Below, piece by piece: positions 1 through 37,914 of a stretch of 37,914 nucleotides of DNA. How positions within the stretch are numbered: the first letter of the stretch is position 1; each line of letters begins with the position of its first letter. The position numbers and the translations under genes were made by a program. This stretch comes from a virus (taxonomy: Duplodnaviria; Caudoviricetes), in the IMG/VR virus record IMGVR_UViG_3300017565_000029, positions 1-37,914 of that record; one strand, written 5' to 3'. Under the pieces are notes generated by a model, which made no database searches, had not been told where the DNA came from, and saw only the letters and a program-made list of their open reading frames with translations.

Positions 1-444
1 CTTCTCGTTCACCGAGAGGACAGCCCTGCGGCCGGCGCCCTTGGTCGAAACAGCAGCAACCTGACCTTGCAGCGACTTGATCAGCTCGCGGTCCTTGGCC
101 TGCGCAGCGCGCATCGACTTGACCAGATCCAGCGTAGCGCCGAGAACCTGCCCAATTGCCTCGCGGTCATTGTCTTGCTGGTCAATCAGAGACTTGACCA
201 ACGCGGTGCCGTCCTCGGCCTCGATGACAGTGCCGTCCTCGAGAGTGAAGCGGAGCGACTTGGTGATGGGCTCGCCATCGCCATCATCGTCGCCATCATC
301 ACCGTCCTGATCCTTCAGATCGGGATCATCTTCGCCCTCGTCGGCGGCGGCTTGGATTTTTTCGTCCGTGCCTTCGTCCGACTGAGACTTTTTCAGTTCT
401 TCAGCTTCGGCGTTCACCGAGGCCAACAGGTCTGCAAAGCTCAT
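1..444 (-). CDS. Putative capsid scaffold protein (runs off the window edge; not in the ORF track)
   Basis: Hand translation MSFADLLASVNAEAEELKKSQSDEG...EPITKSL...ALVKSL...DLVKSM...ELIKSL; AGGAG RBS upstream; very acidic; directly after prohead protease; five K-S motifs in 148 aa. Confidence 0.7.
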   Translation of the reverse strand, partial: MSFADLLASVNAEAEELKKSQSDEGTDEKIQAAADEGEDDPDLKDQDGDDGDDDGDGEPITKSLRFTLEDGTVIEAEDGTALVKSLIDQQDNDREAIGQVLGATLDLVKSMRAAQAKDRELIKSLQGQVAAVSTKGAGRRAVLSVNEK

Positions 445-447
445 GAC

Positions 448-1329
448 TTAACTCCTAAGTCCAGTTTTAAGATCGCGCAGAAAACGCGTTACCCATTCGG
501 TCGCCGCGTCGGACGAAAGGCCGAATACTTCACCGCAATGCTTGATCAGCTCGGCCTTTGACTGGCCGACACCACCGGCCATTACCTGGCTGGAAATCGC
601 ATCGCGGAATTCGTGATAAGAGGCAGGCGCGCCATCCAACGACTGCACGCGCATGGCGGAACCGCCGGAGAGCTGCGCAACGTCGGAGCCGTAACCGGCC
701 TCAAGAGATTTGCTGATAATCAGACCATCGGCGGTCCAGGATTTCGCCAGAGCGCCGAAGGGGACGGTCGAGATACCGCCTACATGCTGATTCACGGGCT
801 GCTGGCTGATCGCCAGGTTCGTCCAGCGGACCTTAGAAACGACAGCGACACGGTCGCCGGTTTTCTTGTCTACGCGAATGGACTTCTCCATGACCGCACC
901 GCCAACGCTGGGATACCAGCGCTTCGGCGGGTTCAGTTTGGTCATGCTGTCCCAAACCATATTGGCGCGAGCCGCGAGCGGCGTATCACCCGTGAACAGC
1001 TTGGCTTTGACGAACGTGACCCCGTCGCGGAACTTGACGTCTACGGGGACGCCTACCTCCCACATTTCGGGCTGATCGATGCCGTAGCGGCGAGCGACTG
1101 AAGGCATCGACTTGTGGTCGATATCCAGATTGCCGAATTTCAAGAAGTGATCGGCGCTGTCGCCCAAAGCCTTAGACAGAACGATTTCGTTCTGCTGGTC
1201 CTTCGCCTCGCGGGAGGCTTCCAGATATACGAACCGGTCCCCTGCTTCTTCGGCCGGTGTGGCCTTCAGCATGGACTCGATACATAGGAAGTCGGGGACT
1301 TGCCCGAGCAGTTGATCGTCGGATCGCAT
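448..1329 (-). CDS. Prohead (capsid maturation) protease
   Basis: ASREAKDQQNE, LDIDH, PSVGG and LAISQQPVN motifs resemble herpes/HK97-fold phage prohead proteases; position in head module; late promoter motif upstream. Confidence 0.75.
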   Translation of the reverse strand: MRSDDQLLGQVPDFLCIESMLKATPAEEAGDRFVYLEASREAKDQQNEIVLSKALGDSADHFLKFGNLDIDHKSMPSVARRYGIDQPEMWEVGVPVDVKFRDGVTFVKAKLFTGDTPLAARANMVWDSMTKLNPPKRWYPSVGGAVMEKSIRVDKKTGDRVAVVSKVRWTNLAISQQPVNQHVGGISTVPFGALAKSWTADGLIISKSLEAGYGSDVAQLSGGSAMRVQSLDGAPASYHEFRDAISSQVMAGGVGQSKAELIKHCGEVFGLSSDAATEWVTRFLRDLKTGLRS

Positions 1330-1335
1330 GCCACG

Positions 1336-1351
1336 ATAGTGCCGTCACGAC
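1336..1351 (-). promoter_or_regulatory. Late promoter motif, leaderless
   Basis: GTCGTGA-CGG-CACTAT, 6 nt, ATG(1329). Confidence 0.7.
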
Positions 1352-1362
1352 CACGCGAGCAT

Positions 1363-1388
1363 AAAAAAAGAGCCGCTCGAAAGCGGCC
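1363..1388 (-). terminator. Intrinsic terminator
   Basis: Minus strand GGCCGCT-TTCG-AGCGGCT hairpin followed by CTTTTTTT. Confidence 0.8.
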
Positions 1389-1416
1389 CAAGGAGACATC
1401 CCAAGGTAGGGGAATT

Positions 1417-1668
1417 CTATTCGCCGAGCGCCTCGCGGGCCTTGGCAATAACTATGCTGACCTGCCCGAGTTCATCGGTCATGGCGAGATACCGGGCGGC
1501 GGCACCGTCCACGTCGAGAATGGCGTCTTTCTTCAGCTCGGCCATCTGCTTCTGCAGATCGTCGTGGCGCTTTTCAGCAGCGGCCAGAATCTTACGCTCG
1601 TCCGCATCGGTACGCGCCTGCAGCGCAGACAGATCGGCGAGCTGGGAACGGATACCATCAGCGTTCAT
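1417..1668 (-). CDS. Hypothetical coiled-coil protein, 83 aa
   Basis: Start reassigned to ATG 1668 (ATGA overlap with upstream stop, AGAGG RBS). Confidence 0.7.
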   Translation of the reverse strand: MNADGIRSQLADLSALQARTDADERKILAAAEKRHDDLQKQMAELKKDAILDVDGAAARYLAMTDELGQVSIVIAKAREALGE

Positions 1669-1895
1669 TTGCGGACCTCTGCCAGACATTGAGAGCGCAG
1701 GCCGGAATCCATGATGGAATAGCACCGCCCCGGATCGCCATGCGCGCGAGCCAGGCAATAGGTGCGAGCGTCACCGTCGGCGATCACGTAGCAGGAGCCG
1801 GCATCAGCAGCCAGCGCCGGGCGCAGCCAGCCAATCAAGGCGGCAGCTACCAGGCAAAGCAATGCAACGAGAAGCATCCGTTTAAACGTGTCCAT
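1665..1895 (-). CDS. Small secreted protein with two CYxIxD..R..CLA repeats
   Basis: KR + hydrophobic stretch + ALA-A signal peptide; four Cys in two repeats; alternative TTG start at 1913. Confidence 0.7.
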   Translation of the reverse strand: MDTFKRMLLVALLCLVAAALIGWLRPALAADAGSCYVIADGDARTYCLARAHGDPGRCYSIMDSGLRSQCLAEVRK

Positions 1896-1909
1896 GTCGT
1901 TGATGATAC

Positions 1910-4900
1910 TCAATTTTCCGAAACCTGTCCGCTTTCAGCCGCCTGACGCTGGCGCAAATACCATGCAAATCCGGTGTCATCGAGCCCCTCCAACGGCGAG
2001 GTCATCAGGTCGCGGATACCGTACTTTTTCTCCAGGCGATCGCGGGCCCGGAATTCCTCCCGGTGGTTCGCCACCATGTCGATCAGCTCAACGTCATTCT
2101 TCTGGCCGAGGCGGTCGATACGGGCATTGCGCTGGCCGTGGGTCTTGGCCGTATCCGGGATATCGTGCTGGATCAGGTAGCGCCCGGATTGCAGGTTCAT
2201 GCCGACGGCGCCAGCGTCCGAGGCCAGCAGGATATCGGCCTGAGCCTCGCCCTTTTCAGGGTTGAACATCTTCTTTTTGCGATCCTTCTCCGCGGCGCTA
2301 TCCGAGCCGGTAATCGTCACCACCCGTTTGCCGGCCGCTTCCAGCTTGGCTTTCAGCCCGGCGATATCGGCGCGCGCATGGGCGAACACCACGCCCTGGC
2401 GATCGGGACGAGCCGCGACCTCCTTCACGGTGGCGTCGTATTTCGCATTGTCAGGATGCGAATTAATCACCCGGCGCACGGCGGAGTTTTTCAGAATGCC
2501 GAGCGACTTCTGCAGCTTTTCCGCTACAGCCTTGTGCTGGTCAGCCGGAATGTCCTCAAACGAGCCCGGCGAAATCGCCTTCATGGCATCCACCGCAGCC
2601 TCGCCGCGCAACTTCGCCAAGCGTGCCGTCGAGAAGTGCCCATCCAGCTCCCGCAGGGCTTTTTTTTGCCCAGCGGACAGATCGACTTGCACCGTTTTGC
2701 GATCAGCGTTGACGCCCGAGCTGATCTTGTTCGGGAATACGTAGCGGGACATTTCCCGGCGCAGCGCGTCTTTCGACGACATGGTGTCCGCGCCGTACTT
2801 CCGCATGAACTCGCCCCGGTCGCCATACCGGCTGCGGTCGAGTTTTTGCAGGACGGAATGGATCTCCGACGCGTCGTTTTTGACCGGGTCGCCCGAGAAA
2901 TATCCGTAGTACGGCGTGTGGTCGCCCAGCGCCTCGGTCACGTTCGACAGGCTGGAATCTTCCTTGCCTGCCCGGTTGACCGTTTCATGAGCCTCGTCGA
3001 CGGCCGACATGTCGAACTGAATGCCTTCCTTCTCCATGACGCCCTGGATCCAGGCCTTGCGGTCCTCCGGCTTCATTCCGGCGAGCTGCTTGGTCATTGC
3101 GGCTTCGTCGGTGCCGGCGTGCTTGGCGCCCAGGTGGATCATGTCGTCGCGGAACGACTGGTGCGTCATGACGCAAAAGTGGTTAGACGGATCCTTGTAG
3201 GCCGCGATCCGTTCCTCGCGGCTGGCGCCAGGCTGGATGTGCCATTTGTACTTGTTCGGCTCCAGGTAGCGCAGCGCCTCACCGCCGAACTGGCCCTGCA
3301 CGATCGAGGGCACCAGCATGATCGCGCGCTTGACCTGGCCCTTGGAGTGCAGATGGGAGAACCCGCCCAACATAATGGCCGTCTTGCCAGAACCCGCGCC
3401 GAGCGCACCGCCCAGGCGCTTATTCGCCTCCCACATTTTGATGGCGCGCTGCTGCGGGGCGTACTTCCCCGACATAGACGGGTTCCACAGCTTGACCGGG
3501 TCGCCGGGCTTGAAGTTCTGCCCGACCATACCAGCCATCTGCGCGAGCTGGCGCTCGGCCGCGTGCCCAAGGGTGTGGCGCTCGTCGGCAGCCAGCCCCT
3601 TGTCCTTAGCCGCGGCGGGAGCGTCCTCGGACGAGAAGAACCCGAGCTGCGACTGTTCGAAGGCGGCCTGCTGCTCGCGGGCAGCGTCCAGCTTGCCGGT
3701 AATCGAACCGCCGGCATACTTGCCGCCGACACGCTCGCGCAGGGAGTCGCGCAACGCGGCCTCCTTCGCCTGCCGAGCCGCACGGGCGTCCGGGTCGACC
3801 GTGTCGAGGTGGGTCAGGTTGTTGCGGATTGAGGCCCGGCCAACCTTCAGCGGCGTGTCCGGGCTCAGGGTGTTGTAGTGCTCCGCGAACTTTTCCGCCA
3901 CGCTCGAGCGGATCAGGTCTTGCATCGCCTCGTAGGCGCGCGCCGTTCCCCGGTGGGCCTTGACGTATTTGTCCCAGGTGAGCGAGGCGGCGTTGTGCTT
4001 GGCCGCGGCTTCGTCCCGCTCCGTTTTCCATTGCGACCAGGCCGGGTTTTCCGACACGTCGCCGAACATGTCCGTGGCGGTGCGCTCCGGCTCGTTCGCG
4101 TCCAATTCTTCGACGCGCGCGCGTAGCGTGGATTCCTCGGGCGACTCGTGCGCTACGTTCTTGGCGAAGTGCTCGCGCAAAACCCGCTGATCCTGCGGCG
4201 TCAGCTCCCCGATCGGTTTGTACGCCGAGACACCCTCGGGATGGTCAGACAGCGCCCGGTGCATGGCCTCGGCCGACATCTTGTCCATGGCGAAGGTTTG
4301 CCGGTTCAAGGTCGACCGCTTGCCGCCGTAGGCCTTCTCGACGAAGGCATCGGCATACTTGTCGAACATCGGCGCCAGGGCGTCGGCGGTCTGCATTTTG
4401 CCGTTGGCGCCCTTGAGCGGCGCGACGGCGTCCAGGGCGGCGCGGTAGGCCTCGCTGTCGCCCGCCTTCTGGAACATTTCGGCAGACTGGACGTCGGCCA
4501 GGATATCGGCCGGCAGATCGCCATCGGCCATCCGGCCACCGATGTAATCCCGGAGGGACTCGTGCAGATCGCCGCCCGACGGATCGAACGGCAGCGCAAC
4601 CCGCTGCGCCACGCCAGGCGAGACGGCAGGCGCGGCCAGATCGGGACGGGAAGCGAAGCCGAGCGGCAACCAGCCATCCTCGTCCATGTCGCCGCGGATA
4701 ATGGCCTGGCTACGTTTGAGCTGGGCCAAGTCCTCACGGTCGACAGGATTTGCCAAGCGATCCATGCCATCGCCCGATACCGTCATGACCAGCTCGCCGC
4801 CGGCACGTTCCAGCGTGTAGTCGCCCTTTTGCAACCCGAGCGCGGCGGCCTGCTTGGTAGCAGCGTCCTCGCGCATCTTGCCCATGGGGATCTCTAGCTT

Positions 4901-6457
4901 GTCCTGGTTCGGCGCCTGCAGGGCAGCGACCAGGGCAGCATTCGCCTCGGTTTCGCCCAGCACCGTGCCCAGCACCCGCTTTGCTTCACCGACGGCGTTA
5001 CGGCGCTGCTCGTTCAGATCCTGCGCGAGCTGCATGTCCTCGCCGGTGGCGATCGTATCCGGCATTTCGATGCCTTCGGCGATCTTCTGCCAGCCCTTCG
5101 CCTGTTTCACCGATTCCTCGGTGGCCTTGGCGTAGGTATCCGCATGGAAGTCACCCAGCGCATCGGACACCTGCTGGAACTCGGCAGGCGACAACGACGA
5201 GCGCAGCCGGCGGGCCAGCACCTGGGCAGCACCTGCCACGCCGAGCACGTCGACCACGGAGCGGTCAATCATCCCTTGACCAGCGACGGTCAGGGCCAGG
5301 GAATTCATGGAATTGTAAGCGCCGACGCCGATATGCTTACCGAGGACACCGCGATCGTGCTGGTCGATTTCAGACAGGAACGAGCGAGCCGCGGCAGTGC
5401 GCAGGTCGTTCTCGATATCGGCCCGCACCGATTCCTCCAGGGCGGTATCGTCATCCGTCACGTCCAGGCGGTAGGCCTTGGGCAACGTATCGGCGTCGTC
5501 GATTTCCTTTCCAGCGGCAGCGGCTTGCTGGGACAGGAGCTGCAATTTTTTCCGAGCTTTCAGGATTTCGAGCGACGCCTTCATATCGGCCTGGCGATCG
5601 GCCCCTTTCGGGTCGAACAGCGGCGTGTCGCGGACGGCGTCCAGCTCTTGGGCGAGCTGCTCCTTGGCTTGGCCGCGCGCGAGCACCGCCTGCCGTTCCT
5701 CGGGCATCATGGCCGCCAGTTTCGCATCACGGGCCTGCGCCACTGCCGCAGCGGCATCCGCGGGGCCGACACCAGCCTCGGCGGCGCGCTTGCCGTAGTC
5801 AGCCGCAAAGCCCAGCCCGGAGCCCGCCGGCTTCACCGGGTCGATATCGGCCACCGACAAAACATCGGGGTCATCCGATTGCAGCGGGATTTCGCCCACC
5901 GACGACTCGCGGGCATCGTGATCAATACGGGCTTGGTCGCCAGCCTCACGAGCAGCCGCATGGGCAGCTTTCAGGGTTTCACGATGGTGCCGGGCCTCCA
6001 ACGACTTGACCGCCTGAGGCGATAGGTCGGCAAATTTGCTCGGGTCGAATTCCAGATCAGACGGTTTCCAACCCTTGGCCTTCGCCACGGCCGCGATGAA
6101 TTCCTGCTCGGCGGCCTTCTTCTGTTCCTTCAGATCCTTGCGGGCCGATTTCTTGGCCTCGTAGAGCCCGGATTCCTTGTCCTGGGCTACGCGGTCGGCC
6201 TTTGCCTTTTTACGGGCTTCCTGGCGGCGCTGTGCGGCCTGTGTGGCGCTTTCGCCAGCCTTGGAGGGGGTGATTCGCAGTCCGGTCAGTTTCCCGCCAG
6301 CGCCGCCGATGATGTGGGCGGAACCGTCGGGGTTCTCACGGATAAGGACAGGGCTACCTTTTTCATGGCCTGGAGGACGTACGGTAATCCAGCGTTCTCC
6401 CGGCCCGAGCTGGGCGGCAGCTTTGATCAGATCGGCAATGGCAGGATGGCGGCGCAT
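1910..6457 (-). CDS. 1515-aa SNF2/SF2 helicase-like protein with ~990-aa N-terminal extension, probably virion-packaged
   Basis: GAGSGKT (Walker A), DEAH, SGDP, AGAVGMNLQ, QRNARIDRLGQ; late promoter motif upstream. Confidence 0.85.
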   Translation of the reverse strand: MRRHPAIADLIKAAAQLGPGERWITVRPPGHEKGSPVLIRENPDGSAHIIGGAGGKLTGLRITPSKAGESATQAAQRRQEARKKAKADRVAQDKESGLYEAKKSARKDLKEQKKAAEQEFIAAVAKAKGWKPSDLEFDPSKFADLSPQAVKSLEARHHRETLKAAHAAAREAGDQARIDHDARESSVGEIPLQSDDPDVLSVADIDPVKPAGSGLGFAADYGKRAAEAGVGPADAAAAVAQARDAKLAAMMPEERQAVLARGQAKEQLAQELDAVRDTPLFDPKGADRQADMKASLEILKARKKLQLLSQQAAAAGKEIDDADTLPKAYRLDVTDDDTALEESVRADIENDLRTAAARSFLSEIDQHDRGVLGKHIGVGAYNSMNSLALTVAGQGMIDRSVVDVLGVAGAAQVLARRLRSSLSPAEFQQVSDALGDFHADTYAKATEESVKQAKGWQKIAEGIEMPDTIATGEDMQLAQDLNEQRRNAVGEAKRVLGTVLGETEANAALVAALQAPNQDKLEIPMGKMREDAATKQAAALGLQKGDYTLERAGGELVMTVSGDGMDRLANPVDREDLAQLKRSQAIIRGDMDEDGWLPLGFASRPDLAAPAVSPGVAQRVALPFDPSGGDLHESLRDYIGGRMADGDLPADILADVQSAEMFQKAGDSEAYRAALDAVAPLKGANGKMQTADALAPMFDKYADAFVEKAYGGKRSTLNRQTFAMDKMSAEAMHRALSDHPEGVSAYKPIGELTPQDQRVLREHFAKNVAHESPEESTLRARVEELDANEPERTATDMFGDVSENPAWSQWKTERDEAAAKHNAASLTWDKYVKAHRGTARAYEAMQDLIRSSVAEKFAEHYNTLSPDTPLKVGRASIRNNLTHLDTVDPDARAARQAKEAALRDSLRERVGGKYAGGSITGKLDAAREQQAAFEQSQLGFFSSEDAPAAAKDKGLAADERHTLGHAAERQLAQMAGMVGQNFKPGDPVKLWNPSMSGKYAPQQRAIKMWEANKRLGGALGAGSGKTAIMLGGFSHLHSKGQVKRAIMLVPSIVQGQFGGEALRYLEPNKYKWHIQPGASREERIAAYKDPSNHFCVMTHQSFRDDMIHLGAKHAGTDEAAMTKQLAGMKPEDRKAWIQGVMEKEGIQFDMSAVDEAHETVNRAGKEDSSLSNVTEALGDHTPYYGYFSGDPVKNDASEIHSVLQKLDRSRYGDRGEFMRKYGADTMSSKDALRREMSRYVFPNKISSGVNADRKTVQVDLSAGQKKALRELDGHFSTARLAKLRGEAAVDAMKAISPGSFEDIPADQHKAVAEKLQKSLGILKNSAVRRVINSHPDNAKYDATVKEVAARPDRQGVVFAHARADIAGLKAKLEAAGKRVVTITGSDSAAEKDRKKKMFNPEKGEAQADILLASDAGAVGMNLQSGRYLIQHDIPDTAKTHGQRNARIDRLGQKNDVELIDMVANHREEFRARDRLEKKYGIRDLMTSPLEGLDDTGFAWYLRQRQAAESGQVSEN

Positions 6458-6463
6458 CCTCCC

Positions 6464-6479
6464 ATGGTGCGGTCACGAC
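6464..6479 (-). promoter_or_regulatory. Late promoter motif, leaderless
   Basis: GTCGTGA-CCG-CACCAT, 6 nt, ATG(6457). Confidence 0.7.
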
Positions 6480-6514
6480 GCCGCAACATAGGAACGACCC
6501 GGTAAAGAGGCAGC

Positions 6515-6785
6515 ATAACCACGTAACTCCGGGGCTGGATCGCGGTTACGGCATCGGTTACGCAATTTTGTGCCGAAAAATCAACGTCTTATATATATAT
6601 ATAACCATGTAACCATGATTATTATTATATATATACATACATGCAGGTGCGCGCCCGCGCCCACATACGCGCGCACATGCATGCGATATGGCTATCTTTT
6701 TTTTGAAAATCAGGTTACGCGGTTACGATCAACAAAATTGATATATCTATCAATAAGTTAGGCCGTAACTGGCAACCTAACCATA
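6515..6785. other. Origin-like element: AT-rich core, GGTTAC/GTAAC repeats, two IHF consensus sites
   Basis: (AT)n tracts 6590-6640; GGTTAC at 6544, 6556, 6713, 6721; GTAAC at 6523, 6609, 6765; WATCAANNNNTTR at 6579-6591 and 6748-6760. Confidence 0.55.
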
Positions 6786-6892
6786 GCGGTTTTTTCGGTC
6801 AGGACATAACTTTGTGGCAAGGCGGGATTCGCGCCGACATCCCAAACCCAACCGGAGAGCCCCTAGGGCCCCCATTAGAACGGGGGAAGTGC

Positions 6893-7279
6893 ATGCATAG
6901 ACTATTACGCGCAGCGACCTACGCAGCCACACACGCTGGCGAAGATATCCACGTTGCCGACATGGCACGAGAAGCCGGGCTAAGCTCCCGGCATTTCATC
7001 CGCAGGTTCAAACGGGTGATGGGAATCACGCCAGCACGATACCTAACCGTGGCGAGGCTCGAGAAGGCGCAGATGCTACTGTCGACCACGCTCTTGCCGA
7101 TCGTCCACATAGCGGCCGAGTGCGGGTTTTCCAGCCAAAGCAGCCTGACGACCTCGTTCAAGGAAGAATTCAACATGACACCGGCTCGCTACCGGCGTGA
7201 GAATTCTACAGATCCCGAGGAAATAAGGTTTTGCGACATATGCCCGTTCAGAGGGCTGTTTCAGCCGGTGTTCAATTAG
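6893..7279 (+). CDS. Single-domain AraC/XylS family regulator (SoxS/MarA-like size)
   Basis: MAREAGLSSRHFIRRFK and IAAECGFSSQSSLTTSFKEEFNMTPARYR double-HTH signature; start moved to ATG 6893 after GGGGGAAG. Confidence 0.9.
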   Translation: MHRLLRAATYAATHAGEDIHVADMAREAGLSSRHFIRRFKRVMGITPARYLTVARLEKAQMLLSTTLLPIVHIAAECGFSSQSSLTTSFKEEFNMTPARYRRENSTDPEEIRFCDICPFRGLFQPVFN

Positions 7280-8423
7280 GCTTCTTTGAGAACAGCTCTT
7301 GCAGCCAGGCGGCGAACTCAGGATCGTCGCCGGCAGCGGCTTCCAACACCTGGACCCAGCGCCCGCGGCAATTAGGGTGCATCAGGCCAGCAGGAACCCA
7401 CCAAAGCTCTTCGGGGGAACGAGGCACGAGCTGATCGCCTACGCGCTTACGTGGGGCCGACGAGCGCCCGTAATTGTCCTTGCCGACCCAAATCTCTGTA
7501 TCGGGGTCTTTGTTCGGCTTGTCGGGCGGCACCACGGTCATGACACGGCCATCTATACGACGGCAGTGAATGCAGGCGCTTGCATACTGCTCAACCCGCT
7601 TGACCTTCGTGCCCGGCTTCAGGCCAGCAATGAGCCCGACCAAGGCGTTGTTGCCGGCCTCGGTAACGGCGATGCGACGCCAGTCCCGGTTAAGCGTGGC
7701 GAAGGCGTCTGCCAGCTCGGTCTGTAGAGCCCGGCCAGGGATGCCCTTGACCTTCAGCATCTGGCGTTCGGCATGACGACGGATGATCCCACGCATCTGG
7801 CGCCGAGCATCATCGGAAAAGTTGGTGACGTACTCGGCAGCCTTGGTGGCCGCGATATCGAGCACCGATCGCTCGATGCGCGAGAGGGCGAACTGTTCGA
7901 CCGCCGAGGCAACCGTGTTCGGCAGCGCCGCCAGGATGACGTCGGCCTGAGAGAACGAAGGCGGCTTGTCCAGATTGGCCTGCACCTTGCCCATGAGCGT
8001 CGAGCGGGTCGCCATCCATTCGGATTCGGCTACCAGGGCGTCCGAGGGCAAGTACCGCTGGAACACGTAGTCGACCATCATCATGTGATCCTGCAGCGTC
8101 CACTCGGACGGCGGCAGCGCCCGCAGGTAAATGCGCACCAGGTCAGCCTCGGCCGGCGTCCATCGCTGCATCATGCCGGGCGGCGGCGGGGGGACTTCCC
8201 CGGCCTTGTGATATTTCCCCGTCGACCACTTCAGGAGTTCGGCCTGCACCACGTCCAGGTACGCCAGGCCGCGCTGATGGAACAGCTCGATCAGGCGACG
8301 CACGAACGGCGACTCATGGGGAGTATCCCCGTCATCGTGATCGTGGACGGACTTATAGATGTATTCCAAGCCGGCGTTGGTAGCGCGCTCGGAAAGATTG
8401 ATGAGGTCGAGGAACAGGCCCAT
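7272..8423 (-). CDS. Head morphogenesis protein, MuF/SPP1 gp7-like
   Basis: RDWRRIAVTE, ACIHC, HPNCRG motifs; downstream of portal. Confidence 0.75.
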   Translation of the reverse strand: MGLFLDLINLSERATNAGLEYIYKSVHDHDDGDTPHESPFVRRLIELFHQRGLAYLDVVQAELLKWSTGKYHKAGEVPPPPPGMMQRWTPAEADLVRIYLRALPPSEWTLQDHMMMVDYVFQRYLPSDALVAESEWMATRSTLMGKVQANLDKPPSFSQADVILAALPNTVASAVEQFALSRIERSVLDIAATKAAEYVTNFSDDARRQMRGIIRRHAERQMLKVKGIPGRALQTELADAFATLNRDWRRIAVTEAGNNALVGLIAGLKPGTKVKRVEQYASACIHCRRIDGRVMTVVPPDKPNKDPDTEIWVGKDNYGRSSAPRKRVGDQLVPRSPEELWWVPAGLMHPNCRGRWVQVLEAAAGDDPEFAAWLQELFSKKPN

Positions 8424-8429
8424 GGATGC

Positions 8430-8445
8430 AGGATCGCATCACGAC
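8430..8445 (-). promoter_or_regulatory. Late promoter motif, leaderless
   Basis: GTCGTGA-TGC-GATCCT, 6 nt, ATG(8423). Confidence 0.7.
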
Positions 8446-8582
8446 GCCCCGCCGAGGATCACCACGGCGGGGCACCGGCCGGCCCCTATAGGGAGGAACG
8501 CGCCCGAAGGCTACCACATGACCGGCTGCGGCCCTTTTGCCCGAGTAAACCGCTTGCGGGGGCACACACACCAAGGAGGACA
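8446..8582 (-). ncRNA. Candidate late small RNA (~135 nt)
   Basis: Own copy of late promoter motif, no ATG at the leaderless position, several hairpins including GCC-UUCG-GGC and a closing 9-bp GC stem. Confidence 0.45.
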
Positions 8583-8588
8583 GCCTGC

Positions 8589-8604
8589 ATTCTGTGATCA
8601 CGAC
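8589..8604 (-). promoter_or_regulatory. Late promoter motif
   Basis: GTCGTGA-TCA-CAGAAT just downstream of the terminator at 8611-8640. Confidence 0.6.
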
Positions 8605-8610
8605 GCAACG

Positions 8611-8640
8611 AAAAACCCGCCGGGGTTAGCGGCGGGTTTC
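8611..8640 (-). terminator. Intrinsic terminator after portal/tRNA unit
   Basis: AAACCCGCCG-7 nt-CGGCGGGTTTTT. Confidence 0.8.
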
Positions 8641-8709
8641 TCGGCAGGTTTTGAGAGTCTCGGCAGGACTCATCACGGGGAGGTGTTCGCGGACACCAGG
8701 GAGGGAATT

Positions 8710-8786
8710 TGGTTGCGGAGAGAGGACTCGAACCTCCAACCTCCGGGTTATGAGCCCGGCGCGCTGCCAGTTTGCGCTACTCCACG
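8710..8786 (-). tRNA. tRNA-Met(CAU), initiator-like
   Basis: 77-nt cloverleaf: CGTGGAG/CTCCGCA with C1:A72 mismatch, anticodon arm CCGGG-CTCATAA-CCCGG, T loop TTCGAGT, encoded ACCA end. Confidence 0.93.
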
Positions 8787-8826
8787 GCCAAATAATACCA
8801 CGGGTGCGCATATTTGCGCTTAGGGA

Positions 8827-9135
8827 TTACCCTTGTTCCGGCTCGGATGTTGCGACATAGCGACGGCGACCCTTGGCGTCCGCGACCACCAGGCCATCCT
8901 CGCCTTCGTCGACAACCGTGTAATCCTGCGCCGAGCGCTTCTTGTGCCCGAGCACGTTGTCCCATTTGACCTTGTGGCGCTGCTTGCCGCATTCGAGCGT
9001 GCAGCCGTGCTCGCCGTGGGCAAGCACCTTGCCGGAGACAGCGCCCAGGCGCGGATGGCGATAATACAGGTCATCGCCAGCATGCACGCCAGCGCGACGC
9101 GGATGCGGCTCGTTGGGCTTATCGGCCGGCTTCAT
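8827..9135 (-). CDS. Hypothetical 102-aa beta-rich protein coupled to portal
   Basis: ATGA overlap with portal stop; plausible composition. Confidence 0.7.
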   Translation of the reverse strand: MKPADKPNEPHPRRAGVHAGDDLYYRHPRLGAVSGKVLAHGEHGCTLECGKQRHKVKWDNVLGHKKRSAQDYTVVDEGEDGLVVADAKGRRRYVATSEPEQG

Positions 9136-10835
9136 ACCTCGATCCTTAGAACCGGCAGTCCGAACGATTTCTGGATCGGTTCGTCGCCTTCATCATCGGC
9201 GCCGCCTTCGTCCGCGGCTCCTTCATCCTGGCCGCCGTCTGGCGAATCGTCCTGGCCGTCATCACCGCCGCCACCAAAGTCCGGATCTTCATCGGGGTCA
9301 CCATAGTCCTCGCTGTTTGCTTGGTTTTCGGCCTGCCACAGTTGCTGCAGCGACGGATTAAGCGGGGCGTTGCCCCAGGCTTCCGTAATCTCGTCCTGGC
9401 CGCGAGCTTTGCGGGCCTCGTTCACCGTGGAAAGGGTTGTTTCCTCGGTCCAAAGTTGCTGCGCATCTTTTTCGTCCAGGCCCGTCCACCGGAACACGTA
9501 CTTGTCGCCGAACTCCGCGACGATGTAGTCCGAAAAGGTATCTTCCCAATGGGTGAGCAGCGGGCGCAGGCCCTTGTCCTTCGAGGAAATTAGCCGTTCC
9601 TCGGTATCATTGCCGGACAAACCACCGGAGCGCGTCGAGAAGCTGTCGAAGTTGATTTCTTCCGGCGACATGCCGTAGACCGCGCAAATAATGGCGGTCA
9701 GGAGCGTCATCCAGCGCTCGAACAGGACGTCGCTCACGTCGACGTTGAAATTCTCGAAAGCGGCTTTCGACTCCTGATTTTTCGACACCATGACCGGCAG
9801 GGTCCAGGCATTGTTGATGCCTTTGACCATGTTGTTCCACATGCGTCTAAACGCGGCGATATCCTCCTGAGAGTAATCACCGGTCAGGTGCAGTAGCCCC
9901 TTCGGAATGGCGTTGGAGTCAAAATACTTGGTGTTGTAGGTGAAGGCGTTCAGGAACCCCGTCACCACACGGATTAGCAGCTCTGTTTCGGACTGGCCGT
10001 AGCCGCCCGCCAGAACCTCGGTCGTCGGGTTGCGCGGGACGTAGATCAGGTCGTTGTAGGTGTAGACCGCACGAACGCGACCCTCGACCACCTGCAGAGA
10101 GAAGATTTCATCGTCTCCGCGATAGCCTTCATCGGTACATAGCCGGATCGTGGCACCGTCGACCGCATACAGGCCGTCTATACCGAGCGCGCGGTTGCGC
10201 TTGTACTCGGTTTCGATCGGCGCCGAGTCGAGCACCAGGCTATCTTGCACGAGCTTCGCCATGAAGCCCGAGAAATTATCCCGCTTCAGGCGCGCTCGCA
10301 TGCGCGGGTTGCGCTCCCAGCCGCAGTTTGTGAAGAACGAATTCAGGAGATCGGTCGACTCTTTGTCGGCCTTGCCAGCCTTGGCGCTGGGATCCTTCAG
10401 GCGCACCTGAAAGCCCGGCCCCTTGCCATCTTCGGACACTCGACAGAACCGCTGCACCTGGCGCACGCGGGTGCGGATCACCGACGCCAGGACCGGCGTC
10501 TGCGCCACCATGGTGCGCATGACGTCAAAACTGAAGGCAGACGGCCGCTCGTACCAGTCGCCCATGACGTGGATGCGCTGATCGTCCAGGTAGACCGACT
10601 GCATCCCGCGATTTTTCTGCTCGACGTTGCGCGAGGGGAAAGGGATCACCTTCGCCCGCTCGAGCGACTTTTCAAACTGCTGCTCGCGGTACTCGTTGGC
10701 AACGTATTTGACCAGTTCGGTCATGTCCGGCACGGACGACGGCATGGCCGCCTGCTGCATTTCAGCATTGGCGTCATACCGCTCGTCAGCAGGTGCGGCG
10801 GGGTCGAGGGCAATTTCGCGGGCAGTGTCGCTCAT
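9132..10835 (-). CDS. Portal protein
   Basis: LYAVDGATIR, GYGQSETE, YNTKYFDSNAIPKGLL, STVNEAR motifs; acidic tail; follows terminase. Confidence 0.92.
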   Translation of the reverse strand: MSDTAREIALDPAAPADERYDANAEMQQAAMPSSVPDMTELVKYVANEYREQQFEKSLERAKVIPFPSRNVEQKNRGMQSVYLDDQRIHVMGDWYERPSAFSFDVMRTMVAQTPVLASVIRTRVRQVQRFCRVSEDGKGPGFQVRLKDPSAKAGKADKESTDLLNSFFTNCGWERNPRMRARLKRDNFSGFMAKLVQDSLVLDSAPIETEYKRNRALGIDGLYAVDGATIRLCTDEGYRGDDEIFSLQVVEGRVRAVYTYNDLIYVPRNPTTEVLAGGYGQSETELLIRVVTGFLNAFTYNTKYFDSNAIPKGLLHLTGDYSQEDIAAFRRMWNNMVKGINNAWTLPVMVSKNQESKAAFENFNVDVSDVLFERWMTLLTAIICAVYGMSPEEINFDSFSTRSGGLSGNDTEERLISSKDKGLRPLLTHWEDTFSDYIVAEFGDKYVFRWTGLDEKDAQQLWTEETTLSTVNEARKARGQDEITEAWGNAPLNPSLQQLWQAENQANSEDYGDPDEDPDFGGGGDDGQDDSPDGGQDEGAADEGGADDEGDEPIQKSFGLPVLRIEV

Positions 10836-10841
10836 ACAGCA

Positions 10842-10857
10842 AGGGTAAGATCACGAC
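10842..10857 (-). promoter_or_regulatory. Late promoter motif, leaderless
   Basis: GTCGTGA-TCT-TACCCT, 6 nt, ATG(10835). Confidence 0.7.
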
Positions 10858-10863
10858 AGCCGA

Positions 10864-13491
10864 TCAGGATTCGACTGCAATAAACTGGAAGCATCCGGGA
10901 TCTTTCGGGCGAACGATCATCCCACGCTCAAGGCACCGGCCTTCTTGGAACGCAGTACACCGGCCGCAAACATCGCCAGAGAGCTGGTGGCGCAGGACTT
11001 CCTCGGCAGCCGCAGGCATGTGCTGCACCACGGCAGCGCCGCCGCCGCGCACAATCTGCACCGTCTTTTCCTCGACCGGATCCGGCATCAGGAACGTGGA
11101 CGTGCCATGCGCGCGAGCCCAGGCCACGTCGCACAGCATGTTCGCGTAGCTGGTGTGCGGGTCGATACCGACCTTAATGACCTTGCGCTTGAATTTCTTT
11201 TCGTCCTCATCTTCCTCGACCACGAGCGCGGTCTTGGTAAAGTGGTGAAACGCGACCTTGCGGCAAACCTCGAGCTGCTGGCGGATGCCCTTCTCGACGT
11301 ACTCCTGCACCAGGGCATCAGGATCCGGAAACAGGCACATCTTTTTGACGAAGCGCGCCATGGACACCTGCATGCATTTGTACTGGTCCAGGCGCACGGT
11401 GTAGCGGTCCAGGGCGTCCTCGTCGGTGCGCCGATCGGAGGCGTTCGCCGTGGGAGTGTCGCCCCAAATCAGCATTTCGCCTTCCATGTTGCCATAGCCG
11501 GCGAGGAACACGCGCCCCGGATGGCGCTGGGCAAAGCGCTTTGCGTCGTTGTAGTTCGGCAGGGTTTCGACGACGCAGGCCTGCACGCCGTAAAGGCTCA
11601 TCAGGTCCGAGCACCGCGCGAACGGGTCGTCGCTGAAAATGTACTCCAGATGCACATAGGCCTGGCGCCCATCTGGCAAGCGCTCCTTGATGGTCACCAC
11701 GTTGAACTGGCCCATCTGGTCGATGCCCATAAACGTGTTGCGAGCGGTCTTTTTCCACTGCAGGCCGATAGCCATGCCGGCGTCGGCGCACTCCTGCAGA
11801 ATTTGCAGGTTGACCGGGATCGCAGACGGATCGGCCCACGGCTTACCGAGCTTCCGATTGTAGAAGTTCTTGAGGCTGACGGCCGTATTGTAGGCGGTGA
11901 TGATTTCACCGGCCGAGATCGTCGGCGAGAGGAACTGCGGAAAGTGGATCGACCGGATCCGCGGCGGCCGATCCTTCAGCGGGATACGGGGATCGCCAGG
12001 CGCGTCCAGCTCCGGATGTTCGGGGATCCATTCGCCGCGCTGCGTGTCCTCGATCCAGCCGCCGCAGGAGAAGCAAACGTAACGGTAGATGCCCAGCTCA
12101 TTATCGAATTTGATGCAATTCGGGAAATAGTCGTCGAGCGGCTTTTTAGCCAGGCAGTGCGGGCACTCCGTGTGGAACTTGTACTGGCTGCCCTTCTTGT
12201 ACCAGGCGTCGATATCGGAATCCGGCCAGTTGGCCGTCGAGCCCATCAGCGTGAAGCGAACCGGTGAAGCCGAAAGACGCTCGCGGGTCTTTTCCATTTG
12301 GTCGAGCGACATTTCCTGCACTTCGTCGAACGACAGGACGTCCATCGGCATGGATTCCGTCGACGATCGGCCCGTGGTCCAGGAGAATAGGAACAGCGCC
12401 TCGCCAATGCGCCGGGTGCGTACGTTACCCTCGCCACTCTTACGGCCACTGCCGTCGGCGGCGTCCATCGTCATCAGGCGGTGCACGTCCGGCACCGAGC
12501 GCACCACCGGCATGAAACGCTCGGACGATTTCTTGCCGGCCAGATCCACGTCGGGCAGGAACATGCCGACCGTGGCGGGCCCGAACCGAAGCCCGAGATA
12601 GATAGAGGCCAGCATTTCCATGACGGTGAAGCCAACCTGCGCGCACTTCATCAGCACGAGCACGTAGTTGTACGCGTCCTCGTGCGTGTACGGGATCTGG
12701 TCGTAGATCCAGGCCATCGCCGGCCGGTCATCCAGCTTGAAATCCTTGCCGTCCACCTTCAGGCCGTCGGTTGCCAGGCGCTCGCACCAAATGCGGAACG
12801 TCTCGCCCGGCTTAATCACGCGCTGGCCCGAGTTCAGAACGAAGGCGACGTCCAGGAATTCGGCCTCGAACCGCTGCTGGCGTTCGACCTCGGTAGCGGC
12901 CTCCAGGGCCTCCCGCGTTTCGTCAGGCAAATACGGGTTCGAGTCAGACGGGAATTGCCAGCACGAGAAATCCGGATCAGCGGACCCCAGCCGCCACAGC
13001 TTGTAAAACGCGTTTTTCTTGCCGAAGGCATGTGAAAGAACCCAGGCCGTCCCCTGGTGCTGGCGTAGCGACGGCAGGAAAACGTCCTCCCACAGATCTA
13101 GCAGGCGATCGCATTTCGCCGCGTCGTCCACGACGATAGTGGCGTACTGCTCGACGGCATCGAGCCGCTTGTCGTCCAGGGAATAGAAGTCGATCGTGCC
13201 GCCGGTCACTAGCTCAACACGCCGACGGCTGGGGCGAGCGGTAATCAGGGCGTCCACGGCGCGCAGGACACGCCTACGGGCGTCGGTCAGGTCGGTGTCG
13301 GTAGCAGAGAACCAGGCGACCGGATGGCCGCGCAGAGCGCCCTTGTCGCCAGCGAGCAACGCCTCGATGCCGAGGGTGGTCTTTCCACCATCCTCGCCCA
13401 TCGCGACAATGTTAAAGCGCTCGGCACGTGCGAGCGCTTTCTTTTGCGCCGGGTGAGGTTCCGGCAGCCTGACCTTGATCTGCTGTGCCAT
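10864..13491 (-). CDS. terL: Terminase large subunit (GpA-like) with an extra N-terminal degenerate terminase-type ATPase domain
   Basis: GpA-like part: MKCAQVGFT, LSFDEV, GSTAN, CPHC...CFSC, GIDQMG nuclease; N-terminal ~215 aa: PHPAQ, GEDGGKT, VVDDAA. Confidence 0.88.
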   Translation of the reverse strand: MAQQIKVRLPEPHPAQKKALARAERFNIVAMGEDGGKTTLGIEALLAGDKGALRGHPVAWFSATDTDLTDARRRVLRAVDALITARPSRRRVELVTGGTIDFYSLDDKRLDAVEQYATIVVDDAAKCDRLLDLWEDVFLPSLRQHQGTAWVLSHAFGKKNAFYKLWRLGSADPDFSCWQFPSDSNPYLPDETREALEAATEVERQQRFEAEFLDVAFVLNSGQRVIKPGETFRIWCERLATDGLKVDGKDFKLDDRPAMAWIYDQIPYTHEDAYNYVLVLMKCAQVGFTVMEMLASIYLGLRFGPATVGMFLPDVDLAGKKSSERFMPVVRSVPDVHRLMTMDAADGSGRKSGEGNVRTRRIGEALFLFSWTTGRSSTESMPMDVLSFDEVQEMSLDQMEKTRERLSASPVRFTLMGSTANWPDSDIDAWYKKGSQYKFHTECPHCLAKKPLDDYFPNCIKFDNELGIYRYVCFSCGGWIEDTQRGEWIPEHPELDAPGDPRIPLKDRPPRIRSIHFPQFLSPTISAGEIITAYNTAVSLKNFYNRKLGKPWADPSAIPVNLQILQECADAGMAIGLQWKKTARNTFMGIDQMGQFNVVTIKERLPDGRQAYVHLEYIFSDDPFARCSDLMSLYGVQACVVETLPNYNDAKRFAQRHPGRVFLAGYGNMEGEMLIWGDTPTANASDRRTDEDALDRYTVRLDQYKCMQVSMARFVKKMCLFPDPDALVQEYVEKGIRQQLEVCRKVAFHHFTKTALVVEEDEDEKKFKRKVIKVGIDPHTSYANMLCDVAWARAHGTSTFLMPDPVEEKTVQIVRGGGAAVVQHMPAAAEEVLRHQLSGDVCGRCTAFQEGRCLERGMIVRPKDPGCFQFIAVES

Positions 13492-13497
13492 GACAGC

Positions 13498-13513
13498 AGG
13501 ATCGCATCACGAC
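13498..13513 (-). promoter_or_regulatory. Late promoter motif, leaderless
   Basis: GTCGTGA-TGC-GATCCT, 6 nt, ATG(13491); same core as MuF promoter. Confidence 0.7.
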
Positions 13514-13517
13514 AAAA

Positions 13518-14243
13518 CTACTTCTCGCCGACCGGCCAGTGCTTGTTCGCGTACCGAGATTCCTTGGACGCAAACTGCGAGGTCATCTTTGCGTCTTCGT
13601 GGCCGGATTCGTGGTGTTCGGCCGCTTTAGCATGCACTTCCGCAGCCGCTTCATGAGCCTTTCGACCATGGGTGTTTTCGTCGCCAGACAGATTCCGAGC
13701 TGCAGCAGCGTGGAACTCAGCCTGTTTCCGGTGGTCAGCAGCCTTCTTTTTGTTGGCGATGTTCTTCGGCGCATGCGACTGATCGTGCATATGCATCATG
13801 AGCGCGTTGCCCGCGTCTTGAACCTTCTTCCGTTTCGCCAAGGTGCTCTCAGCACTCGATGCTTGCTTGGCGCTATCGTCGTGCCCCTTCAAGTGGGCGC
13901 GGAAATCATCGCTCCCATCCACAACCTGCCGCGCATGGTATGCCGCGCGTGCGTGAGAGGTAGCAGCGTCACGGTGGATCTTGTATTCTGGATGATCTTC
14001 GCCCTTCTCTGCTGCCAGCTTTCGATGCTTTTCCGCTGCAGCATCATGCTTGTCAGCGGCAACCGAAAGCGGATGGGCACCTGCTTTACCCTTCGGGGCG
14101 ACCGGCTTCGGCGCAGCCGCCTGTCGGCTATCGTCATGAGCCTGCACCACCGAGCCATCGCTGCGGGTGTAGGTATCGACGTGGGCCTTCGTCAGCTCGG
14201 CGAGCGCGCCGGGCTTGCCGAACAGTAGGATGGGTTTTTGCAT
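13518..14243 (-). CDS. His/Ala-rich helical-repeat protein, probable internal head protein
   Basis: Start moved to ATG 14243 because the track start lies inside the promoter; LTKAHVDTYTRSDGSVVQAH then HxxAAxxH repeats. Confidence 0.75.
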   Translation of the reverse strand: MQKPILLFGKPGALAELTKAHVDTYTRSDGSVVQAHDDSRQAAAPKPVAPKGKAGAHPLSVAADKHDAAAEKHRKLAAEKGEDHPEYKIHRDAATSHARAAYHARQVVDGSDDFRAHLKGHDDSAKQASSAESTLAKRKKVQDAGNALMMHMHDQSHAPKNIANKKKAADHRKQAEFHAAAARNLSGDENTHGRKAHEAAAEVHAKAAEHHESGHEDAKMTSQFASKESRYANKHWPVGEK

Positions 14244-14281
14244 GGCGGTGTTCCAATACGAGCAAAGGAATGGATGCTGCC

Positions 14282-14297
14282 ATTCTGTGGTCACGAC
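14282..14297 (-). promoter_or_regulatory. Late promoter motif with short leader
   Basis: GTCGTGA-CCA-CAGAAT, 38 nt upstream of ATG(14243). Confidence 0.65.
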
Positions 14298-14332
14298 GCC
14301 CGAAGCGCCCGACCAGCGCCCGAAGGCGCCGG
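14297..14332 (+). repeat. Tandem (G)CGCCCGA units, four copies
   Basis: CGCCCGAAGCGCCCGACCAGCGCCCGAAGGCGCCGG; member of a dispersed intergenic repeat family. Confidence 0.7.
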
Positions 14333-14342
14333 ACAGTGACCG

Positions 14343-14600
14343 TTAGCCCAACGTTTCAAGGCCCGGCGTGGCTGGCGTGCCAGACTTGCAGTCTAGTTCG
14401 ATGCCCAAATGCAGCTTCGTGGCCTCCTTGAAGCCGATCCACTCGCCATGCCGGCCGAGGCCGCGAGCAGCCAGCTCACACCGGACAGCGAGCATCAGAT
14501 CGAGGTCGCCACGGACGAACGCCGCCAGCACCTCGGTGGGGAAGGTCTGGACGTGGGCAGCCGCAGCGCTTTCGAGAGATTGGATCTGCTGCGGCATCAT
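14343..14600 (-). CDS. Hypothetical phage protein, 85 aa
   Basis: GGAGG RBS, ATGA overlap; ELAARGL..GEWIGF motif. Confidence 0.75.
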   Translation of the reverse strand: MMPQQIQSLESAAAAHVQTFPTEVLAAFVRGDLDLMLAVRCELAARGLGRHGEWIGFKEATKLHLGIELDCKSGTPATPGLETLG

Positions 14601-14971
14601 GCGCCTCCGAATAGATCACGGCTGGCACCACGACGACGCCCGCCCGAGTACGGCGCGGTCGGCTGCAGGTTCGCCATGATGCCCCACACACGAGCGAAGG
14701 CATCGTGCAGCGGCTTGTTCCTGACGCTTGCCTTAAAATTAGAATATGAGACCCCAAATACCTCGTCCGCCATGGCGCGAGCAACTTCCTCGCGGTTGAT
14801 CAGCGCCCGAAACAGATAGTCGCGGTGCGGTGTACGCTCGACCTTCGCTCCCGGGAAAACGGACTCGATATCACCCTTTCGACGAGCCCTGACGAGCAGC
14901 ATTTTGCTGTCAGGCTGGTTTGCCGCCGGAGTAACAATAGACAAAAACGCACGATTGAGACTTACCCACAT
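14597..14971 (-). CDS. Hypothetical phage protein, 124 aa
   Basis: Start moved to ATG 14971 (AAAGGA RBS); MWVSLNRAFLSIV...LLVRAR...DYLFRA...YSNFK. Confidence 0.75.
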   Translation of the reverse strand: MWVSLNRAFLSIVTPAANQPDSKMLLVRARRKGDIESVFPGAKVERTPHRDYLFRALINREEVARAMADEVFGVSYSNFKASVRNKPLHDAFARVWGIMANLQPTAPYSGGRRRGASRDLFGGA

Positions 14972-14987
14972 GATGATCTTTCCTTTT

Positions 14988-15527
14988 TTAGATGTGTTTC
15001 CAATTTTTCCGGGTTTTGATGCTGGATATCGTCCCCGGACAAACCCCGTATCCCTTCGCCAGCGACCTACCGGTCTCGCCAGCATCCAATCGGGCCCGGA
15101 TGTCCAACACCTGCTGCGTTGTAAGAATGGCCGTTCTTGCTAGTTCGCCTTTTGCGCTCCCGAACTTCATCCTGTTCTTGCTGTTGGCGTCCTGCAGGTT
15201 TTCCAGCTGCGAACCAGCGAGCAGATGATGCGGGTTAACACACGGGCGATTGTCGCAACTATGCATGACGACGCCACCATGACCGCCTGGACGATCGGGG
15301 ATATCTCCCTTGTGGGCTTCATAGCTGGCGCGATGCGTGGTGTATGGCGTGCCACGAAACGAAAATGCCCCGTATCCGTGCGACCCAATCGGGCCCTGCC
15401 ACTCCCAGCAATCGTCCTGTCCGGCGACGGCCGTCCTAGATAGAACGGCGCATTTTAGCGAGCAGACCTTTTCGCTGCGGTGTTTTGTGAATTCAGAGCC
15501 GCAATGCGAGCATATAGCGCATGCCAT
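14988..15527 (-). CDS. HNH homing endonuclease
   Basis: CxxC...CSxxC zinc finger, CWEWQG, HRASY, MHSCDNRPCVNPHHL, C-terminal HTH; GGGAGG RBS. Confidence 0.92.
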   Translation of the reverse strand: MACAICSHCGSEFTKHRSEKVCSLKCAVLSRTAVAGQDDCWEWQGPIGSHGYGAFSFRGTPYTTHRASYEAHKGDIPDRPGGHGGVVMHSCDNRPCVNPHHLLAGSQLENLQDANSKNRMKFGSAKGELARTAILTTQQVLDIRARLDAGETGRSLAKGYGVCPGTISSIKTRKNWKHI

Positions 15528-15558
15528 AAACCTCCCGAACTATTGAAAGAACGGGTGC

Positions 15559-15580
15559 ATCGTAGCTCAAATTTGAGGAT
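15559..15580 (-). promoter_or_regulatory. Palindromic box adjacent to -10 element
   Basis: CTCAAATTTGAG-C-TACGAT. Confidence 0.55.
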
Positions 15581-15605
15581 AGGTGTCTGTTTTTGCTCTA
15601 TTTTT

Positions 15606-16403
15606 TCAGAGATCGAACAGGCTGCCAGAGTGACCTTTTGATGTCGGCACGAACTTCTGCGCAGGCGGCGGCGGCTTCACACCGGCACCGAGCGCCTCGG
15701 CGATATCGTGGTCGGTGTGCATGTTGAGCGCGTCGTACAGCTTGGCGACCGGGCAGAGGCTGACGGCCTGCGACTCCCAGCCTGCCGCGGCTGGCGTCCC
15801 GCCGACACGCTCGGCCAGGTAGATCCGGGCGACGGACGTCGTGCGGTGGAAATCGCCGAGGAACCCGACAATCCGAACCTTCAGCCCGGTTTCTTCGAAA
15901 GTCTCCCGGACTGCCGTGGCCTGCAGCGACATACCTTCCTCGGCGGTCCCCTTGGGGAACGTGCATTTATAGCCGCCGAAGGCGTTTGTCGGATGCGTCA
16001 GCCATACCCGGCCATCCGGCTCGCGGATGATTACGCCGGCACTGGCGTGCTTACCCTTCGGAGCATGGAACGGCGGCTCGTCGAGGGTATCATCCACCTC
16101 GGGCAGGTATTCCCAGCCCTCGTCGGTATGCGGGTGATCGGACCAAGGCGCGAGCGCCACGCCGTTCAACTCAGCCGGCATCGCCCCGCCAGGCACAACC
16201 GTCGCAACGGCGTCCGGGTCGGTCCACGTTTCCAGCGCTGTGGGCGTCGACGGCTCTTTGATGGTCACAGTCTCGCCGTGGTGGTCTTTCTGTGGATGTT
16301 TTGCAACGTTTTTTGGCCGATCCTTGCGGAAATATCCCTTAACGGGGCGCTCGTTGCGCAAATGTGGGGGAACGTAGGCCTTTAGGAACAGGATTTTCCC
16401 CAT
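15606..16403 (-). CDS. Nudix hydrolase with N-terminal extension
   Basis: FPKGTAEEGMSLQATAVRETFEETGL Nudix box (first conserved Glu replaced by Met); TAATG coupling. Confidence 0.9.
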   Translation of the reverse strand: MGKILFLKAYVPPHLRNERPVKGYFRKDRPKNVAKHPQKDHHGETVTIKEPSTPTALETWTDPDAVATVVPGGAMPAELNGVALAPWSDHPHTDEGWEYLPEVDDTLDEPPFHAPKGKHASAGVIIREPDGRVWLTHPTNAFGGYKCTFPKGTAEEGMSLQATAVRETFEETGLKVRIVGFLGDFHRTTSVARIYLAERVGGTPAAAGWESQAVSLCPVAKLYDALNMHTDHDIAEALGAGVKPPPPAQKFVPTSKGHSGSLFDL

Positions 16404-16903
16404 TACCGAACCCCGACGATCAGGTTGGCAATGCTACTGATCGCGGCCTCGATGTGGCCCTGCGCTTCGCCATCCTTCATATCGCCGTCCTCATGCGCGA
16501 CCGCCACGTCGAGCAGCGAACGAGCAAGCGCCAGGAACAGGGCCTTACCAGGATCGGGATCCTCGTTGGCTTCCGGCAGGCGCTTATGGATATTCGCGCC
16601 GAGCTGCTCGGGAGAGTTCCAGGGCAATGCCTCGTAAGCCGGGTCGCGGCCCATAGCGATATCGCCATACTGGCCGGACAGCTTGTCGATCGCCGCCAGG
16701 GCGCCGTCGTGGGTCAGCTCGTCGAGGTTGTAGCGCTTGCGAACGTCGACCACGGCCGCGCCGAAGGCCCGGACCAGACCGATAACGACGTCGGGATTGC
16801 CTAGTGACGGACGATCACCGGCAGGCCAGCCTAGATCCTCGGCCCGACCACGATCTGCCGCCCGCTCGGGCGATCCCTCAATTTCGCGTTTGTCCATGCT
16901 CAT
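16403..16903 (-). CDS. Acidic helical hypothetical protein, candidate immunity/partner of the ART-kinase protein
   Basis: GGGAG RBS, starts 17 nt after ART stop; role inferred from position only. Confidence 0.7.
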   Translation of the reverse strand: MSMDKREIEGSPERAADRGRAEDLGWPAGDRPSLGNPDVVIGLVRAFGAAVVDVRKRYNLDELTHDGALAAIDKLSGQYGDIAMGRDPAYEALPWNSPEQLGANIHKRLPEANEDPDPGKALFLALARSLLDVAVAHEDGDMKDGEAQGHIEAAISSIANLIVGVR

Positions 16904-16920
16904 ATTCTATCACTCCCAGG

Positions 16921-19900
16921 CTAAATGCCGAGGTCCGGCGGCAACATAAGCAGCTCCAGCTCCAAACGCTGGTGACCACCGGAACCAGGCACCATTGCGC
17001 GCGACAGCACCACGAACCGGCTGTTCGGCAGCGTGGTGACTTCTTTCTCGCCCTTGTATCCGCCGGACCCGAACGACTCGACGGCCTTTGCCCCCTCCGC
17101 GTACCGGATAGTCACGCGGTGCTTGCCGAAGTGCTGCGTCGCCGTCGGGTCGTACGACGTACACATGGGGCCCGTGGCCTGGATGACCGTGCCGACGGGA
17201 GATTTCAGCACCTGCTGCACCATGGCGTCGGTCATGTTCTGCCAGCGGTAGACAGACGTGCCCTCGGGCTGGCTGGTCGCGTGCTCGAGCGCAGCCTTTG
17301 CTACGTCCTTCAGCAGATGGCCGGAGTGGTCCTTTTCCTTCCCGTCGCGGAACAGGGTGTTGTACGAGCCCGACGCCTGCACGGACGTGATGAAGTGGCG
17401 CGCCAGGCTGGAGCCCTGCTTGAATTTCACCTTCGCCGCGGCGATCGCATTTGCCGTGAAGTGCGAAACCTTCTTAGGCTTGAATTTCTCGACCGACGAC
17501 ACCTGGCCGAGCGCGACCCAAAAGCCGAGCTTCTCGTTGGATTTGACCTTGCCAACGGTGGTGCCGAACTTCTTGGGCGGGAACGCTGCAGCGATACCAG
17601 CCACCGAGCCCGCCTCGGTCGCTCGGAACAGCTTCAACGGCTCCGGCGGATTGGCGATTTCGTCGAGCAACGTCACCAAATCCTGGTGGAGCTGCACGAC
17701 GTGCTTAGACGGGTGCTCCGAGATCGGATGGGCGGCGCCGGTGGCTTGGCCGGACTCCTTGTTCAGCGACTTGAACGAGAACGCACGCAACGTCGGCAGA
17801 TCGCCCTTTTTGGCGATTGCGAGCATTTCCTGCTCGACGGCAGCGTTCGCCGCGTTGACGTGGGCCTTGGACGACAGGCCTTTTCCGGGCCCGTTCCAGT
17901 TGGCGTAATCGTGCGCCTTCGGCAGCCGGGCGGGATCCACCGGCAAACGCTTGGGATCGAGCTTCTTCTTCACGGCCTTTACGGCGGCCGGGTATTGCTT
18001 GAGCAAGTCGGCCTTGCGCGCGATCAGGGTGTCGGCCAGCTTCTTCTTTTCGGTCCCTGTACCAGGCCCGTGCAGCATGACCGCGGACAGAATATCGTGG
18101 TCGTCGATCGCCGCGATCTTCGCCACGCCAGCGGCAATGTCGGCCGGCGTGATACCGGCGAACATGGACGACGACTGCGCGTTGATGGCCGGATCTAGCA
18201 GCGTCTTGGTTTCGGTGACCTTCGGCCCGAATGCCTTCTTCGCACCCTGGGCCCGGAACTCCATGGACGCGCCGACGTCGATGCGCACGGCCTGACCTGA
18301 CGGCTTTACCATGACGTTATCGAAGCCTAGGCCGGCGACGTCGTAGTTCGCCAGCCAGGCGTCGGCCGCAAAGCCAGCCTTGACGCTGTGCACCTTGCCC
18401 GAGGACAGCGCCGGCACGTCGTGTTTCAGCGTCGGGTCCATCAGCGAGGCAATGCCAACCTTGCCGTTTTGGACGGCCATGCGCGAGATCGGCGCGGTGA
18501 TGCCAGCCAGCTCGTACAGCTTGGCCGCGAGCACTTCGGATTTTGCGTGGTCTGGATTCTTGGGGAATTTTACGTAGTAGCGCGTTCCGTCCGGGGCCTC
18601 GAACACGCCGCCAGGGTTCGAGCCGGCCTGCGGGCCTACCTGCTTCCAGCCCGAGATATCGAGCGGAGCGGCGTCGTCGGACTGAGCCGGAGCCGCGGCA
18701 GCGGGCTCGCCCTGGTCGACCTTCACCCAGCGCCCGTGTTTGAGCACGAGCATGCCGTCGGCGCCCTGTTTGGTGTCGCCTTCCTTCGGGCCGGACTGTG
18801 TGACGCTGGCGACTTTGGGAGCGGGAGCATCCGCCAGCGATGCCGGCAGGCCACCATCGTATTTGAAATAGCCCTTCTTCTGCTTCGACAGCGCAAGGGC
18901 GTGCCCGTGATCCAGCGCTTTGTCGTGGCTATGATAGTCCGTCGTGGTGGAAAGACCGTCGGTGCCGATCTTGCCCCAATGCTTGGTGACCTTCGAACCA
19001 TCGACGGTCACCTTGTAGAATTTGTTGTGACCGTCGCTGGTGTGGTGCAGCGTGATGGAATGCGAGGCGGGCTCAGGCGGCGACGCTGATGCCGTCACCT
19101 TGGCGACGCGCGGCGGCTTGGGAGCGGCAGGTTTGGCCGCGGCTGCAGCCTTTTCCTTGACGTACGCCTTCTGGTCTGGCGTGAGCTTTTTCCAGAGGTT
19201 CGACCAGGAATCGGGGTGCTTGCTCGTCGGGCTGCCGGCGGCAAACCACTTCATCAATCCCGCTTCCTGCGACGGCGTGATCTCCGGCGGCGCAGCGGGA
19301 GCGACGGGAGCCGGAGAGGTCGCCTCGACCTTCGCCACCTTCGGCGCGGGAGCGGCCTCGGGAGCCGGAGCGCCGAGCGCGGCCAAGATCTTCGCCTGAG
19401 CGGCAGAGAGCTTTTTCCCGTAGGTATTGACGCCGAACTTCAGCGCCGCGACCTTCTCGGCGTCGCCGGTAGCGGCAGCATCCTTCAGCGCGGCCAGCTT
19501 CTTGTTCACCGTGCCTGCGTTGACGTTCGTGTCGGGCAGCGTCATGCCGGCCCAATCCACGGCCGCTAGGGCGAGCGTCGCGGGATCCGGCTTCGGCGGC
19601 TCCGGTGCAACCGGTTTGGCCTCGTCCGGCGGCGACAAGTGCGACCACTGCGCGCCGGTAGCCTGGCCGATCTGGCCGAGCAGCTCCGACTGCTTGTCCT
19701 TCGGCAGCGCGTAGAAGGCCTTCCACTGAGCCGGCGTCGGGTTCTTGCCCTCGCTGGCCGTCTTCTTCCACATCGACACCGCAGCCGACTGCGACGCGGC
19801 AGCCTGCAGCTCGGCGGCCAAACCCTTGACCTTGGCAGATTGCTCGTGCGGCGCCAGGCCGTGCAGCTTGCCGTCGGCCTGCAGCTTTTTGACCGCGGCG

Positions 19901-20064
19901 ACGTGATAGTGGGAGACGGCAACATGGTGCGCGTCGGCAGGAGCCTGTTTGTCCCCGCCGACCTTGTGCCAGCGCGGCGGGTTGCCATAGAGGGCATAGC
20001 CCGTCTGGTTCTTCAGGGCTTTGACGAACAGGATCGGGAAGGTGGAGACAGAGGGCGTCGACAT
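16921..20064 (-). CDS. Multidomain effector: WGR domain, atypical (HipA/PI3-4K-like) kinase, R-S-E ADP-ribosyltransferase
   Basis: WGR: HNKFY...HWGKIG...KQKKGY; kinase: GSNPGG, YYVK, SEVLA, LANYD, DNV, RIDVG; ART: VYRW, MCTS, GEKEV..LPNSRFVV. Confidence 0.82.
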   Translation of the reverse strand: MSTPSVSTFPILFVKALKNQTGYALYGNPPRWHKVGGDKQAPADAHHVAVSHYHVAAVKKLQADGKLHGLAPHEQSAKVKGLAAELQAAASQSAAVSMWKKTASEGKNPTPAQWKAFYALPKDKQSELLGQIGQATGAQWSHLSPPDEAKPVAPEPPKPDPATLALAAVDWAGMTLPDTNVNAGTVNKKLAALKDAAATGDAEKVAALKFGVNTYGKKLSAAQAKILAALGAPAPEAAPAPKVAKVEATSPAPVAPAAPPEITPSQEAGLMKWFAAGSPTSKHPDSWSNLWKKLTPDQKAYVKEKAAAAAKPAAPKPPRVAKVTASASPPEPASHSITLHHTSDGHNKFYKVTVDGSKVTKHWGKIGTDGLSTTTDYHSHDKALDHGHALALSKQKKGYFKYDGGLPASLADAPAPKVASVTQSGPKEGDTKQGADGMLVLKHGRWVKVDQGEPAAAAPAQSDDAAPLDISGWKQVGPQAGSNPGGVFEAPDGTRYYVKFPKNPDHAKSEVLAAKLYELAGITAPISRMAVQNGKVGIASLMDPTLKHDVPALSSGKVHSVKAGFAADAWLANYDVAGLGFDNVMVKPSGQAVRIDVGASMEFRAQGAKKAFGPKVTETKTLLDPAINAQSSSMFAGITPADIAAGVAKIAAIDDHDILSAVMLHGPGTGTEKKKLADTLIARKADLLKQYPAAVKAVKKKLDPKRLPVDPARLPKAHDYANWNGPGKGLSSKAHVNAANAAVEQEMLAIAKKGDLPTLRAFSFKSLNKESGQATGAAHPISEHPSKHVVQLHQDLVTLLDEIANPPEPLKLFRATEAGSVAGIAAAFPPKKFGTTVGKVKSNEKLGFWVALGQVSSVEKFKPKKVSHFTANAIAAAKVKFKQGSSLARHFITSVQASGSYNTLFRDGKEKDHSGHLLKDVAKAALEHATSQPEGTSVYRWQNMTDAMVQQVLKSPVGTVIQATGPMCTSYDPTATQHFGKHRVTIRYAEGAKAVESFGSGGYKGEKEVTTLPNSRFVVLSRAMVPGSGGHQRLELELLMLPPDLGI

Positions 20065-20071
20065 ACCCGAC

Positions 20072-20087
20072 AGGGTAAGATCACGAC
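20072..20087 (-). promoter_or_regulatory. Late promoter motif, leaderless
   Basis: GTCGTGA-TCT-TACCCT, 7 nt, ATG(20064); 16-bp core identical to portal promoter. Confidence 0.7.
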
Positions 20088-20091
20088 GCTC

Positions 20092-20108
20092 GCGCCCGAT
20101 AAGCGCCC
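20092..20108 (+). repeat. GCGCCC doublet repeat
   Basis: GCGCCCGATAAGCGCCC. Confidence 0.7.
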
Positions 20109-20150
20109 TGCGAGAAGGGCCGGCGCGACTTGTGGAGCTATGTCAGACGG

Positions 20151-20420
20151 TTATGGTTGCCGGTCGTCAGACTGAGCATCAGGTGCAGGCCGACGACCGA
20201 TTTCGTGCCAGCGGTAGGCTGTCCGGTCAATGTCGCCACCGCAACGGAGGCATCGATATTTCTGGCGAGTAGGGTTCGAGGCGTCCGGCAACGGCGCAAA
20301 CTCGTGCCAGGCGCATGAATCCAGCTTCTGAATGTTCGCCCTGACCTGTTCGGCCAGGGTGACCATTTCCGTTCGCGGTAGGCCGGTGACCTTCGCTAGA
20401 GCGTCGAGAAGGTCAGGCAT
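20151..20420 (-). CDS. Hypothetical protein with CxxH/CxxC zinc-binding motif
   Basis: CAWHEF...CLRCGG; TAATG coupling. Confidence 0.7.
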   Translation of the reverse strand: MPDLLDALAKVTGLPRTEMVTLAEQVRANIQKLDSCAWHEFAPLPDASNPTRQKYRCLRCGGDIDRTAYRWHEIGRRPAPDAQSDDRQP

Positions 20421-20542
20421 TAGCCGAGGTTGAAAGGCTCAAGAATGCTCTTGATCTTGTCGACAACACCGTCGACCAGGCCAGCGCGCTGAGCATAGAT
20501 GCCGGCGGCCGCACCAGCGATGAAGGCCACAACGTAGAACAT
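20420..20542 (-). CDS. 40-aa single-pass membrane protein (below ORF-track cutoff)
   Basis: MFYVVAFIAGAAAGIYAQRAGLVDGVVDKIKSILEPFNLG; GGAG RBS; stop overlaps next ATG. Confidence 0.7.
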   Translation of the reverse strand: MFYVVAFIAGAAAGIYAQRAGLVDGVVDKIKSILEPFNLG

Positions 20543-20586
20543 GATCGACTCCGGTCGTTCGAGGGGGGACTAGCAGTAGAGCCCCC

Positions 20587-20602
20587 ATAGTGCGGTCACG
20601 AC
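20587..20602 (-). promoter_or_regulatory. Late promoter motif with leader
   Basis: GTCGTGA-CCG-CACTAT. Confidence 0.65.
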
Positions 20603-20613
20603 CGGAGCAAGGC

Positions 20614-20949
20614 CTACTGTATGCCGCCGATCGGCCGCACGTCGGCGAGCTGGGCGGCACGGGACAGCTTGAAATTGAAGTCCAGCACCCAGCGGGCCGA
20701 CACGCCCGTCTGGTCCGCCTGAGACAGCAGCTCGCAGTGCTTGCACATGGCGGACATGAGCGTGAACATCTGCAGCGACATCGGCGTGTGGTCCAATGCG
20801 TTGCTGAGCAGGCCAATGATCATGCTCACCATGCCGACCGCGTTGTCGCCACGGATGAACAGGCCCGGCCAGTCGTCGCCGATGGCGAGCGGGCCGGTTT
20901 CGACGCGCGCGAGTTCTGGAGGAACGGGAATCGTACGGACCTCGGTCAT
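20614..20949 (-). CDS. Hypothetical phage protein, 111 aa
   Basis: ATGA overlap at 20949; GDDWPGLFIRGDNA motif. Confidence 0.7.
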   Translation of the reverse strand: MTEVRTIPVPPELARVETGPLAIGDDWPGLFIRGDNAVGMVSMIIGLLSNALDHTPMSLQMFTLMSAMCKHCELLSQADQTGVSARWVLDFNFKLSRAAQLADVRPIGGIQ

Positions 20950-21464
20950 GTCATCGCCCCCACAACGCAGGCGATGATGAGCAGCACGATGCCGGTCCAG
21001 AACCAATAACGCCAGTCGGCGAGACGCTTCTCGGTCGTGGGATCGGGCAGAGATTCGCGGTGGTCCTTCAGGAAGGCGTCGACGTCCAGCTCGAGAGGGG
21101 CACCCGGCGTCGCGAGCTCTGCCGGAGCGTCGGTTGTCGAGGCCTCGGCGCCGGAGTGGAAGTGCGGCAAAAAGTCGATCCGAGTGGCATAATCAGCGGT
21201 CACCTGTTCAAGCGTTGTAATCCGGTCGAATGCCGGCCTCACCGCCAGGCCGCGCCAGTAGTACACGCCGGTCTCGGTCCACACCAAGTCATCCGGCCAC
21301 GTTGCGAAGAAGGTGTCCCAAGTATAGCGACCGGTGGCCTCGTCCCGTCCTCGGAGCCAAACCTCGTATGTGCCCGGATGAACAGGCTTAACCTTCGGCC
21401 CGAGATAGAAAGGCCCCAACGGAAACTCGCGCCCGTCCGGCGCGGTCCATGTCTCTTTTTTCAC
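20946..21464 (-). CDS. Hypothetical protein with C-terminal transmembrane helix
   Basis: GGAG RBS before GTG; WFWTGIVLLIIACVVGA tail. Confidence 0.7.
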   Translation of the reverse strand: MKKETWTAPDGREFPLGPFYLGPKVKPVHPGTYEVWLRGRDEATGRYTWDTFFATWPDDLVWTETGVYYWRGLAVRPAFDRITTLEQVTADYATRIDFLPHFHSGAEASTTDAPAELATPGAPLELDVDAFLKDHRESLPDPTTEKRLADWRYWFWTGIVLLIIACVVGAMT

Positions 21465-21478
21465 ATTTGCTCCAACAT

Positions 21479-21497
21479 GCGCCCGATAAGCGCCCGA
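21479..21497 (+). repeat. GCGCCC doublet repeat
   Basis: GCGCCCGATAAGCGCCCGA. Confidence 0.7.
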
Positions 21498-21538
21498 GCG
21501 CGGGGCGATGCTGCCAACCCCGCAGGTTTATCAACGGC

Positions 21539-21778
21539 CTACACAGGCCGAGCGTCAGACAAACAATCAGTTTTGAGGCCCAGCCGCGCCTCGTCGTATT
21601 TCGGCAACGGCGCCCAGCCGAGCCAATAATCGCTCTTGCCGTCCCACTTCCCATAAACGGCCACCCGGCCGGCGTTCAAAAGCTGCACCTTCGTGTTCAG
21701 CGGGCACGTCGACATCGGCTGCCAGAAAAATCCGTGGTCGACGGCCACGCCCTGCGCGTTGATTTTGGTCGTCATCAC
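21539..21778 (-). CDS. DUF551-like small phage protein
   Basis: WQPMSTCP...W.GWAPLP pattern. Confidence 0.65.
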   Translation of the reverse strand: MMTTKINAQGVAVDHGFFWQPMSTCPLNTKVQLLNAGRVAVYGKWDGKSDYWLGWAPLPKYDEARLGLKTDCLSDARPV

Positions 21779-23148
21779 GCACGCTCCCGAGCCGGACGGA
21801 CGTCGGCCACCATGGCGAAGCTGCCCATTGCCAGCGGCTTGATCGGTTCGAGGTCGATGCGGACCACCACACCATGATCCAGCGCATCAAGAATTAAGCG
21901 ATGGGCAGCGCGGCTGATCCAGGCAACAGCTTCGTCGGCGTTGTTGTAGGACGGCGCAGGACGATCAATCAGATCCCGCATCACATCCGCCCGATGCCAT
22001 CCGAGATACTTGACGGGCAGCTTGCCGGACTGAACCCAATCCTGAATGAAATTGGTCTTTTCCAGCCATTCGTCGAACGCGAACTTTACGGCTTCCTGAT
22101 TGGCCGGAGGCTTCTGCGCGGCCAGGGCGGCGCGGGCTTGCCGAGCAGCCTTAATGACATGCCCATTATCGTCAACGAACAACGACGGCAGGCAGTTCAA
22201 TTCCTTTGCTACCTGCCAGAACAGGTCAATCCATGCCTTCACATCCCCGCCGCGCTGCTGGCGGTCGGCTACCCATTTTTTTGTCGCCTCATCGCCAAGG
22301 ACATGCGCGAGCTGATCGAACGAAATCGGCGCTATGGAGCCGCGCAGCATGTTGATGTGAACTGCCGCCGGGTCTTTCAGCAGGTTGGTCTGCAGTTTGG
22401 CAGTTTTATCGCGTTCGGCCTTCACGAACGCCTCGACGGCGCATTGCTCCCAAGGATCAAGCCGTTCGACCAGATGCGGCGGCAGCGCGGCATATCCAAG
22501 GGTCAATTTATATTCGTGCTCGGTGCGCGGCTCTGGTTCCACAGCAACCTTTGCGGCAGGAGCGATGCTTTCGCCACGCTGGTGCAACATCATCGAGAGA
22601 TTGCCGACGTCTAGAGGGTCGCCTTTCTCAACGAGATCGCGCAGCAGCGCCGACAGGAACCCCGCGCTGCAAATTTCCTCGCGGTCCCAGCCGCCACGAC
22701 CCTCGGCGCGCTTCTTGGTGAGCTTGGCCTTCATCGCTGCGGCGAAGCGATCGACGGCAACGTCGTCCGGGTGTTGCTCGGCGCTGGCCTGGGGCGCGGC
22801 GTAGCGGGACAGCAGCTCGCGGCTCGCCGCGACGATCTGGTCACCGGTGTAAGTCATGGTTCCGGCGTCGTCGTTCGGACGACCGAACTCGACCATGACA
22901 TCCTGAATAGCGTCGTCGCTCGGCTCACCCGCCCCGCGCAGCTTTTCCTCTGCCTCAAGCGCCCGTTTCTTCCAGATTTCCAGATCCTCGCGCGCGCCGG
23001 CATAGGCGTCGGCCATGCCGCGGCGCTTCAGGACTTCTGCCTCGATCTCGGTTAGCATTTTGACCGTGACCTCGGTGCTGTACCGGCGAGCCAGCCAGAG
23101 GCCCCACGGGAGGTTCAGCAGGCGAGCGGTTTCTATTGGGTTGCTCAC
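21775..23148 (-). CDS. Mosaic Ead/Ea22-like accessory protein with MazG-like helical module
   Basis: Start moved to GTG 23148 (GTGA overlap); HPDDVAVDRFAAAMKAKL...GRGGW...KGDPLDVGNLSMML module. Confidence 0.65.
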   Translation of the reverse strand: MSNPIETARLLNLPWGLWLARRYSTEVTVKMLTEIEAEVLKRRGMADAYAGAREDLEIWKKRALEAEEKLRGAGEPSDDAIQDVMVEFGRPNDDAGTMTYTGDQIVAASRELLSRYAAPQASAEQHPDDVAVDRFAAAMKAKLTKKRAEGRGGWDREEICSAGFLSALLRDLVEKGDPLDVGNLSMMLHQRGESIAPAAKVAVEPEPRTEHEYKLTLGYAALPPHLVERLDPWEQCAVEAFVKAERDKTAKLQTNLLKDPAAVHINMLRGSIAPISFDQLAHVLGDEATKKWVADRQQRGGDVKAWIDLFWQVAKELNCLPSLFVDDNGHVIKAARQARAALAAQKPPANQEAVKFAFDEWLEKTNFIQDWVQSGKLPVKYLGWHRADVMRDLIDRPAPSYNNADEAVAWISRAAHRLILDALDHGVVVRIDLEPIKPLAMGSFAMVADVRPARERA

Positions 23149-23753
23149 GGCTGCACCCCCGCCGCGCCCAACCCGACCTCGGCGCGCGTGAGCGTGATGC
23201 GCTCGACGGGCACGTCGTTGCCGGAGGCGAATTTTTCGCGGATAAGGTCCGCAATAGCCAAGCGAGTAGCGGCTTCCTCGCCAACGCTTACGACGACCTG
23301 AGTGCCGCTGTTGATTGTTTCGGCCAGGCGCTGGAGGTTCGCCAGCAAGCCGTCGTTCACCACATCGCGCCGCAGTTTCAGGAACACGACCTCGTGCTGC
23401 TCGTCCGGCACGCAGCCGTTGCGCTCGACCGACGCGCCGAGATCGGCGTGGCGCAGCATGTCCTCGGTAACGATGCGGCGCTTGATGAAACCCCACAGAG
23501 CGCGCCAGCGGTCGAAGGCGATATCGGCCTTGATCTTGTGGAAGTAGTCCTCATACGCCTGAGCGCAGAGGCCGTCGTCGGTGACCGGCTTAGGCTTGAT
23601 CTGGTTCGGCATTTCCTGAATGCCACTCGACGCGATTCTCTCCAAACCTTCGATGGTTTCAGGTGACGCCACGCCGGGCTCGTAAATGCCCGTGCCTTTT
23701 TCGGGATCGCCGAGCATCTCGCGCATGGCGTCTTGGTTGTTTTTAGTGTCCAT
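23145..23753 (-). CDS. Hypothetical protein, 202 aa
   Basis: AAGGAAAGGA RBS; own promoter. Confidence 0.75.
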   Translation of the reverse strand: MDTKNNQDAMREMLGDPEKGTGIYEPGVASPETIEGLERIASSGIQEMPNQIKPKPVTDDGLCAQAYEDYFHKIKADIAFDRWRALWGFIKRRIVTEDMLRHADLGASVERNGCVPDEQHEVVFLKLRRDVVNDGLLANLQRLAETINSGTQVVVSVGEEAATRLAIADLIREKFASGNDVPVERITLTRAEVGLGAAGVQP

Positions 23754-23777
23754 TCCTTTCCTTGGTTGCCGGGCACT

Positions 23778-23794
23778 GCGCCCGATGAGCGCCC
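23778..23794 (+). repeat. GCGCCC doublet repeat
   Basis: GCGCCCGATGAGCGCCC. Confidence 0.65.
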
Positions 23795-23816
23795 ATTATG
23801 ACTCAGAATTGAGTAT
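23795..23816 (-). promoter_or_regulatory. Palindromic box adjacent to -10 element
   Basis: ATACTCAATTCTGAG-T-CATAAT. Confidence 0.55.
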
Positions 23817-23864
23817 TAGTGTGCGAATCCAAGGGGTTATTGCATCCGCACAACAGACTAAGGG

Positions 23865-24185
23865 TCAGGTGGCGGGCGCCATTGCTGCAGCGACGCGGAC
23901 AACAGCACGGCGAGTGGCGTCACGATCGTCACCGTTCTCGCGCCGCATGGAGTTGGCGGTTCCAGAACCCGCCACGACGAAGTCTGGCGCATGCGATATG
24001 TCGATCCGCAGCTTAACCGCCAGCCGGAACACCTGGCCGTCGTTGTCCAGCGGGTTCCAAAGCTCCCGCCCGGTTTCCGGGTCGTCGTAGTAGAAGCACT
24101 GGCTGCCGTTGCGCCAAGTCAGCCCGGCGCATTCATACGCTCGGGCCGAGCGCTCGAGCAGGATGCGATCTTCCTCGTCCATCAC
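23865..24185 (-). CDS. Hypothetical phage protein, 106 aa
   Basis: WNPLDNDGQVFRLAVKL...ATRRAVVRVAA pattern; coupled start. Confidence 0.75.
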   Translation of the reverse strand: MMDEEDRILLERSARAYECAGLTWRNGSQCFYYDDPETGRELWNPLDNDGQVFRLAVKLRIDISHAPDFVVAGSGTANSMRRENGDDRDATRRAVVRVAAAMAPAT

Positions 24186-24565
24186 TCCCCCTTGCGCCGA
24201 CGGGCGCCTGGATACTCGGGCTGGACCTTGTAGGCTGGCGGCTCGATGGTGTTGAGGATCAGCTCGCGCCAGTTGTCGCCCGTGTTCGGCACGGCAAGCA
24301 ACACGGCAACCGGCATTTGCAGCGTGATGCCGTCGAAGTCGCGGGGATTACCAGGCCGAGCCATCGCGTCGACGATATCGACCGGCACGGCGATGTTCGA
24401 GCAGCCGCTGTTGTAGTAGCCCAGGTGCGACATGACACGCGCCTCGGCGTACTTCCCGGCTGAGATCGTCCGGTAGCAATATCCGCAGTCGTCGGGCCTC
24501 CAGAGAGTAATGTAGCGGTGCTCGCGCAGCGTGTGCGCCACGCTAATGACGTAGTATTCTTTCAC
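24182..24565 (-). CDS. Hypothetical phage protein, 127 aa
   Basis: GGAGG RBS, GTGA overlap; YITLWRPDDCGY...AGKY. Confidence 0.7.
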   Translation of the reverse strand: MKEYYVISVAHTLREHRYITLWRPDDCGYCYRTISAGKYAEARVMSHLGYYNSGCSNIAVPVDIVDAMARPGNPRDFDGITLQMPVAVLLAVPNTGDNWRELILNTIEPPAYKVQPEYPGARRRKGE

Positions 24566-24801
24566 GAGCGCCTCCACACCCGGTGGCCGGCCTGCTCCTC
24601 GCCCGTGGTGGTGATCGAGAACGTCGCTCCGGTAGCTCGGCTGAACGCCTTCGTTTGTTTGAAAATCGTCGCCTGGGTGGCAATCACGTTGGCCGGAATG
24701 AATATGGAATCCCCCACCTCCATCTTTTCCAGTGGGATTTGAGGGGCCTTCTTTTTCCCGCGAAACGGGAGGTTTTTGTCAATTTTGAATTCGTAGCTCA
24801 T
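24562..24801 (-). CDS. Small putative DNA-binding protein, 79 aa
   Basis: FKIDKNLP...MEVGDSIFIP...RVWR pattern; ATGA overlap. Confidence 0.65.
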   Translation of the reverse strand: MSYEFKIDKNLPFRGKKKAPQIPLEKMEVGDSIFIPANVIATQATIFKQTKAFSRATGATFSITTTGEEQAGHRVWRRS

Positions 24802-25004
24802 ACCCTTCCTTGGTTGGACCCGCCGAGCTGCAGCGGAATATCGTCGGCCGGCACGGCCTCGCCGGTACGCAGATTGACGCCACCCTTGCCCTGACACAGC
24901 GCACAGCGGTCGCCGTGATAGCGACCGTTGCCACCGCAGTCCGGGCACAGGACCGGCTCGTCGAGCATGCCGGACTTGGCTAGGACTTCGGGGTCGTTAA
25001 GCAT
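24798..25004 (-). CDS. DnaJ-type zinc finger mini-protein
   Basis: CPDCGGNG and CALCQGKG. Confidence 0.75.
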   Translation of the reverse strand: MLNDPEVLAKSGMLDEPVLCPDCGGNGRYHGDRCALCQGKGGVNLRTGEAVPADDIPLQLGGSNQGRV

Positions 25005-25437
25005 CGGCCGGCTCAGAGTTGAGGAACATCTGAATGTCTGCCAGCAGGACGCTGTCGATCCCGTCCACGCAGCGCAGGGGCTCGTAAGCGCGCTCGAGCA
25101 GGCGGGTGGGCAGAGCGAGCTGTTCCGCCTTGCGCGCAGCCAGAATCTGCACCGTCTTTGCCGGATTCAGCCACACGTCGCTCACGATGTTGCCGATACG
25201 GTAGACCTGCGCATCATCCTGCTCGGCGCGCACAGCCTTGCCGACCAGCTTGTCCCACGAATCCACGCCGACGACGGTCAGCAGGTCGGACAGGAACACG
25301 TCCGCCAGCTCGCCATTCAACGGAAAGCCGCCGAAGTTTTGCTCCTGATCGCCGTAGTTAAGGCGGACCAAAGCGATCAGGGCGCCACCCTGTTTAACGA
25401 GCGACGCCTCTTTGATGATTGCATTGCGAACTTGCAT
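24997..25437 (-). CDS. Hypothetical protein, 146 aa
   Basis: GAGGA RBS. Confidence 0.75.
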   Translation of the reverse strand: MQVRNAIIKEASLVKQGGALIALVRLNYGDQEQNFGGFPLNGELADVFLSDLLTVVGVDSWDKLVGKAVRAEQDDAQVYRIGNIVSDVWLNPAKTVQILAARKAEQLALPTRLLERAYEPLRCVDGIDSVLLADIQMFLNSEPADA

Positions 25438-25468
25438 AATTTCCTCGGTAGAGTGGGGCCAAAGCCCC

Positions 25469-25484
25469 GTTATTGAGTCACGAC
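25469..25484 (-). promoter_or_regulatory. Degenerate copy of late promoter motif
   Basis: GTCGTGA-CTC-AATAAC, intergenic, but lacks final -10 T. Confidence 0.35.
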
Positions 25485-25493
25485 GTCAGGCGG

Positions 25494-25724
25494 TCACGCG
25501 CTCGGCGTCATCCGCACGAAGCGATAGAACCCACGGCCTTTTTTGTAGGTCATGGTGATCTGGCCGCGCTTGACCAGCAGTCTCGCGCCCGTGGCGACAG
25601 CGCGAGAATCGATGCCGTCGCCCATCTTCTCTGCAATGCCGGCGGCGGTAATGGAGAGGCGGTGCGCCTTGAGGGCTAGCAGGAGGCGATCGCCGAAGGT
25701 CTGCTTTTTGGTGGTATCAGCCAT
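25494..25724 (-). CDS. Winged-helix protein, 76 aa
   Basis: TGATG-coupled start; TAAGIAEKM...SRAVATGARLLVKRGQI...GFYRF. Confidence 0.65.
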   Translation of the reverse strand: MADTTKKQTFGDRLLLALKAHRLSITAAGIAEKMGDGIDSRAVATGARLLVKRGQITMTYKKGRGFYRFVRMTPSA

Positions 25725-25906
25725 CAGAAGAACCCTCCCGCGCGAAGGATCCAAAGCTGGATAACGAGAGCGATGATCTGAACCAGAACGTTGTGTTTTC
25801 CGGTTTTCGGCGTCCCGTGATCCCGCGCCTCGGTCACAATATTGAAAATGAAAAGTCCGATCATGACCCACTGCGGCCAGCCGTAGGAGGCGAAGTCGAT
25901 AGTCAT
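25724..25906 (-). CDS. Small two-helix membrane protein, 60 aa
   Basis: Two hydrophobic segments, WPQ...HG.P...GGFF. Confidence 0.7.
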   Translation of the reverse strand: MTIDFASYGWPQWVMIGLFIFNIVTEARDHGTPKTGKHNVLVQIIALVIQLWILRAGGFF

Positions 25907-25908
25907 GA

Positions 25909-26355
25909 TCAGAACGCCTTACCGCCAGCCTTGGCGCGGTTTTCCAGCTTGTGGTCGGCGCGGCCAGCGTTGAACAGCAGCTTGGCGACGAACATCTCGC
26001 CGGAATTGAAGTCCAAGCCACCGGCCATGTCCCAGGCACGAATAATGCCGTCCTGCAGCTCGACCCCGAGCATGGGGAATTGAGGCAGCTTGTCGTCCGG
26101 CAAGTCCTTGCGCAGACCCTCCAGACCTTCACTGGCCTCGGAATGGATCAGCGCAATCTTGGTGCCGAGCCACCAACCGAAAATCTCCGAATCCAAGCTG
26201 CGAACATCGGCGCCATGCTTGGTTTTCCACCAACCCGCCTCGGCAGCCAGGCCATGGCATAGCGCCTGCAGGCTATTGACCATATCGGCGTATTGATCGG
26301 CGCTTTCAGCTAGGTGCTGAGCCCACGTTTTATCGATAGGTTTTAGCAGTTCCAT
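25909..26355 (-). CDS. MazG-like all-alpha NTP pyrophosphohydrolase
   Basis: LIHSEASEGLEGLRK...VELQDGIIR (ExxE...ExxD); start moved to ATG 26355. Confidence 0.8.
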   Translation of the reverse strand: MELLKPIDKTWAQHLAESADQYADMVNSLQALCHGLAAEAGWWKTKHGADVRSLDSEIFGWWLGTKIALIHSEASEGLEGLRKDLPDDKLPQFPMLGVELQDGIIRAWDMAGGLDFNSGEMFVAKLLFNAGRADHKLENRAKAGGKAF

Positions 26356-26421
26356 CCTTTCCCTTTGCGCCCCGGAGGGCAAAAACGCCGGTGACCGACC
26401 GGCTGCGGATAACCAGATTTG

Positions 26422-26452
26422 AGTATAGCGCACCACGCAGAAATAGTGTCAA
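26422..26452 (-). promoter_or_regulatory. Possible sigma70 promoter overlapped by CTCAAAT half-box
   Basis: TTGACA-19 nt-TATACT; spacer longer than optimal. Confidence 0.4.
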
Positions 26453-26514
26453 ATTAGGTATTGAAAACTGTACCGAATACGATACATATCGCCGGGCAAT
26501 AAGGAGTAACCCGA

Positions 26515-26766
26515 ATGCAGCGAGTAGAAGCCGAGGTCGCGGTCAGCGTGTCAGACCTCAAGAAAAGCCCCAGCGCGGTGATCGAGAACGCCAACGGCGC
26601 ACCGGTCGCGGTGCTGAACCACAACCGCGTCATGGCGTACATGGTGCCCGCCGACGTCTACGAGGCGATGCTGGACCGGCTCGACGACATGGCGCTTGTC
26701 GAGATCATAAAACAGCGCCAAGCCGCTGGGGAGAAGCCGATCCCGGTCGCCCTCGATGACCTATAA
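26515..26766 (+). CDS. Type II antitoxin, Phd/YefM (StbD/YafN-like)
   Basis: SVSDLKKSP...PVAVLNHNRVMAYMVPA; AAGGAG RBS; overlaps toxin. Confidence 0.92.
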   Translation: MQRVEAEVAVSVSDLKKSPSAVIENANGAPVAVLNHNRVMAYMVPADVYEAMLDRLDDMALVEIIKQRQAAGEKPIPVALDDL

Positions 26767-27040
26767 GCTGCAGATCCTGCCCAGCGCGCAGAAGGAATGG
26801 AAAAAGCTGGGAGCCACCCTGCAGCAGCAGTTCAAAAAGAAACTGGCCGAGCGCCTCAAGCATCCTCGCGTGCAGGCAGACGCCCTGCACGGCATGCCCG
26901 ACCACTACAAGATCAAGCTGCGCGCCGCAGGCTACCGGCTGGTCTACCGCGTCGACGACGACACGATCACGCTACTGGTGGTCGCGGTCGGCAAGCGGGA
27001 GCGGTCAGAGGTCTACAAGGACGCGGAAAAGCGGCAATAG
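26756..27040 (+). CDS. relE: Type II toxin, RelE/StbE family
   Basis: AQKEWKKL...YKIKLRAAGYRLVYRV...VAVGKRE. Confidence 0.93.
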   Translation: MTYKLQILPSAQKEWKKLGATLQQQFKKKLAERLKHPRVQADALHGMPDHYKIKLRAAGYRLVYRVDDDTITLLVVAVGKRERSEVYKDAEKRQ

Positions 27041-27041
27041 T

Positions 27042-27057
27042 GCCCGACTAGCGCCCG
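27042..27057 (+). repeat. GCGCCC doublet repeat right after the toxin stop
   Basis: GCCCGACTAGCGCCCG. Confidence 0.65.
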
Positions 27058-27076
27058 GCGGCAGGACCGCCCAAGC

Positions 27077-27110
27077 AAAAGCCCCGGAATGCTAAGCGCT
27101 CCGGGGCTTC
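27077..27110 (-). terminator. Intrinsic terminator between convergent genes
   Basis: AAGCCCCGGA...TCCGGGGCTT hairpin, T-run on minus strand. Confidence 0.75.
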
Positions 27111-27119
27111 GTCGTCAGA

Positions 27120-27419
27120 CTATAAGTCAGGTTCGCTGCTCGACAACCAGGCCGCAGCCGCCTCAAGCACGTGACCGTGGCAGGCCTTCGGAGCGCAGCA
27201 ACAGCATAGATCCCGGCCGTGCAGCGCGCGCACCTTGTCGGCGTAGCCGGGCTTATGCTGGATCAGCCGGAACAGGTGCCGCCGGTACTTGGCGATCACC
27301 TCGGCGCGATCGCCGTCGCGGCCGATCACGAACGGATTCCCGTGCTCGGTCCCGCGCATGATGTCGACCGCGCCGTCGGGCACCTTGCCGCCGTGGTGGT
27401 ACTTGTTCAGGACGGTCAC
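27120..27419 (-). CDS. DUF4326 family protein
   Basis: IMRGTEHGNPF...LHGRDLCCCCAPKACHGHVL. Confidence 0.85.
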   Translation of the reverse strand: MTVLNKYHHGGKVPDGAVDIMRGTEHGNPFVIGRDGDRAEVIAKYRRHLFRLIQHKPGYADKVRALHGRDLCCCCAPKACHGHVLEAAAAWLSSSEPDL

Positions 27420-27718
27420 GGCATCCCTCCGCGCTCCAGCCGCTCGCGCAACTCGGCGATTTCAATCAGCGCTGCCTTGTGGCGGCCGGACAGCGAGTGA
27501 TAAGCGGCGGCCGCGGCGATCCTGCCCAAGTCCGGGTCTGTGACCTGCTGCGCCTCGTCTAGGCGCTCTACCTGCTGCTCCAGCTCGTCGACATATTGCA
27601 GCACCACACCGAGGTCGTGGTGAGCATTACGCCAGGCCGGGTTGGCGGCCGTCGGCTTGGCAGAGGCGTGCGCGCGCCGGATCTGCAGCACGCGATCTTG
27701 CAACGAGAGCGCGCTCAT
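27416..27718 (-). CDS. Hypothetical coiled-coil protein, 100 aa
   Basis: Coupled overlaps on both sides. Confidence 0.7.
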   Translation of the reverse strand: MSALSLQDRVLQIRRAHASAKPTAANPAWRNAHHDLGVVLQYVDELEQQVERLDEAQQVTDPDLGRIAAAAAYHSLSGRHKAALIEIAELRERLERGGMP

Positions 27719-28242
27719 ATCCGACGCCCCCGAGCCCGGCGCAGCTCGTGCAGGCCGGACTTGTACGGCACGACGGGAATAGGACCGACAAGCCCATCCT
27801 CAGAGTGAAAAGCCACGTGCACGCTCGCAATATCCTCGTTCGAGTAGAGTTTGATGAACGCTTCGGACACCGCCCTGGTATTCGTCCCGGCGCCGCGCGG
27901 CAGCTTGCCGGAAAGCATGTTGTCAATGATAAACCCGACCATTCCGACCGCGACGCCATTACCGGCATGCTGCCCGACTGGTGCGATGGTTCCGTCGTCA
28001 TAAACAAACTGGAACGGCACCCACCGCTGGCGATCATCGGCGCGCACAGCGGCGGGCTTCTGGTTGCGCCGGGCCTTTTCCAGCGTCCACTCCTGTGGCG
28101 TAACACCAGCCGGGCGGCTCGGATCGTGGTCGAGGATCGGCGCCGTCGCCTTGCCGGCCAGCGGGCGATAGACTCGGCCGTACCGCTGGAGCCACCAAGC
28201 CGGCAGCCGCGGGCCAATGAAATCGGGGTGGTTTTCGTTCAT
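27715..28242 (-). CDS. Hypothetical protein, 175 aa
   Basis: Start moved to ATG 28242 (ATGA overlap, AAGGA RBS). Confidence 0.7.
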   Translation of the reverse strand: MNENHPDFIGPRLPAWWLQRYGRVYRPLAGKATAPILDHDPSRPAGVTPQEWTLEKARRNQKPAAVRADDRQRWVPFQFVYDDGTIAPVGQHAGNGVAVGMVGFIIDNMLSGKLPRGAGTNTRAVSEAFIKLYSNEDIASVHVAFHSEDGLVGPIPVVPYKSGLHELRRARGRRI

Positions 28243-28553
28243 GATTGATCCTTGGGCAGAACCAGCTTGTAACGGGGCTTCGCGGGCATCTGGTCGACCG
28301 GCGGAGGAATGGCCCAGCCTTTGCGTTTGAAATTGTACGCGCGGCGCCGCAGGTAGCAGGTATCGACGCTGTAGGACTTCTGCAGCCCCTTGCACGGCTC
28401 GCCAATAGCAGACCGGCAGTTAGGGCAGCTTACCTCAACCACGCAACGGTCGGTCAGCATGTAGCGGCCCCGTTCATCGGGCACCTTGACGAACACCCGA
28501 CGGCCGTCGCGGGACTCGTAGGCAACGAGGGAGATTTGCGGGGTGACGCTCAT
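28239..28553 (-). CDS. Hypothetical zinc-finger protein, 104 aa
   Basis: CPNCRSAIGEPC motif; coupled. Confidence 0.7.
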   Translation of the reverse strand: MSVTPQISLVAYESRDGRRVFVKVPDERGRYMLTDRCVVEVSCPNCRSAIGEPCKGLQKSYSVDTCYLRRRAYNFKRKGWAIPPPVDQMPAKPRYKLVLPKDQS

Positions 28554-28864
28554 AGCGGTATCCCAAAGTCTTCATTGGACGCCAAGATCACGCGGCCATC
28601 CTTCACCGAGATCACCGAGGCCGTCGGGTTTTCGTCCATGTACGCGTTCGCCGCGTCGACACCGTCCGGCGTAAAGCGGAACTCGGCGACGATGGCGAAG
28701 GCGCGCCCGTGGAGACGGAGCATCGGCTGCACGTCCGTGATCCCATTTATTGAATACGACGGGCCAGCCGAACCGAGCGGCTTTGCCCGCCCCGCTTCGA
28801 CCTTCTCCCATATCGTTCCGTCATCTTGGAAAATGCCGCCGAGCGGCAGGTCAGCGAATTTCAT
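28550..28864 (-). CDS. Hypothetical protein, 104 aa
   Basis: GAGGTG RBS before ATG 28864. Confidence 0.65.
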   Translation of the reverse strand: MKFADLPLGGIFQDDGTIWEKVEAGRAKPLGSAGPSYSINGITDVQPMLRLHGRAFAIVAEFRFTPDGVDAANAYMDENPTASVISVKDGRVILASNEDFGIPL

Positions 28865-28871
28865 GTCCACC

Positions 28872-29594
28872 TCAGAACGGGATGATCGCGCCGCACTTGC
28901 AGCATTCTTCGCCGATCGTGCCGTCTTTGAACGGAACCCAATCGCAACCGTCCTTGCATCCCCACGGGGCGGGCCTCTCGGCCGGTGGCTTCTCTGGCGC
29001 AGGAGCAGGAGCTGGCGCAGGCTCATCAGCGAACTGATCAGGCGTCCCAGCGATCGCAGCGTCGAGGGCCTCGAGCATTCCGGCGCCGTGGAAATACTTC
29101 ACGTAAGGCGACGCTGCAGGGCCGACGCGCACGAGAAAACTGCGCGTGGCGTCGTCTTGGAGAAATGCCACCACAGTATCGCTGCCGTTTTCCACGTACC
29201 CGCACAGGCGGCGAAGGCCGTCGATGCGTACCGACGACAGGGGATTGTCCCGGCGCTCGACGGCGGCATTGGCCTTGTCTAGATCCGACGGGCCATAGAC
29301 GTCCATGCAGGTCTGCTGTCCAAGCCACGCGCGCAGAGTCGCCTCCTGCTTGGCGGGCATCAGCTCGCCGTTGAACTTCACGGCCGCGACCCAATGGCCG
29401 TTGTTGGTGATGAAATATTCGTTCGGCTCGCCCTGGGCGAAGGCCAGCAGGCCCTCGGTGGGCTCCACCGCCAGGCGGCGCAGGAGCGCGGCGGTTGCGG
29501 CACGCTCCGGCGAATATTGCAGGTAATTGACGATCTCGTCGGCCGCAGCCTCCAGCAGCGCGCGGTCTTGGTCGGTAATCAGAGGTGTGGGCAT
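28872..29594 (-). CDS. Mosaic hypothetical protein with PA linker and C-terminal zinc ribbon
   Basis: AAGGAAGGA RBS; PAPAPAPAP; CKDGC...CCKC. Confidence 0.75.
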   Translation of the reverse strand: MPTPLITDQDRALLEAAADEIVNYLQYSPERAATAALLRRLAVEPTEGLLAFAQGEPNEYFITNNGHWVAAVKFNGELMPAKQEATLRAWLGQQTCMDVYGPSDLDKANAAVERRDNPLSSVRIDGLRRLCGYVENGSDTVVAFLQDDATRSFLVRVGPAASPYVKYFHGAGMLEALDAAIAGTPDQFADEPAPAPAPAPEKPPAERPAPWGCKDGCDWVPFKDGTIGEECCKCGAIIPF

Positions 29595-29606
29595 ATCCTT
29601 CCTTGG

Positions 29607-29762
29607 TTAAGCAAAACGACGTTCGACAGTCATAAAGGTACGGCCAGATTTCGAGCAGAAATCAGCGGCAAATCTACGGGCAGCATCATCGCTATCGGCC
29701 TCAAATTTCTTATCGCGAACTTGGCCCGAGGCGGTCACGTAGTAGGTGATGTACTTGTTCAT
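29607..29762 (-). CDS. 51-aa hypothetical protein with own promoter
   Basis: AGGGAG RBS; MNKYITYYV... Confidence 0.7.
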   Translation of the reverse strand: MNKYITYYVTASGQVRDKKFEADSDDAARRFAADFCSKSGRTFMTVERRFA

Positions 29763-29796
29763 GTCGTCTCCCTGCTGAAAAATATTTGATGAACGA

Positions 29797-29813
29797 AGTA
29801 TAACCGTGACTTT
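29797..29813 (-). promoter_or_regulatory. Promoter, AAAGTCACG-N2-TATACT class
   Basis: AAAGTCACG-GT-TATACT; second copy at 32156-32172. Confidence 0.6.
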
Positions 29814-29869
29814 GCGTGAATGGTCGTGAAGGCGCGTAAAAGTGTGTAACTGCGCCCGGTGCGCGCCCT

Positions 29870-29910
29870 GAAAACAACACCGGCCCGGAATGCCGAGCAA
29901 ATCCGGGCCG
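29870..29910 (-). terminator. Probable terminator
   Basis: CGGCCCGGA-12 nt-TCCGGGCCG followed by GTGTTGTTTT. Confidence 0.55.
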
Positions 29911-29942
29911 TTGCGAGGGTGAGCGTCAGACTGACGATCAGA

Positions 29943-30212
29943 TCAATCGCGGTGCATCAGCTCGTGCAGCATGCAATCGGGATTGATCATCATCCCGTTG
30001 GTGTATTCCGGGTCGTCATCCTCGGCCAAAACCGACAGCAGGAGCGGCGGAACCGGCGTGGACCCGTCGATCATCGTCAGGATCGAGAACGCCACGCCGT
30101 CGCAGCGATCAGCGACAGACATCTCGCCGGGCAGCTCCGACCAGTATTTGACCATGAGGCGGACATGCTCCAGCACCTCTGCGCGGACTTCTTCGACGGT
30201 TTTCTTTGCCAT
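29943..30212 (-). CDS. Hypothetical protein, 89 aa
   Basis: AGGGAG RBS; GVAFSILTMIDG...MLHE. Confidence 0.75.
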   Translation of the reverse strand: MAKKTVEEVRAEVLEHVRLMVKYWSELPGEMSVADRCDGVAFSILTMIDGSTPVPPLLLSVLAEDDDPEYTNGMMINPDCMLHELMHRD

Positions 30213-30236
30213 GATTTTCTCCCTTTGCAGGCCGGT

Positions 30237-31814
30237 CTAGCGTCCGTCGGACAGTCGTTGCAACTCGGCAGTAATCCGCCGGCCGATCCAGTGCATGACG
30301 TTGGTAGCCATTGAGTTCCCCAGCGCCTTGTAACGAGGCCCGTCTGCAGCCATCAGCCACCAGGCGCCGTCGATAAGCTCCCACTGATCCTCGGGGCGAG
30401 CCTTGGTAACGGTTTTCTTCGCGTACCGGCGGATGGGGATGCGCGTCCAGCCGTCGGGGAAGCCCTGCAGGCGCTCGCATTCGATGGGGAGCAGGCGGCG
30501 CACGGCGGTGCCGACCAAGACGTTGCGCTCTTGGGCTCGGCCACCACCGGCTGGGGCCGTGAGGGCATAGGCAACATCGCCGCCAATCTCCAAGGACCGG
30601 CCATCGGCACGGCCACGCTCCTGAAACGCGCACGCAACGATGGGCTGCCCGCGACCAGTACCGTCCTCGCTGGCGTCGAACCCCTCGGCTTTCAGGGCAT
30701 GGGTGATGTCGCCAGTGATGCACACCGCGTGCGCAGTGGCCACGCACGGCGCTGCATCGCCCTTGCCAGTCTCGCCAGCCGTGGCCGTAAGTGCGTTGAC
30801 AACATCGCCCATGTCGCCGCGACCGTTGCGACCGATACGGGGCTGGAAAGCGTAGCAAACCGCAGGCCCCTGCGTCGCATCCAAGGTATGCGTTACTTCT
30901 TCCTGCACGCCCCAGCCATTGCTAGAGGTGTTGGCGGTGCGGACGCTATATGCGGCAATCGGCGCTTCATGGTTGCAGGTCAGCGTCGGGCAGCGGTCCT
31001 CGGAGATCTCCGCGCCGCCTTGCCCGTGGGCCATGACCGTTACGCGGCTTGGCTGCAATCCTCCGGCGCATTCGAAATCTGTCCCGAGGCCGCCACCGCC
31101 ATCAGTGCGTGCGCTAAGAGTTCCGGTAACTTCTTCCCCCGCGCCTCGGCTCGGCGGAGAATCCCGGCGCACGCCTTCGAACTCAAGAAGTACCGAGACG
31201 GGATCGAACCCCGGATCAGCACTTGCGACAACGAACACACGGCGGCGTCGTTGGGCCAGCTCGAAATATTGGGCATCGAGGACGCGCCACGCGACTGTCC
31301 TTTGGGGTCCAAACACACAACCAGCGTCCGCCCATTTTCCCCCTGGCGGTTTGAGTTCGCTGCTTTCACCGGCAAGGCCTGCCAGAAAGCATCCGAACGC
31401 ATTGTCTTTGGAGGATAGGACTCCGGGGACGTTCTCCCACCAGATGACGGCGGGTCGATCTCCGCGAGCAAGTCGAGTTGTGTCGATGGCATTTGCAAGT
31501 TCCACGTAGGCGAGAGAGAGCTGGCCGCGAGCGTCGGAAAGACCGCCTCGCAGACCAGCGACGGAAAAGGCTTGGCAGGGCGTGCCGCCGATAAGGGCGT
31601 CGGGCGCTTCGATCTCGCCAGCGAGCACGCGGTCAGCAATAGCGGTCATGTCGCCGAGGTTCGGCACGTCGGGGAAACGATACGCCAGCACCGCCGAGGG
31701 GAACGGCTCGATTTCAGCCAGCCACGCCGCCGACCAGCCGAGCGGATGCAGCGCGACAGACGCGGCCTCGATCCCGGAGCACACGCTGCCGAAGCGAAAA
31801 GATTCAGTTTTCAT
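30237..31814 (-). CDS. C5 cytosine DNA methyltransferase
   Basis: SVCSGI (I), GGTPCQ (IV), ENV (VI), QRRRR (VIII), RRLLPIECERLQGFP (IX), LGNS (X). Confidence 0.93.
   Translation of the reverse strand: MKTESFRFGSVCSGIEAASVALHPLGWSAAWLAEIEPFPSAVLAYRFPDVPNLGDMTAIADRVLAGEIEAPDALIGGTPCQAFSVAGLRGGLSDARGQLSLAYVELANAIDTTRLARGDRPAVIWWENVPGVLSSKDNAFGCFLAGLAGESSELKPPGGKWADAGCVFGPQRTVAWRVLDAQYFELAQRRRRVFVVASADPGFDPVSVLLEFEGVRRDSPPSRGAGEEVTGTLSARTDGGGGLGTDFECAGGLQPSRVTVMAHGQGGAEISEDRCPTLTCNHEAPIAAYSVRTANTSSNGWGVQEEVTHTLDATQGPAVCYAFQPRIGRNGRGDMGDVVNALTATAGETGKGDAAPCVATAHAVCITGDITHALKAEGFDASEDGTGRGQPIVACAFQERGRADGRSLEIGGDVAYALTAPAGGGRAQERNVLVGTAVRRLLPIECERLQGFPDGWTRIPIRRYAKKTVTKARPEDQWELIDGAWWLMAADGPRYKALGNSMATNVMHWIGRRITAELQRLSDGR
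31040..31492 (-). CDS. Nested alternative-frame ORF inside the C5 methyltransferase (possible second polypeptide)
   Basis: ATG 31492; CSLSQVL...RYFLSSKACAGILRRAEARGKKLP. Confidence 0.5.
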   Translation of the reverse strand: MPSTQLDLLAEIDPPSSGGRTSPESYPPKTMRSDAFWQALPVKAANSNRQGENGRTLVVCLDPKGQSRGASSMPNISSWPNDAAVCSLSQVLIRGSIPSRYFLSSKACAGILRRAEARGKKLPELLAHALMAVAASGQISNAPEDCSQAA

Positions 31815-31915
31815 AGATTGGATTGGACAGTCACGCCGAGCTGCGCTCGCCCCGACAAAGCGGGTGAAGGCGTGACTATCCGGGGTAGTTAATCAGATTT
31901 GATTATAGGCTGCGT

Positions 31916-32119
31916 TCAGTTCGAAACGCAGGTCTCGCCGTCCCAAACCCGGCCATTGTAGGAAATACGCAACTTGCGGCCATCGCCAGTGAGACGGCCC
32001 TCGGGGAACGTGCTCGCGCCTTCGCACGACTCGTCGCGGGCTTGGCGGTAGGCGCGCTGGGCATCCTCGATGCTGGCGACGGTAGCGGTAAGGCGGCGGC
32101 CGATTTTCAGGGTGAACAT
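31916..32119 (-). CDS. 67-aa hypothetical protein with own promoter
   Basis: TAGGAG RBS; RISYNGRVW motif. Confidence 0.75.
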   Translation of the reverse strand: MFTLKIGRRLTATVASIEDAQRAYRQARDESCEGASTFPEGRLTGDGRKLRISYNGRVWDGETCVSN

Positions 32120-32155
32120 ACTTTCTCCTAACCCGTTGGTTTTTCAATGGAAACG

Positions 32156-32172
32156 AGTATACGCGTGACTTT
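32156..32172 (-). promoter_or_regulatory. Promoter, AAAGTCACG-N2-TATACT class
   Basis: AAAGTCACG-CG-TATACT. Confidence 0.6.
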
Positions 32173-32215
32173 CCGAGAAGTGTCGGGATGCGCATGATCT
32201 TTTTTGTAACTGCTT

Positions 32216-32234
32216 GCGCCCGATAAGCGCCCGA
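32216..32234 (+). repeat. GCGCCC doublet repeat
   Basis: GCGCCCGATAAGCGCCCGA. Confidence 0.7.
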
Positions 32235-32251
32235 CGTTGCGAGCGGACAAC

Positions 32252-32277
32252 AAAAAGCCCCGAGTTACCGGGGCTTG
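32252..32277 (-). terminator. Intrinsic terminator
   Basis: AAGCCCCG-6 nt-CGGGGCTTTTT on minus strand. Confidence 0.8.
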
Positions 32278-32302
32278 TGAAGGGTCGTCGTCAGACTTGG
32301 GA

Positions 32303-32923
32303 TCAGGTGGCAGTCTCGAATCCCGCCATATGCGCGAGGAACGCCTGCAGTTTCGCGGCCTCGACCGGATCCAGCGTGATCATCTGCCCAGCCTTGTGCA
32401 GGGTAACGACGCCGCTGCTGGACCAGCCAAACGACAACCCCGTCGGCTCGGCCTCGGGGTAGACCTTGCGCGGCACGACCAGCTTTACCGGCTTGGCCTT
32501 GGCCCCAGGCTTCGGCCCCGGCTTGGCCTTGGGCTTGGGCTTGGGCGCCCGGTCCATGTCGACACCAGGCGCAGGCACGGCGACAGCAGGCTTCTCAAGC
32601 GACGCATTGTGCCGAGCGATGATCGCAGCCAAATCGTCGCCCTTGATCACCGGGTTCAGCAGAGCATCGGCATCGTCCAGTTGCGCATCAGCCACCGGCA
32701 CACCGTTACCAAGGCTCCAGTGCCACAGGCCCATGATGCGCTGCCGCTTCACAAGCCCGGCATTCACGGCCGCGCCCATCGAGTTGTTCAGCGTCGACGC
32801 GTCCGAGCCGATAGCCTCGGCCAACGGCGCACTGGCGATCTGCGTTCCCGGCCGCTGCGTATTCAGGTGCTCGATGACCTTGTACGCGACCGTCGCGGGA
32901 TGAGGGTAGTAGGGCTCACCCAT
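32303..32923 (-). CDS. Winged-HTH protein with Pro/Lys-rich linker
   Basis: SAPLAEAIGSDASTLNNSM...GLVKRQ; PKPKPKAKP. Confidence 0.7.
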   Translation of the reverse strand: MGEPYYPHPATVAYKVIEHLNTQRPGTQIASAPLAEAIGSDASTLNNSMGAAVNAGLVKRQRIMGLWHWSLGNGVPVADAQLDDADALLNPVIKGDDLAAIIARHNASLEKPAVAVPAPGVDMDRAPKPKPKAKPGPKPGAKAKPVKLVVPRKVYPEAEPTGLSFGWSSSGVVTLHKAGQMITLDPVEAAKLQAFLAHMAGFETAT

Positions 32924-32930
32924 TGCGCGC

Positions 32931-33200
32931 CTACCGGTAGCCGGCGACCAGGGCCGAGACGAGGTCTGTCACGCTGCCGTGAAGGTACAGGGCAGGCAGA
33001 TCGGCTCTGGTGCTGCCGGGATCCATCCTGCGATATTCGTGGCGCACGGTTTCGACCTTGGCGTCATCGTTGATCGACGCATCGCGCAAAGAGGCGACAT
33101 AGTCCGGCAGCGTCTCGATGTAGTAGTAAGGCGGCGCGCAATCCAGGATGCAGCGCACGCCGTCCTGCGGCCCGCCGATGAATAGGGCGCGGATGCTCAT
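32931..33200 (-). CDS. Hypothetical protein, 89 aa
   Basis: AAGGAG RBS; LFIGGPQDG motif. Confidence 0.75.
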   Translation of the reverse strand: MSIRALFIGGPQDGVRCILDCAPPYYYIETLPDYVASLRDASINDDAKVETVRHEYRRMDPGSTRADLPALYLHGSVTDLVSALVAGYR

Positions 33201-33448
33201 GCCAGCTCCTTCAAACGCGCCATCGCGACGGGCAGAGCTACGTCGGCCATGGATGCATACATTTCCATGCGATCGGCGACCGACTCGCCATGCCTCATGA
33301 CGGTATGTGCCCCGCAGCCCACGGCGGCAGTGAATACCGACATCCAGACGGTTTGCTGGAGGTTCAGGGAGGATAAAGATTGCTCAGCGAACGGCACAGG
33401 CGTCGGCATTGGCGGCATCTGCGGGATTCTAGCTGGTGGTAGCCTCAT
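33197..33448 (-). CDS. Hypothetical protein, 83 aa
   Basis: Tight coupling with neighbours. Confidence 0.65.
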   Translation of the reverse strand: MRLPPARIPQMPPMPTPVPFAEQSLSSLNLQQTVWMSVFTAAVGCGAHTVMRHGESVADRMEMYASMADVALPVAMARLKELA

Positions 33449-33449
33449 T

Positions 33450-33809
33450 TCATTCCTTGGAAGCGGAAGACCCGAACGCCAGCAGCGAGGCGAACGGGTT
33501 GTTGCGACGGCGCTCCGCGAGCTTGTCAGTACGGCGCTGGGCAGCCGCGGTGGCCGCCTTCTGGCGCTCGTAGCGATTGGGCGGCTTCGGCGCGTCTGCC
33601 TTGCGACCGCCGACCTCGAACACGCGCACGAGCGTGATGGAATCGGGCAGCTTGCGCCATTCGCAGATGCGGACCAGGCGAGCGGCGTGGAGTTTACCTA
33701 GAGCGCGGTTCACGGCGCAGATCGACAGGCCGGTGTCCCCGGTTAACTCCTTCGCGGACGCCGGGCCCGAAATCAGCGCGGTCAGCACGATATCGGGCCG
33801 GGTCATCAC
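33450..33809 (-). CDS. Winged-HTH protein, 119 aa
   Basis: GPASAKELTGDTGLSICAVNRALGKL...LVRICEW. Confidence 0.75.
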   Translation of the reverse strand: MMTRPDIVLTALISGPASAKELTGDTGLSICAVNRALGKLHAARLVRICEWRKLPDSITLVRVFEVGGRKADAPKPPNRYERQKAATAAAQRRTDKLAERRRNNPFASLLAFGSSASKE

Positions 33810-34120
33810 AGCTCGAGGCGGCGCAGCAGTTCGTCGAAACCGGCATTCACCGTAGCGATGCGCTCGACCACGACACCCAGCTGTTCGGCAAGCGGAGCCT
33901 TTGCCGGCCTAAGCGCGCTGGCCTTGTCTTCGCGTGCGGAATCGCCGTCAGGCGCCATCACGGGCTTCAAGCGATCGCCTAAGACGTTGCGGATTTCCTC
34001 CAGCCGAGCAACGGCAATACTCAAATGCTCGACCGCAGCCGGCACGTCAGGTGGCCGGCAGCCGATATCGTTAGGATCCGGGCGGCCGATTTCGACGCCC
34101 AAAGTACCATAATGTGCCAT
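33806..34120 (-). CDS. Hypothetical coiled-coil protein
   Basis: GGGGA before ATG 34120; LGDRLKPVM...LRRLEL. Confidence 0.65.
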   Translation of the reverse strand: MAHYGTLGVEIGRPDPNDIGCRPPDVPAAVEHLSIAVARLEEIRNVLGDRLKPVMAPDGDSAREDKASALRPAKAPLAEQLGVVVERIATVNAGFDELLRRLEL

Positions 34121-34406
34121 ACGTTTCCCCACGCCCCGAAGGGCAGAATAGGCGGCCGGGATGGCCGACCTTCAAGGATGGCGACTGGCGGGGTTTTATA
34201 GGAATCGCGCTTTGTCGCTATCCGACCCGTATCCCCAACCGCCATGCGTGAAGGTGCCCGTACGCAGGGCCAGCGGCCGAGTAGCCATCGGCGTAGGTTG
34301 TGGCGGCCGGCGCCACTCGTCCCGATGATACACGGGGTTCCCAGCCGAGCCGCCACTAACGGGCTCTCCACCCGCTTGCCGGATTGCGTACCGGGGCTTT
34401 CCTCTT

Positions 34407-34484
34407 TGATGGCGTCGGGAATCGAACCCGAACACGCGCCTTGGCAGGCATTGCCTGCTAGGTGGCCCTGTCCAACGCGCCATC
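34407..34484 (-). ncRNA. tRNA-like unit without canonical anticodon loop
   Basis: GATGGCG/CGCCATC 7-bp acceptor-like stem, T arm TCGGG-TTCGATT-CCCGA, central hairpin GCAGGC-AAT-GCCTGC. Confidence 0.7.
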
Positions 34485-34663
34485 ATGGCGGGGCCCTGCC
34501 GCGGCTCGGGGATAGACAAGTCCCTCCGCACTACTGCGCCAAGCGCCCCATCATGATGGGCCTGTCTTTCCAGGCTGCCACGCGTCACGGTCAAGCCGCT
34601 ACGTTCCTCAACAGAAAGCCGCGTTCGCTACTCTGCATAGCCCGGTGAACCGGGCGAACTCGT

Positions 34664-34755
34664 TGACAGCGGCGGGAGTTGAACCCGCGAGGTTCCAGTT
34701 GCTCACCCGGAACCATACCCAACCTGACGCCAGCGTCCCGGCGGCATTCGCCATC
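34664..34755 (-). ncRNA. tRNA-like unit without canonical anticodon loop
   Basis: GATGGCG/CGCTGTC stem (two G-U), T arm GCGGG-TTCAACT-CCCGC, 8-bp hairpin GGTTCCGG/CTGGAACC. Confidence 0.65.
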
Positions 34756-34852
34756 ATCGAAGCGGGCCGGGCTTGATACCGGCTGGAGCCGCGAGGATCA
34801 CCCCGTCTCCGCATGGGCCTCGCGTGTCCTTCCACGCCGCCGCTTCGATGAT
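34753..34852 (-). ncRNA. tRNA-like unit
   Basis: 13-bp perfect closing stem, D-arm-like GCGTG-GAAGGA-CACGC, T-arm-like GCCGG-TATCAAGC-CCGGC abutting the 3' strand. Confidence 0.55.
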
Positions 34853-35094
34853 AGCCCTGGGGCTTTCACCCAGGCCACGCTTGTCCCGAAGTTACGCGCT
34901 GGCGATGGCTTACAGTTTGACAGTACCTGCCGGACCTTGCGACGCCGAGCGTCGGGGACCGGTCTCATGTTTCAGTGATGTCGGGCTGCTGCCATCATCA
35001 GGACAGACCATTCAGCGGAATGCTTGCCGCCTGGACCATGCGCGTGCAGACGGTTGATCTGCCCTGATGATGGCCCCGCCGAAGCGGGACAAAA

Positions 35095-35619
35095 CTACCG
35101 AATTGCTACCTCGTACGTTCCGCCGTTGACGAAACCGAACACGAAATTGTTGCCGTCGCGCGTGGATAGCCAGTTCGTCGCGTTGATGCTGGAGTTGTAT
35201 GTCGGCGCGAGCATCGGTTTTGCTACCCCGTTCACGTACGGGGTCTTCCCAGCAAGCCAAGCCGTCACATCGCCAGGGAATCGGATGATGCAATTGCCGT
35301 TAGACGAGTTCGAGCGATCGTCGGCGAAAACCGTGGGCTGTACCGGCACACCAGACAGAGGCTCCATGGTGCCGCCATCGCCCTGCTGCACCCTTGAATA
35401 TCCGACGTAGAAAACGAACTGCGCCAACGCGATCTGCCCCGCGACCAACGTGGAGCTGGCAGATTTGCCGCGCAAGTTCGACATGGCGACCGAGCCCGAG
35501 GGGCGGCCAGCAAGACCACGCAGGTCTGCGTTGTTCATGTTCAGCGCCTGAGTTGCGGGCCTACCGAGTTCGGTATTCACCTGCGACAGCTTGAGCGTGC
35601 CAGTTGCTGGCAAAGCCAT
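35095..35619 (-). CDS. Putative tail fibre tip/adhesin-like protein
   Basis: N-terminus MALPATG...SQVNTELG...LAGRPSGSVAMSNLRGKS resembles a module I recognise from small phage tail-fibre-associated proteins; beta-rich C-terminus; GGAG RBS. Confidence 0.55.
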   Translation of the reverse strand: MALPATGTLKLSQVNTELGRPATQALNMNNADLRGLAGRPSGSVAMSNLRGKSASSTLVAGQIALAQFVFYVGYSRVQQGDGGTMEPLSGVPVQPTVFADDRSNSSNGNCIIRFPGDVTAWLAGKTPYVNGVAKPMLAPTYNSSINATNWLSTRDGNNFVFGFVNGGTYEVAIR

Positions 35620-35657
35620 GGATTTCTCCGGTAAGTGGTCAGCGACCCGATGTGCAA

Positions 35658-35679
35658 ATACTACCGCAAATTTGAGTAT
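35658..35679 (-). promoter_or_regulatory. Palindromic box adjacent to -10 element
   Basis: ATACTCAAATTTGCG-G-TAGTAT. Confidence 0.55.
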
Positions 35680-35683
35680 CGGT

Positions 35684-35702
35684 GCGCCCGACTAGCGCCC
35701 GA
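35684..35702 (+). repeat. GCGCCC doublet repeat
   Basis: GCGCCCGACTAGCGCCCGA. Confidence 0.7.
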
Positions 35703-35770
35703 AAGTGTAACAGCCGCCGGAATGCGTAATCATTCCAAGCGGCTGTCGGGATAAAACAACAGACTAGGAA

Positions 35771-37216
35771 TCAGCTTGCAGGCGCGTCCGGGAATTGCTC
35801 GCCGGTTTCAGCGTGCACAGCACGGCGCCCGGTGTAGTTCTGCCAGCGGCGAATGATGACATCGCAAAAGTGAGGATCCAGCTCCATCAGCCGCGCCGAC
35901 ATGCCCAGGCGATCGGCAGCAACTAGAGTGGTGCCCGAGCCACCGAACGCGTCGACAACGATATCGCCACCGCGCGCCGAGGACTTGAGCATGCGCTCGA
36001 CCAGGGCCACGGGCTTCATGGTCGGGTGCAAGTCGGACTTCTGCGGCTTCGGCTCGTAGATCACCGAGCCCGGCGATTGCTCGAGCTTTGCCTCGCCATC
36101 CACGACCAGGACGTCGTCGCCGATCTTGATAGCCCAGCGGCCGTCGGCCAGTTTGGTCACGGGCCCGCCTTCGCCATGCTCGACAACGGTCGTCTGCTTA
36201 CGGCCACCATACCAGCGGTGCGCGCTACCAGGTTTCCAGCCGTACAGGATCGGCTCGTGCTTCGGTTGATAGTCGTGGCGGCCGAGCACGAAGTTGTTCT
36301 TGTTCCAGATAAGGCAGTTTTGCAGCTTGAACCCGGCATCCTGGAACGCCTTGCGGAAGTTCGTGCCTTCCATATCCGCGTGCGCGACATAGATCGGCGC
36401 GCCCGACTTCATGACCGTGAACACGGCCGCGTACATGTCGAGCAGGAACTGGTAGAAATCCCCGTCGCCCATTTTGTCGTTCATGATGGCGCCGGTCTTG
36501 CCGCGGTTGCCCTTGTCGGCCTTGTCCAGCATTTTGTTCTTGGCGCCGATATCGACGTTGTAAGGCGGATCGGTCCAGACCACGTCGGCAAGCTCGCCGT
36601 TCATGAGCTTGTCCCAATCGCCGATTTCCAGCGACGAGCCACAACGCAGGCGATGCGCCCCGAGCACCCAGGTATCACCAGGGACGGTGATCGCGTCTGG
36701 TGCCAGGGCCGGCGCGTCGTCGGGATCCTTGTCGTTGGCGGCCAGCTCGGCATCACCGAACAGGTCCGCCAGCTCGTCATCGGAGAACCCGAGCAGCTCG
36801 ACCTCAAAGCCGGCGTCGCGCAGGTCGCCGATTTCCAGGCGCAGGAGTTCCTCGTCCCAGCCAGCGTTAAGCGCCAGCTTGTTGTCGGCAATGATGTACG
36901 CCCGGCGCTGGTTCTCCGTCCAGCCGTCGCACGGCATGACCGGCACCATGCCCTCGGGGATACTCGCGCCGTTCATCCAGCGCAGGCGCCCGCCGTTGGC
37001 GTAAATCTGGATAGCTGCAGCAACACGACCATGGCCCGCCACGATGCCCTGGGCGTCGGCGAGGATCGCGTTCGTAAAGCCAAACTCGTCCATGCTATCG
37101 ACGATCTGGCGAACTTGATCAGGCGAGTGAGTGCGCGAGTTCCGCGCGTAGACCATCAACGATTCAATTGGCCGATACTCCCACTTGGGAGGTTCGACCA
37201 TAGGCACGACTTTCAC
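35771..37216 (-). CDS. ParB N-terminal domain fused to N4/N6 DNA methyltransferase
   Basis: RNSRTH...FGFTNAIL...AGHGR...ADNKL (ParB-like); TDPPY, HPTMKP, DAFGGSGTT (beta-class order). Confidence 0.92.
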   Translation of the reverse strand: MKVVPMVEPPKWEYRPIESLMVYARNSRTHSPDQVRQIVDSMDEFGFTNAILADAQGIVAGHGRVAAAIQIYANGGRLRWMNGASIPEGMVPVMPCDGWTENQRRAYIIADNKLALNAGWDEELLRLEIGDLRDAGFEVELLGFSDDELADLFGDAELAANDKDPDDAPALAPDAITVPGDTWVLGAHRLRCGSSLEIGDWDKLMNGELADVVWTDPPYNVDIGAKNKMLDKADKGNRGKTGAIMNDKMGDGDFYQFLLDMYAAVFTVMKSGAPIYVAHADMEGTNFRKAFQDAGFKLQNCLIWNKNNFVLGRHDYQPKHEPILYGWKPGSAHRWYGGRKQTTVVEHGEGGPVTKLADGRWAIKIGDDVLVVDGEAKLEQSPGSVIYEPKPQKSDLHPTMKPVALVERMLKSSARGGDIVVDAFGGSGTTLVAADRLGMSARLMELDPHFCDVIIRRWQNYTGRRAVHAETGEQFPDAPAS

Positions 37217-37219
37217 GGA

Positions 37220-37798
37220 TTATCCTCCAGAGCTGTTACGCTCGATGACGACGACGGGGGCCTGCTTCTCGGGGTCGAGCGCGTCGAGGCCCCAGGCACG
37301 CCGCTCGCCGTCCTGCACGATCTTGATGGTTTCGCTGGTGATCTTCGCCAGCTTGGCGCGTTCGAAGTCCCGGCCCTTGATGGCCTCGCCAGATAGACCG
37401 CGGACAACGGCCCACTCGCGTCGGTGGCGAGCGATAACCTCGGCGCGCTGGTTGACCGGCGTGTCCGCGTCAGGAATTGGCGAGGCGTCAGACACGTCAG
37501 GCGTCGCGTCAGCTTTTTTACTGACGGCCGAGTCAGTTTCGGCCTTTCCCGCGGGCGCCTCCGCGTTTGTCGTGCGCGCTTGCCTGTCCGCGATCCGCTG
37601 AGCGCGAGCCGCGATATCGGCCATTGCCTGCTGCTTTTCCCAGGGATCGCCTGCTGCAGCGTCTTTCTTCATGCGGGCGTGCACCGATTGCTTGGCTATC
37701 CCAAGCACTTCGGCGAGCCGACCCATGGTCATGCTCGGGTCAGATTCCCACGCAAGACGCGCGGCGGTCCATTCGTCAGAAGATAGTCGCTTTGCCAT
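37220..37798 (-). CDS. Putative terminase small subunit
   Basis: N-terminal HTH (EW..AR..WE...LAEVLGIAKQSV), QDGERRAWGLD C-terminus, late promoter variant upstream, next to ParB-MTase. Confidence 0.6.
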   Translation of the reverse strand: MAKRLSSDEWTAARLAWESDPSMTMGRLAEVLGIAKQSVHARMKKDAAAGDPWEKQQAMADIAARAQRIADRQARTTNAEAPAGKAETDSAVSKKADATPDVSDASPIPDADTPVNQRAEVIARHRREWAVVRGLSGEAIKGRDFERAKLAKITSETIKIVQDGERRAWGLDALDPEKQAPVVVIERNSSGG

Positions 37799-37804
37799 GA
37801 CGTC

Positions 37805-37820
37805 AGTTTACCGTCCCGAC
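37805..37820 (-). promoter_or_regulatory. Late promoter motif variant, leaderless
   Basis: GTCGGGA-CGG-TAAACT, 6 nt, ATG(37798). Confidence 0.6.
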
Positions 37821-37912
37821 TGGTCCGTCTGACGAGCCACGATCTCGAACGGGTTCTCAGGGCAGACGGCGTCATTGACGACACAGCGCACGCCCATGTC
37901 CTTCTGGCCGTG
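37808..37912 (-). CDS. 3' end of a gene starting outside the window
   Basis: Open frame ...HGQKDMGVRCVVNDAVCPENPFEIVARQTDQSGR-stop; only 34 codons visible. Confidence 0.4.
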   Translation of the reverse strand, partial: HGQKDMGVRCVVNDAVCPENPFEIVARQTDQSGR

Positions 37913-37914
37913 GA

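Follow-up and report, generated by a model that had tools for sequence, protein, structure and literature searches.

The minus-strand open reading frame that runs from position 20064 to 16921 of the window, the 37,914-nucleotide stretch of viral DNA analysed here, is a real gene, and its 1047-aa product joins an atypical kinase to an R-S-ExE ADP-ribosyltransferase (ART). It heads a conserved cassette of ~90-kb proteobacterial myophages consisting of the kinase-ART protein, an acidic 166-aa protein, a Nudix hydrolase and a 124-aa protein (Table 1). On balance, we cautiously favour the reading that the cassette is an effector kit, packed in the head and injected, in which the kinase-ART protein acts with the Nudix hydrolase and is restrained by the 166-aa partner. 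An earlier note on this DNA had described a single-protein dual modifier; the enzymes that it named stand, and the functional unit that it missed is the four-gene cassette with its exchange of ART-partner pairs.

Table 1. Features of the kinase-ART gene and its cassette (positions in the window).
Feature	Position	Strand	Basis or remark
Kinase-ART protein, 1047 aa	16921..20064	-	ORF and homologues
Putative late promoter core, same as the portal's	20072..20087	-	16/16 bases identical; 7 nt 5′ of ATG
Hydrophobic-x-K-A tag, aa 10-16	20017..20037	-	common to head proteins; inferred prohead-protease/packaging signal
RWxKV motif 1, aa 31-35	19960..19974	-	sequence
Small helical module, aa 166-232	19369..19569	-	119/120 homologues, mostly two copies
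WGR domain, aa 335-402	18859..19062	-	Pfam; accessory
RWxKV motif 2, aa 445-449	18718..18732	-	sequence
CtkA/PI4K-like atypical kinase, aa 465-700	17965..18672	-	fold and residues; family of HopAG1 middle domain
Middle helix-hairpin-helix domain, aa 701-815	17620..17964	-	co-varies with ART
R-S-ExE ADP-ribosyltransferase domain, aa 816-1047 (fold core 864-1042)	16924..17619	-	fold and residues
Acidic 166-aa protein, ART's cognate partner, candidate inhibitor/immunity	16403..16903	-	without KA tag
Nudix hydrolase, conserved N-terminal extension and KA tag	15606..16403	-	42% to HopAG1 C-terminal part
HNH endonuclease gene within cassette, not conserved member	14988..15527	-	profile matches and relatives
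Conserved 124-aa protein	14597..14971	-	follows kinase/Nudix, even without this ART

Gene and putative late promoter

Conservation was counted over the 120 best homologues, all of which have the kinase and ART core, and over a wider set of 72 kinase domains and 46 ARTs; L145, which is identical to the window, was used in its place or excluded from the counts. One search gave 305 homologues, and eight cultured phages have matches; judged by these sequences, the architecture is not rare. PHB04, a relative by its portal, has no match to the kinase-ART protein, which is therefore dispensable in the wider phage group.

As the earlier note had observed, the promoter core of the gene (20087-20072) is the portal's (10857-10842), base for base. 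Since the core lies only 7 nt from the ATG, a nearly leaderless mRNA is likely. The motif GTCGTGA stands 22-23 nt 5′ of six late ATGs, those of the kinase-ART, terminase, portal, 383-aa ORF, helicase and head protease genes, and is found upstream of the gene in 40 of 50 relatives. These upstream sequences support the assignment of the kinase-ART gene to the late genes, under a promoter common to head genes.

Kinase and ADP-ribosyltransferase domains

Fold comparisons were based on an AlphaFold model of aa 465-1047 (pLDDT 90), and structure searches returned both folds that had been predicted. The modelled kinase (aa 466-699) superimposes on CtkA of H. pylori (3akj) with Z 16.4 and rmsd 3.2 over 207 aligned residues, followed by CotH (Z 14.0), PI4KII (13.9), MavQ (13.0) and HipA (11.9). 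All five catalytic residues, K499, E510, D575, N583 and D596, are present in 120/120 homologues and in 71-72 of the 72 more diverse domains, the exception being a degenerate tandem copy. The canonical catalytic loop of atypical kinases is D-R/x-H-x-x-N. The phage kinase has the fold and the K/E/D/N/D set in common with CtkA, HipA and PI4KII (PDB 3akj, 4pla, 4pu3), to which its identity is 9-18%, but its loop reads D575-x7-N583, with no Arg-His after the Asp and a spacer of 5-13 in relatives, and does not match that of CtkA/HipA; it also has an invariant R594 and R604-A-Q-G. The family is large, with 4,622 clusters, and has no match at Pfam, PHROG or NCBIfam thresholds; at E 0.01, the whole kinase-ART protein likewise matches no PHROG family.

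The modelled ART (aa 864-1042) superimposes on C3bot2 (1r45; Z 14.0, rmsd 3.0, 172 residues) and on VIP2 (Z 12.7), and its motif residues, R940, C968-T-S970 and E1006-K-E1008, are intact, so the ART claim of the earlier note holds for fold and residues alike. S970 occurs in 46/46 ARTs and both glutamates in 45/46, the remaining contig being cut, and position 940 is R in 34/46 and K in 12/46. Searched in isolation, the domain reaches Pfam ADPrib_exo_Tox at E 0.0027, under the cut-off, and Foldseek gives only weak rows for Alt-type proteins (E about 7e-5). An ExE motif indicates an arginine target as a rule, to which exceptions exist. We consider it probable that the ART is active and of the arginine type. 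The middle domain, aa 701-815, has no family match.

N-terminal half

The KA tag noticed earlier in the kinase-ART protein recurs, as KA or KS near the N-terminus, in 104/120 homologues, far above shuffled sequences (mean 5.6, maximum 13), and the two RWxKV motifs are where they had been placed, at aa 31 and aa 445. The helical module had been described as repeated. The module itself is real, has no family match, and is present in two copies in 111/120 homologues; the 1047-aa protein has a single clear copy, the second likeness, at aa 736-756, having a probability of 36% across 22 columns.

The WGR domain is a true Pfam match (PF05406, aa 340-399, E 6e-12), as claimed, with its motif spelt WGK, Lys replacing the motif Arg, and a PDB sequence search with the whole protein gave only a weak WGR match. 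WGR is obligatory in PARP1/2-type WGR-activated enzymes. The earlier note had cast the protein as nucleic-acid-guided; in such a model, WGR would sense or bind nucleic acid and guide or switch on both enzymes as in PARP1/2. Its recurrence in 38/120 homologues, usually right before the kinase, agrees with such a role, but WGR is missing from 82/120, and because it occurs in so few, guidance is unsupported as a mechanism of the family. It is also the fastest-changing domain against the near relative L071, with 47% identity where the remaining domains have 85-93%, and a dN/dS of 0.54 compared with 0.11 for the kinase and 0.14 for the ART; in L019 it is encoded by a separate ORF. PARP1/2 have an H-Y-E catalytic and a regulatory domain, whereas the phage protein combines WGR with an R-S-E ART, has neither domain, and joins its modules by Pro/Ala linkers. 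We consider it highly improbable that guidance by WGR is the mechanism. The domain is an accessory that the family can do without, and in some members it may serve as a tether to nucleic acid.

Exchange of ART and partner within the cassette

The 166-aa gene lies directly 3′ of the ART in 51/51 full-ART loci and the Nudix gene is present in 50/51, near-duplicates included in both counts. Over 68 non-redundant loci, changes of ART type number 3 on the ART tree and 4 on the partner tree, as against 14 on the kinase tree and 20 on the Nudix tree, and identities correlate at 0.72 for ART and partner, 0.61 for kinase and Nudix, and 0.08 for kinase and ART. The ART and the 166-aa partner are thus swapped as one unit, in the manner of a toxin and its immunity protein, a pattern that adjacency may explain; kinase and Nudix are inherited together, and phage ancestry alone may account for their correlation.

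The partner carries a negative net charge in 74/74 cases and the middle domain plus ART a positive one in 50/74 (-11 and +13, respectively, in the window). The 166-aa protein is thus probably the cognate binding partner of the ART, and the chances that it inhibits the enzyme appear evenly balanced. Complex prediction for the two (score 0.25, mark 0.32) counts neither way. No usable structural match was obtained for the 166-aa protein. For the 124-aa protein, modelled with pLDDT 93, the best Z was 4.0, Foldseek gave no match at E 0.001, and its Atlas clusters are unnamed.

A comparable arrangement is known from MuF polymorphic toxins, in which a head-associated carrier bears a swappable C-terminal toxin followed by a small downstream candidate immunity ORF, according to the accessible part of PMC5576092. 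The phage protein, with its swappable C-terminal ART and cognate downstream ORF, resembles them, the partner being 166 aa as set against the small immunity ORFs of MuF toxins. In other phages the same kinase is fused to MuF and minor-capsid domains. The 1047-aa protein has no Pfam or NCBIfam match to a MuF domain, and the words kinase and Nudix are absent from the main text of PMC5576092.

Probable packaging and the particle label

In phage Mecenats66, a K-A/K-S tag near the N-terminus is common to the capsid, portal, scaffold, protease, helicase, kinase-ART and Nudix proteins; in the window, the protease, helicase, 383-aa ORF, portal and Nudix proteins have it and the terminase lacks it. In Yersinia phage fHe-Yen8-01, the orthologue g129 and the Nudix protein g131 are labelled particle-associated in GenBank, as is g130, the 166-aa orthologue. 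The label is broad, covering 41 of the 92 genes listed, including terminase, primase and methyltransferases, and a literature search found no paper behind it. The label on g130 weakens the idea that the 166-aa partner is left in the cell that makes the phage, since a labelled protein does not simply remain there. Taken together, tag, label and promoter, along with the fusion of the same kinase to MuF, minor-capsid and portal domains elsewhere, make it likely that the kinase-ART protein is packed in the phage head, and its injection with the DNA is itself probable. Of the injected, nucleic-acid-guided modifier proposed earlier, packaging is the likely part and guidance the unsupported one.

Alternatively, the site of action might be the producing cell, or a step of head maturation, with no delivery to the next host; the cassette would then serve toxin-antitoxin-like control, superinfection exclusion or auto-modification of virion proteins. 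The late promoter, the particle label on the partner and the toxin-antitoxin-like pairing of ART and partner would all suit such a role. However, the KA tag is common to head proteins, the diversification of the ART cassette is as expected of an arms race against host targets, and homologous kinase and ART domains are found on T7SS- and T3SS-type delivery domains; we regard this alternative as improbable.

Packing of an ART in the virion has precedent in T4 Alt and the Alt-VIP2 clade, R-S-E ARTs with predicted DNA-linked delivery (PMC9503650 and PMC5512222, accessible parts). The phage protein is like T4 Alt in its R-S-E ART fold, its late/head context and its predicted delivery with DNA, and unlike it in the fused kinase, the variable N-terminal half, the downstream partner and the Nudix gene. 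It also resembles polyvalent proteins in being one large late/head-region protein with several enzyme domains, and relatives of it add GNAT, ART-PolyVal or LPD38. As far as the accessible part of PMC5512222 describes them, polyvalent ARTs are of the H-Y-D type and Kinase-PolyVal is without a C-terminal subdomain, whereas in the phage protein the ART is R-S-E and the helical C-lobe is complete and CtkA-like, with no Kinase-PolyVal match; no H-Y-D ART or LPD domains were found in the 1047-aa protein.

Relation to HopAG1

The same kinase occurs in HopAG1, an effector of Pseudomonas syringae, with 40% identity over 225 aa and 17 of 17 checked residues identical, and the Nudix hydrolases are 42% identical over 186 aa, N-terminal extension included. 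HopAG1 also has an R-S-ExE ART, so that all three enzymes recur in one effector. In the accessible parts of PMC9963460 and PMC4981494, HopAG1 is a type III effector with an N-terminal ART and a C-terminal Nudix domain, and there is no mention of a kinase in it; that part of PMC9963460 counts HopAG1 in 213 genomes and gives no substrate. GH5 and VRP3 genes come after the gene of the L093 protein, which has 81% identity to a record named hopAG1. Among 110 proteins found with HopAG1, the kinase is present in all, and an ART or Nudix domain also in 89.

HopAG1 is one chain, ART-kinase-Nudix, secreted into plants, whereas the phages have kinase-middle-ART and a separate Nudix gene, with late expression and a cognate acidic partner; the two ARTs are only distantly alike (probability 7%). 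A phage origin of HopAG1 was considered and dropped, since two trees disagree on its placement: a midpoint-rooted FastTree nests it among phage Nudix-kinases, and IQ-TREE with an outgroup, on 50 of 239 sequences, puts it outside them.

Proposed mechanism and the role of the kinase

In the reading that we favour, the late protein would be packed inside the head and then injected with the DNA. Its ART would modify host arginines, the kinase would likely work with the co-packed Nudix hydrolase on a substrate of the ADP-ribose or nucleotide type, and the acidic 166-aa neighbour would bind and restrain the ART. That the kinase acts on ADP-ribose, NAD or a nucleotide and not on a specific protein seems to us to have slightly less than an even chance, and its best structural matches, protein and lipid kinases, count against it.

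What, then, unites the three enzymes? The kinase family is repeatedly joined to ART, Nudix or phosphodiesterase domains. Nudix-kinase and Nudix-kinase-ART fusions occur within it, and WXG100-Nudix-kinase-ART, kinase-SidE phosphodiesterase and 2H-kinase-ART fusions are found as well. In a coupled version, the ART would transfer or release ADP-ribose, the kinase would phosphorylate the ADP-ribose moiety or a breakdown product, and the Nudix enzyme would cleave the pyrophosphate, giving a mark or metabolite poorly handled by host ADP-ribose erasers or NAD-based defences. It is rather doubtful that ART, kinase and Nudix (or SidE-type phosphodiesterase) form such a three-step pathway, with the kinase phosphorylating ADP-ribose or NAD itself. 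If they did, thousands of unnamed kinase clusters would be ADP-ribose/NAD kinases across kingdoms, and there would be a new protein modification or metabolite beyond host erasers and NAD-based immune signalling, delivered by phage heads, by the actinobacterial T7SS and by P. syringae HopAG1.

The enzymes could instead be packed and injected as three independent weapons, clustered merely as head cargo: a protein Ser/Thr kinase like HipA or CtkA, an ART acting on another protein, and a Nudix hydrolase removing alarmones such as Ap4A. The top folds of the kinase (CtkA, CotH, HipA) and the top PDB sequence match of the Nudix protein, an Ap4A hydrolase, agree with this, as do the uncoupled kinase and ART trees and the many kinases without companions: an ART or Nudix in the same protein or locus accompanies only 39 of 105 kinase proteins of other loci (22/46 in a second set), and stand-alone kinases occur in L083, L086 and L088. 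Polyvalent proteins, moreover, usually combine unrelated activities, ARTs being their commonest enzyme (PMC5512222, accessible part), so that co-occurrence of kinase and ART is partly expected. On the other hand, a type III effector active inside plant cells has kept these three enzymes together, and the kinase has been fused repeatedly with different ART clades, Nudix, SidE-PDE or 2H domains. The R604-type kinase also stays with Nudix after duplication: in loci with an additional, Nudix-fused kinase, the ART-linked copy has lost R604 in 11/11 cases, which may reflect one event, and plain-Nudix loci keep R604 in 52/52 (the automatic score was 51; the Arg of L163 is kept by inspection). We therefore consider independent weapons unlikely.

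Significance

A literature search, with subscription journals, bioRxiv supplements and figures outside its scope, found no virion kinase of this fold, no ART-partner swap cassette and no ART-kinase-Nudix triad, and no mention was found in the accessible part of the supplement file of PMC9503650. Virion-delivered ARTs are already known; the triad, the partner-swap cassette and the virion kinase, as read from the genes, apparently are not. The analysis singles out a large family of kinases missed by Pfam, PHROG and NCBIfam at their thresholds. It also offers tractable, non-pathogenic models, E. coli phage ECML-606-1 and the P. putida phages Jeremy and Dolphis, for chemistry that HopAG1, a widespread effector of plant pathogens, seems to have in common with the phages. 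The cassette is predicted to make its modifications in the first minute of infection, and these may counter NAD-based defences.

The kinase-ART protein

In Pfam, the whole kinase-ART protein gave a WGR match (E 6e-12) with no more than a faint ART signal, and no match to it was found in PHROG. The earlier note had nevertheless read both a kinase and an ART from the sequence, and these folds are borne out in the structure model of aa 465-1047, built from 112 sequences (pLDDT 90, pTM 0.56). The first 235 residues of the model align to CtkA (Z 16.4, rmsd 3.2, 207 residues), with CotH, PI4KII, MavQ and HipA as further structural matches of this region, and aa 864-1042 align to C3 (Z 14.0, rmsd 3.0, 172 residues), VIP2 being matched as well. 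The five kinase residues picked out in the earlier note are all intact in 120/120 homologues (the best 120 of 305 matches) and kept in 71-72 of 72 more diverse kinase domains, in which W570, N573, N583 and G598 are invariant and R594 nearly so. The catalytic loop is atypical, D575-x7-N583, without the Arg-His that the loop of CtkA and PI3K carries. In the ART domain, S970 is present in 46/46 and ExE in 45/46 sequences. The ExE motif of ARTs typically goes with arginine as target residue, and it points to arginine as the putative target here.

Purifying selection acts on kinase, middle and ART (dN/dS 0.08-0.14), and the constraint on WGR is far weaker (0.54). Among the best 120 of 305 homologues, WGR is found in 38, and the N-terminal half measures 340-1224 aa in nearly all; in a few of 24 proteins scanned, this half carries GNAT or ART-PolyVal. 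Therefore, the conserved machine is kinase-middle-ART, and WGR is optional.

As far as T4 Alt and MuF-ART head cargo are described in the accessible parts of PMC9503650 and PMC7824862, the kinase-ART protein would work like them by analogy. It is not itself a MuF toxin, nor is it PARP-like, and its kinase and ART are not of the polyvalent type, to the extent that PMC5512222 is available.

Relatives, proposed late promoter and probable head packaging

As a virus record, the window is linear and 41% complete, and its DNA is present in soil metagenome runs. Downstream of the kinase-ART gene, on the same strand, lie terminase, portal, large helicase and head protease genes. The closest relative, 88% in the core, is carried on a contig of 92,981 bp from a Mesorhizobium bin, followed by relatives in Geminicoccus and Microvirga bins; because of these bins, the host is likely to be alphaproteobacterial. 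Nine phages have portals at 52-68% (Touem01, ST4, Dolphis, Jeremy, phiT5282EW, ECML-606-1, fHe-Yen8-01, PHB04 and Mecenats66, a myovirus according to the accessible part of PMC9503643). Eight of them match the kinase-ART protein over kinase or kinase plus ART, PHB04 being the only one without a match. The portal region of this Bordetella phage lacks the cassette (kinase-ART, acidic 166-aa partner, Nudix and 124-aa protein genes) and has genes annotated as (p)ppGpp hydrolase, Ser/Thr phosphatase, large methylase and RtcB, by annotation a different cargo set from that of the cassette phages. In Gordonia phage Forza, an unrelated actinophage, gp77-80 include portal, kinase-family and annotated ADP-ribosyltransferase genes in a row.

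Features of the window
Feature	Position	Strand	Remark
Kinase-ART ORF, 1047 aa	16921-20064	-	
GTCGTGA copies	1351, 6479, 8445, 8604, 10857, 13513, 14297, 20087, 20602, 25484	-	motif scan of the window
SNF2-type helicase, 1515 aa	1910-6457	-	between 383-aa ORF and head protease; late promoter and KA tag
tRNA-Met gene	8710-8786	-	between portal and 383-aa ORF
241-aa ORF, His/Lys/Ala-rich	13518-14243	-	KA tag; own promoter copy
124-aa protein	14597-14971	-	confident model; invariant W, R, R, DY, R, NFK
HNH endonuclease	14988-15527	-	inside cassette

The 16-bp element upstream of the kinase-ART gene is identical to that of the portal, as had been claimed. On the window's minus strand, GTCGTGA is found at ten positions, and on the plus strand at one; six copies lie 22-23 nt upstream of late-gene ATGs, with a -10-like hexamer, and GTCGTGA also precedes the gene in 40/50 relatives. 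This suggests a family-wide late promoter yielding nearly leaderless mRNAs.

The proposed KA tag (hydrophobic-x-K-A/S) also holds, in 104/120 homologue N-termini (shuffles: mean 5.6, maximum 13). In Mecenats66, inspection finds it in capsid, portal, scaffold, protease, helicase and Nudix. Counted in the N-terminal 70 residues, it is present in 47/77 Nudix proteins, and in the N-terminal 45 residues in 2/68 of the 166-aa and 7/66 of the 124-aa proteins. The SPO1/Twort-like prohead protease cuts a K-S site after Lys, and the window's portal is related to SPO1/Twort-like portals. In GenBank OR620963, g129, g130 and g131, respectively the kinase-ART orthologue, the 166-aa orthologue and Nudix, are labelled particle-associated, and g132 is not; since 41 of the 92 genes listed bear the label, terminase and primase among them, this is modest evidence for packaging. 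The SNF2-type helicase, which has the same position in Mecenats66 and is absent from the corresponding place in fHe-Yen8-01, is likely another head-packed enzyme, and the 241-aa ORF, which has a short basic motif in common with Nudix N-termini, is a candidate internal head protein.

Joint exchange of ART and partner

The 166-aa gene directly follows the ART in 51/51 full-ART loci, 50 of which have Nudix and 46 the 124-aa gene; among 19 loci without a full ART, it is found only in L055, where a contig end cuts the ART. The 124-aa gene comes after kinase genes even without this ART, at times on the opposite strand, and a structural search with its model gave no match (best Z 4.0). Where the window has its HNH endonuclease gene, between Nudix and 124-aa gene, several relatives have a similar gap of ~700 bp.

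Across 68 non-redundant loci, 63 of them typed by ART, a tree of the ART needs 3 changes of ART type, a partner tree 4, a kinase tree 14 and a Nudix tree 20. Identities correlate between ART and partner (0.72) and between kinase and Nudix (0.61), with 0/500 permutations as high in each case; for kinase and ART the value is 0.08 (39/500). The closest partner has the same ART type in 60/63 loci, the closest kinase in 43/63, and locus pairs with kinase identity of 72-77% may have ARTs at 20-27% and partners at 17-25%. The partner is acidic in 74/74. By analogy with MuF toxins, as treated in the accessible part of PMC5576092, such findings are typical of a polymorphic toxin and its cognate immunity gene, here a putative pairing; adjacency by itself could explain the joint swapping.

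The triad in HopAG1 and the kinase family

A genome search with the core yielded four P. syringae-group loci with the kinase and the same extended Nudix. The protein of one of them, L093, begins with an R-S-ExE ART; its identity is 40% to the kinase, 42% to the Nudix of the window and 81% to a record named hopAG1. Next to its gene, downstream, lie GH5 and VRP3 genes, which fits the hopAG1-hopAH1-hopAI1 order. At each of the 17 kinase positions checked, HopAG1, a type III effector, has the identical residue. The kinase-ART protein is distinct from HopAG1. In the accessible text of Hulin et al. (PMC9963460), HopAG1 has an N-terminal ART and a C-terminal Nudix, and the word "kinase" is not in the main text. 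Our literature search, outside subscription papers, found no description of the kinase-ART family, HopAG1's kinase or the ART-kinase-Nudix triad. A search with HopAG1 gave 110 proteins, of which every one has the kinase, 60 an ART (counting eight HopAG1-type rows assumed to have one), 38 Nudix and 89 either; 74 weaker matches include 52 with ART and 11 members of the phage family.

The kinase family comprises 4,622 clusters at E 0.001 and 3,560 at 1e-10. The isolated domain has no Pfam match at E 1, and relatives' domains give only sub-threshold HipA_C matches. Fusions include MuF- or minor-capsid-kinase-ART, WXG100-Nudix-kinase-ART, Vibrio ART-kinase and PARP-like-Nudix-kinase, and others with Scabin-like ART, SidE-PDE or 2H. 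In all 11 phage-family loci whose Nudix carries a fused second kinase (L025, L026, L028, L039, L040, L047, L049, L059, L168, L177 and L181), the ART-linked copy lacks R604, its catalytic loop is longer and its activation segment Gly-rich, and the Nudix-fused copy retains R604, as do 52/52 phage-family loci with plain Nudix (12 loci without a complete Nudix being left out of these counts). The loss was probably one event, and it suggests an altered substrate for the ART-linked copy.

Outside the phage family, 105 kinase proteins include 21 with detectable ART and 16 with Nudix, either being in the locus for 39; in a second set, ART or Nudix is detectable for 22/46. These counts and the stand-alone kinases argue against a strict kinase-ART-Nudix coupling. 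Stand-alone chromosomal members of about 242 aa occur in Rhodopseudomonas (L083, L086, L088), the simplest family proteins for biochemistry.

What, then, does the kinase act on? Because it stays constant across ART exchange, tracks Nudix and is retained in a plant-cell effector with ART and Nudix, the best explanation, at a little under an even chance, is a substrate that bacterial and plant cells share, whether ADP-ribose, NAD or another nucleotide. An independent protein kinase ranks next, at roughly one chance in three. The reading as a coupled ADP-ribose kinase is given somewhat less than that. The kinase-ART protein would most likely be synthesized late, loaded into the head with Nudix via the common tag, and delivered along with the phage DNA. 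The ART, diversified jointly with its acidic partner, which may restrain or chaperone it, would then modify a host target.
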